Assembly (NCBI GenBank): GCA_907165135.1
Contig: OU015566.1
Coordinates: 13,454,001 to 13,518,000, forward strand
Source of the DNA: Oikopleura dioica
Taxonomy: Eukaryota; Animalia; Chordata
Length of the DNA: 64,000 bases
Direction of reading: 5' to 3'
Below the pieces are notes generated by a model. That model was not told where the DNA came from. It was given only the letters and a program-made list of their open reading frames with translations, and did not search any database. Below, one piece after another: positions 1 through 64,000 of this stretch. The position numbers and the translations under genes were made by a program. Within the stretch, counting starts at the first letter, position 1; each line of letters starts with the position of its first letter.

Positions 1-563
1 CGTGACAGGAGATGTTTTTTCAATTATCTTCGCTTGTGAATATTTTATGGAATGATATGCTCCAACGCCGTGCTTTATTGACTGTATTTCCTCGCACTTT
101 AGGAGATGCTAAGGAATTCGAGGATAACTTTAGAAGTTACAGGCGATTCGGTGAGTTTACCGGTTACACTGATTTGAGAAATTGATCAATTTTGGACAAA
201 ACATTCGCTTCATAGGATAAGGACTAAAAGGAAGAGTTTCTAATGATAATCAAGGCATTTTTCATGACGCGTGATTCATTTTCTTCGTTTTAGATGAGTC
301 AGATAATCAGAGAGGTCTCGAGATTCCACTCATTTTCGTCGCTGTTGAAAAAGTGTTCATCCTGATTGGACAAGAGCGCTGTTTTTCGGTTTGTGTTGAT
401 TTCATTTTGGCGGCCAGATTTTGGCCAGCAATCACTGAAGTGATCAGAGAATTTCCAAAACTGCAGAGGCTCTAGAGAAAGTCAGGCCATTGCTTACGAG
501 CTTTTTGATGTCACTTACTCTTCGATGTTTTCATTTCTTTACTTTGATTGTTGACTTTCAGAA

Positions 564-1541
564 ATGGGTTTTGGACTGCTCTCTCGCAAGAGGAGAAAAA
601 GCGAAGAGGAAATTCGTCAGGATGAGAAAGCCACTCGTACCCAATTCAATAGTTTTTCCGATTTCCGAAAAGATGGGATTTTGACTGACGTAGTGATTAT
701 TGTTCCTGGACATCCAGAAATAAAAGCTCACAAGATGGTTCTTGCCGCTGCTAGTCCATTTTTTCAAGCAATGTTCAAGGTAAAAAGATCTTTTTTTGCT
801 TAATGAAAATGAGTTTTGGCAGTCTGGCTTGCGCGAATCTTCCTCAGATCGAGTTGAAATGCCGGAAATCGACTACGAAGCAGCCCAAATTCTCGTCGAC
901 TTTGCATACTGCGGTAATTATAAAATCACCGAGGGGAACGTCAGAAACTTGTTGGCTGCCGCCGATTGCTATCAATTCGAAGAGATTAAAAAGAAATGCG
1001 AATCGTTTCTGATCGATATGATCGACGCGGATAACTGCTTCGAACTCGAGAAAATTGGAGACGCAAGGGGTCTATCTCGTCTATCTTCTCAGGCTGGACG
1101 TTTTTCTATGCAAAACTTCGAAGAAGTCATCAAGAGTAAATCTTTTACCGAGCTTTCATTCGAAGGTAAACTTATTAGACTCTGAAGCGATTATGTCATT
1201 TCTACTTTTTAGAGCTAGAAAACTATCTGTGTTACGAGAACGACGGACCCTTGTGTTATTCAGAAGTAACCTTCTACAACGGGATCGTGACATGGATTAA
1301 ATCCGATCTGGAGAAACGCTCTCAATATGCAACGAAACTGTTCGTGAACTGCGTTCGACTCGGCCGAATTCACAAAAACTTCATTTGGGATGTGGTCGAA
1401 AAGGAACCGCTTTTCTCCGATGCCGAATGTAAGGAGCACATTCTTCTTGCATGGAAGTTCAAGGCGTTCTATTACGATGAGGATTCTGATCGCGAGAAGG
1501 AATTCGGCACGATAGGGAAAATTCGCAATGAATTTTGTTAG
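564..1541 (+). CDS. BTB/POZ-BACK domain protein, copy 1 (Kelch-like family without Kelch repeats)
   Basis: Exons 564-780, 823-1165, 1213-1541 joined by GT-AG introns of 42 and 47 bp. BTB motifs TDVVIIV..IKAHKMVLAAASPFFQAMF and NVRNLLAAADCYQFEEIKKKC; BACK-like FYNGIVTWIKSDLEKR. Confidence 0.85.
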
Positions 1542-1630
1542 AAAAACTTCCTTCTGCCATTATTTTTGCTTATCTTATCACGTTTATCAGACAGTTCCTG
1601 TTACTTCGACTTTCAGAAAAGGTTTTTGAA

Positions 1631-2599
1631 ATGAGTTCTCGCAAGAGGAAAAACCGCGGACAAGAAAGTGATCAAGATGAGGAAACAATGCGAAGCCAAT
1701 TCAAGAGTTTTTCCCATTTCCGAAAAGATGGGATTTTGACGGACGTGGTGATTGCTGTTCCTGGACATCCAGAGATAAAGGCTCACAAGATGGTTCTTGC
1801 CGCTGCGAGTCCATTTTTCGAAGCAATGTTCAAGGTAAAAAAGTCTTATCTGCTTTATGATGAGATGAGTTTTAGTCTGGCTTGCGCGAATCTTCCTCTG
1901 ATCGAGTTGAAATGCCGGAAATCGACTACGAAGCAGCACAAATCCTCGTCGACTATGCCTACTGCGGAAATTATAAAATCACCAAGGAGAACGTCAAAAA
2001 CCTGCTGGCTGCTGCCAATTGCTATCAATTCGAAGAGATTAAAGAAAAGTGTGCAAGATTTCTCGTCGATACGATTGATGAGAATAACTGCTTCGAACTC
2101 GAGAAAATTGGAAGAGCAATGGGCCTATTCTCTTTATCTAATCCGGCTGGATGTTTTGCTCTGCAAAACATTGAAAAAATCATCAAGAGCGAGTCTTTCA
2201 CTGCGCTCTCATTCGAAGGTAAACTTATGACACTCTGAAGCGTCTGTAAATTTATTTCTAGAGGTGGATAAATATTTCTCAGCACACTATCTTTTTGCTT
2301 ACAGCGAAGAAATAGTGTACGAAGGGGTTCTCACGTGGATAAAATTCGACCTAAAGGAACGCTCAAAATACGCATCAAAACTGTTTGTTGACCATGTTCG
2401 AGTCGGTCAAATCGACAAAAACTTCATCTGCGACGTCATCGAAAAAGAACCGCTTTTCTCCGACGCCGATTGTTCGAAACACATACTTCTTGCTTGGAAG
2501 TTCAAGGCCTTCTGGCGGAGTGACTCATGCATCCCTTCTGATCTCAGAGATGAATTTGAAAGAATGGGAAAGAGTCGATTTCCCAATGACGTTTATTAG
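1631..2599 (+). CDS. BTB/POZ-BACK domain protein, copy 2 (tandem paralog)
   Basis: Exons 1631-1834, 1876-2218, 2262-2599. Same intron positions and near-identical BTB sequence as copy 1. Confidence 0.85.
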
Positions 2600-2774
2600 A
2601 AAACTTCGCCTGTCGTTTTTCAAGCTGCGATCCTTGCAAACATTCGAAAGAATACTGAATAAAAAAACTGAGTTAATTAATCTCATTTTCATCAATTTTC
2701 TCATCAAAATCACCCCGTATTCATCCGAAAACCGCTTATTCAGAATTCGAGTCGAGTAGAATTTCAGATCTGCT

Positions 2775-2899
2775 CCAATTGGTCGCTGCTGGAAAGTCTT
2801 CTGATTCTATTGGCGCGCCTCTCACTCGCGCCACTTTCAATCCGAGCCGAGCAAAATCAGCGTAAATTCTGTTTTTCAGGATTTTATGAATTTTCCGCG
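2775..2899 (+). promoter_or_regulatory. Candidate cell-cycle promoter elements upstream of ANAPC1 (CCAAT boxes, E2F-like sites)
   Basis: CCAATTGG 2775-2782, ATTGGCGCGC 2809-2818 and TTTTCCGCG 2891-2899 lie just upstream of the ANAPC1 start. Motif match only. Confidence 0.3.
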
Positions 2900-2938
2900 A
2901 GAGATATCCAACTTATGACTGAACCAGATTCAGAGAGA

Positions 2939-5900
2939 ATGCTCAAATGTACAGTAACACCGTATAAACCGTCTGGCAAAGCTCTTGCGTCATCATTTTC
3001 TTGTTTGGATCAAATTTTAAAAGGTACAGTGGTGTAGGTGTACAGGCATTCTATTCTTCACGGATTTATGACAATTTTGCCTTTTAGGTGAATCATCTGA
3101 TGAAAAAATTCTGGAAAAAAGCGAAGAATTCAGCGAGGAAAACCACCTGACGCGGGAAAAAGAAAATGGCCGTCTGGAAGAACTCTTCTGGTCCGGAAAC
3201 GCCTGTGTTTTATCCCGAAAGCGGTGCTTTGGAGAGTGGGAAAGAGTCGAAACCTTCACGCGAAAGACGAAAATACTCAAGGCTCTTTGGGCGAATTTTG
3301 AAACTAAAGGAATCAACGAGGAGTGGATCGTTTTGGTGGAAGAATCGGCTTGTACCTTTATCGCGCCTCAAACGGCTATTGTGCCGGTTCAGGAACGGGT
3401 TAAAATTTTCAAAATATGGAGACAAAGTCAGCGGAGTTCAACGCGAAAATTTTGTTTTTGAGGTTTTTGTGGAGATTCTGTTGTTTTCGAAATTTCAGCC
3501 CCTCAAGGAAAAAACTTTTCCGTTCACCATTCAAAACGTTTTCGAGTTTCAACCAAATACTGGGCTGCTCATTACAGTCAAGAAAAGCCGCAGCCCTTCA
3601 TCTGACCGTCTTTCTTCAGTCTACTTTCTCAAGCACCCAGCTGACGAAATCACACCGATCTGGAGCCATGACTTGTCGCCAATTCGAAAAGCTCAGCGTA
3701 TCATCTGGACCGGCTGCGACAAGACTAAACAAAAACTGGTCTGTTTCCAGACCGGGACCGCCCATCGACTGGCGACCCTAGATCGACTGACAGACGAAGA
3801 AAAGCTGATCGCAGAACAGATCGTCGAAAACAACGCTCTGCCTGGCTTTTACTTCGACGGAACAATCAACAACACGACAAATCAAAATCAAAACACGAAA
3901 ACTTCAAAACTAGTCACTCCAAAAGGCCCTCGGCGAGCAGGTCTTCACAGGCAGCAAAAATTATTCGGAACTCCAAAGGATATTCCCTCACCGATGCATT
4001 CCAGGAGATCTTCACTCGACCGGCCTCTTAGTAGAAGACAGTCTACGCTTACTACTCATCGTCTTTTGCCGCGCCAGAACTTGAGTCTTTCTTATTCCCG
4101 ATTCATGGAAGAAACAGTCACTTCCAATCCTGACGCAGCTCTGTGCCTCGTTCGCCCTCGTCTTCTAGCCCGACCTGCTTACGAAGAAGTCTCCTTTCTA
4201 TCCCCGCCCGTGTCTGAAATTTTCATCTCTCGAGATCTCTTCAACAACGAATTCTTCGTATTCCCTTCACAAAACGCTACAGAACTCCTAAACCTATTCA
4301 CAGGAGAGAGGTTCAGAATAGAAGGCCTTGCTTCCGTCGCCAAAATTGACAAGTACATCGCCCGGCTTGGCACAAAAGGAGTCGTCGAAATGTTCAGCGG
4401 ACCGCTTCTCACCATGTCGATAAATATTCCAGATTTGGCGGTGCGGGAAAATGTGTTTTCAACAACAGTAGCGATGGATACTCCAGATGTGAAGCAACAA
4501 CCAAGCACGATGACAGAAAGTACACCAGTAATTGCAGGACGACATCTACCAAAAAGTATTAGTTTTCTATTCTTCGATTAAACCTCATAAGAAATCGTAG
4601 AAAACCAGTAATAAGACAGTCAGGATTGGTAGCTCCGACGACAACATTTTCACCTCTCACTCCTGGATTAGATTTGCGGCGGTCATTATCACAGGATACA
4701 ACAATTACTCCGCGAAAAGAAGAGCTCACTGAGAAAATAGCATCACACGGCAACTCATCACTAAAAGTCACACTTGCCGATGGCTCTTGCCAAATCATTT
4801 CAGGGACTGGTTAGAATTCAAAGTCAGTTTTCTTTTCAATATCAGTAGATGCTCTTTTTCTAACCACGAAAAGTTCGCCTACAGAAAGACTCTATGCGCA
4901 TTATAAGACGGACATTTGAGCTTGTTATCCAGTACTTTTCGAGAAAAGAAGCGCTGAAGATCTACTCCGACTGGCTTATTTACCGTTCTTCGTTTTCAGA
5001 TAACCGGGCTTATACTCACTTTTTGGACTTTATACAGGAGTTATTAGCGGAAGACTCAGGAATGGATTGAAATCAACGAAGAGATCAACCCTTTTTTTAA
5101 ATCTGAAAATCCATCGAAAGCGTCTGACATGCCAGTTGATAAGAAACAAACGAGACAAGCAGAAGAAATACTGAAAGTAGCGAACAATGCGCTAAAATTT
5201 TGGCCTCGATCTTTCGTCGAAAGTGTTCTACCGATAGATAACGACGAGTTCAAGCCTGAGGTGAAGCCGTCTGGGAAGCATAAAGAGTTCTATCGAGTGC
5301 TTTTCTTGGTCCAGGAAGAAATGAGCATATTGGGTTTCGAGGGAAAACGAGTGAAACGATTGAGAAAGTTGTTGGAGAAACTCGCTTATTCAGAAGACTT
5401 CCGGGAGCATTTCAGCGCTGAGAGAAAAGATCGATTAAAAAGACAGATTCCATCGAAGATTCCGAATGTTCAAGACTGTCTTCTAGCTCTCATGCGCAAG
5501 GAGAGTAAAATTATGGCTCTACCCGTCGACATCAATTCTCCACTGTTTCTCCTGGTTTGTCTTTACGGTGCAGCGTTCATGGGTTACGATCCTCGCCAAA
5601 CACGGAACAACTTGTTAACCGACTATCGAGATTTCATTACGCTTGGAAACGCAACCGAGATACCAGTAGTTGCTTCTCAATATGGAGACAGCAAAAGTGT
5701 CAAGCTGAGATTTCTCGCTGATGTTTGCAGCATCTGCAGTCCAGCAGATTGGGACTCTTTTTCGCCAGCCATCAAACTTCCAATCAACATCCTTCTTGAT
5801 GAAATCCGCGATCCAGAAATGACATGGAATTACAGTAGCCGGCGATTGCTGAATCTCAAATACATACTCGGCTTTGTTGAAGAAGAAAACGATCTTGAGC

Positions 5901-8870
5901 CTCTGTCTATCGATGGTGATCCTTCTTATCCTAAGGAAACTGTGGTTGTTCAAACCTGGGACGGAATGGACTGTCTCAAGCCCACAAATGACTGGATGAT
6001 CAAATTGTTTCCGGAAGATCTTCGAACAAGTGTCGCCGCTAGTCTTTTAAACTCATCGCTCCCTGTTCTTGGCAAAAACGTCATTGATCAAGCCAATGCA
6101 GAAAATATGATGGCAAACGCGGAGCCTCGACTCCGCCAGGTCTCCCGTCGAACTGTAGCTCGTACTGTTGGCAGAGGATTAGCCACACTTGCTACTCATC
6201 GTCAGATGTCCCTGCAAAGCATTCGCTATCCGAAAATCGACCTGTCGATGCGACTCACTGCTGGTTTCTCCGATCCGAATCTTCTAGCCAACATGCCGAC
6301 AACGCCAGATGGCGGTACTTTATGGGACATTTATCCTCAGTTCAACAATGCAGTGGCAACCACGCTTTCTCTAGCAGATAATTTGCCTTTGGAAGGCGAG
6401 GTACTGACGATTCCAAAAGGGGAAGAAGACGAAGTTCCGTCATGCCGAGATCTTGCTACACTTTCCGGCGCGATCTTGGGTCTTGGTCTTCGTGGGTACT
6501 TGAACAATGAGCCAAATCTCATGTATCTTTCCTACATGTCTGGTCCCTTCAGCCACATGATCTTCATGGCTTCCGCTGTCTTTATCGGCTATTGCTGCAA
6601 TCCGAAAATGCAGGGAACACAGGATCTGGCTCTCACGAGACTTCTCTCCCTCCATCTTCCGTTTTTGATGCCCGAAGCCCAAGAAGAAGACAATCGAGCG
6701 ACAATTTCCGTGATGATCCAGTATTCCGCTATTATCTCACTCGGCTTTCTCCACAAAAAATCTTTGAATCAACGGTTCGCCAAGCTCCTTCTCGAGCAGA
6801 TCGACAGCTCAATGCCAAATGATAAGGATCATCCAAAGCATTGCTACCGAGAAGCTTACGCCACAATGTCTGGCTGCGCTCTTGGATTGATTTTGCAAGG
6901 AAGTGGACCAGAGTTTGATGAAATCGCTCAAGAATTAAGACCTTTGAGCGGCTGCGGTCCTGAAGTGATCGGAGAGGAAAAAGTCACCAGAACCAGCATC
7001 GAGGGTTGCAAAAACAACACTTGGGTAACAGCGGCGGGAGGTATTTCTGCACTTGCTCTTGCGTTCCTTGGAACCGGAAATGAGGTTGTAACTGATTGGC
7101 TGACTGTACCGAACTCGGATCTGGCTCTTTCAAAGCTTAGACCGGTCAATATTGTTCTCATGTCTACCGCCATCGGAATGATCAATCTCGACACGATCGA
7201 GCCGTCGGAAAATTGGATTGAGAGCTTGAAACCGGCGATTGTAAAAGAACATGGTTTCAATGAGAAAACCTTTGAAATATTTACAGATGCGGAGAAGACA
7301 AAATATCGACCCAAGCAACCGTATTTCAGCAAGATCAATGTTGATTTCCCTGTAAGTTTTCTAAAGATTTTCAATTTTTCATTGTGTATCTAGCATCGAG
7401 CTGCATGCGATGTTGCAATCACCAGTGGCGCTATTTTCGCTTTGGGCCTGAAATTCATGGGCACGCAGAATCAAAAAGCCGCGGAAATTATGAAAAAGAC
7501 CGCTGAAAAGTGGCTGAAACTTTCAGTCATGTGCCATCCGGATCTTATGAGCTCTGCATTCATCCACCACTGTATTGGTACTGTTGTCCTTTCTTGGTCG
7601 ATGGTGAGAGCAGGGAGTGGGGATGTGGATTGCTTGAGAATGTGCCGCCAACTCAGTAAGATTCTTCCAGAAGAAGTCAACTTCGGGTTGCATCTCGCGA
7701 CCTGTCAAGCAATCGGATTCCTCTTCCTTGGCGGCTGCAAAATGTCTCTCAAGCGAGACCACGATTCGATCGCCACAATGTTCGTTGCCCTCATGCCCAA
7801 GTATCCCGCCTCCGTCCGCGACAACTCCCAGTACGTTTGGATCCTCCGTCATCTAGCCGCCCTCTGCGTTGAATTCCGCGCTTGCATCCCCCAAATGAGC
7901 GATGGTTACATTTGTCGCGACTCAACTGCCACCGTACTTTATAAAAACGGCGAGAAAGAGGTTGTAAAAATGCCTGGAGTTCTACCACCACTCGAGAATG
8001 TAGAAAAAGTGACGATCAGAGGAAGTGTTGGAAGTTACCAATGCTTTCCGCTTGTACTTCGACCAGAGCAGCTTCGAGAAGTGTTTGTTAATGATGGAAA
8101 GGTGCTGATGAAACGAGAATGCGAGGCGGCTCTGATTAAAGATCTCAAAGATGAGGTAAGACTTTTATGAAACGCTAAGTTCTAAAAAGTAAAATTAAGG
8201 CTAACCCGGAAGCTAGAAAAGAAAATATCCTCGAAGAAGAGAAAAAGTGCGATTGGTGGTTTTCAATGGATCACATCAAGAAGCCAGTGAAGGATAGTCG
8301 AGTGAAGCTACCGAAGGAATTTGGCGACGTCTGGAAAGAAAATCAAGGCTCCAAAGAAAGCGCCGAAGAAGATAAGAAGGGCAAGAAAATCCTGAAAGCC
8401 AAGCGACGAAACTTCGCGTCGTTTCTCGAATCAGTTCCTGAGCCAGCGATGCTTCAATCCGATCTGAGCAAGGAGCTGGAATCCATCATCAGGCTTGAAA
8501 ACAAATCGCCGAATGACAACGCTTATTTGGAACTGTACACGGCGCTTGCTTATCAACCAAAAGTTCTTTACATGGACTTGCTCGAGCATGGTATGATCTA
8601 TTTTTATAGAGCTGTTACGATTTTATATTTGTAGTCATCGACAATATGGAAGCCAAAAATCTTCGAAAAGGCATGCTTGAGTCGCTTCTCAAGAGAACAG
8701 AACCGAGCGAACAGCAACCCACTGCCAGAGAAGCCCAAATTCGTCAACTCGCTGCTATGTTTTCCGCAGATATGAAGCTTCCAGTCGAACCTTCGACGAA
8801 AGCAGTCCCGACGATTCCTGACAAGTTCTTCAACAGCTGGGAAAGCTTCAAAGATCGCGGACTTTACTAA
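2939..8870 (+). CDS. ANAPC1: Anaphase-promoting complex subunit 1
   Basis: Multi-exon; approximate exons 2939-3023, 3088-3398, 3499-4556, ~4608-4811, ~4874-5007, 5048-7351, 7394-8155, 8200-8590, 8635-8870. APC1 motifs: EELFWSGN, KALWANF, FLKHPADEITPI, EPRLRQVSRRTVARTVGRG, ALGLKFMGT, VNFGLHLATCQAIGFLFLGG, DNSQYVWILRHL. An in-frame upstream ATG exists at 2915. Confidence 0.93.
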
Positions 8871-9138
8871 TTTAACTATTTCACTTGCCATTTATCAACT
8901 ACTTACATGTTCCCAAATGAAAAGTTCAAATACAACACAGAAATCAAATCCCATTCTCTTCCTTTCGTTGAAATAATTAGTTTGAAAGCCCCAAGCCACT
9001 ATAATCACTCAATAAAGGTGAGAATCCGCATCATCTGTTGTGACAACTTTTTAATCTTTCTGAACCTGATTTTGATAAAAAAATTTTTTGTGGGATATAT
9101 TTTATACACAAGATAGAGAAAGAAAGTTACGGTAGATA

Positions 9139-9749
9139 ATGCCACTAGAAGTAACGAGAGGACCAAGAATGAGGGGCAAGAGTTCTTTCGCAGCAGGAGC
9201 GGCGAAGAATTTGGGAATTATTGTCAAGACGACAGCTTCTTCCAGGAAATGGATTTTTTATTTTATTTCTTGAAATCAAGACAATGTGCTAAATATGTGG
9301 TTTCGTTTTAATCTCACTTTTCCTGAAACTCGAATAATGTTTAAAAATCCATAAAAAGCTCAAGTTATGGTTCCGATTCTTCCCGCCGCGACCGAATGCT
9401 CCGTCACTACACCTCCATTGCCGAAACCGGAGTTTCATTCAAAGACAGAAAAGCCCAACGATCATCAATGACTGTAACAGATGCAGAAGTCCAAGCAGCG
9501 TTACCGCCAACTCGCCTGGGACTGCGATCAACAATGAGTATCCCTACTCAAGTCGATTCGCGATCGTATTCGCGAAAAGGGCAAACGACGCAAGTTGGTT
9601 CAAATTTGACTGGATCCAATGTTGAGAAAAGAAGCGCGAATTATACAGTCAGTTCTGGTTATTCGGAAATTCCATCTTACATGAGCGACAAGCAGATACA
9701 ACGAATCGCAAATGATCCGATTGCTAGTTTGAAGAAAACGAGTTTTTAA
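9139..9749 (+). CDS. Hypothetical Ser/Thr-rich protein, about 163 aa
   Basis: Exon 9139-9245 joins exon 9365-9749 in frame through a phase-2 GA-AG intron (AG|GAAATG). No family recognised. Confidence 0.45.
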
Positions 9750-9962
9750 AAAGCAATAACGAAACTTTTTTATCGCCGAAGTTTGTTCTGTCCTTTGATT
9801 GGTCGGTTGGATGAATCAGTGATTTTGATTGGCTGAAATTTCGGACGAAACTTTAATCATCGATTTTTGACCTTTCGTCCTCTAATAGTGCTGAAATTCG
9901 TGTTTATCAACGAAGATGAATAACAGTCGCATCTAAAATTATCAATATTATCTTGATTAAAA

Positions 9963-10172
9963 ACTCGTGACAAGTACGGCCCAGCGATTAAAGAATTCGC
10001 GAGCCGCAAGACAGCTCCCATCGCCATCGAACTTGAAGACATGCGCGCCGTCAAACAAAAGATGCGCGACGAGTACCAAACACGATTGAAAATGGAGTCG
10101 ATTCACGATGAGGAGCCTAGGAGCAGTGTTGTCAATTCAACGTGGCGAGAGTTGGAAATTATCGTTTTACAA
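9963..10172 (+). CDS. Probable exon (TRDKYGPAIKEF...ELEIIVLQ), possibly a 5' exon of the ankyrin/SOCS-box gene
   Basis: Open coding-like frame ending at a phase-0 GT donor that is compatible with the acceptor at 10448. Start codon unresolved. Confidence 0.3.
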
Positions 10173-10448
10173 GTAACCGTGTTATGATATTTTTCTTAGA
10201 CTTGGTTTGTTTTCAGAGGGAACAACATTAGACCGGTGGTAATCATTAAATTTTGAAACGTCGCTAGAAACCTTGTCCTTATCATAAATACTAAGATAGG
10301 TATGAAATGCGCATCTTTCAAAAAATTAAAGATTCTGATTGGAAAATGACGAAATTCGGGAAATCTGATTGGCTATTTTTCACAGCGGATTTTTTGACCG
10401 AAGATATGTCCTCTCGTTCGAAATCGATTAGCCAAATTCTAGCGGTAG

Positions 10449-11962
10449 ATCTCTTCATTTGATAACTCTGCCAGCAGTCATTCCGAAATCGACCTTGGCA
10501 AAGAGGACTTCGAAGACTACTTTGCTTCAAAAAGCGCGGAGGAACTCCAGCGCGAATACGAAATCGCCTCTTTAGCTCGAGAAGTCAGGGAGAAAAAGGA
10601 AAAGCAGCTCGCTCAGCGAACGCCGAATGAAGAACTCGACGACTGGTTGTTTCCACGTGACTCGACGTTTATCAAAGCGTACTGGAAGAAAAACCCAGAA
10701 ACGTTCAAGCGGCACACGTGCTCGGGAAACATCGATGTGAGGATGAAGATGAATGATGCAATTAGCCACGCAGCTGAAATCGGCGACACGGAGATTCTAG
10801 AGGTCCTACTCGATCACTCTGGCGTCAGTTCTGCCGAAGCAAGGATCGATGAAGCTGGCAAGCAGCGGATCATGGAGCTTCTGGACGGGGAAGACGCTTC
10901 AACAGGAATGTTCAGTTCAACAGCGCTACACAAAGCTGCTTATCGGTAATCCTTCAAGTGCCTTTTTTCCACTATCTCTCCTTCCTCCATTATTATCGAG
11001 ACTACTTATGACGTGAAATTTTCATTTTCAAAAGTTACCAATTTCGCACATTCTAGCGGCAAGTACGACATGGTCAGGCTGCTCCTCAAACTCGGCTGCG
11101 ATCCCAATCTGCAGGGAAAATCAATGGACACACGTGGCGGGGCGACCGCGCTGGATTCTTGCATTTTTGGACTTTCGTCAAGCGGTTCACACATTTCAAG
11201 GGGTACACCCTTAATACTTTCGTTGCCAACCGCTGAAAAGACCATTCCCCCTGACGTTGGAAAATACGCCACTGCCATGAATCGCCTAGATTACTTCGAG
11301 GACCATTTTAAGGTCCTCCTTTATCTAATAGGTACACACTCACTGTACTGTCCACCTTACAGTCAAACCTCAAGTGCAATACGCAATATCAAAACAAAGC
11401 CTTTTAGCCGGCGGGGCCAAACCAGAACTGTCAATGTGCAATGGTCTCCAGGGCGGAATCTTCTACCAGATCTTTCAAAACATTCTCGAAAACTTGAAGC
11501 CCAATCACATTCCGAGCATTTCCGCCAGATTACAGTACGACCTCGTTGTCGTTTTCGAGGCTCTATGGAACTGCGGGTAACCTATCTAAAATGGAAGAAA
11601 TCCTTTATTAAATTCTTATCAGCTATCGAATTACAGAAGATGTCCTTATCGAAGCTGGAGAAGAGTATAACTGGGTGAACAGCTTGGAGATGGTCAAGAA
11701 GATGATCCAGGTTCGTCTTACATTGTTGATGAAGATGAGAAGTGTTTGATTTCAGGTCAAGGGAAGAGAAGTGATGTCCTTATCGGAACTTGCTCGCAAC
11801 GCGTCAAGAGGAGTCTTGCGTGGTAGTCTCGCGATGAATCAAATTCCAAAGGTATCAACATACAAGCGTCTTTTCCAGGACAAAAAAGGGAGGGAGGCAA
11901 TAATTGGTTACTCTTTTGATGTCTACATGTTAACTTGTTGTAACAATATGTATCCATTATGA
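10449..11962 (+). CDS. Ankyrin repeat and SOCS-box (ASB-like) protein; 5' end uncertain
   Basis: Ankyrin motifs AISHAAEIGDTEILEVLLDH and TALHKAAYRGKYDMVRLLLKLGCDPN. C-terminal SOCS/BC-box-like MSLSELARNASRGVLRG. Exons join in frame via short GT-AG introns (e.g. 10946-11056). Confidence 0.75.
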
Positions 11963-12399
11963 TGAAAACGAACTAGAACTTGGCCAACGTGACTTTGTGG
12001 TCAATCATAAACAAGGGAGGAAGCGCCTTCCCGGGCTGCGGACATACCTTTGGCCCCAAAGGCCCCAGAGGCCCCAGTTCAAACAACAATTTCATCAAGA
12101 AAGCGCTGTTGATCATTGTTTTTGTTCAGTGGATCCCGTACAGAATGCGCCGCTGGATCGCGTTTGGAGAGCTTTACGAAATTCCAATGTAAATTTTGAA
12201 ATTTTTTACAGGAACTTCTGTTTATGTTGTAAAAAAACCTTGTTCAAAATTTTTGTAAATAAAGATGTTACAATCAAGTTTTTCAAAAGGGATTTTCGGC
12301 CAATAAAAATCCTTAATTATATATATTCGGAACATTCCTGGACATTCAGGGAAATTCGGGTACATAACAAGCTACTATCGACTAACTGAAGCAGAGTTT

Positions 12400-12655
12400 G
12401 AAATGCTCGCAAATGCTCGCGAGCGAAAAGAGCGAGAGCAAAAATTTGTCATTGCTCTGAGAGCAGGGGAGCGGGATCATGAAAATGAGTTGGCTCGAGA
12501 GCCAAAAGAGCACGAGCCCAAATCTGAACCCGCTCGCGAGCGCAGAGAGCACGAGCGCATATGTCGGCAATGCTCGGGAGCTAGACGAGCGGGAGCGGCT
12601 GCTCTCGTGCTCGCCATGGAATTGACTCACGAGCGGCTCGCGAGCAAAATTAAAA
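12400..12655. repeat. Degenerate GAGC/GCTC-rich array
   Basis: Dense GAGCG, GCTCGCGAGC and GAGAGC motifs. Confidence 0.7.
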
Positions 12656-12884
12656 GAATAATTTTTTCGCATAATTATTCACTTTCATAAATAAATTTCT
12701 TTGAGGATCTATTTTTGGTGTTTTTGGTTTTATGTAAGCTTCATTAGGTCCGTAATCTCGGTAGCAGAATGCGAAAAGCCGAGAGTAAACAGATAAAACA
12801 TGCCCACCGCGAGGTGCTAACTCCTGTGAGAGGGACTCATATGGAATTAGTCACGGGGCCGCCGAATCATTTGAAGCCCTAGAA

Positions 12885-13092
12885 AGCTGCTCGCGAGTCA
12901 GTTTTTTCAGCCCGAGAGCCGATCGAGCGAGAGCACAATTCGACCAGTGCTCGAGAGCCAAGAGAGCGAGAGCGCGAAATGAAATGCGCTCGCGAGCGCA
13001 AAGAGCGCGAACTCTGAAATAAATGTGCTCGGGAGCACAAAGAGCATCATGCTCGTGCTCGCTCGCTCTCAAGTGAGCCGCTCGCGAGTCAC
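12885..13092. repeat. Second degenerate GAGC/GCTC-rich array
   Basis: Same motifs. Its end GTGAGCCGCTCGCGAGTC is an inverted match to GACTCACGAGCGGCTCGC at the end of the first array. Confidence 0.7.
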
Positions 13093-13427
13093 GAAAATTT
13101 CAAACTCTGAACTGAAGAACAAAAAAGAATTAAGTGAAAAACAAATTCACAAATAATTATTTTGTACATCAATGTCCTAATACATAAGCTCCTAATTAAA
13201 ATCAAGTAGCCGCTTCCGGGCTTTCAATAAAGGCCAAAGTTTAACCCTGTTTTCCGTAACGTCTAACATGTTATCCGCCACAACACAACTTTACTAAGCC
13301 GCAATCTTAGTCTAATTAAATTCATCCCAAACTTTGAAACTTTCTTCCTCTTTTTACAAATTTGATCCTCTTATCATAATTTTATATCGAGTGTGTTTAT
13401 GTGTCCTCCCGTGTTCGGCGCGATGGG

Positions 13428-14237
13428 GTAACATACCCCACCCCCAAGTTTTCGCGCATTCCTCGGTACATTTTCCGTAATTTACTCTTCCTGAATTGTC
13501 CGAAAATCCCCAAATTTACGCCGCTTAACTTTTCCGCGCGCTCCCAAATTTACTCTCGCGGCGCTGATTGGCTACGCCGGTTGACTTTCTGAGTGCGCAA
13601 AAGTCTTGTTTAGCTCGCTCCGGGCAAAGAAAGGATGATCTTTTATAAAAAGCCAGATGCCGTTATAGGGCAGCCCTATCTTATGTTATCTTGGATAAAA
13701 TAATTGTTTATTATTACAGTGGAGATGGATGAGAAGTTTTTATTCAGAATTTTTCAGTCGTTACGACTTCTGCGGAGCAAAATCCTGACCTCAATATTTT
13801 AAGTTACTCGAATGGTATGATTTTTATGTGTCCAAGCCACAAAAAATTTCCAATTCTAGCGCATCAAGTGCCTGAAAACCAACTGTATTCGACTTCTTTT
13901 CACATGCTTTTAGTATTTGCCTGTTACTTATAATTATCTATTCTAAGTTGAGTTAAAATTTCTGTCAATACAACTTTGAAAACATGCACTAATAAATAAG
14001 TATTACTAAATTTTCTTTCGCGCCCTTTAATGAATCATTAGCATTGTCAACTTGACGCGCATTTCAGCGGGTCGCGAGTAAATTTGGGCGCACGCGGAAA
14101 AGTTAGGAGAAGAAATTTGGAAACGCGGGGGAACGCGAGGAAGCGTAAATTTCGGGGGTTTCGGAAAAGTTAGGAAACGTAAACTTGGGCGAAATACCAC
14201 GAATTGCGCGGAAATTTAGGGGGGGGGGGTATGTTAC
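13428..14237. mobile_element. MITE with imperfect ~150-bp terminal inverted repeats
   Basis: Left end GTAACATACCCCACCCCCAAGTTTTCGCGCA versus right end ...GCGCGGAAATTTAGGGGGGGGGGGTATGTTAC. Inner TAACTTTTCCGCG..CCCAAATTTACTC is also mirrored. No TSD seen. Confidence 0.75.
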
Positions 14238-14455
14238 TCTATTTACGAAATAATCTTTATCGGACATAAGCTTTAATATCAAATAGCGATGTATCACAAC
14301 GTGCTTGGCGGTTAGTTCTGAATCATCGATCAGAAATTTTCGATTTTTACGGCAGAAAAAATAACGATAAGAAAAAGCGACTGATCCATCACGTGAGCGA
14401 GGAAGCACAAGGCACGTTCGGTTCCGCAAAATTTCGAAGAACTCTTCTTAGAGGA

Positions 14456-14626
14456 AAATGTCCACGAATGTCCCGAAATGCCCCCGAATGTCCCCAAATG
14501 TCTCAAAATGTCCAAAAATGTCCCCAAATATCCCCAAATGTCCCAAATGTCCAAAAATGTCCCGGAAAATGTCCTTGAATGTCCCCAAATAGCCTCAAAT
14601 GTCCCTGAATGTCCACGAATGTACGG
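14456..14626. repeat. 10-bp minisatellite (AATGTCCCNN), about 16 units
   Basis: Directly visible tandem units such as aatgtcccga, aatgtcccca and aatgtccaaa. Confidence 0.9.
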
Positions 14627-14862
14627 AAGATTAGAATTATCAAATCTGCAAATTTTAGCGTGTTTTATTGAGAGGGAAATTGAAAAGTGAAAGTATTTCT
14701 GAAGAATGTTGTTCAACAAAGAGCCAGGCCGAGTAATGCCAAGCTGTAAACAAAATTGATGTTACTGTTAGTGGCTTACAGTAGCTGTCATGAAAAGCAC
14801 GATATGAACGGAAATATCTTATTAGAAAAAATTTCCAATAAAGCCAAAGTGCGAAGTTTTGC

Positions 14863-15882
14863 CATGATGGTATGATTGTACAAAAGTCTTCAGGACGTCG
14901 CGCAAATGGCTTAATTTAAATTTAAAAAGTTGCAACTGTAGTGCGAATTTACCCTTTTCGAAGATTGTGATGTTGACTTTGATGATGATTTTGAAGATGT
15001 TGTATTTGATCGGCGAGAATAAGCCCACACAAGTTCTCGATTTCATGCATTTCAAGATCGACTAAACTCTCTTTCCTAACTAAATCTAAAGAGGGATTGA
15101 GTTGTTGTTAGTGCAGATGTCCTAACGTAAGACGCAGCTGCTGTAGAAGGAATGAAGCTTGTAAATATCTGGATAGCCAGATTGGTGAAAATCAACAAAA
15201 GATTCAACAAAAAAGAACAAAATTGAATAAATCGGGAAGAAACGCATTTCTCAAATGATGTTTCTTGAAAATGATGTTCCTTCTATAAATGTATGGAAAA
15301 CACGTCTCACTCTGTTTTATTCATAATGCTGTTTTGAAGTTGCAAAAGAAAAAAAAACACCGATTTTCAAAGCCTTTTTAGACATCGAGAAAACGTAGTT
15401 AAGTCAATTATTGATTGCAAAGGTCTTCAATAATTTTGATAAGAATTGAACTGAACTTTCAGCTGTTGAAACATTTTGGTCAGATTGAAGTGGCTTATGT
15501 TACGTATTTCGAAAGTTACGATCAGCCACCACACATCTAAAATAATAAACGGAATTATGCGGCGAAATTCGATTCATTTTTGTCATCAATCTGTCTTCTA
15601 CTGTAACCTAGAAAGTAGCACAGTGAAAAACATGCCTTTCCTCCGGTGAAAAACATCAACGCTAATAATTAGCTTTCGTTTTAATTCAAAGCCCCTTGAA
15701 AACAACTCATTCGAAAATATTGACAGTGATGCGCTTTGAACATATTGTGCACCGTGTTCCTGCTCAATTTCTAATTCATTTCTGTGTGTCGCCCAATAAA
15801 CGAAGCACGAAACGATAACGAGGTATAACAATGATAACGACCGCTTCCCCAGAATTTCGAAACACCAATTGGGAGAGGACAT
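14863..15882 (-). CDS. Probable multi-exon type II membrane protein gene, structure unresolved
   Basis: ORF 15882-15598 has an N-terminal hydrophobic segment. Downstream exon-like frames (HQSGYPDIYKLHSF; LEMHEIENLCGLILADQIQHLQNHHQSQHH) have GT-AG boundaries. Confidence 0.3.
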
Positions 15883-16020
15883 TTAGAGGGGTTTTTCAAA
15901 TGAAGAGTTGCTACTTTTTCGATTCAGCCTCTGAAAATCAATTGGTTAATGATTTTTAAATACAGGAGGTAACATTTTAAAGGGGATTTTCGAGCGGTTC
16001 TTTAACGAAGAGTTAACAAA

Positions 16021-16155
16021 GTGACACCCTTAATTTTTTTTTCGATTTTTGAAGATTTTAAGCCATTTTTGACTCTTTCGGTCGGAATCTTGCCTGAAAA
16101 ATTTGATCAAAAAATCCATTTTAGAATTTTTTGAAGGGAAAATTAAGGGTGTCAC
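16021..16155. mobile_element. Small MITE with 17-bp TIR GTGACACCCTTAATTTT
   Basis: Perfect inverted pair at 16021 and 16139-16155. The same motif recurs near 24360-24375 and 34003. Confidence 0.7.
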
Positions 16156-16700
16156 AATGTTATCTGTGCCATAAAAATCGTGGCTCGGAATGACTGCTAT
16201 TTCTGCAGTTTAAAATTTTGCTCTCTTGGAAAAACAAATAAGCAGGTAAGGGAAAGTTTGTTAGAAGGAGACTCGGTGGAGGAATATTCAGACTTTGATG
16301 AGGGGGCCCTCCGGATGCAGCTCATCCGATAGATGCACTTCCATCGAGGAAAGAACTTCTGAGCTACCGTGAACAAATTTTCTAATAAAAAAGCTGCAAT
16401 AGCAGAGATAGAAAAAATAAAGGATTTCTAAAGCCAAGCGAGGTGGTGATTTTGATGAAACTTTTATATCCGTGAAATTATTTTTTGCGAGGTAGTAAGT
16501 ACCTAGGTATTCATGCGATTTGCGTGGAGCCGCTTGAGATTCATAACTACTACGTCGTTCGCTTTTAGGTAGAAACTAACTGTTTCAAAAGTATTTTCTT
16601 CCGTTACACAAAATCAATAATAATGAGGAGGTGCGAATTCTGCTTCTCTTTAAATCGAGACCCGCTTTTTCGTAAAAACACAAAATTGATAATTTCCATT

Positions 16701-16985
16701 ATGCATCCGAAAGATGAGGCAAAAGAGATTTTGGTCTGTCTTATCGTTTTCAACATCGTTCTTCCAATCGTTCTTTGGTTTTTCGAAGATTTTTTCATCG
16801 GAAAGCAAGAAACCAAACGATGGAAACGGAGTCCAAAAGATCGAACAATCGAAAGAATGTATGATTTGGTCTGTATTCTCCTCAGAACTCTGACTATCGG
16901 TATCACTATGTTGTACTCAGAACATATTGTGGTAAAATTTAACATATCTTACGATGCTGATTCGATCAGCATTCGATCAGCTTAG
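16701..16985 (+). CDS. Hypothetical small protein with two hydrophobic segments
   Basis: ORF MHPKDEAKEILVCLIVFNIVLPIVLWFF...YDLVCILLRTLTIGITMLY. No family recognised. Confidence 0.3.
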   Translation: MHPKDEAKEILVCLIVFNIVLPIVLWFFEDFFIGKQETKRWKRSPKDRTIERMYDLVCILLRTLTIGITMLYSEHIVVKFNISYDADSISIRSA

Positions 16986-17054
16986 CTCATTCAGCAAAAT
17001 TTCCAGTTGAGTTTAAGCTAAAGCTAAGCAAAAAAGGCGAAATTTTCAACTCCT

Positions 17055-17220
17055 GGAAAGAATTCTTTTAAGCGAAATTTTCGCGAAAATTTTTGGTAAA
17101 AAGCGAAAGCGAAGCGAAGCGAATTGAAATTACAAAAAGCGAAAGCGAAGCGAAGTGAATTCGCTTCGCTTCGCTTCGCTTCGCTCATGAGCGAATTCGC
17201 AAAGCGAATCCAGACCCCTG
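17055..17220. repeat. (GCGAA)n/(TTCGC)n pentanucleotide foldback ending in CCAGACCCCTG, probably one end of a MITE
   Basis: GCGAAGCGAAGTGAATTCGCTTCGCTTCGC hairpin. Terminal CAGGGG (reverse strand) has no partner nearby. Confidence 0.7.
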
Positions 17221-17414
17221 TTACGATGAATTGAGATTTATTGACCGACTAATGGCCTTTTATTCAATTTGGTTTTTTATCTCAATTATTCGTTTCTTAT
17301 TCTTGTTTGTAAAAGATTCCTTCTTCGACCTGATAATCCCTACTCATTATGTTGGCCATGATTAAAAACACTAAACTGACAAAAAAGGTCCTCTGATAAA
17401 CGTGTTCGTTGTAC

Positions 17415-17727
17415 TCATTTAACATCATCAATAAATCCCCATATCCGAAATTCCATCCGTGCCTCCGTTTCTCCCACGTGTTTTCCTGCCCTTGCAGATA
17501 CCCCTTTTATGAAATGAATAATCTGCTCGGATTTATACAGGTATTAAATTTTATTCGACAAAGAAGGAGCAGGATTAAAAAGTCGAAATCTGAAGCAGCT
17601 CTGTTTTGGCGGATCGTTGTTGATAATTGGACGTCTTAAATAATTCGACGAGGAACGCACTAAAATGAGATCATCCACTCAAAATCGTACCTGATTGATT
17701 TCTCCAGCTTCTCGATCTAGATTGCAT
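17415..17727 (-). CDS. Hypothetical small 3-exon protein (about 80 aa)
   Basis: The frame MQSRSRSWRNQS-VRSSSNYLRRP...-WVSARAGKH...DDVK* is kept across two short GT-AG introns (about 31 and 35 bp). Confidence 0.3.
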
Positions 17728-18102
17728 AGAAAAAAGCGGAAGAATTGAGTTTTGAGTTTTGAATTTTCAGACGGTGATCAGCGGGACTTTGCTCTATTCA
17801 AGAGTTTTATATAAGCGCTACATGCCATAGCATGTGGGAAAATGTTTTTGATGCAAAACTAGAACCGAAATTGAGGGACTTAGGTCTTTTTTAGAAGACT
17901 TTATCGTGAAAAAATGGGTCAAATTAAACTTCAATTCCTTCAAAAAACCTGTTGAAAAATAAATCAACTGTCAAATTTTCCCGATTTTCCGAGACCGCAA
18001 AAGTTCTTTCCTAGCACGTTTTTCGCGGTGTAAACTAACCTTCCTTACACCCTAAGAAACTTGTCAAAGAAAGTCGATGTTCATCAGTAATCCGCTTCTT
18101 TC

Positions 18103-18700
18103 TCAAGCCCGGTCGTTTAAAACTCGTTCCTTTAGCTTTTGAAGAAATTTCGAGGCGGATTTCGTGCTTGGCGAAGTATTTTTTCGCGGCTGATTGCTCA
18201 CTGTCTTTTTCGGGGCGACTACAGGAGCTACAGGGGCTACAGGAGCTGGAGTAGGCGCAGGAGAAGGGGGTGAGAACGCTTTTAGGTCTTGTTTCACTTC
18301 TTCTAGAGCTTTTTTCGTGACTTGAAGTTGATCAGCTTTCTTTTGCTCCGGCTTTTCGAACTTTTTCTCGGCAGATTCGACCATTTTATCCTTCCGTTTT
18401 GTGATCATTTGTATCATTTGCGCGCAGTCTTTAAAAAAAGGTTGAAACTCTCAAGGTAAAATGAGCTGATACTGTCTTCCATCTTGATCAAATTTCAAAG
18501 AAAGAGACTAATTATTTTTTTCTAAATTTTGATCGATCTTTGTTGTTTTTCGTACCTTTTTCTATTCTAGTGATAACATCCTTCTTCTTCGCCGCAATAG
18601 CCGCTCGGGAGCGCTCAATTCTTGTAATCGCATTTTGCAACTCGCTAGCCTTGGCTTCCAGCGCTGGTTTGGACTTGAGAGGAGCAGCCGTAACCTCGGT
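18103..18700 (-). CDS. Hypothetical Lys/Ala/Pro-rich coiled-coil protein, 3' exons (5' end unresolved)
   Basis: Two consecutive ORFs (18718-18512 and 18417-18103) joinable by a GT-AG intron; PAPTPAPVAPVAP segment. Confidence 0.45.
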
Positions 18701-19309
18701 CTGTTTCACGGTTAACAAACGTTACTTCCTCTTACAGGAGCCCTGTTATACATTTTTGACTAGAAATAAAGAGGCAAAATTTGGGCCCATAATTGTCGAA
18801 GAAAAAATGGAAAACAGGCCCAAAATTGTCGATTTTTGACTAAAAAAAAGGGAGGCCAATCTCTGATTGGCCAATTTTTTGTTAAAATTACCAATCTTGG
18901 GCCGGATTTTAGAATAAAAATCGACAATCTTGGACGGAAGAAGAGCCTTGAAGCTCGAATTTTACTGTAAAAGAAGTTGGAATTATGAAATTAATCATTG
19001 AAATTTGCGCCTAAATTTATTTGATTCGGCCGTGGAATAATCCCTAAATTTCTCCAGCAGGTGCAGTGAGCCACGAGTGGTTCCTCAGAAGATGAGCTCT
19101 TACTTCAACTAACAATTTGAGGTTTCAAGCGGAATTTTTAGAAGAATCACGTTCTCACGCAATTGGAAACTTGTTTCCTCTTATACTGTCTTCTTCCTAC
19201 GGGGGAGAAAGAAATGGAGAAATATTTGCAATGGGATTAATGATAACGTTTGTAGCGAGGTGTTTTTGTAAGCAAAATTGATCGACAAAGAGATTTTTTT
19301 ATTGAAAAA

Positions 19310-20778
19310 ATGGAGAAAAAAGACGAAATTCCTGGTTATAAAGTTGAAGGATTTCTAGGAAAAGGAGCTTTTGGAATGGCTCTTTTGCTCTCATCTATTG
19401 ATGGTAAATTTTGCTGATGATGATATTTGGGTGATGAGATTTTTAGACAAAAATAAAAAAGCGGTGGCTAAAAAGGTGACGATTCAGAGTCAAGAAGATC
19501 AGCATTTAGGAAAAAGGGTTGAAAATTAGTAGCCTCATCATCTTTAATACAGATGCTCCTTGAAAAAACGACTATTTTCATCAAAGTCAGGCCGTCTTAT
19601 TCCTTAAAGTTTTTAAGGCTTAAACGCCAAAAAGACTACTTAGTAAATCGGCCAATCATTGATTGGCAATCAACTTGTATGATGAAAATTTCGCTATCAA
19701 GAGAAATGTCTGTAGAGTTTTCAACCTTGAAAAGCGGCAGAAGAAGCTCTACTCCTCAGATCTATCAACAACCCAAATATTGTCAGATATACTGACTTTC
19801 ACATTGAGCTCGGGTATGTACCCCCCTTTTCCCTTCTTTTTACTGTCTTTCTTTAAACAGTCGGCATTGTTACATAATCATGGAGTTTTGCGATGGAGGA
19901 GATCTGAAGGGCCGAATCGAGCACTACCAAAAGTCCGGTGAAAAACTACAAACTGGCCGAAGCCTCATTTGGATTACCCAACTGGCTTTGAAATACTGTC
20001 ACGAGAGAAACATCCTCCATCGTGACCTGAAGCCCGAAAACATTTTCGTAATGAAAGACAATCTGACGGCAAAGCTGGGCGATTTCGGAGTCGCTCGGAA
20101 ACTATCGTTCGCCTGCCAACTCGCCAGTACTGTTTGTGGAACGCCGCTCAATTTCTCGCCAGAGTTGATTGAGGGCAAGCCCTATGCAAAGCCCACGGAT
20201 ATTTGGGCACTAGGATGCGTGATTTACGAGCTGACGTTTTTGGAACACCCGTTTTTGGGGCCAAACGAAACTGGGAATTTATTCCAACTTGGTCAAAAGG
20301 TATTTTTTAATAATTTGAGAACAAGGATGTGGCCTAAGTTGTCTGTATTTCAGAGATGAGTCATCTCTGATGACCTTGTTCATCCGTGATTCGGTAAATG
20401 TGTGGCCTTGTTCATCCTCAAAATTCCTGCATGTATGCCCTCGTTGATCCCGATGCAGCAAGTATGAGAATGAACAAGGCCACACATTCACATAATCACG
20501 GATGAACAAGGTCATCTCTGAAATACAGTGCTCGATTTCAGCGAATTCCACTTTAACTACTAATTTCATAGATTCTGGCCGTCAACTACCCCCGAAAAAA
20601 CTGCTATCTCGGCCTCTTGGCTGACAAATGCCTTTCCCGAAAGCCCGAAAACCGCTTTTCAATCCAGCAAATCCTCGCCGACCCAAACCTCTCCCGAATC
20701 CAAGGCAAATTCAATCGCAACATCGAAACGTCAAAAATATACGTGTCCGAACTCATGGCCTGTTTAAAACTGAACTAA
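19310..20778 (+). CDS. NIMA-related (NEK-like) Ser/Thr protein kinase
   Basis: GKGAFG loop, AVAKK, EEALLLRSINNPNIV, IMEFCDGGDL, HRDLKPENIF, KLGDFG, GTPLNFSPE, DIWALGCVIYEL, KCLSRKPENR. Approximate exons 19310-19403, 19447-19509, 19735-19814, 19861-20299, ~20572-20778. Confidence 0.9.
20343..20528. mobile_element. Palindromic MITE in the last NEK intron
   Basis: CTGTATTTCAGAGATGA..CCTTGTTCATCCGTGATT mirrored at 20494-20528. Inner AATGTGTGGCCTTGTTCAT is also mirrored. Confidence 0.85.
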
Positions 20779-20956
20779 TCGTAGATACGATCGTAATTCT
20801 TCATTTAATAAAATGCGTAATATTTTTGAAATGAACGAAAAACGCGTAAATCCCTCCAAAAAAAAACGGCAAATTTCGGCTTTAGCGTAACGACAAATAC
20901 GCTGCTCGTTAGCAGATTTTCGAGGATTTATGCATCGTAAAATAATTTTTGGGTCG

Positions 20957-22822
20957 TTATTTTTTTGAACCGTTTTCCTGATAGCTTGAGACTCTTCGTT
21001 TGATACCGCCGTGGAATTCGTACTTTGTGATTGCTTGAGCCATTTTCATGTTTTTCTGGAGCAAGTCGATTCCTCCTTCGCCGTATTCGATGATGTTTCT
21101 TTCAGGATGGCTTTCTAGTGCTTATTTCACTTTAAAGCTAGGGTGGGCAAGATTATCGAAGTCAATGAGCAGTAGGGGGCGCTGTTTAGACCTATCTGAG
21201 AGTCGTCCTGAGCCAATCAGAGGCCGGTATTGCTTCCATCAGCCAATCAGAAGCGAGCGAATCCCCTACAAACCCCTTCAACCTAACCCTTTGACCACCC
21301 TAGTTCTAGAGCTTATCTTCTATCTCAAGATACACGGTAACCGCTCTAAGTACCGTATCTCCCCCTCAATCAAGTATAAAGCCACGTTCCTACAAGTCGG
21401 ACAGAAAAACTGATACAGTCGCTTTTGCTGTTCTTCAGAAGCATCTACAACGCGCTTGATGCAGCCTTAGAAATGGGTTCCTTCTGTATGAAATTAGTGC
21501 TATCGTAATATCGTGTGCACCTCGTTACGAAAAAGGGTAACTGTTAAAATAGCTTAGATAAGGACGGCTCGAGGAGATTAAAATGCATCTGGAATGAGTT
21601 ATCCGCTCACGCAAGGGGGCTGATTACATTATCCGAAACTCGGCAAGAAATCTGCAGGAATATTTCATTTTCATTTTACAATATTTTACTTGAAAATTCT
21701 ATAATCAGTGGATTCAAATATTCAAGTTTAATGAGCGTAGCGAATTTCGAAGAAATTTTTCATTCATTATTTTTGATAATAAGTGATTAAGGACCCCCCG
21801 TCAGCTTTTTCCTTCGAAAAATTGAAATTTTTAAAAGCGCCATATTTTTGGTTCCTAATGCGTCCCCAGGTTAAACTTGCCTCAAAAACTCGATAAGAGG
21901 AATTTTTCATGAACATTTTTGCTGAAATTAGCGCAAATTCGTCAATTTTCGGTGAAAAGTCCAATTTTCAAATGCGAAGGAGTCGAGATAGACCCACAAA
22001 AAATGAAGCCTCAAAATCGTTTTTCACCCGTAGAATCCATTTCCGGGGTCAAAATTTTAAAATTCCGAAATTCGTTTTTTTTTTGTAAAAAGCTGACGGG
22101 GGGTCCTTAAAGATCTAAGAGCATAAAAGCGGCTTGATCTTTTGATAAGTAATTAAGATAAAATAATCAAAAGAAACATGTGTATGTAATTATGATTAGA
22201 CATCTGTTTCCCGGATGAAGAGTAGATTTAAGCAACAAGGTTGAGAAAAAATTCAGAAAATAGAATAAAATGCAACTTTTATGAAGAAAATTTAGTGATA
22301 AAACGTTCTTGAGAACTTTTTACTGCTAAGTATTTTTTATTCTCTACATAATTTGTTATCATCCGAGAACTCCTTTTGCCGGTGATTGACGATCCTGATG
22401 ATGATTAAAAGAATACATCAATTATAGTACCTCTATAATAAAAAAGAAAGAACCTTTTCCTTTACAAAAAGTATGCCCGCACGGCAAAAACAGCGGTTTC
22501 GCATACAAATCTAAGCAAACAGGGCATCTCAAATCAATCGGAATCGAAACATTTTTCTTCAATTTTCTCGAGTGCGATCCACAGCTATTCAGATCAGGAG
22601 AAGCAGGGCCAGAAGAACTTCCAGTTTTGGGCGCTCGGTTGGGAAGAGCAGCTGATTTCGAAGCCGCTCCAGAGGAGGCGGAGTTGGAGCCGGACGAAGA
22701 TGGAAAACGAGAGAAAACAAGGGTTGCGTCTTCGTAATTGCTGGCTTCGGCAATGTCGGAAGTTGACTTGGAGAGGTTGCTTCGCATCCGCAGACCTTGG
22801 GTGTCTACATCCAACTCGCTTT
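20957..22822 (-). CDS. RING-HC (TRIM-like RING) protein; 5' end unresolved
   Basis: Exons 22822-22460, 21465-21390, 21098-20957 give [29 protein letters not shown]...FFCPTCR-NIIEYGEGGIDLLQKNMKM. Both introns need GA donors. Confidence 0.75.
21791..22106. mobile_element. MITE with TTAA target-site duplication and GG...CC termini (Kolobok-type signature), inside a RING-gene intron
   Basis: TTAA|GGACCCCCCGTCAGCTTTT ... AAAAGCTGACGGGGGGTCC|TTAA. Confidence 0.88.
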
Positions 22823-24058
22823 CTAAGAGAAAATATTATTCAAAAAGCGAGATGGCTTGATGAAAGGGTTGAAAAGAGAAGTTTCTAAAGAGGACTTTCT
22901 TCCAGCAAAACCTAATTGATATAATTTGTTCCTTAGCCAATCAGAGCCTTGATGGAAAATTTTCGTTATCAAGAGGATTTGCTGTAGCTTTCTTGAGAAT
23001 TTTTTTGTTAGAAAAAAGCTGTAAAATTATCGCTAGAATTTTAAAAGCGTTCGGGTTCTGTCCCCCTTTTTTCATTAGAAATTTTAAACGGGATTGATTC
23101 AGGTGCGTAAATTTTCCTTTCTAAATCAAATTCTCGCTCAAAATCAACCTCCATGCGAGATCGATTAATTACGAGCAAAATCCGTCTCTCCGATTTGTTA
23201 GAGCCGTTATACGATGAGATTAGCTCAAGGATAAGTGCGGATTTGATTTCAAGCTTCATTTACGAAAAAACCGGGAAGAAGACTGTGAGTTGAGCGACTG
23301 GAGGTTTCCAAGCAATTGGCTCAGAACTCGCCCCAGAATTGAAAGCGGTTCCAGCGAAATTCTTATAAAACCTCTTGAACATTTGTTATTTCGGGATAAT
23401 GAGGGAAAGGGTTGCGGCTTTGGAGGAGCTCTTCACAGACACGTAAGGATCGGTTGAAACGGGATTTGTGCAGTTTAGGAGTAATTACTTCATTGTCGAC
23501 TAGACTGTCTGGTAGACATCGATATCGAGGCCCACGATTGTGAAAGCAACGAAAAAATTGCTCAAGGTCAACGATTTATCAATTTGAATCTTTCGTGCAG
23601 CGCTCTGATTGGTTAATGTCGCGGTATCATGATAACTCATGATTGATAATCATGAGCGCCTTTTTCAAAGCTCTATCGACAATCTTGGACCCAAAAATCG
23701 CTCAATTTCTTGTCGACAGTCTCCAAAAAAGCCTATTTATCCGTGAATACCCTCTTCTTGATTTTTTGATAACAGGCCTGAAAGACGAAGATTTCCGTTT
23801 CAACCTTTTTTTTCTAAAAGAAAAAACACGTTACGGAAAAAAAAACGCTCGGCGAACGCAAGCACCATAATTTCTAAAACAGTGATTTGTTACGAAATGA
23901 GCAGGGCGAAACAGCGCTGCACAAATATCGCGGCCCGATCAAGCAAAAAAAAGCGCCAGGTTGAAAAATCGAATTTACGAATTTATTCGGGAGGTTTAGA
24001 AAACGCGCTGAGAAAAGAAGAAGCATTAAATTGGTGAAATCATAGAAAATACTAAAAT

Positions 24059-24307
24059 AAATATTCTTTTAATCCCTTCTTATGACTTGGCGAATAAACG
24101 ACGGAGAATTTAGCAAAGTGATACCCTTAATATTTCTGCAAAAGAAAGATCGATAATTTTTTTTTAAATAAGGGCCCCTTATTAAGGGGGTGTTTATTTT
24201 AAAAGAAATTATAAATCTTTCTTTTGCAGTAATATTAAGGGTATCACTTTGTTATTTTATTCTCGATCGTTTTTGATGGATTGTAAGAAGGGATTAAAAG
24301 AATATTT
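24059..24307. mobile_element. Palindromic MITE
   Basis: Perfect 24-bp TIR AAATATTCTTTTAATCCCTTCTTA. The inner 37-bp arm CAAAGTGATACCCTTAATATT.CTGCAAAAGAAAGAT is mirrored with one mismatch. Confidence 0.85.
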
Positions 24308-26322
24308 GTTCTAATATTCTCTCTGATTTAACTAATTTAACGCTCTTTTTCCCGAAAAGTAAGGGTGTCACTGTGTTAACTTAAGTAAAAAAAAGAGCTA
24401 AAAAATCCCGTTTCTTGATGTCCTACCCCTTAATTTCACTAGAAATTAGTAAAATTACAGTTTTACAAGGCAAAAACATGCTCTTGCATCTTCATTAGTA
24501 GTAGCTCCAAGAAGCGTCGTTTAAGGTTATCAGTCCCAGCTCCTCTTAAAAATTTTAAATTTGACAGTCGAGCATGTCCCCCTTACGACATCGTGTTCAC
24601 GGAAGACGCGGTGTTCTTTTTGGTGAACAGTTTTGGCCTTTTGATTTTTGAATCCATTACGCAACGCTACGTTTTTTCGTACCGAACCCAAAATGGCAAA
24701 AGTTTTAACGCGAATGGCAAATTAAATAATTAATTGGATCAAGAGCAAATGATGAGTTTTCAGTTTTTTAAACAGCACAAATTGGACGGTCCATTTCGTC
24801 CAAATCAAAATGGCACATTCAATTACTGACCTATCATTTCTTTTTCCTTGTAATTCGGTGTCTAATTTTCCCGATTTTAGAAAGACTTTTTTTTCGACAA
24901 GGACGTGCCACGGTGGCAGGGTGCTTGTTTAGACTCTGGAGTCCAGAGTCTGGACGGGCTCTTTTTCTCTTGTCGAAAAAGAATCAACAAAAAGCTCCTA
25001 AATTGGCACCCTAACTGCGGAGACCGGGGATTAGGCAGGCTTTGGAGCAAGGGCTGGTTCAAGATTTGAGGCGTTACTGTATCAATAGTCAACAAAATCG
25101 GAGGAACGAAAAGGCGATATTTTCCGCAATAATTCGGTTAGTTTAACACGTAAATAATACTATTAACGACGACTATACTCTTAAACCTGTCCCCTCGAAC
25201 TTCAGGGCGGCTTTTTGAAGCTCCTAGAAAAATGATCGTTTCTCCAAAATTTTCTTTATCGAAACCACAAAATTGTGAGGAGGAGCGCATAAGAATTTTT
25301 GATAAAATTTCAAGGTAAAAAAATCACGAAAAAGTGGGTCATCTTTCAAGAAATCCCCATTTCCCAATTTTTTTTTTTCCAATTTTTGGGCTGTGTTTAT
25401 TTCAAAAACGCGGCCGCAAAGTGCGAGTTGGACGCTGGAATTTCATTTATATAAATTGACATCAAGGCGGCGGTGGAAATTATATCTTCTAAACCGTAAG
25501 AAATATATTTTGTTTTACGTGTTCCGCTGTTAGAAAACCCTCCACCGGCGATTATGAGAATTATTAAAAGCAAGTTTTACAAGTGTTGGTATTGAAAATT
25601 TGATTGTTTCTGCTAAAAAAAAGATGGTCGATTAAACTGTCAATAAATCATAAAAAACTGCTCTTCTGTGAGTTCCGCAAAAATTAATCAGTTCAAAAAT
25701 AGATCGATGATCACGTTACATCCTCTAGAAATAGATACGGCAAGAAAAATGACTCTTTTCTTGAAATCTGAATTGAGCAATTGAAATCATTTATGAATTA
25801 GTTTTCATCCAAGTTTATTTTAAGAAACCCGAGTTTCGACATAGCTTAATTCTATTTCGAAAAGTATGATTGATAATGACACAAGAGCGGAGTGGAACTG
25901 ACGGAAAAAAGTGTCACGTGAGAAGGATTTCCCCGGCATAACTCAAGAATTTCCAAGTGGCATCTGGAGAAAAAGCTTCGGTCAAAAATCAAATTCTTCG
26001 GTAATTCGACGCTGAGTCGACACCCTCGACTCGAAAAAGGGAAAAGCAGAGTTTTTCGAATTAACCTGTCGGCGCATATTTACCAATATTTTGTCCAAAA
26101 TTTCTTCATCCTTTTTATAGTTTCCCTTTTCTGGTGGGATTACAGTAATGGGAAACATGGTAGTGGGAATTTAGAAAGACAATGATTTCATAAGAAATTG
26201 AATCATTTTAGTGTTTTCCCGATCGAGTACCGTTGGAGTTTTCCGCCTTTGGATGAACCGCGGCCAACTCAAGAGCCGCCGCGCTCTTTCCAAAGAAAAT
26301 TTTAAAGGGCTTCAATCTCCGT

Positions 26323-27850
26323 TCAATCTTTTTTCTTTTTTTTAGAAAAGTCCTCTACCCTAATTAACGAATTCTTGTTACTGTTACCTGTTCTGTGAGA
26401 AATTGAAGAACATGTTTTTTGATCCTGAACCCATTCTTGAACCAGTTCTAGCTTGTTTTTGGGCTCTTGAATTTTGTTGAAATCGGCAACGGAAAACGAC
26501 TTGTTTGAAGTTGAAAATGCAGCTGATGATTGAGAAATGAAGAAAATCTGTTGTTGCTTTTGAGCCTTGTTTTGCGGACGACTGTTGGGAAGGTTGGCCA
26601 AGCGGGCGGTGGGAGACACGGAGCGGGAGGAACTTGATGGCACCACGGAAGCTCTAGAATTTTTAAACGTTATACACGCCCAGTGTCAACACATTTCGCA
26701 TAAGTTCTGTCATTTTTAGCATTCCCAAAAAGAGCATGAAAAAAAGAGATACCAAAATAGACTTTGACATCGAAGAATCCTACTCATTATTCAAAATAAT
26801 AATCAAAACTATAAGCCGCAACTAGGCGGATTTTTTAAACTGCATATTTCAATATTCTTATCGGCTCAAAAGTGCCTCGTTTTCTATTGAAAAGATTATT
26901 CTTATTCAAAATTTAGCCGCTAGCAGCTTTTTTCTTAGACATTTTTAGCTGCGCGCGGCTCAAATAAATATTTTCCAAGCGACAGAAATGGTAATAAAAA
27001 GCCGCGCGCGGCTAATGAAATGTGTCAAAAAATTACCTTAGTTTTCTGGGAGCATCTTTATAACTGACATGTGCTTTCTTCTTCTCCCTTTGCCTGAAGC
27101 GCGTGTATCGCTTTATACTGTTGACGACGTATTGCTCCGAAGAAGCTGGAGAGGAGAAGTCAATTTTGACGGGCTTGGCAGCTTTGAGCACCTCGATCTT
27201 CACCATGTTGGAGGTGGTGATCGAATTCGCGGAACTAGAGACCGTCTTTTTCGTGTTTTCATAATCGTGCTTTTACGAGTTTCTTTTGATACTGTATAAA
27301 GAAGAGAACGTGTTCCAGCGGTTTTAGTAAGAAGCATATTTACACCGCAGCGCGTATATTTCCAACCCAACTGGTATATTTTCTTTGTTCTGCGGATTTT
27401 CCGAAGAATTTTCTTTTGTTTAGTCAAAGTTTGAAGTTAACCCAGCCGCGCATTTTGGCTCATTTTTATCACAAAATGTGCTTTTCTTTGGCAAGAATTT
27501 TGCCAGGAAAAGACTTTGACCTCAATTTCTCCAAAATCAAAAAGCCGCATGCGGCTTTTTCTAAAAATTTCGAGTCAAAAATAAGCCGCATCTAAAAACC
27601 TATCAAAAATTTGGAAACTTTGAGCCAAGGGGTTAATTTTTTGTGTTTTTTTTTATTCAAAAAGGGTCTTTATTCCACTACGGGATAATTTCTTATTGGC
27701 TTAGATTCCTCCACGTTGCTCAAAAAAGACTCGATCTTTGAAATCTTTTCGATTGACCTTCGAGTTGCGAAAGGGATGAGTTCCAGCTGCATCCGATTTA
27801 CGCAACTGAGGAGCGCGCAAGCGGTTTAGAATCGAATTGTACCAGAACAT
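26323..27850 (-). CDS. Hypothetical basic Ser-rich protein (probably 3 exons)
   Basis: The exon ending ..DAPRKLR (GT donor near 27040) joins ASVVPSSSSRSV.. in phase 2. The putative first exon MFWYNSILNRL.. joins in phase 0. No family recognised. Confidence 0.4.
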
Positions 27851-29233
27851 GAGCTTTACGGCTCACTCAAAATCTCATCCCGCGACAATGCAATAGGAAA
27901 TCGCGGAAAGCACGTTCAGAAAAAAGGGAGGAAACAGTAATTACAAGGGAATCTCTCTTTGGACTCCAATGTTTGGAGAGTTAATATTATTAAATTGAAT
28001 TGAATTTAGCGCCGGCCTCTGTGTTTTGATTTGAGCTGTTTTGTTCGTGAACAATGGTCAATTACTAAAAAATGATGGCTAAGGTTGTCGATTGAAACAG
28101 TGAAGTTATTGGCAATTAATTCATTTTGTTTTAACAACAGTTGAAAGCAAGGAAAATATTAGTAAAAAACAGGGACACATGCTATTTCTTTGAAACAATG
28201 AGAGACCATAAATAAGCCGCCTCAATGTTTCCAACCAAAAAAAATTTTGATCTCACAGATCGTCAAAATAAAGCTCAAGATTTACACGAAAAGTCAAGTC
28301 CACTATCTTTGTTTTGAAAAAACGGCAAAAGTATTATTTTTTATACGATAAATTCATTATTGCGACAGTAAGATGTCAAGTTGAGTAAGATGTATGATAT
28401 CAAAGATAGCCTAACTCATTTTTATAAAAATTAATAATTTCTATCAAATAAAGAAACATTCCTGTCCAATTTCCGAGCTCGCGCTAGAAATATTGCTCCC
28501 CAATGCGGAATCTTCTTCATCAGTCTCTGAATTCTCAATCTTCAGCCACTTCAGCGGCTTTGTTTCCTTTTCCCTTCCTAACATCTCGCTTGATTTCTGT
28601 TGGATTTCAGAAATGCAATTTCTCTCGGTTTATTTTCAAAAATGCGAATTTAGACGTATCAAAATACGTTCTCTAAAAAAGCCGTTTTCTTTTTCGATGA
28701 AAATTCTCGATGGAAAAGATGTTGAGAAATTAAGGAAACGCGGGATCATGAATTCTCGCGGCGGCGGCTCGTGAGCGCCATCCAAAGCGCGCATAACGGC
28801 GCATGCCGCGGCTCTGTTTGTCTGCAAATCACTTGAAGCTGTCGATTTGGAACAATCAAATGAATACAACGGGCGATGATAAAGAAGTGGTAATTATTCG
28901 GCCAATTATGATACTCATGTACTCATTATGATTTATAAATTATTTTGTTTCAAAGTATATTTTCAGGCTCTAAAATCATGTAAACCATTTTTCGCGGGTC
29001 ATTTTAAATGATTTTTAAGTCATCGTAGAATTATAACGGATTAATTGTAAAAACGTCATCCGGCTATCGGAATCAAATTCTTTTGAAGCCGTGGAGAATA
29101 ACCGTTGACGCTGAAATGATAACTGACGCAAGGTGATGAATCTGGATATTCTTATTAATAAAGCAGCATTATCAATCTTACTAAAGTCGTATAAAACGAC
29201 CGCTACAACCCGAAGTTCGTCAGTTGAAAAAAA

Positions 29234-29647
29234 ATGGAACGACAATTGAGACTTTTTGAACAATCGCGGCTCAAGAAAGCTGAAGAATTTCTGGAAAAAT
29301 TGAGCGAGAGACGGACCGATTCGGCTTGTCGAAAAGCTTTGCGGAATATACAGACGACTATTCGAAGATACAAGCGTTCTGGTCTCCCCAACTTCGACAT
29401 CGATCGCCTCGGCTGCTTCGTCGACATCATCATTCAATCCGTCATCTCTTTTGCCCTCTACGCTCGGGTAGGAGTCGACAAGCTTCGTGAACGATACGGC
29501 CAAGCAGCATTCGATCATATTCGGACAAAATGCAGAGATGCTCTTTTGACCTTCTGGGAAAACGGAGCTCTTCTGGAATCAAAGCTCGACGAAGCCCTGG
29601 ACAACGGATGGAACGACCGAACCTTCATTGTTCTTCTAGCGCGATAA
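29234..29647 (+). CDS. Hypothetical protein, 137 aa
   Basis: Clean ATG-to-stop ORF with coding-like composition; may continue in a further exon. Confidence 0.5.
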   Translation: MERQLRLFEQSRLKKAEEFLEKLSERRTDSACRKALRNIQTTIRRYKRSGLPNFDIDRLGCFVDIIIQSVISFALYARVGVDKLRERYGQAAFDHIRTKCRDALLTFWENGALLESKLDEALDNGWNDRTFIVLLAR

Positions 29648-30041
29648 TTTAACTTCAAAGAAAGATGGAGGAACTCACGTTGCTCTCCGCCGCATAATTG
29701 TATAGATTGGTACTTAGAAGCTGAGATTGGCAAGATGTTCCCATCAGAAAAAAGCTCCATCAGGCGGCTGCGAGTTAGCCACTTCAAAAACCTGAAATTT
29801 TCACTAATAGCCTCTTCTTTCCTGCAACTTCGGGAAAGTGATATTCAACACTGGACAAGATAAACAAAACTTCAGCGAACAAAAATTTACTGTACTGTTC
29901 TGAAATAAGAAAAAAATCGAACATAAAGAAAAATAGAAACGAGAATATCAGTTTTTGTGTTTTATTAAAATTCAAAAATCTGCTCAACGATAGATGAATC
30001 GGAGCATCAAAAACAAAATTCTAGTGATCTGGCAGAGAAAT

Positions 30042-30960
30042 TTAGTCGAAGACCTTGAGGATCTTGGCAGGAGTGAATCGAGTTCGGCAGGTCGGGCAGT
30101 TTTTCTGTTGAAGAGCAGCGATGCAAGGTGAGCAAAAGTGATGGCCACATGTAATGAGGATGACTTGGGGATGATTGTTGTCGTAGTTTTCGAGGCACAC
30201 CTTGCATTTGAGCTTGTCATCCAATTTAGCCTGCTTAACAACAACCATGTCTTCTGAAAATATTTTTAATTCAAGCTAACTAGTAAAAATTTCTTACCTA
30301 ATTCGTCATTATCTTCCTTCATCGCCTCAGTTGAAAGAAACAAGTGACGTTTTTGAACCTTCTTGCGCCAAATTTTCTTCTGATCAAGAGCTTCATGAGC
30401 CTCTTTCGACTTCTTTTTCGCATCTTCGAGGGCTTTATCGGCATCTTCTGCGACTTTTTCAGCAGAACCTTCTTCTTCTCGGGCAGTTTCGTATTCTTTG
30501 CTGACAATCGAGAGAGTCTCGTAATTATCTACACAGGATAGTTAAAATTTCATATCAAGTGAAAAAACTTACGATCCTTCCACTTCCAGTCGTTTGCTTT
30601 TTCACAGCATGCTCCAACGAAATATTCACCAAACGAAAGTTGATCAGTTGTGCATGCTCCCACAGGACATTTGAATTTCGCATCAGATGGTTCGAACTTT
30701 GGCGGCTGATAATATCCAGTTGACTGATTGTAATAACCGCCATTGCGGTTGTAAGAATTGGATGTCTTTTTTTCTTCAGCACATGATCGGCAATAATAAT
30801 GTCCGTTGATTTTGGCAAGCGATTGAGGAAGCCTGAAAAGAAGATTCGGAAATTTACAAGATGAAATGTGAAATTTTATAAATAACGAAAATATGATAAT
30901 ACCTGTTGCACTGGAAACATTTTCCTCGTGAACCAACGCTTGCGACTTTTGCAAAATCAG
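30042..30960 (-). CDS. Zinc-finger, coiled-coil and C-terminal RING-HC protein (putative E3 ligase); 5' end unresolved
   Basis: Spliced CFQCNR..HYYCRSC, CPVGAC..CC, E/K-rich coil, then CKVCLENY..LITCGHHFCSPCI..CPTCR. Introns GT-AG. Confidence 0.8.
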
Positions 30961-31205
30961 CTGTGAAAGAGATATTTTTTAGAAGAATCTTCATTCTCTG
31001 TAAATCGAACAGTATTGGCAACAATCGCTAAAAATCAAGCGCGTTGAAGCTGGCCTAACTTTCCCTTTTTTAGCCACTCAGAAGCCGACTTCCAAAACCT
31101 TGCTGACTCATACCAAGATTTTTACCATGTGATTATCAGACTGCGATTCAGTCGAATTTTTATCTGTAGTCAATCAACGAGAAAAATATTTAACAATCAG
31201 CGATT

Positions 31206-32882
31206 TTAATGAGTTTCAATTCTTTTTCGGAAAATTGTGAAAGTGATCATACTGAGAATATTTAGCACGGCTAGAATAAGCAGTAAGGTTAGTAGGTTTA
31301 TCGAATTGCTAATGAAGAAACAGACTGCACTTGAAAGAGCATCCATGAACTAAAAAAACGACTTATGATGAAATTCTTGATCTAAATTTTGTCACCTGTT
31401 TGAGCGCAAAAGCAGAGGTCGTCTCGGTCGAAAAACCTTCAGTTACAGAAGAGAAGAGCACATTCTTCAACCCACCATCGCCAAATCCCATCAGAAAAGC
31501 GATGAGAATCGCAACATTTAGATTCGTTGATCCAAAAATATTCCAATCGGGCAGATCTTCTGTCGATGTAAAATTGGAATCGTGAGGAAAATTGACAGAA
31601 GTCAGAATGTACGAAACCAAGTGCAACAACAAAAAGCTAGAAAATATTTTATATTTTGAAATTCTAGTGCCGACTAACGTTATAGCGATGCTTGATCGAT
31701 TAAATTTGTCAAAAAACTTCGATCCAAAGACAAAAACAGCGCTAGAAACCAGCCCTCCGATTCCAGTCAACAATCCAGTGTAGCCAACTTGCGCGCTAGA
31801 ATCTTCGAGATTTTTGGAATTCCCGACGACGGTCGGGTAAACGCCACTGAGAAAGCCAAAGTAAAAGCCGGAATAGATAATGTAGGGTGCGAATAAAGCC
31901 ATATTTTTGGTGAGCAAAAGCTTGAAGGTCTTTTTGATGGTTCTGATGAACTCGAGAAATTTTTCGCTGAATGGTGTTTTTTCTTCTTTGTCTTCAATTT
32001 TCTCCGGGCCGCAGCATCTCCCCCTCAGAAACAAGAGCAAAACGCAGCCAGTTGAAGCTAGCACAGCGAAAATCGTGAAGATCGTAGTTCTCATTTCCGA
32101 GCTTACATATTTCTCCCCTTGCCAAGCGAACATGATATAAATATTGCCATTGATCATGCTGCAGAGAAAGAATGAAGAGAATATCCCCGTATTTCTGGAC
32201 ATCAGTCGCTCGGTCCCAGACTGATGATGGAGAAAATCACCTTCAGCAGTCCACAACAGTGCTCCTCCAGCTCCGTTCAAGACTTTCAATCTGGTCGATT
32301 ACTGTTTTTACGGTCAAAGGAAGATCAAAATCGACCGTTTCCTGAGACGGAATAGAGAAAAAGCGGAGTCGGGTTCAAAAAGACCAAAATATAAAGCAAG
32401 TAGGTCAGTGCCGCAATGAACATTGTTGTTTTATGCCCAAGTATGCCAACAACTCCAGGAGCGATAAAATTCGTTAGGGCGAAGGAGACATAGACGATCG
32501 ACAATGAAATGTATCCATCGCCAAGCAAGCCGTCAGCATATTCATTTTGTATCATACTGTACGTTTCATTCATCGAATTTTCTTGAAAAAACTCATTGAA
32601 AAAAGGATGAAGACAACAAAAAGTACCTTCAGAATGGTAGGTTAGCCAGTAAGTATCGTTGAAATGCAAGAAGTCCTCATCATTCTCATCCAGTTCCTCC
32701 AAAATCTCCGTCTTCAACGAGTCCGTCACATATTTCCCGATCATCGAAGTCGTCAAAAACGCAGTAAACAGTAGCATAAAGGCAAACCCAAGCAGCACAA
32801 CATTCACCAACTTCCATTTATCGCTCAATCCCTGCCGCTCTTTCTTCTCCTCATTTTCACCAAGAAAAATTTTCTCTTCCAT
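31206..32882 (-). CDS. MFSD11: UNC93-like MFS transporter
   Basis: NVVLLGFAFMLLFTAF, GYISLSIVYVSFALTNFIAP, GAGGALLWTAEG, RNTGIF, GVYPTVVG, GFGDG; last exon ends ..RIETH*. Confidence 0.85.
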
Positions 32883-33083
32883 TGTCGACCTCTGACTCAC
32901 CGAATTTTCGCCTTGGCAAATAACAAATACAAAAAAGCTCCCACCAAACTTTAGCTTGAAATTCCCCATCTAGAATTCGCATCTTTGCCTGGGGGATGAA
33001 AGAACTTATAATTATGAAACACGAGTATCGTTTATTTTGTTTGCTAAAGCGGCAGAAAAATAAGGAAAGGTTTTTTTACATCA

Positions 33084-35620
33084 TCATAAAAAGAATAAGC
33101 AAAATTGAACTTGAAGAAATAATGAAATGGAAACTACTTTTCGACGACGAGGATGTGTTTTTCGACAGAGGAACGCTCTAAAAAGGGGATGAACTCTTTT
33201 GGAATTGAAGGGAATGCTCACCATGGGTTTTTTGATATTGGAATAGACATCGATTGGTTTCTTTATCAGCTCTTTATGTAACATGCCAGCCATGAGGCCT
33301 TGGAAAGCAGCGTTGTAATCTAGTGCCACTTCATTTTGGATATAGTCTTTTCGGTCGTCCTTGAAGTTGTCTTCTGAGTCCGGCCCGCCCACTAGCGCTC
33401 CCTAGAAAGCGAAAATTATTCTTTGAAATCAACCCAAAAAACTTACGAGCAACAAGTTTGGGTTAGCATCATTTCTGTTCAAATAATTATCTCCACAGGG
33501 TTTTCCCGGGCCAGGACAAGAAGAAGCTCTGTGATGCGGCCTCGTCGGGTACTTCTTTCCGTATCCAACGACAAAGCTGCCTCCGAACTTGTTCTCTCCG
33601 AGGATGTAGTTTACTTGGTCAACAGCGAGCTTAGAAATGCTATCCGGGCGGCTTGAGTACTCCGACGCCATAAGACAGAGAAACGCTAAATTCTTTGTTT
33701 TTATCCTCGCAAAGCTGTTGATTTTTTACCTGAATTAGCCGCATAACGAAGCGGAGCCCATTTCATGACAAAAAGGAGACCCTTCTCGGTGAATTTGGCG
33801 TCGCCCTTATCAGGTTTTTTACAGTAAGTGTGGAGAGGCTCGATGTAGTTTTCGCGAAGATCGTCTCGGGTGACTTGAGCGAGGAGGAGTTGGCAGCCGA
33901 GGACTTTGTTGTCCCAACTGAACTGATTTGCGAAGCTTTAAGGAGGTCTTGGTGAGATTTTAAGGGAGAGAGCGGGAAAATGATTGATTTTTATTTTACA
34001 GCGTGACACCCTTATTTATTAAAAACTGATCAATTCAAGACCTTTCCTTGAAGAAAACATTCCCCAGTTGTAATACCGTTTCTTCGCCAATTCATAGTAG
34101 CTAATCTTCCCTGTCGCTCGGTAAAGCCAAATGCCACCCCAAATGACTTCATCCCTGTAATCAGTGGACTTGTAATAAGTCCCCACTTGAGGCACCGAAT
34201 CTGAATATTTATCTCCAGTTCCAAAGACCATCGACTTCTCGGTGTAGCTCATGAGTGCTTCTGCATATTTTATCATTTTTCGAAACTCGGTCGTTCCAGA
34301 AGTACGATTTCGATCTTCGTTCTTGAATAGTTCCTCTTCCTCTGCTTTTTTGTACACAAGACCCATCGCAGCAAAAGCCGCGGCGTAGTCAGCAGCAATG
34401 TCAGTTCCTGCTTTTTCAGTGTCGACTTTGTAAACAGGCCTCGGCATTTCTTTTCTGATGTTTTCCGGGCCGTTCCAGATTCCGTGGTCGAACTCAGGAT
34501 CACCGACGAGGACGTAAATTGCTTCCACGATGCCTTTGTTGTCAAGAATAGTCGCTTTCTCGAGCCAAGCACTTCCCCAGAGCAACAAGTCGAGCATGTT
34601 GTCCATCTCCTCCGCCGCGACATAGCTATCCCAGTAGTGCAGCGCTCCCCAAGCCAGAGTCGAGAGCGAAAAACTCAGCGGAAAGCCAAATTTCAAGTTA
34701 TCTCCAGCATCGTAATATCCTCCCGTCAAATCGACATCCGACCCGTTAACTCCCTTCCCGAATCCATCCCACAAGCAGCTGTCTTTTCTCCAAGGAATTC
34801 GGTTCTTTTCCGGAAGTTTTCCTGAGCGCTGGGCTTCGTAGAAAAGGATCGACTTTTGGAGGATTTCTTTGTAGTTGTACTTGAGTTCTTTGATCTTGGA
34901 GTCGGGGAAGGGGGTTGGACCGACTTCTCCGCAGGTGGTTTCTGTTCCATTTGTGGTGGAGTTTCCGCCGTCCAAGCATTCCTCCAGTTCTTCTTCGTTT
35001 TCCACGATATTGTCTTCGAGCTCTTCTCGTAAACCTGGAACCATACCAGTTGGTTGATCATCCTCCTCTTCTTCGTCCTCCTCATCATCTTCCTCCCCAT
35101 CCGTTTCAACCCCATCAACGCTGTCCTCTCCCTCTTCTCCTTCTTCCCCACCTTCTTCATTTTCCTCTGGCGGTGGAGGGGTTCCAGGGTCGTAGGAGAA
35201 ATTCGGATCCATTTCGTTAAAAACAATCACATCGTTAAACTTCAAAATCGCCTTTGGAGGTTTATCTTCCCCTTCAAACTTCGCTTGAAAACCGATATCA
35301 GTATATTCCCCTCCTTTCAGCGCCCCATTCCACTCGAGATTCTTCAGCGTAAAAGTGGTGGTGATATCTTTGATGTCGATCTTCTGGTTCTCTATATTCG
35401 CATTCCAGCAATCGAAACCGGCCAATTTCGTGCCGACAAAGGTCAGTTCTATTCTCCAACCGCTGGTAGTATTGACTGACCAGGGAACTTGAGCATGAAT
35501 TCGCCCTTCAAAGCCCCCTTCCCACTCATTTGTCACTTCAAAGGTCTTCTTATGGACATTCTCTTGAATCTCTTGAGCCTTGACGAAAACAAGGAAGAAT
35601 AAAAAGCGTAAAACGCTCAT
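33084..35620 (-). CDS. Secreted GH9 endo-beta-1,4-glucanase with N-terminal CBM2-like module and acidic linker; exact 3' end uncertain
   Basis: Signal peptide [18 protein letters not shown]2-like [33 protein letters not shown]9 motifs [49 protein letters not shown]. Confidence 0.92.
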
Positions 35621-35929
35621 TTTTAAAACTTGTGAAGGCCAAATCAACGAAAAGGCCTTCAAGCTCGGTAAAAAAGGAATCTGGTTTGTCTGATTAATCC
35701 AAATTTCAAGGAGCTGTATTATCGTACTAAGGCGAGTTTGCAAGTCCTAGAGCAGCCCGAGGGCAAATTGAACGTGCTCCAATAAAATGAATACCGTCGG
35801 ACACTTTTTCGCAGATTATTTTCACCGTTTATTGGTACCAATCAAGGCTCGATTTACGGAAGAATGGTGAGGTTGTAAATTTGAAGTATGAAATGATACA
35901 GAGGAGAAAACGCAGAGGAAAAGGAATGA

Positions 35930-37934
35930 TCACTGATAAGAATTTTCCCGGCAATTGCCAATAAACGGAAACTTGCAACTCTTTTTTTTCTTGAGCTTTT
36001 GTTCTAACTCCTTGATTTTGGCCTCATGCTTCTTTATTTGAGAGGATTTTTCGTTGATGGTTTGATTTAATTTTTTGATATTAGACTCATGTTCCGATAT
36101 TTTAGCGGTTTTTCTAGTAATGATTGCGTCTTTTTCATGAACAGCTCTTTCTTTGCTCTGAAGATCTTGCTCTTTCTTCTTGATAGTGGCAGTCATTTTC
36201 TCGATTTTGTTTGACATAGGCGCGATGCCTTTGATGAAGAAGATGTTCCATCTAACAAAGCCTCCTGGACCTTGAAATTTCGTCTCTACAAACTGCTCTC
36301 CATTGACATCTCTGCTCTTGATATTCTCTTCTCTTGAAGCAACATTTCCTGTTCTCGGGCAAACGTTCTCAGCTGTCGCAGTAAAACTCAAATCAGTCCC
36401 TAAAAACTCAAAATTCAAAAAAAGGAAAAAAACTCGCCTCGTTTTGAAATAAAAAGCTTCCAATTTTGAAAAGTTCCATTTCTGTTTTTGACAAGCGAAG
36501 GAGCTCGAATTCGCCAGTTTTTATAACTCACGTCGAAATTTTTAGTATAGTGAAACTAAATGTTAGAATTGAAAGAGAAATTGATTTAATATCAAAGAAA
36601 TTTACTTTTAGATTAATGAATTTGAGACCATTTTCGAGGGCGTCAATCAGGATTTCTTTTTTGAACCTTCGGTCGAGAGAAAAACATGTGCGCTCATCTT
36701 CATGATCTGCGCCAAAATACTGACCAAGCCCAATAATTTTCAAAAACTGAATATTTTTCGACGGCAGCGAAAATTCACTTTCGTAAATTAAATTCTGCAG
36801 CGCTTCTTCTCCTTTTTGCTCGTCAGAAGCGCGCCTTAACATTCTTTCAAAATCTTCCTTGATTTTTTTATTTGCTTTTCGAACGCATTCTTCGTAACTG
36901 CTTTCGAAGTCGACATCCCACGGAGCAATTTTTGCTTCAAGTTGGCAAATAAAATTTCTGATCGAAGGTTCTTTTGCAAGAAGAAAACAGTTTTCAATTC
37001 GATTTTCTGGCAGCTTTTGAAGACAACGGCTGATAAGAGAATCGCATTTTGGGAAATTTCGAGCTGGCGTCTCATAGCGCGCTTTCATATGATGAAAATT
37101 TTCATAACATGAAAAAGACTAGTTATGGTTGCATAATTTGATTTTACAACATTCCTTCACGTATTTTTTCAAGCAAAACATACTCTTTCCGATCATCGAA
37201 GGGATACTTCAAATAACTGATAATATAAATAATAACTCCAACAGCCCAAACATCAGTTTTTTGACTCACGATTTCTTCTTCTTGGTGTTCTTGAGACTCA
37301 GGCGTCATGAAGTGAGGAGTTCCTCTTTTTACGGTCTTTTTGGTTTCCATAGTTTTTGCTTCGAGAATTTAACATATCTTTAGTTCTTCGATAGATCTTT
37401 TTAGTAAATTCATTCCTGCAATATCGAAATCGCCGATCAAGAGAAGATAATTTTCACGCATGAAAATATTTTTGGGCTTCAGATCTCTGTGAATGATTCC
37501 TTGTTCGTGAACATAAGCCATACCATAAACAAGTTGGGAGACGAGTTTCAGTGCTTCTTTTTGATTCCATGAGTTCGGAGTTCTCGCTTTAGTTTGAATC
37601 AATTCTTCTAATGTTCCTTGACTTCCCCATTGCATCGTGAATCCATGATAACGTAAATTATTGTAATCGAACTGAACTTCTTCGTAAACTCGAACAACAT
37701 TTTCGTGCTTCAATTTCTTCATCAGCGTGAATTCACTGTCCCTCTGTTTTTTGTTAATAACAGCCTTCAAAACCACACAATAATGATCTTTCAGAATAAA
37801 AAATTAAATTATTAACTTTGTGTATTCCCTTTACCGTCACAATCCATTTCCCAAAACAATTTATTCGGATCATCTCTGTTCGAATTCTTGACAACGCAAT
37901 AGAACCGATATTTTCCAACATTTTTTCCCATTCT
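35930..37934 (-). CDS. Atypical Ser/Thr kinase (DFD motif) fused to a MATH-like domain and C-terminal coiled coil; 5' end unresolved
   Basis: VVLK, EFTLMKKLKHENVV, HRDLKPKN, IGDFDIA, GTPHFMTPE, DVWAVG, SRCLQKLPENR, then WKLFISKRGTDLSF and a K/E heptad tail. Needs two GA-AG introns and one GC-AG intron. Confidence 0.72.
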
Positions 37935-39443
37935 CTAAATTTTTCAAAACCAAAAACAAAAAGACCAAAAACTCGAACTCAGATCTGCTCAGCCAAGATT
38001 ATAAAATTCAAGATAGTCCCGTTAATATTTGCACTATTCATTGGCAAATAATTGGTACGCGTTAAAATCAGGAATTCTCCCCGTGAACTGCCCTTTTCGC
38101 ATTTCCGTTCTAGCGTTGAAGATTCGTACTCAACAAAAACAGCAATTGCTTCCGGTGATTCACGTCACTTGCTTATCAAAATTTCATCTGTGGTTTAAAA
38201 CAGAGCATTCAACTTGCCAAAAAAGCAATTTTCAAGAGCTCAATTTTTATAAGTTCATCTCGAAAATCATGAAAAATTCCAAATGAAAATCGAAAAACCG
38301 CCTTTTTGCGCTCAAAAAGCGCCAAGTTCAGGGCTTTCCAGGTTATCCAGCGAAAATAAAAAGAATGATGTTGAAAGAGAAAGAGTCTAAGACCACTTGA
38401 AGGGTTTCTTAAAAGCAAAAGTCTAAAAGTAAACTTAGCCACTTGAAATTTTGAGCTCAAAGACGAGCACGTGTGAAGACACGGGTTCCGGATCTTCTTC
38501 TCAAGAGGCTGCGGAGATTCCTTGGCAAAAAGTCTTCCTTCAAGAAATCCCGCTCAAGGGCCGCTAGAATCAAGTTCAATTTGAGCAGGTTAATTTGAAG
38601 GAGTGCGAACTCGACAAGTGATGATGCTTTATTTTGAAGAAAAATAATCAACCGAAACTTTCAGGTGGCAGGATAAGCATAAACAACGTCAAGTTGGAGC
38701 CTTAAACTCGGGAGGGAGGACTTTTTCTTGGAAGAAAAGAGGCCTTGGAAAGAAAAGATATTTTTGATAATTCGTTATTTTTTTCTGAATTTTGAATGAT
38801 CGATTTTGATTTTTTAATAAAAATTTTTTATTTTATATAAAAAATTACACTTTTTATTGTTAAGATCAAACAGAATCAATAGTTTTAAATAAAATTATAA
38901 ATAATAAGAATAAAAAAAAATCATTCAATTTTTCTTTAAAAATAAAGCTAAGAAATCGAATTGAAATTTGAAATAAAGGACGATTTTCTCCATTTTGATT
39001 CATTTATTTCGCTTGATTTTCAAATTCTTTTACCCATAGTAATTTCAGAACAATTTCAAATTCCAGCGCCATTCTCAGACTTTGCCTCTCGGGCAGATTT
39101 TCTCACTTCTCGGATGATCTCTTCCACCTACTGACTCAACTTCAGGAGCATTTACGGTGCTAAAGCGCTCGAGTTTGAACTTGATTAATTCTTGGCATCA
39201 TAAATTCCTTCTTTCCTTTGTTCTTGAGCAGTTGAGCGTTTCCATCCGCCCGTGCTGGCGGATTTTTCTGGCGTTTGGTGGCGCACCTGGCGTGTCCTGG
39301 GGCCGCTAGCGCTCCAAAACTCAAAACAGAAAACGGCTCATCCGCCTTTCTCAGCTTTTTTCACTTGGCCCCTGTCTTATCCAAAGAGATACCCCCCTTA
39401 ACAAACAAGTCGTATAGACTTGCAGGGACAGAGATATTCCAGT

Positions 39444-42400
39444 ATGCTGAGCAGAATACTGGCGTTCCTGGCGCTTAGCGGCGTCAGGGCCCAGGACATC
39501 GACTTTGCCCACGAAAATGGCATCATTCAGCCGAAGAGTTGGAACCTCGCAAAAGGTAAAAGGACCCCTTATTTTATCAGAGCTGGGGAATTTCACGGGT
39601 ATCAGGGGGTGGATGGAACGGCGGCGCGAATTTGAAACCGCCCGGTCAGTCTTGAGCGGGTAATTGCCCTCTCAAATTTCCGGAATTCAAGTTTTTCGGG
39701 AAATTGAAATTGCGAGATTTTGATTGATGAGTGTTCTTTTCTGAACGGGTTGGAAATTGAAAGGGGTGGGAAATAAAGGCAGGGGGATTCAGAGATTGTT
39801 GCCAAAACAAAACTTGCGGGAACGGAAAAATTCGAATTTTGGCATGAGTTTTCGTCTTTCTTGCATAAGGTGATTAGGAAAAGTTCATGTTCAAGTGCCA
39901 AGAAATGCGGTTTTTTCCGGCTTTTGGGAAAGTTTGAAGTTTTCCTTCGCTAATGACTGTTTTGAAGAGTTATTCTAGCGTTTCAAAGTTGAACCCTACT
40001 AGTTGGTAATTACAACCCTTTTTCTCAAGTTCGAGTTTTTAGTTGAAACATGTTTTTGAAAAGCAACTTTTTCGGAACTTTAAAAACTTGGGTTTATTTT
40101 CGCTACATTCTAGTGACATCAATTTGGCACCTTGAAACATATTTTCAAACTTTTCGAAGCTTGAAAATTCGAAAATCTTCTTCGCAAATTTGAATTTGAA
40201 GGCACCGAATTTTTGAAATTCGCCTAATTGGCAGCCGCACGTGTCGTTGCTTTTTTGCTGGTTGAATAATTACCGCTTGCGAGAATGCAAAAACTGGTAA
40301 TTAACGCGTGGTCAAGGTCGATCTAAAATTTTTTTCGGCGTTGTATTTTTCAAAAAAGCTGGTCGATATGAGCTAAGAAAATCGAATATTCTAGCGCTAG
40401 GGTTTTTTCCTTCGAATTTATCTATCAAAATAGGGTCGAAATTTTCGGTTTGGGACCCAAACTTTGGGTTTTGACCCCATATTTGGAAAATATGGGGAAT
40501 TTGAGCCAATCAGAAGACGGTGCTCTTTGTCCAAGGCAATCAGAAGATATATAACCCCCCCATTTATTGGGCCGGTGAAAAATTTGGGTTTTGGGGGGTT
40601 ATATAGCTTCTGATTGGCTTAGATAAAGAACATTGCCTTCTCATTGGCTCAAAATCCCCATACTTTCAAATTTTTCCCTTTTCCGACTAATATTATCCAA
40701 TCAGCAGGTTGGAAGGAAGCTGACTCAAGAATCATCAGAGTACGATTATTCGTAATCACAATCGTATTCTGGCAAGTTCACCTGGTTGGCCGTAATTATA
40801 ATATTCATAGGTGGTCTTTTCATCGCTACAATAAAAAACTAAACTGCTGAATAGTTAAGTGGAAGAAAAGCTACTTTTAGTAATATCGCCAGGTGTTGCT
40901 TTTTTCATCATAAAAAGCTCTGAGAGAGGCCCTTTGCCCTTCTCAACTGCTCCTGGCCCCGGCTGAGCTCGTAAAATTTTAGCGGCTTTTTGATCTCGCC
41001 AAGTTTACGGCTCCATCGCTTGATTTGAAGCGAGTAATTACTCAAAGCGATTTTGGCAGCGCCGGAAAGACATCAACTTTCCAATTCATCAAGTTTAAAA
41101 ATAAGGGACTCGTACTTGGAATTGGAAAATGAATGATTGAAAAAGTTATCATTAAAGGATTTGGGAGTTATTTTCTTGATTGATTGATGAAAAATTTTTG
41201 ATCTTGGGAATTTTCGTTTTTATTAAATTTTCTTTCCGAGCCAGTGATTTTGGATGGCAAATTTATAAAAATTTTGCGCACTGGCCTCCTGCCAATGTGA
41301 AGGCCTTGGTAAAGACGCCTTTGTTGAAAAACTTTTTTCACAATGGCCATTTACTCGGATTCAAACGCCGGACGGAGCACTTCAGCTTTGCGCAAATTTA
41401 ACGAGCTAGTACCGTTTTTCCCCGGTGAAAAGTGCATTTTGAACTTGAAAATTCAAGAAAAGTAGACTCGATTGTTCTGAGCCCCCCAAATTGGAAAATA
41501 ATGACAGAAAATTGGGCAAAATTCGAAATTAACCTTGATCCGCCATGTTTAATTCCGCCTCTAGAATCTAGACACTCGCGCCCGCTAGAATGATGTCACC
41601 TTGATAGCACCGGCTATTTTGCCGACATAACCGGAACTACCAATTGCCCAAAACATAAACCGGCGACTTCAAAGTTTCAAACGCGCCCATGCTAAAACCC
41701 ATTCCTAAGAGGTATTTATCCACCCAGATAACTAAGTACAACAAGCGAGCTCGATTTCCCAGGGACTTTCTCACTCTCTCTCTCTTTCTATTCAAAAGCG
41801 CCCTGCCCTGGAGCGTGTTTATTCAATTTTTTGTCTAAAAAACGGAATGATAACTCAAGCTTGAGCCCTGGCACTTTTCACAGACGCGTTTTTTCCTCAA
41901 GTTCATCTGAGGAATTTGAGTGTGACGCCCTTATTTTGCCCCTAATTAAAATTTTGCCCCCTAAACTTTCATTTCAGTCGCAACTGTAACTGCCAACGCG
42001 ACTTGCGGAGAAGACAACGCTGATCAATACTGCACTCTTTACTTCAACACCTGCGGAACTTGCATCGCCAACGGCAGAGATGGCCACCCGGTGGAAAACG
42101 TCGTCGACGGAACTGAAAGTTTCTGGATGTCCCCTCCTCTCAGCAGAGGCGAGCAGAACAACAAGGTCACACTCACCTTCGATCTCAAGCAACCCTTTCA
42201 CATTGCCTACGTCGTGATCAAGTACGCAATCTCTCCGAGAGCGAAGACCTGGGTTTTGGAACGATCAGTTGACGGAGAAAACTGGGACGCGTGGCAGTAC
42301 TTTTCTCAGGATCGATCGCAGTGCCGCACTTTGTTCGATAAAGTTCCAACTGCTGATGGAGAGTACGATTCCGACAGCGATGTAATCTGCACCGATGAAT

Positions 42401-45400
42401 ACACCGAAATCAACCCGGGCCAAGGCGGAGAAGTCGTCGTTTCATTGGTGAATGGTCGACCATCTCAGGACTCTTTCTCCACTTCCATCGAGTTGCAAGA
42501 ATTCACCCGAGCCACGAAGATCCGAATCCGTCTTCTCGAGGTCAACACTCACTACGGTCACTTCATGTCTGCCGGCGACAACGATCCAAAAGTCTTCCAG
42601 CGTTATTTCTACGCGATCAAAGACGTCGAAATCGGCGGCCGATGCGTCTGCAATGGCCACGCCGACAACTGCGTAGAAAAAGACGGCGAGTACCACTGCG
42701 AGTGCCAGCACAACACGACCGGACGAAACTGCGATCAGTGCGCGGCGAATCATGTTCAGAAAAAGTGGCGACCTGGAACTCCTGGAAACCCGAACGAGTG
42801 CGAACGATGCAACTGCAACGGACACACTGAGACTTGCTTTTATGATGAAAATGTTGATGCCAACAAGCAGAGTATGGATTTGGCCATGAACTATGAGGGC
42901 GGTGGAGTGTGCCAGAACTGCGGAGATAATACTGAAGGAAATAACTGCGAACGATGCAAGCCTGGATTCTGGAGACCTCATGATGCCCCTCTTAGTGATC
43001 CTTGCCTTCGTAAGTTTTCAGCCAATCAAAATGGAGAATTTTGATAATAAGCGAATCAAAACCACTGATTTTAAAATTAAAAATAAGCCAATAAGATTCG
43101 TCTGCTTTTTCGAAGAGCTTTTTTTGGCTCAAAAATTTGATCTTGACCCCCATTCTTGCGTCGGCAATTCATCAAGCTGCCAATAAAATCGACTGCGCAT
43201 GCATTATGCACCGGGTCTTGCTTGCCATGTCGGAAGTCATTTCCCACGTGAGCTCTATAATTAGCCTCCTCTCGCTCTCACACGTGACCCGCGTCCAGCC
43301 CGCGCTCGTAAATTCTAGCAGGGCGCACGTGTGAGCCGAAAAAATGGCTAAGTTGACCGATTTATAATTATAATTGCGCATAATTGTAAATTTAACCCTC
43401 CTTTTCTAAAAATTACCAGCTGAAAGTAATCCTCTTTTCTTCTAGCCTGCGACTGCGAGGAAGCCCATTCCGAAGGAACCTGCAATCCACACACTGGACA
43501 ATGCAACTGCGCTCCAAACTACGGTGGAAAACAGTGCAACACTTGCGCGCCCAAGATCTTTTACTATCCAAAATGCGACCGTGAATTCCGTAAGTACTCT
43601 TCCTTGATTCCAGAAAATCTCCAAAACGAGCGAACTCGCTCCTTTGCCTTTTCTCGGATCAAGTGTGAATCAAACTGAAATTGCTGATGAATAGCTCTGA
43701 CTGTATAAATAGAACTTCCTGCGGGTTTTGACTACAGTAGCTTCCCAACTGGTACAGTACACGCGTAGTCTTTCGTCAAATTTGGCAACAACTTTCCGTT
43801 TCTCAGCCAAATTTCTTCATAAACAACAATTTTTCTCTTCGCCTTTTTTGAAAAATATATCGACTTTGATATTGATCTAATTACCCACCAATTAACCCAT
43901 CGTAACAATAACCGTAAATGAGAAAGAAAAAGTCGTGACTTTGACATTTGGGGAAATGTCAAATGTCATTGGCTTTTGAACTTCAACCTTGAAAGGGTTT
44001 CAATTTACGCAAAGACGTTTCATTTTCGACATCGTTAAAATAAGGGGCCTCTTCTTGCTTCCGGGAGGAAGTCGTTAAAGAGCATTACCGGGTGGGAAGA
44101 AAGGGTTGGACATTTAATGGACAAGAAATTCTGTATAAAAATTATGTAACCGCATCATGAGAACAGTTTGCGGTATCTTAGGAAAACAAAAAAGAAATAC
44201 CGACTTTGAAATTCATCCTCCGATTGAATTTCCCTAATCCCATCTTTTCTTGTTTCTTTTTCAAAATCTCTTTCAATAGACCTTGAGATTTTGCCCATTT
44301 TATCCCCCGAAATCATTCTCAAACTGATTCTAGAGTGTGATGAATGCTCCGAAGCCCTCCTCGACCGAATCTTCCCCGAGACTGACAAGGTCACCCAGAC
44401 CATGACTCAGCTCAACAACGTCATCACTTCCAAGCTCACTCAGACCAAGTTCGATACTCTCGCTCAGGGCAAGGATGATATCGAGCGATCAATCTCTCTC
44501 ATCAACGAAGGAATGGATCTCTACAACAACCACGATGCCAAAATGAGCTTCTTGCAAAAGGACATTTGCGGAAAAGACGGTGAACTAGCACACTGGGTTT
44601 CTGTCTTTATGGCGACCAAGGCTGCTTTCAATAAAACCATTCAAGGTAATCAAGCTTCCGCGAACCCTTTTTCATCCTTTTCAGACGGCAACAAGCTCCA
44701 GCAAGAGTTCGAGCAACAAGCTATCCGAGCTGAAACAATCTTGAACGATTTCAAAGACGTCCAAAACATGTCTCCAACTGAGTACGAGCGAAGAATGAAG
44801 GACGCCCGACGAGAAGTGCAGGAGCTCCAGCAAATCTACGCTTCGAACGTCTACTTGCCTCTTTTGAACTCTGCCGAGGCCGAGCGAGATGAAGCCGTAG
44901 ATCTGCTCAATGTTGTCAAAGAGCGATTCGGAGGTGGAGAAACAACCGGACGATGCCATTCCAACCACCAGCCAGTAGATTTCTACAGCCAACGACTTCA
45001 CCCAGCAACAAAGGATAACTTCAAGTTTACACCTGGAGATATCAACGCCATCGACATCGATGGAACCTACCGACCAGTTGCTGTTGAAGAGCCAGATTAC
45101 GACACTTACGATTCTGAGGACTACTCCGTTGACGACTTTGAAGATGACTACAGTGATGATGGTTACGATGTTGACGAAGATGCTGTTGTTCCTGATGTCA
45201 TCGATCCTGAAGATTATTCTGATTACACGTAACTTGTTGTTTCTGAAACTTGTACTTATCCTTCTTTCTAGCGAGGATGTCTATGAAGCGCCAAAGAAAA
45301 TCGATCCTCTTGGACTCGAACTCATCGACAGCCCCTCAACTTACGAGAACGCCCGATGCCCAACTGATAAACAGCTCGCTATCATTCCCGATGAGAACTC

Positions 45401-48400
45401 AAGAACCATCGTCGAGGAAATTCTCCGCGGCAGCAATGTCAAAGAGGCAATTATCGGCCTCAAAGCTACTGCTTCTGTTCCTCCAGATTCGTGGAAATGG
45501 GTAAGAATCGGCGTTTCAAAACATTTTTCAAATCAAATTATAGGAATCTCCTCGATGGAGAAGCATTCCCGTCGATATGACAATGTTCGCTGAGCCTTCA
45601 AATGATCCGACGAAGAAGTGCGTCACAATGACCAAACGAGGTTTTGTCGCTGAGAAGTGTACCGATGAGCTTGAGCACTTTGTCTGCCTCGGAAAAGGTA
45701 ATAATTTCATTATTTATGCTCATAAATCCAATCTATCCTAGATATCGATCAGAAATGGCGATTCTTTATCGAAAAGAACACTGATGGCCTCAACTACAAC
45801 GGCGCTCAATTTGCTTGTAACTCTTCTAGCATCCAGGGTTCGCCCAGAATCGGAGCAGTTATTCATATTCCAAAGACTTTCATGTAAGATCTTCTCATTT
45901 TTATGGGCTTCAATAAAAAATTTTTCAGGATCATGAAACGATTCATGGAAGACCAAAAGCCTCCCGTCAACAAGGCATGGATTGGTCTTCGATCTCATGA
46001 TGCCATGGCTGATGTTCGATGGCGATGGGCCAATGGAATGGGCTGGAACTCGGCCCTTCTTGACGCTGTTGACATCAACAAGATGAACAAAGACGTTGTC
46101 AACGACGGTAAAACTTGCCTCGCTGTCAGCCAAAACAATGGAAACGTAAGTCAACACCAGCACCCGTCAAACTCTAATTGATAAATTTAAGATTGAATGG
46201 AAAGCTGTCCGATGCGATGAGCCAAGACCATACCTTTGTGGTCGAAACCCACCACCAAACTCGTATTCTCCAGCTCTTTCCCGAAGCAAGCGAAATCTGC
46301 CCGTTCTTGTCAACTCTCTCCGTCGAGTCACTAGAAACTCCCTCGATGATCTCAACGCTGTCCAGGACCGACCTCAGTACAGCTACACTGAACTCGCTCC
46401 CAACAGTAATTTAATCATGGTTAACGATTATCGACCAGGTGGTGACTACCCTCTCACTTCCAACCTCGTTGATCAACTTGAATGCGTCGAATACATAACA
46501 AACAAAGCTTCGAGCACTCACAAGAAGCTCTCCTCGCTGGAAAACCGAATCCACGACGCGGAAGACATCAACGCTGAAACCGGAGCTCTCGTAAATAAAC
46601 TCGAAGAGGATCTCAAAGAAGTCTATGACGACATCGAGCTTATCCACGATGTCAACAGAAACATCCAAGCGGGTTTTGACGCTAATGATGACACTGAGGA
46701 TCTTGCTGACAGCGCCAGTGCCGCTCTTGACGAGCTCGAAGACTACGATTCGATCGACTTCCGAATCCCAGAGATTATCGAGCGAACTGAAGATCTCAAG
46801 GACCACGACTGGCCAGAAATCGAAAAGCAAGTTGGCGATGCTCGTCTTCGAGCAAAACTTCTCCACGACAAGTATCTCGAGCTTCTCAAGATCTTCAGCA
46901 TTGCCGATGGCGCTTGCACCTACCATGATAACGGAAAGGTCACTTGTGACGATGTTCCCGGTCTCCACAACTTGGCCGCCATTCTCTACAATGCTGCGAA
47001 GATGATCGCCGAGGGTGAAAGGGCACTTGAAAATACCGATGCACAACTCAGCCGATTCGATGGAAACCGTGACATGTACACTGAGCCATGCGATGCCGGA
47101 GAAGCCCCAGATTTCAGCTCCTTCGAACAATTAAACAAGACCTGGCACGGAATTCAGGAAGATATTGCCTTCCTGGACCTTGCTAATCTCAAGGACTACA
47201 CGTACACCGACGAAGATATTGCTCGACTTGATGCTATCGGTGCCAAGATCAAGGCTGTCTATGATGATCTCAAAGACATCTACCGAGGCAAAACTCCTCC
47301 AGATATTGCTGAAGGCGATTATGCCAATCTCTGGGGCTTGGAAGGCGCTGTTCAGTTCATGAAGAATCCTGGCTGCTGGTACAAGGATGAAGTTTGTGAG
47401 TACGACGTTACTGATGATGTTGAGCTCAAACAATGGTTCGACAAATACAAGGAAATCATAGACGACGCTATTGCCAAGGCTGAAGAGACTCTCAACAATG
47501 GTTCGATTGTAAACACGCTGAGCAGTGCGCGTCAAATCTACGATGGATATATCGCGCCAGAACAGAACATTGCCGCGGAAGTAGGCGAGAGCCTTTCAGA
47601 GCTGGATGATCAAATCATGGAAATCCAACACTTGATCGAGTCGACAAAATCTCTCCTCCAGCGAGTTCCACTTGAAAAAACCGCGCAAAAACTTTCCGAG
47701 TCTGAGCGTATCTCGCCAAGCGTCGGTGAACTTGCTGACAGCCGATTCCACTTTGAAATCGAAGCCAATGTACGACTTCAGCGAGGTGAAAACAACATCC
47801 TTTCTTTCGGAAATGATGACTCTTTCGTCACCATCGACACTGAACAAAAACATGCTGTGGCGACTTTTGTCAATGCCAACGCCGAGTTTGAGCTCCGATC
47901 AAGCATGCCAATCAACAACGGATTTTTCTACAATATCAAGTTTGCCAAGATGGGTCGACGAATCGAGCTCATCACTACTTGCGCTCAAGATGATTGCGGA
48001 TCTGCCGATGGTGGTGCTGATGGCGATCGAGAAGATCAACGTCGACGACGTCGTCACAACCGAAGAAAGCGTCTTTCTCGACGAGTTTCTCGCGCTGCTG
48101 ATGCTAGCACTCCCAGTGTCATGTTCCTCGACCCCGAGTACGCTATTTGGGATGACTTCAACAACAACAACAAGCTCATAATCGGTGACTACGGCGATGA
48201 AGCTATCTTCGGCGGTCTCCAGGGAGAACTCAACGGTGTCAGAATCAACGGCCGAATGGTCTACATCTGGGACTTGGACATCGAAACAATGGAACCAGAG
48301 GACAAAAAATTCGACATTGTCTCTGATGCTCTCGTCGAGCCAGCGAAGTGCTGGGCCGATAACAACGGAAAATTCCGAGACCAGGAGGAACTCAACAGCC

Positions 48401-49814
48401 TCGACTGTCCTTGCCTTTCCGGCAAATCATCTTACTTCGAGATCGAGCAAAAATCAATTGATCTCAGTTATTTGAGCAAGATCCGTGGTACAATTCAGTA
48501 CACCGAGCATGGCAACGCTGATAACTATGTCGTGGCCGCGCTCTTTGGTGGAAATTCTTACCTCCTCGTTGAAAAGCGAAATACTGTTTTGACGCTGAGA
48601 ATTGCCACTGGCTACAGAGAAGATGCTAATGGAGATCAAGTGGTCGATCTTGACTTTGACTACACTGCGGAATGGGATTACTCGCCATCGACTTTTGATG
48701 ATATCAGCACTATCCGATTCGGCTTGCAAAAGAAGGTAAGATCAAAATAATTTTTTCAAATATCTCTTGAATTTATCAAAATACTCATTATTTTTCAAGA
48801 GTTCTGGCCCTGCAGAGATTTACGAAGGCAAAATTCTCCAATATTCTGATCTCTACCGACCATCAGCTGAAAAGCTTCAAGCTCTTGACAAAAAGTTCAC
48901 CTTCACCATCCCCAAGTTCCAGTTCGACATTTTGAAGGACGATCTCGACCAGGAATCGATGTACTTTGGTGGTATCCCACAATACCGACTTGAACCAAGA
49001 ATGAAGAGAGTTCTCACCAGACTCGGTCTCATCGACGATCTTGGCCAGGGAGGAGTTCGAGTCAAGTCCATGCCTGCCTGCTTCAGCCGATTGAATATCA
49101 ACTCTGACGATATCAACAAGAAGGGCGAGAACAGATTCGTCAATGTCCTCGACGGCGCTGGCATCTACCGACACAACCGAGAACCGGACAACAAAGATAT
49201 CCGAGTTCAAACCGGACGCAACTTGGAATCAAACACAACAATTGCTCTTCCTGTCGGACTCAATGCCAAGGAAATGGTTGGAGACAAAGAATTCTCTTTC
49301 GGTAAGCAAAATTCAAATGATCGATAGGCTAAATCCTTCTTCAGGTCTTTCGATTGAGTCGCTATCCGACGCTAGAATCTTCAAATTCGCCAACGGCGAA
49401 GTCAAGGTCGAAGATGGCAACCTTATCTTCGACATCAACTCGGTTTCGTACAATGGTGGCGCTGTTCTTGCCACTGGTGATCCCTCCTCCACGGTCCTTG
49501 TCATCATGAATGTTGTTGGTGGAAACACTGAACTCTTCATCCTCGGCGAAAAATCCGATTTCAGCGCAGTTGCTGACGGTCAAGTCGCTGACTTCTCCGA
49601 CATGGAGCTCGGTGGAACTAATCCTGGCGGCGAAGCCTTCGAAGGAGTCATTCTACAGCCACGTCTGCAGACGATTGGACAGTCGCAGCGATACTTGAGC
49701 AACTTCAGATGCAAATCACCGCGTCAGAATCCAAAACGAACACGACTCCAGCGCGAGCAAGACGACACTTACAATTGCAACAGAATGCAGTTCAACTATT
49801 ATTACGAAGAATAA
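39444..49814 (+). CDS. LAMA3/5: Laminin alpha3/5-like chain with inserted C-type lectin domains (SP-LN-LE x3-coil-acidic-CTLD x2-coil-LG1-3)
   Basis: Exons 39444-39555, 41978-43009, 43446-~43589, (possible micro-exon ~43716-43753), 44334-45228, 45272-45500, 45544-45697, 45742-45883, 45929-46145, 46192-48735, 48800-49301, 49345-49814; all introns GT-AG and in phase. LN motifs WNLAK..[54 protein letters not shown]. Confidence 0.9.
40481..40670. mobile_element. Palindromic MITE carrying CCAAT-like boxes, in laminin intron 1
   Basis: About 80-bp arms TATGGGGA.TTTGAGCCAAT.AGAAG...CAATCAGAAG.TATATAACCCCCC mirrored around a short spacer. Confidence 0.8.
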
Positions 49815-50072
49815 CTAATCGAATTAATAAACTAACTGTAACTTACTGTACTTAATTATTTTAGGACCTCTCTCTCTCTCTAACCCAGCCTCCTTCATTC
49901 GACTAGCTCCAAAATTATTGCAAAAAAAAAGTTCAAATCCCAAGTTAAATAAACTCCAAAGTAACATAAAAAATCGTATGATGAGTACTTTTATTAAGTA
50001 CAGTGTCGGTTTTGAAAGATATTTACAGTTGTTCGAGGTCAAAAATGTGTTGTTTTAGCTTTTGCTTTTCTT

Positions 50073-52497
50073 TCATTTTCTGCCCAAAAAGTCGATCATT
50101 TTGAAAAAGTCTTCGTCCGAGACGTCCTTTTTCTCAGTTTCTACCAAATTTTTTGGGTCCATGTTTTGCAACATCTTTGAAAATTCCTCATCTGACATGT
50201 CAGAAGTGACAGTAATCACAGTTTCCTCTGGCTCGGAGTCTTTTGTCTCTGGCTCTAGAATTTTAACAGATGGAGCGGCCTCCCACTGGCTGAATTTCAT
50301 CATTTGCGGTTGAGCCTTTTTAGCTTTTGACGAGTTTTTGCTCTTCTTTTCCTTCTTGGACAATTTCGGCATTTCAGTCGTTGTTGTTGTCGGTCGAAGA
50401 GTTGTTCGGACAGCTTGATTTTTAGCGACCTCGAGTTTGTCTTGCTCGATAATTTTCATCAGTCGCTCGAGTTGAACCTTAGCGGCCTTGTTTCCCTTGG
50501 CTACTTGTTCTTCAAGAAGCTTTTTTCGCTGGAGACGGATTTTTCGCTGCTGCCATGGTGGGAGATGAGCAAGAGGGCCTCCTAGGAATGGATTTATTAT
50601 CAGAATAGATTGCTGGTTTTTTACCTTTTTGGGAAGGTTGCGCAGTAGTGGTGGCTTTGGTTGTCGTTGTAGCTTTAGTCGGAGCTAATCCGCCCATGAC
50701 ACCGAAAAATCGCTCGTCCGCCTTTTTCGAGTTTTTCTTTTCCGCCATTTTCTGATAGGTTTTGTGGACATTTCCATCCTCATCGACGTTCAATGCGAAT
50801 CGCATCTGATCTGGCTGCTGTTTCTTCAGTTTTTTCTTGTCTTCCTTCGCCGGCTTGGTTGTAACGGGAGCTTTGGTTGTTTTGACGGTTTCTTCTTTTT
50901 TGATCGAATTCAGGAGGGCAAAAAAGAAGTCGTCCGGGACCTTTTCGGGAGCCTTTTTAGTCGCTTGAGGGGTCTTTTTGGGCGCTTTTGTTGCTGCGGG
51001 AGCGTTTTTGAAATTGCCGCCGATTACATTTGGTCGACCAGGGCCAGAGAATCGAGGAAGATTTGGTCGAGCGGGCTTTGTTGTTGTTGTGGTTCTCCTT
51101 GTTGTTGGGACTCGTCTTGTTGTTTGAGGAGCTCGGGTCGTTGATGTTTTCTTGAGATTGATGACTGGATTGAAAACTCGATCGGAATCTTTCTTTTCTT
51201 TCTTCAATTCTTTCGACTTTTTCGAAGGTTTTTCGTTGTAAGTGGGTGCTCTGTGGAGATCTTCGATGTTGCTGAAGTATTCAATGCGCTTGGCAAATCG
51301 GTCTTCTGCTGCTTTCATCCAATGATCTAAAGGATACGCTAGAAGAGCCAAATGAATCGGTTTCATTACCTGGAGGATTCGCGAACTGGTCAAAGAGCAT
51401 AGCTTCTTGCTTGACTTTCTTCTGCTCTTCGAAAACCCATTCAGTGTAGTCAGTTGGCTGCCATCCCTTCGTGCAGTTGTCCTAGAAATGGCGTTGATAA
51501 TTCGATCAAGAGAATAAGAAAAAACCTTGAAACAACAGTTTCTGCAGACAGAAACATCTTCTGTGTCGGAGTAAATCTTGCAATTGTGCATGTGAGAGTC
51601 CTGAAGATTGACTGGGTTTCCATCGATTTCCCAGAAATTTTGTTTCATGTTGTTGATGCAGGCGACCTTTTGCTGACATCCAGAGCGCACTTGACGAACT
51701 AAGATTGGATTATCTTTGTTTTCTCATTCGAAAATGTTTTATCAATCGGTGAAAATTTTGATCCATTCCTTGAGGTCCATTTTCGCTGTTGATGCTTCCT
51801 TCAAATCTCACTTCGAGCATGCAACTTTTTTCTGTCGATCCACAAGTCCTGACTTGTCCCATTCGGTAGCACTCTTCGTACGAGTTTCCAGAGCATTCCA
51901 AGCATCTGAGATTTTCCTCTTCTTTAGGGAGATTGAGTTTTTCCGCGAATTTCGCAGCTAGATCTTCTCGTCCAAGCTCTAGAAAGAAAATAATCAACGG
52001 AAAAAAGGGGGAAAAACTTACTTTTACCCTTTTCAATCATATCTCTGAGCATAGTCTCGCTGTTCAAGTACGCTGGATGTTGCATTTTCTTTGCGAACTG
52101 GCCAAAGCTTGTGTTTAGTTCGTTTGGATCGACGACGAATTTTGGGTTGCTGATTGTGCCTTGTGGGTATTCAGGTTTTGGAGCAGCGTGGAGCTTCGCT
52201 GTTTGTTTTTTATTCTTCGTCTTTTTTGACTGCTTTTTCGTTGTTTTTTCTTGCTTTGGGGCTAAAAATACAAATAAACATTCGATTTTTTAGAAATAAA
52301 AAGATCGATTGACCCAGAAAATAGAGAATTTTGGGCTTGGAAGATGAACTTTTATCGGCAATTTTAGAAATTAAGAATCAAATCAATCAAGATTTTGTAC
52401 CTTTTTCAAGATTAATCGTCAGCGCTCCTTCATCCTCTTTCGGTATCGTCTTCGCCGCTGCAAAAGCAGATAAGCAAACAACTTTTAAAATCCTCAT
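50073..52497 (-). CDS. Secreted Lys/Thr-rich mucin-like protein with a Ly6/three-finger-like Cys domain (oikosin-like)
   Basis: Signal peptide MRILKVVCLSAFAAA. Cys domain CLECSGNSYEECY..TCGSTEKSCMLEVR..SGCQQKVACINN..NC..SVCRNCC. Long T/K/P-rich region. Short GT-AG introns keep the frame. Confidence 0.75.
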
Positions 52498-53040
52498 TTT
52501 TTAAAAAATATAATTTTTTTGAGCTGATTTGACTGAGATAAACCCTTCAAATCAACTTCAAAGTAATCATCCCTTATTATCGTTTTCTTATATATATCTG
52601 GCTTTGTTTACATTTCGACAAATATTTCCAGCGGATGGAACTAAAACTTTACACCGCGATTGTTTAGCTGGCGATTTGCGTTGTCTGCTTTTTTCGAAGG
52701 AAGGAAATTTGATTCAAGTAAATATTCAAAATGCAGAATTTATCCCAATTCTTTGCTTTCATCCTGCTTATTTTTAAAAAAAACAAAGACAAAAAATGCT
52801 AACGGGGAATTTTATTTGTCATAATTTTCGGTGAAAATTTAAATTGACAAAAAGTAAAAGTAAAAGTAAATTTTCACTGGCTATATTGTGAATTGATTAA
52901 ACGTCTAAGGCGGTCCGTCTTTAAGATAATCCTGTTCAGAGTTATTTTTGAAGCGAGAATTTCGTTTAGGCTTTGAGTAATCTTTGAAATTTAGAAATCA
53001 TTTAAAAATATTCAAAATAAATAAGCTCTCATTGAAAATT

Positions 53041-53244
53041 CTAACTCTGTTCCTGTTGATCCTCAGTGAGGTTATCGACCCAATCGTAGAGCTTGTCAGT
53101 CAAGTCCTTGAGAATTTCTTGCTGCTGCTGATCGAGAGAGTCCCAGAAAGCCCCAGATTTTTGTGAGGGGAAATCCGCTTTCACGGCTTTAAATTCCTCC
53201 GATAGCCAGTCGGTAAACCTTGACCACTTGTCAATTTCGGGCAT
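53041..53244 (-). CDS. Small acidic helical protein, 67 aa, with internal W-D-x-L repeat
   Basis: ORF MPEIDKWSRF..FWDSLDQQQQEIL..DWVDNLTEDQQEQS*, directly preceded by a TTTTAAG acceptor. Confidence 0.5.
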   Translation of the reverse strand: MPEIDKWSRFTDWLSEEFKAVKADFPSQKSGAFWDSLDQQQQEILKDLTDKLYDWVDNLTEDQQEQS

Positions 53245-53342
53245 CTTAAAAATCAATTTTTTTATCTGGTGAAGAAAATGCTTCGAAGGTTGATTTTATG
53301 CGCCAGAAACAGGAAGTGTCGTCGCGGTTTGGAGGGCTTTTG

Positions 53343-53688
53343 ATCACGTATCTGGCGTTTCCTGTCTATTTTTCAACCTTTATGCGCCATAAAATTTATG
53401 GACTCTATAACGCTGGCTCGAAATATTCATATTATGAAGCCAAGAAGACTAAAAAAGGGGGTTGCGTCAGGAACCGACAAAAAAATTTGACAAATTTTGC
53501 GTGGGCGGCTACTCGGATGCTTATTGGCCGGAGAGCTAATTCCAGGCTTCTGATTGGTAGAAAATGTCCACGCCAAATTTGTCGAATTTTTTGTCCGTTC
53601 GCGACAACTCCCCGAAAATAGACAGGAAGTACCGTCATTGAGTTCGTGAGGGTTGAAAAATAGACCGGAAATTCATGATACACGTGAT
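53343..53688. mobile_element. Imperfect palindromic MITE
   Basis: ATCACGT..TTTCC.GTCTATTTTTCAACC mirrored at the ends. Inner ACAAAAAA.TT.GACAAATTT.GCGTGG is also mirrored. Confidence 0.7.
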
Positions 53689-53976
53689 GCACTGCCCTTT
53701 TTCACTGGTATCCAGATAAAATGTAAGTAAAATTATTAAAACGTATCGAAATCCTGCCGTCAATTATCCAGTCAAAATTGTTACTTGTTCTTCTTGTTGA
53801 AAGCTTTTTATTTCAGGAGATTTAGCAGGGGTCTGCTGGGGAAAATTGGAATGATGAGATTCGTCAGAAGCGCGTAGCTTAGCACCCTGAGCCCTTTTTA
53901 CACTTGAGGATGATCCTCCCGAAATCCTGATTTTATGCGAGGGATGTTGTAAAAAGAAAGTTTATTTTTTGAAAAG

Positions 53977-55561
53977 ATGCAGTATAAAAGTCTAGAGGAG
54001 AAAAAGAAGCAATATGTTCCGGGCGGAAATTTTCTCGGCCTCATGGTACTCGAATGCGATTAAATAATTGAAAGAATCTTGTTTTAGCGGATCTTTCAAA
54101 TGCTTGTTGGATGCCTGGCATGGTTTGTCCCGGGAATTATTATAATGGAGAATCCGCAGTTAAATCCGCTTTATGGAACTGGCATCTTCTATGTAACCAG
54201 CAAAATACTTTTTCAATAGAAAACAATTCCTAGACATTCGTTCTCGCTGGAATCATCAGCTGGCTCCTACCCTGCTTTAAAATCCTCTCCATCGTTCCGT
54301 GGCCAATTAGCGCTGGTCCAGAATCAATGATCTGCCTGATCGCCGGTTTTTTCTCGGTCTTGTCCGGCATCGCCATTTGCATCGGCCAGAATGATATTCA
54401 GCCCTATATTCTCAAAATCGCCCTTGGTAAGCCTGAAGAATAAGAGTTGATAAGATATATTTCTAGTGCTCAATGTGATTCATTCGACGATTTTGTACGG
54501 AACTCCTGTTGTGATCTGCAGCCAAAGTGCTTTTAGATTCTTTTTCATATCCGATACTGAGTAAGCGGATAATTTTCTCGGGACGTTTTCACGACGATTT
54601 TTAAGGGTAATCCTATACATCGGCGCGGCGCTGCTCGCTCGATCCGCGCTCCGCCAGAACCTATTTTTCACTAGGCCATAAAATTCGACGGGAGTAAGAT
54701 TTTTTCAAAATTCAAAAAGATTCGTAATCCTTAAACTCTCTTCTATCGCTCTAGCAAAAATGAAAAAAATCGGGAACGAGGAACTATCTGAAAACCGCCG
54801 GTTTCCTTCAAAAGACATTTACCGCGACATTTCTCATTCAAATTTCACGAAAATCAGATGGTCTTGTAGAGAATCGTCTGCTCTACAATTCCTCTGATTT
54901 ACATTTTCCTTTAACGTTCTCAAAAATTCTCGATGATAGTTTGAAGAGAGTGCTATTCTATTCTGCCGGAGCGCGCCGTGAGAAATAGGAAGAAGAGAGG
55001 CGCGAGGAAGCATAGCGCTGTTTTAAAATGACCATATAAAATTATTGAGAGCGCAAAAAGAAAATCTAAATCAGAGGAATTGTAGAGTAGACGATTCTCT
55101 ACAAGACCATCTGATTTTCGTGAAATTTGAACGAGAAATGTGGCGGAAAATGTCTTTTGAAGGAAACCGGCGGTTTTCAGATAGTTCCTCGTTCCCGATT
55201 TTTTTCATTTTCGCTAGAGCGATAGAATAGAGTTTAAGGATTACGAATCTTTTTGAATTTCGAAAAAATCTTACTCCCGTCGAATTTTATGGCCTAGAGA
55301 AAAATAGGTTCTGGCGGAGCGCGGATCGAGCGAGCAGCGCCGCGCCGATGTATAGGATTACCCTTAAGCCTAACGACCATGCAGGCTTTCAACAACATGG
55401 AAGCACGGGAGCGCTACGAGCGAGACATGGAACGAGCGAGCATCGTCAAGAATTATGAAGTTTCTGAAGACAACCACGGCCAATCCTTGAACATTTCCTC
55501 GGCTGGTTATAAAAAAGTTGTGGTAAAGGCAGAACCTATCTTTGAAGACATGAACGAATAA
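53977..55561 (+). CDS. Four-pass MARVEL-like membrane protein
   Basis: Exons 53977-54045, 54088-54192, 54234-54426, 54467-~54510, 55385-55561 give LGLMRIFQMLVGCLAWF and four hydrophobic segments. The family call is tentative. Confidence 0.6.
54605..55363. mobile_element. 759-bp non-autonomous DNA transposon with ~295-bp TIRs and TTAA TSD (Kolobok-type signature)
   Basis: TTAA|GGGTAATCCTATACATCGGCGCGGC ... GCCGCGCCGATGTATAGGATTACCC|TTAA; arms near-identical. Confidence 0.93.
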
Positions 55562-56426
55562 AGACAAAAACGATATATCAAATAGGTGACAATTTGTTAC
55601 TTGGAATCAGAAGTTACTGTAGATTTTAACATGGAACATGTTCAATAAAATAAGAATATGGCGATATACAGCGAAACTACCGCTAATCAAAACATGTGTC
55701 CTAATTTGCAAATGAATCACGAGCGTCGCTACGCAAGCTAAAATGTTCTTCTAATGTTCAAAAAATGACTGGTATTTTCGAAGTTGTAAGCACAAAGTGG
55801 GATGTGGCTCGGGGGTTTAATCTTCAAACCACCACCTTCTTCCGCTTGTCAAAACTTACGCGTGAAGCCTAATGCAGAAAGTCAAATTTGAACGAAAACA
55901 AGCTCTTTTTGAAGATAAAATCTTGTTTCCAGTCCAGAAGTTCCAAAAGTCAGAATAGATTATGCAAAAAAAACAAACTGATTGTTTCGTTATTTTTAAC
56001 CTTTAGCCACCTGCGAGCCCGTCAACTGTCAAGTTGTTTTAGAAAGCAAATAGAACTTCAATTGTGTGTCTTTAAAATTTCCGCTGACACGCCAGTTCTT
56101 ATACGAAGTATTCTTCCGCTGAACATCGGATTAAATTTAACGGTTTACGGAGGAATTCACGATTCCGCGCTTATTTCCAATGATTCTTGACTTTTTTTTC
56201 AATTTTTGTCAATTCTACTAAGAATCTATCTTTTGAATTGAATATTTGTAGAAGCAGGAGAAATGTCCAGAATAATCTTATATAGTGTTTTTGATAAAGT
56301 TCATTCTTGAGCGGTAACTGACACCGAATCTCCGTTATGAGAACTCAGGTGTCGCTGCGGAGAGGCGACGCCCAGAGTACTTCTACGACGCGTTACGTTT
56401 TCTAGCTCATTTTGACTTAGAGAAAA

Positions 56427-58069
56427 ATGAAGGTAAAGTCGAAACTGTAGAGATATTTTTAATCGACAATTTCTAGCTCTCAATTTTTCTCGTTGCTTAC
56501 CAATCCGGCGAAGCGATCTCTTGTGGGGATCTATATGATGGCACTGAAACGGTTGAAATAACTTCCCCAGGCTTTCCTGGTCCCTATCCGAGAAGTGATG
56601 GTTGGGAGGATATAACCTGTATCTGGGCGATCGAAAATAAGTGCAATCTCGGATATGAAATTATCCCCCATCATTTCGATGTGGCATATCATTGGGGCTG
56701 CAGAAGAGACAAGTTAGATATCTGGACATACGATTCGACCGGCGAAAATGAGACGAGTACATTCTGTAATAGGGACCAAAATGGTAACATAGCAAAGAAT
56801 GGCCCTTTGGACTACACCTACATCGTCGAGTCAGGCGATGTATATTTGAGACTCACTAGCGACTGGCGCAATAAAGGATTAACAAACACTGGTTTTCGTC
56901 TAGAAGTTCGGCCTATTCGTGATCCTTTCTGTAATCCCTTCGTAACGGCACAACCGGGATCTTGCTTAGCCTCGGAGAAACACCCTCGAATTGCTTATTG
57001 GGAAACATCAGATATTTTTGAGAAAGCAGTGCCTTATTCTGAGTACGATATACTGACATACGAGTTTTTTCCCGCGGACATCATTTCAACTGGCGATGAT
57101 CTTAGAAAAGAATGTCTCGATCGTTGCGTCGATTCTGCTGGGTGTTTCAAAGTCAAGCTGAATCCAGAATCCGAAGAGAGCAAATGCGAACTTCGTGGAC
57201 ATAATCTCACGCCGGAAGAGGGTTTAACTTTTGCAATCAATGGCAAAACCTGCGATACTTTGCCTCAACAGGCATGGGAAGATAGAGCAGGTGTTTTCAC
57301 TTTCTCTTGCCTCTTTTCAAATATTGAAAACGTTGAGCAGTGGTTAGAATATCTCATCAGTCAAAATGGAGCATATACTAGCTGGAATACGTTTTTGACA
57401 GAGGAAGGGGTTGTCAAATCGTCAAAATGGACGTTTGGCATCAACAAGGATAAAACCAGCCCTGATGGAACTTGGTACGCTTTCAGAGCGAATGTTTACT
57501 TCAGAACATTCGTGACAGGTTTCAAAAGCGCCTTGGAAAAAGATCTCTACATTTCACTCGCCGAAGCCGCCACTGAAGAATTCATCGAAAATCTGCAAAT
57601 CGGAGATGCGGAAGTTCTCGAAACAACCGATCCAATCATCGAAGTGGAGCTTCTCAAGGAAGGTATCGATCCGCCAAAGAACGCGTTTGGCTTTGTCTTC
57701 AATCGAATGGAAGAATTCATGGCGAGCGCCGTCGAAAACACAAAGAAAAATGCGAACAAGAAAATGAAAATGATCAAGAACCGGTTCAGTTGGTTCACTG
57801 ACTACTCAGACTCTCCCTGCCAACAATACGCCGGCGATGAGCCTGATGCAGGTATCGATTATGTCCCTGCAACTCTGGATGTCAACGATCAATGCGCTAG
57901 CGTCGCTTCTTTTCATCCAGCTCTAGTCGGATACTTTGAAAATTTTGTCTGCCTTGATCGAGTGGACCCGAAAGCGCGAAACATGCGAAGAACTGCTGTC
58001 AAACTCGGCCTTGCGAAGAAGTTCTTCAACAGAGTTTTGAAGAAGATGTCTTGCCCTCAATCAGTCTGA
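56427..58069 (+). CDS. Secreted CUB-domain protein with an oikosin-like Cys C-terminal region
   Basis: 6-nt first coding exon ATGAAG, 44-bp intron, then one long exon: MKLSIFLVAYQSGEA-ISCG..ITSPGFPGPYP..CIWAI..FDV..GCRRDKL..FC..LRLTSD..GFRL. Confidence 0.82.
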
Positions 58070-58139
58070 GCACCAAAAATTCACAAACCTTTCTGATTCA
58101 CTTGATTTTTAAAATAAAAATTGAAAAATTACAAAAACA

Positions 58140-59950
58140 GAGTGGTCTCCGTTTGCCCAAATCGCCGTTTGCCCAAGTCGCCGTCTGCCCAAGATCGCCG
58201 TTTGCCCAACTTGGGCAGACGGAGACTTGGGCAAACGGCGATCTTGGGCAGACGGCGATCAAATTGAAAATATAATCATAATTCAATTTAAAGAGATTAA
58301 TTCAAGGTTTCAGAAAATTTATGAGCGCAAAGGAGACTTTGATTTCAGTTTATAATTACTAAAATCGGGAAATTTCTCATCTTGAATTATGAAATCAAAA
58401 CCACCAGGATAGGATAGATTTGAAGTGGTAAAGTAAAATCGCTAGTTTTACGTCCGAGGCCTATAGATTGAGGAAACGATGGATGCCGCATCCAGGATGC
58501 GCCGAGTCCTCACAAGCGCTAATCCCCAACTTGGTTGAATTGATGGTTTCCAATATTACTGTTTCTTGTGATTCATTTTCGGTTCGTTTTATTTTTGATG
58601 ATTTCAAAAAACTTTTTGTGGGGCCGGAAATCGTAAAAACTGCAAGTGCAGTTTTCTTCAGCTCGTCAAGACGAGTCGAATGATGGGTCTAACTCCTGAT
58701 AACTCTAAGGATTTACCGGTTTACCGGCTGGTTACCGGAAAATACGTTGTCACCGGCCGTTTTTGTTCTAGAAGTGATAGACTAATGTTTGACACCGGAA
58801 ATTGTTCCTTACAGTCAGTTCTCTTGCAGCCTTAAAGATGAAGGTTGTATCAATTCTCTGAAGAGAGTTATCACTAAAATACTATTTTTTGCGAAAATGG
58901 GACTAGAAATTAGGAACGTGCAGCAACAACAAAATTTTAGTAAAAATTACTGTTTTTAGTGATAACTCTCTTCAGAGAATTGATACAACCTTCATCTTTA
59001 AGGCTGCAAGAGAACTGACTATAAGGAACAATTTCCGGTGTCAAACATTAGTCTATCACTTCTAGAACAAAAACGGCCGGTGACAACGTATTTTCCGGTA
59101 ACCAGCCGGTAAACCGGTAAATCCTTAGAGTTATCAGGAGTTAGACCCATCATTCGACTCGTCTTGACGAGCTGAAGAAAACTGCACTTGCAGTTTTTAC
59201 GATTTCCGGCCGCACAAAAGTTTTTTGAAATCATCTTTGGAGCTATTTCTGATTGAAACTGAGGTAAAACAATCATTGTGAGTAGTGAGAAAAAGGGGAA
59301 AACTGATGAAACTCTTCCCAAAACCTCCTCCCAGCGAAGAGGAGTACTCAGGCTTGATTTACAAAGATCAAATGCACAATCTTATGACAACCGAATAACG
59401 ATCCAGTCTCAGTAAACCGGAGCCTTTTTTCTTCTTGATAAACTCGTCCGGGAATAGTTAATTAGGACTTTGATTGAGAATTAAGCGACTCTCATAATTA
59501 GACCATCCATTACGAAAGCTCTTCTTTATCAATGTAAACGATGTCATTTCGGAAAGCTTCCGTAGAGTCCACGATACTGAATTTTTCATTTCGTCTCTTA
59601 TTTATGTGTTTATGCTCAAGAATTTATTCGAAAATCGGATACAACTATTGAAAAACAATATTAGAAAATTGTGGTGCTTTTGTCAAGAATTCACGGATAA
59701 TAATCGTCAAAAGACATCACAGGACAACCTTTGTTTTCACCTGAAAGTCTCTGCAAATCAGACCGCAATCAGCAGACTCAGTGATGATAATGACATTGTC
59801 GCCTTACTTCTATCATTTCATGATCAATCAATTTAAAAAAAATTCACATCGCCGTTTGCCTAAGATCTCCGTCTGCCCAAGTTGGGCAAACGGCGACTTG
59901 GGCAGACGGCGACTTGGGCAAACGGCGACTTGGGCAAACGGAGACCACTC
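58140..59950. mobile_element. Mutator/foldback-like non-autonomous element with 9-bp TSD and TIRs built from 16-bp subrepeats
   Basis: ACAAAAACA|GAGTGGTCTCCGTTTGCCCAA ... TTGGGCAAACGGAGACCACTC|ACAAAAACA. The TIRs are arrays of CGCCGTTTGCCCAAGT that are themselves palindromic. Confidence 0.9.
58597..59235. mobile_element. Near-perfect 639-bp palindrome nested in the Mutator-like element
   Basis: Arms 58597-58879 and 58954-59235 are reverse complements with only a few mismatches; spacer about 74 bp. Confidence 0.92.
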
Positions 59951-60037
59951 ACAAAAACAAGCTTTTTTTTCAAATTTCATTTCCTCTGAATAAAAAGTTC
60001 TTATTCATTAACAAGCAGTTATAAAAAGAAAGTAGCA

Positions 60038-60229
60038 CTAAAAGCCAAACTTCTGTCGGCTTGTTGTGTGATAAATAAATCTGCTTGCCATCGAAGGACC
60101 TCTCCTCGAACTCCGACGACTTTTGACTTGTTTTGTATATGCGTAGTAGTTATTGCCAAGCCTGTTGTATCCTATCAAATCCGCCAAGGCTCCAAGAAAT
60201 AGAATCGAAAAGATGAGAAAAACTTTCAT
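60038..60229 (-). CDS. Small secreted peptide precursor, 63 aa
   Basis: Signal peptide MKVFLIFSILFLGALA, then DLIGYNRLGNNYYAYTKQVKS-RR-SS-RR-GPSMASRF...; TTCAG acceptor just upstream of the ATG. Confidence 0.62.
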   Translation of the reverse strand: MKVFLIFSILFLGALADLIGYNRLGNNYYAYTKQVKSRRSSRRGPSMASRFIYHTTSRQKFGF

Positions 60230-60746
60230 AATTTTAATTCCGTCTGAATAAGAACAAGAAAGAGCAGTTATAAATACACAGAATTACGGCGCTATTGGGT
60301 AATAAAAATAAAATAAAACGTGCCGATATATGCGCAAATAGAACGATCAATTTCGGATTTAGGAGCGTAAGACAGACGGTGTGTAACTTTAGCATAACAT
60401 TGTTATTTTTTCAACTCAATCAATCAAATGATTCAGAAAGAAATGAAGAGAATCGGACGCCTTTGACGCTTCTTGCTTCAGATTTCCATCAGAAAATGGA
60501 CCATTACTGTAATAACTGACAAGAAACCGTCTATCAAACCACGTGATCTGACAAGTGCCAAGTCCTAGCCGTCCAAGATCATAAGTAGATCGGCGGCCCC
60601 CGGATCGGAAAAGTGCAGATCGGATTAAAAAATAATGGACTCTTATTGTATCTTTATACCCCCGGATAAGCAGCAGTATAGATATTCAGCGCGTCTTTAA
60701 AAATCGCGTAGCCCCTTTTTTAAATTACTTCATAAAAGAAAAAGGA

Positions 60747-60919
60747 ATGATGATGCTTCAACAGGTAAAAAGAGATCGAATTCTTTTTCTTTCCTTTTTA
60801 AGCTTTTAACGGGCTTTTTCATGGTTATTATTGGTAATACTTCTGGCTATGCTCTCGAACAGAATTACAAGTATTACGATCCCTATCGCCCGGTTACTTA
60901 TCAAACAAAGCCAGGATGA
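60747..60919 (+). CDS. Small secreted Tyr-rich peptide, 44 aa, ending in Gly (candidate amidation)
   Basis: Exon 60747-60764, 38-bp GT-AG intron, exon 60803-60919: MMMLQQLLTGFFMVIIGNTSGYALEQNYKYYDPYRPVTYQTKPG*. Confidence 0.55.
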
Positions 60920-61184
60920 GAGATTCAGAATTAAAAATAGTCAGTTTTGAGCCTTGAAAAACTCTCAAAATAGCGATCATTTGTCGAAGACCTCCGAAAC
61001 ACCATCAATTCTGCGGACAATGAAGATACTTCTGCAGACGATTTCTTGGCGCAAATTGGCTTCAGCAGCTGAAAAACTAGTTTAGACTGACTTTTTTTAC
61101 TGTTTGCATTTATTTTTGTTTTCTCGCAATTATAACAAGTTCTTATCGCAAAGAAAATCGAAAGAAAATCGATAAAAATCTCTT

Positions 61185-62820
61185 TCAAAATGTCTGATAA
61201 AAGAAATTTCGAACGGAGTAGCCAGGTGCAGAAGGTATGAAATCATTAGAGGCAAAAACAAATAGATCTTCTCCATTTGGCGAATGACTAGCATCATAAG
61301 TAAAGTCCTGAACTTGTATGCCATCGATGCTCATGATGGATCGGAGTGTCGAAGAACCATCAATTTGCCTGACTTCAACGGAATACGTATTCCACTCGCC
61401 GGTATTGCAAGAAAACTTGTGGCTCATTTGATCGTCAGAATCATCATAAGTGGTAACGAAAAGAAGAGAATTCTCTGCGGGCATTGTGTGAACCAGAAAC
61501 GTTCTAGCGCCAATGGTTCCTGTATTTTCTCCAGTAGTCACGTGGATGATATTATTCCAGTTTCCATCTGGCGCCATGTTGCAAAGAATATCGACGGAGA
61601 ATTTATAGTTCAAAGTCGAAGTCACGGTCGCAAGTTGATTATTCCGGAGAGGTGTCATGTCCGTTCCATTCACAAAAGTCTCGCAGTTTTGAAGCCCACA
61701 GCATGGATCGTGGCATTTCCACAAAATTGAGCACTTGAAAAGAAAAAATCCATTATTTTTAAAAAACAAACCTCGACAGTAAAAGCAGTGGCAACGTTCA
61801 CTTTCGTTGAAAATCTTCTGAATCTAAAAGAAGCAGAAGAAATCAGTTCCCCGTTTAGTTTGAGACCGTCGTTTGTTATCGCCCCGTTTTGAAGCACCAA
61901 CACTTTTAAAAGCTACTCTTTCGCTTTGTGTATTTAAACATCTCATACTCAAGAATAACTCTCCTGTTATTTCATCAGAGGTAACATTACAGTCGACGAG
62001 TTCTTGGCTGAAATTGGGATCAACGACATCTGCTTTCAACCTCAAATAAATACTCCTTGTTGATCCCTTCTGTACAGGCCATCTTCAGTGATCTCTTCGA
62101 TTGATACGTTGACAATTGAACCAAGGCCCTCGCCCCCTTATTTTGCTCCAAAAATGAGTGAACAAGAAAATACTTCACCTTGAATGTCAAGAGTCACATT
62201 TGGTGAAACAACCGGTATTTTTCCATTAGAGCTCAAAGAAGAAAGCAAAAGCGTCGGTTTTTCAGATTTGATTTCGATACTTGGCTCACAGAAAATTCTT
62301 TCAATTTTTTGGGTGATAAAGTCGGTTCCATCTACTGTTACTGACTCAACAATTGTTGAAGTGTAGTTTACTAAATTTTAGAAATAGACGAGAATTTTCC
62401 CGAGAAAAACCTGAATTCGCGTCGGTGAAATTATCAAAGCATTTTGAGTATTCCAAAAGGGCAAACGTCGAAAGTTTGCAATCAGTGGATACTGTATCAT
62501 TCACATGGCTTTTGTTGACCATGAACAAATTCAGTAAATTTGCATCGATGCTACTCGAAGTAGAATTGTGACACTCTGAATTCTTTTTGCTGAGTTTTGG
62601 GCAGCCTGTATCTCTCTGTTATTCCTCTTACCAGAGTGAGTAAAGCTCCTGTTTCTTGGCAATCGACATTGAATAAACTACAGCTGCTTGCCACTTCTGT
62701 AAAAAGAAACAAGAAGATCATCTTTTGCCGCTTTGTGAAAATCTACTGCCAGCAAGAAAAACACAAAAACTATAATTATATGTATGCTGCATCGTAATTT
62801 GGACAAGACAAATGACATCT
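61185..62820 (-). CDS. ZP-like domain protein with a C-terminal ConA/LamG-like beta-sandwich; 5' exons uncertain
   Basis: ZP-like segments YTSTIVESV..FITQKIERIFC, IYLRLKAD..QELVDCNVT and SASFRFRRF..TVECSILWKC. C-terminal WNNIIHVTTGEN..GARTF..SIDG..VFASNDF. Confidence 0.55.
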
Positions 62821-63372
62821 TTCTCCTTGTAAAATTGCGTCGAAAAAGAAGCCGGTTATCATTTTGGTATTCATTGAGCCATGAATGGAAATAAACTTTG
62901 ATGTTTCAGCAAACTTTCTATGTCAAACAAAACTTCTTTCGCTGCAAAATCGTTCTTTTCGTTGGTTTCGTTACGCCTGGAGTGTTGAATCAATATTCAA
63001 TAGGGGCCAATCAGAGCAGGTGTGATCTTAACTCGCCCCAGGGAAAGCCTTTTCTTCTCGGAGGAGATTCGATAAATCCGTTTTTTTTACTGAGAGAACT
63101 TTAAGAGAAGGTAAAAACAAAATCACTTTGATTGACCCAAAGTTGTCATAAATTATGATTTTGAAAATTAATTATAAATGATGTACTCAATTTTAGGCCG
63201 TCAAATTGAAAGTCCTAAAACTAAAGGATTTTAGACTTGATTCCTTGCTTTGTAATTAACTAATAAGAAGTAAGGATGACAATAAGGCTTGACATTTTCG
63301 TTCACATACAATCTAGCTTATCTTAAAAAACTGCGATTCAAAACAATTTTCAGAGAAGAAAATTATTCCGAA

Positions 63373-63840
63373 ATGAAGAATATCATGCTATTTATGCTTT
63401 CCTTGGTTGGCCTCACCCTCGTCTGGCTCATTCTACTAGCATCCACTGTATCTTTATCAGACACGAGATCGTATGAAGTTTCCAGGTCTGTTCAAAAACT
63501 TGAAAAAGAAGAAGCTTTGGATGCAAGAAAAACAAATTCTTCAATTATTCAAGCGCCAAAAGAAATCGAAGAGAACCCGCGAAAAATCAAGGAAGATCAG
63601 CAGAAAATACGGCTGGAGAAAAATCGCGCTTTCTGCGAAAACAAAAAGTTCCAAGATTCAAGCAAATTTGAATTGTATGGAAAGTCGTCTGGAAATGTTG
63701 GCTTCAAGGAAAAGAGTTTTCAATTCTGTTTACAAGAAATTATACTTATAAATCCTTTTTTCTTCCTTGAAATACCTTTTCTGAGACCTGTCTTGTTGCC
63801 AAAGCTGCTTCTACTTCCCTGTCGATGGCGTATCTTTTAG
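63373..63840 (+). CDS. Carbohydrate sulfotransferase (CHST/Sulfotransfer_2-like), partial; continues beyond the window
   Basis: N-terminal TM, stem region, then after an intron ending at 63785 the PAPS-loop-like TCLVAKAASTS. Confidence 0.6.
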   Translation: MKNIMLFMLSLVGLTLVWLILLASTVSLSDTRSYEVSRSVQKLEKEEALDARKTNSSIIQAPKEIEENPRKIKEDQQKIRLEKNRAFCENKKFQDSSKFELYGKSSGNVGFKEKSFQFCLQEIILINPFFFLEIPFLRPVLLPKLLLLPCRWRIF

Positions 63841-64000
63841 GCAAGGACTCTTTTTCTTTCAAATATTTGCTTGAAATTTTTAATAATTTGAGTATTTAAG
63901 GGGGTAGAAACAGCTTTTTTCCGAAGAAGGCATTTTTTGACCGGCTCTACAGACAAGAAAATCCTACATTTTCAAATTTTCTCTTCAGGTTTAGATAGAT

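Follow-up and report, generated by a model that had tools for sequence, protein, structure and literature searches.

The window, the whole 64,000-nucleotide stretch of Oikopleura dioica DNA analysed here, carries on its + strand a laminin α gene of 12 exons (39444-49814) encoding 2133 aa. The open reading frame is continuous through the exons at 44334-44645, 44685-45228, 45272-45500, 45544-45697, 45742-45883, 45929-46145 and 46192-48735, and the GT-AG introns within 45229-46191 (43, 43, 44, 45 and 46 nt) keep it in frame, as was proposed when five short introns were first read from this region. The sequence enclosed by these introns encodes two candidate C-type lectin-like domains (CTLD1 and CTLD2), with coiled coil on either side (CC1 and CC2). 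Features of the locus and the evidence for each are listed below.

Features of the laminin α gene, in window coordinates; aa, residues of the predicted protein.
Feature	Position	Strand	Evidence
Exon 1: start codon and signal peptide	39444..39555	+	tblastn with L006 ORF, GT donor placed
Exon 2: LN domain and first LE repeats	41978..43009	+	Pfam Laminin_N 3.4e-56, EGF_laminin; best PDB match laminin α5 LN-LE fragment, 6.4e-104
Exon 3: last LE repeat	43446..43589	+	Pfam EGF_laminin 2.6e-9
CC1: first coiled-coil part, aa 431-612	44334..44920, intron 44646-44684	+	hhalign to Myotis LAMA5 2149-2333, E 8e-8, score 67 vs ≤32 in controls
Linker 1, aa 613-724	44921..45299, intron 45229-45271	+	spliced translation
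CTLD1, aa 725-842	45300..45697, intron 45501-45543	+	homology to CTLD2, ESM-Atlas; aa identity 94%, dN/dS 0.024
CTLD2, aa 843-979	45742..46242, introns 45884-45928, 46146-46191	+	Pfam Lectin_C 7.8e-7; dN/dS 0.020
Linker 2, aa 980-1055	46243..46470	+	best-conserved segment, 98.7%
R-S-K-R, proprotein-convertase-type site	46282..46293	+	L-S-R-x-K-R kept in window, L006, P0004, P0002, P0011
CC2: rest of coiled coil, aa 1056-1460	46471..47685	+	hhalign to LAMA5 2340-2715, E 9e-12
LG-like C-terminal region and stop codon	47686..49814, introns 48736-48799, 49302-49344	+	hhalign to LAMA5 2718-3094, E 8e-10; Foldseek top matches laminin LG1-3, 3e-11, low-confidence model
Polybasic loop within first LG-like domain	48040..48096	+	kept in P0001, P0002, P0003, P0005; low pLDDT in model

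The gene model was compared with two mRNA-like, intron-free metagenome contigs from different samples (L006 and L007, 99.5% identical in nucleotide sequence), whose protein is 86.5% identical to that of the window gene. All predicted introns are absent from both contigs at exactly the predicted places, and both lectin-like units lie in one open reading frame that spans the LN domain to the LG domains; in L006 this frame encodes 2131 aa and is accompanied by 5′ and 3′ untranslated regions and an AATAAA signal. Mapping of RNA reads at 95% likeness gave 1-2 reads per run (three oligo-dT runs with the same species label, and a metatranscriptome), the strains being ~15% diverged. Since the same junctions occur in two intron-free contigs, the public O. 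dioica orthologue models (CBY32737.1 and CBY10267.1) have the same architecture, the last strand of CTLD2 with its last two cysteines is encoded on exon 10 together with CC2, and joint skipping of exons 6-9 (742 nt) shifts the frame, it is supported that the lectin-like units and the laminin parts belong to one gene and one mRNA, which encodes a laminin α chain. The unusual architecture, and the fact that Pfam did not report Lectin_C for the complete 2131-aa protein (runs on single exons being too weak), might point to a lectin gene nested between two laminin halves, or two neighbouring genes fused in the model; the uninterrupted frame on contigs from two samples, the exon common to CTLD2 and CC2, and the same junction in relatives effectively refute such an artefact. 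It is also very improbable that the lectin exons are optional and that some transcripts skip them to give an ordinary uninterrupted α chain. Exons 6-9 are each 1 mod 3 in length, so the frame would survive the loss of three, and the mRNA-like evidence comes from L006 and L007 rather than from the window's own strain. Against this, both contigs hold all four exons (45272-46145) in a single frame, where transcripts lacking them or a separate lectin gene had been named as what would contradict the original prediction; loss of all four breaks the frame, constitutive exons 5 and 10 carry both linkers together with the last part of CTLD2, and dN/dS is 0.02.

Assignment to the laminin α family is supported. 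The N-terminus shows an LN domain followed by LE repeats, the LN domain being closest to that of α5, and the short arm as a whole would consist of LN and ~3.5 LE repeats. No Laminin_G match was returned by Pfam for the window protein; LG1-2 were detected by hhalign, and LG1-3 were the top Foldseek matches on a model with a pLDDT of only 42. The C-terminus has room for ~3 LG domains, as against five in canonical chains, and is best described as LG1-3-like. Between these ends, the heptad-containing region is homologous to Laminin_I and Laminin_II, CC1 and CC2 matching collinearly by hhalign; Pfam alone fell below its cut-off on this coiled coil, and Laminin_II was the sole Pfam family matched by all six relatives.

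Profile comparison with 22 canonical laminin α3/α5 chains, nematode to mammal, was used to place the insert. CC1, which opens with a C-D-E-C motif, and CC2, which carries a conserved Cys1060 and small Cys loops, align to LAMA5 segments that nearly abut (2149-2333 and 2340-2715), and because of this the ~440-aa insert maps to a single point in canonical coordinates, inside Pfam Laminin_I and ~185 residues from the start of the rod. Once the insert is subtracted, the rod measures 587 aa, compared with 561-612 aa in the canonical chains, every one of which (22/22) has 50-51 aa across the junction site and no insertion there. Linker 1, with a lone Cys624 and a stretch rich in Asp, Glu and Tyr from ~45074, had no counterpart in canonical laminins by this comparison. 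The profiles of CC1 and CC2 both scored above controls made by shuffling columns, by shuffling heptad blocks and by reversal; for CC2, reversal still gave a high score (80 vs 109), which leaves its exact register soft. Other approaches discriminated little: a crude heptad score did not discriminate, an ESM-Atlas search with CC1 was uninformative, and the exon 10 profile matched only generic coiled coils among PDB sequences. These alignments support a location of the two CTLDs inside the long-arm coiled coil, and the reading frame thus runs from laminin coiled coil through lectin exons and back, as originally predicted. The insertion, ~380 aa from the C-terminal end of the rod, does not coincide with the laminin-332 hinge, which lies ~220 aa from that end (PMC10888245).

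CTLD2 is clearly a C-type lectin-like domain by its sequence features: it scored 30.3 bits against Pfam Lectin_C (cut-off 22.6), contains the four canonical cysteines and A-W-I-G-L in order, and as a profile matched 42 PDB chains, all 42 of them CTLDs (best 2e-6). CTLD1 is supported less strongly, as a diverged CTLD. Alone it had no Pfam match, so that of the proposed check by Pfam HMMs only the CTLD2 half was borne out; the pair together scored 40.9 bits in two stretches (same cut-off). CTLD1 retains four canonical cysteines (C744, C817, C830 and C838) and the A-I-I-G-L and W-K-W motifs, and it aligns to CTLD2 by BLASTP (E 0.004), by hhalign (E 9e-4) and by Smith-Waterman (z 5.6, a score reached by 4 of 2000 shuffles); 90 of its 100 nearest ESM-Atlas clusters were Lectin_C. 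The original assignment of two CTLD-like units to the intervening exons is upheld on these grounds. AlphaFold modelling of the pair, from a 4-row alignment, gave a mean pLDDT of 37.5, and Foldseek matches of that model were meaningless.

Calcium-dependent sugar binding would call for EPN or QPD together with WND at calcium site 2. Translation and alignments showed neither motif in CTLD2; CTLD1 keeps E-P-S-N-D and lacks WND, with A-E in place of its N-D. Because these calcium- and sugar-binding residues are missing, sugar binding by the CTLDs is not supported. Among solved structures, CTLD2 comes nearest to snake-venom CTLDs that bind proteins and to Reg proteins (1FVU, 1IOD and 2KV3; 2e-6 to 1e-3). 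Thus a chimeric CTLD-laminin α chain, with one open reading frame and a single-point insert, stands from the earlier interpretation, and the description of its modules as glycan-binding does not.

Conservation was then considered along the protein. dN/dS of ~0.02 in both CTLDs, at saturated synonymous sites, indicates strong purifying selection. From the N-terminal part through linker 2 conservation is 94-99%; it falls sharply exactly at the start of CC2, and the CC2 and LG region reaches only 77-80%, a contrast that could reflect two halves working apart. Relatives with an identity of only 30-35% retain the junction between CTLD2 and CC2, the positions of the introns and the R-x-K-R site. The position of this conserved site just after CTLD2 suggests cleavage there, by which the loop may be cut open. 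Cleavage at R-S-K-R might even yield two products, an N-terminal LN-LE-helix-CTLD protein released as a netrin-like or LaNt-like soluble lectin, and a chain of CC2 and LG domains, devoid of a short arm, which alone trimerises. The conserved site, the abrupt drop in conservation and the invariant cysteine that CC2 has of its own at its start are consistent with this arrangement, which we nonetheless regard as quite unlikely: CC1 shows both homology and collinearity with the first third of the canonical rod and has the C-x-x-C interchain motif at its start, the rod as a whole is of canonical length, and if only the 405-aa CC2 trimerised, the partner chains would have nothing to pair with over ~185 residues.

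Taken together, these data make it probable that the gene encodes a secreted, miniaturised laminin α3/5-type chain whose rod is split by a CTLD insert, with helices that pair with β and γ chains, a laterally placed CTLD pair, a probable furin-type cut and, more likely than a sugar, a protein or non-canonical ligand; trimer formation, cleavage and ligand are all points that we infer. The order of domains is signal peptide, LN, ~3.5 LE repeats, coiled coil (canonical in its summed length) and LG1-3-like domains, the insert comprising an acidic, Tyr-rich linker, the two CTLDs and the highly conserved linker with R-x-K-R. CC1 and CC2 would both still pair with β and γ chains, and the CTLD pair would therefore hang on flexible tethers from the side of the long arm; it is plausible that the insert loops away from the trimer. 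Cleavage after CTLD2 by a furin-type protease is probable, in which case only the β-γ rod, and perhaps the lone Cys624 and Cys1060, would join the two α fragments. The likelier binding partner of the CTLDs is a protein or other non-canonical ligand, the pair acting as a built-in lateral linker that may replace the missing LG4-5. In a bolder and unlikely version, the CTLD pair and a sulfatable acidic tether, mounted at one-third of the rod, assume the lateral anchoring of LG4-5, with furin cleavage leaving two α fragments held only by β and γ; if true, assembly of a triple coiled coil does not require an unbroken α strand. A link of this laminin to the appendicularian house is pure speculation.

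A comparable insert was found in none of ~120 other animal laminin α chains retrieved, ascidians included, and the literature searched yielded no description of a lectin-split laminin rod; the statement that no laminin with CTLDs is known thus held among these chains, and the alternative that the architecture is already widespread did not. P0004 and the CTLD pair, used as queries in word-indexed protein searches, returned only themselves or fragments. The O. dioica orthologue sequence has been public since 2010 (the two models above), labelled only as uncharacterised, and no paper citing either entry was found in the literature searched. Identity of the gene with the Od-laminin α1 of Kugler et al. 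2011 (PMC3034685) is rejected: the primers of that study have no match in L006 within 3 mismatches.

That a conserved and constrained chain carries folded domains within its rod would mean that a large insertion can be accommodated laterally in a heterotrimeric coiled coil, and offers a natural test case for how the α strand threads into the β-γ dimer. Few architectures in animals are as strongly conserved as that of laminin, and appendicularians have an extremely reduced matrix toolkit; the insert points to lineage-specific basement membrane wiring in this group.

Among known systems, laminin α5/α3B (Myotis LAMA5, P0111; PDB 2Y38 and 5XAU) resembles the predicted chain in its LN/LE region (α5 being closest), the C-x-x-C start of the coiled coil, a collinear rod of canonical length followed by candidate LG1-3-like domains, and basic processing-type sites in the LG region. 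The O. dioica chain differs in a short arm of LN and ~3.5 LE repeats with no L4 domains, in having only ~3 LG-like domains and small Cys loops in CC2, and in the 440-aa two-CTLD insert that splits the rod inside Laminin_I. L4 and LF domains are likewise globular domains inserted in a repetitive laminin rod that stays unbroken (PMC6744579), but they lie in short arms, inside an LE repeat of the LE arrays, whereas the insert described here lies within the three-stranded coiled coil. CTLDs whose ligand binding does not use the calcium/sugar site are exemplified by snake-venom C-type lectin-like proteins and Reg proteins; these are small, free proteins of low identity, and inference of function from them stops at "non-canonical CTLD". 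The L-β interruption of the laminin β chain is also non-helical and in the first half of the long arm, at a position (in β1 coordinates) that we take to be within a few nm of this insertion; it comprises ~30 residues of a β chain, as against ~440 residues with folded domains in an α chain. Collectins and tetranectin, finally, couple a CTLD physically to a three-stranded coiled coil, with one C-terminal domain per chain directly after the neck and usually with EPN/QPD and WND, whereas in the O. dioica laminin two tandem CTLDs without those motifs would be carried on long linkers by one chain only.

A single laminin reading frame had been predicted to run through the lectin-like exons, and this was borne out. 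Reading of 44200-46800 with GT-AG splicing gave an open frame through exons 4 to 9 of the model tabulated below and from 46192 onward, and the same junctions were found in two intron-less contigs, which surfaced when JGI metagenome contigs were scanned with aligned post-lectin sequences. The longer contig, L006 (6633 nt), carries a single unbroken 2131-aa ORF flanked by 98 nt on its 5′ side and 139 nt on its 3′ side, the latter stopping shortly past an AATAAA signal. L007 (3437 nt), from a different sample, shares 99.5% identity with L006 and is open along its full length. Guided by L006, a 12-exon gene was modelled whose 2133-aa product is 86.5% identical to the L006 protein; all 11 introns are GT-AG and all are missing from L006, each precisely at the predicted junction. 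The source of this transcript-level support is the contigs of a close relative, not the window's own strain. At 95% likeness, hardly any reads from RNA runs of the same species label matched 42950-48949, and because public O. dioica proteins are also only 84% identical, the window seems to represent a cryptic lineage distinct from the sequenced strains. Intron 1 (39556-41977) spans about 2.4 kb and the other ten 39-744 nt, the six of the lectin region being only 39-46 nt. An antisense ORF of 141 aa (45738-46163, minus strand) lies opposite the CTLD2 exons and is most likely a chance ORF facing coding sequence.

Gene model (plus strand, guided by L006) and protein segments. Controls are best scores for column shuffle, heptad-block shuffle and reversed profiles; identity and dN/dS are window versus L006, with synonymous sites saturated (pS about 0.6).
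Feature	Position	Myotis LAMA5	hhalign E; score	Controls	aa identity	dN/dS
Exons 1-6	39444-39555, 41978-43009, 43446-43589, 44334-44645, 44685-45228, 45272-45500					
Exons 7-12	45544-45697, 45742-45883, 45929-46145, 46192-48735, 48800-49301, 49345-49814					
LN domain					98%	0.024
CC1 (rod before insert)	aa 431-612	2149-2333	8e-8; 67	24, 31, 32		
Insert	aa 613-1055	no counterpart				
CTLD1	aa 725-842				94%	0.024
CTLD2	aa 843-979				97%	0.020
Linker 2					98.7%	0.010
CC2 (rod after insert)	aa about 1054-1457	2340-2715	9e-12; 109	22, 48, 80	77%	0.030
LG region					79-80%	about 0.10

By its sequence, the gene product is assigned to the laminin alpha chains. Pfam detected Laminin_N (3.4e-56) and laminin EGF repeats, and among solved structures the LN-LE part was nearest to laminin alpha-5 (6.4e-104), far ahead of alpha-1, netrin-1, gamma-1 and beta-1. 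The C-terminal third gave no Pfam Laminin_G match; a profile including distant relatives aligned it to LAMA5 2718-3094, corresponding to LG1-2 (E 8e-10), and weak Laminin_G_2 and Laminin_II matches were obtained in relatives. Foldseek searches with a low-confidence AlphaFold model of this third (pLDDT 42) returned LG1-3 of laminin-111, alpha-2 and laminin-511 as top matches (best 3e-11), nearly all of the first 50 being LG/LNS domains. The chain seems to be without LG4-5. The first LG-like domain is broken by a polybasic loop (48040-48096; an Arg run, then R-R-K-R) that distant relatives share and that the model shows as disordered; it is reminiscent of furin processing in the LG region of vertebrate laminin alpha chains.

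The position of the insert was mapped by hhalign against 22 canonical alpha-3/5-type chains from vertebrates, two ascidians, echinoderms, a hemichordate, a brachiopod, molluscs, arthropods and a nematode. Both rod segments aligned with the canonical rod, C-D-E-C at the start of CC1 matching the C-D-H-C that opens it and CC2 ending at the motif immediately before LG1. Since the reversed CC2 profile also scores highly, the CC2 score is partly generic coiled-coil likeness. In canonical coordinates, CC1 and CC2 meet within about six residues of each other, at a site covered by Pfam Laminin_I (LAMA5 2174-2430); CC1 has a weak Pfam match to positions 27-164 of the Laminin_I profile, in agreement with this. 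The junction region measures 50-51 residues in every canonical chain, and the rod 561-612 aa, compared with 587 aa in the window chain minus its insert. These alignments place the insert at one point of the rod.

CTLD2 exceeded the Pfam cut-off (30.3 bits, E 7.8e-7), and the CTLD1-CTLD2 pair scored 40.9 bits in two stretches. Against PDB, phmmer with CTLD2 retrieved only CTLDs, as did a five-row CTLD2 profile (42 of 42 chains), led by botrocetin and factor IX/X-binding proteins (2e-6 to 4e-6) and followed by Reg4, NKR-P1, DEC-205 and PLA2R. CTLD1 alone matched nothing in Pfam or PDB; it keeps the canonical order of four cysteines, helix-1 motif, W-I-G-L-type motif and W-x-W motif, aligns collinearly with CTLD2 and, when protein language-model features are compared, groups with Lectin_C clusters. 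The original observation and its architectural reading, CTLDs within a laminin alpha rod, are upheld. Calcium-site residues are the defining trait of sugar-binding C-type lectins, and these are absent from both domains: CTLD2 has neither EPN/QPD nor WND, and CTLD1 has E-P-S, with A-E at the place of the N-D of WND. The suggested glycan binding and link to the appendicularian house have no support.

Among about 120 other retrieved laminin alpha chains, none was matched by the CTLD2 HMM. The closest database proteins, O. dioica CBY32737.1 (E4YB00) and CBY10267.1/CBY35717.1 (E4XI66), share the lectin-like region; their identity is 94% with L006 and 84% with the window protein, and their database names are 'unnamed protein product' and 'uncharacterized protein'. 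Their precomputed Pfam annotation lists Laminin_N and EGF_laminin and not Lectin_C, which likewise went undetected in our whole-protein scan of the 2131-aa protein. Literature searches found no paper citing these accessions and none on a laminin with CTLDs. The structural variant is new for the laminin family, in a sequence already public and unrecognised. Identity with 'Od-laminin alpha-1' (Kugler et al., PMC3034685) was rejected, as its primers do not match L006, making it another gene.

Amino-acid identity to L006 drops abruptly at 46471: it is 94-99% between LN and linker 2 and 77-80% over CC2 and everything after it. Among 1.84 billion representative proteins, exon 10 had only 15 relatives, all short marine-metagenome fragments of at most 35% identity. 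Three extend to the lectin boundary (P0004 on contig L001, Tara contig L002 and P0011 on contig L004), all on contigs too short to reach where CTLD1 and LN would lie; each joins the CTLD2 end to the same linker and rod, and L002 also shares both intron positions and their phase. This shared join therefore indicates an arrangement older than a deep split among these planktonic animals.

The CTLDs are probably constitutive, because joint skipping of the four CTLD exons would shift the frame and the last CTLD2 strand lies on the CC2 exon. At about 110 and 76 aa, the two linkers would be long enough for the pair to hang alongside a continuous rod, and the lone cysteines 624 and 1060 that border the insert could staple its base or bond with partner chains. 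Thirteen residues past the last CTLD2 cysteine, R-S-K-R (46282-46293) is a likely proprotein-convertase site, given that L-S-R-x-K-R is kept in all five lineages seen, including relatives only 30-50% identical. If cut at this site, the alpha chain would become two fragments linked solely via its beta and gamma partners. Linker 1 contains an acidic stretch of about 50 aa (45074-45228) with many Tyr beside Asp/Glu. Runs of Tyr amid Asp/Glu are typical tyrosine-sulfation sites, and this stretch looks like a putative cluster of them. Since the chain seems to lack LG4-5, the insert may provide a substitute lateral binding function.

The laminin rod is a continuous three-chain coiled coil whose only named interruption is the short Cys-rich L-beta segment of the beta chain (Hohenester review, PMC6744579). 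CC2 holds three small conserved Cys features at 46900-47400, namely a C-x9-C loop, a lone Cys and N-P-x-C-W-x5-C. These are atypical of the coiled coil of an alpha chain and look similar to that interruption. The globular L4 and LF domains of known laminins are inserted in the short arms, not the rod (PMC6744579), whereas the CTLD insert of the window chain lies in the rod.
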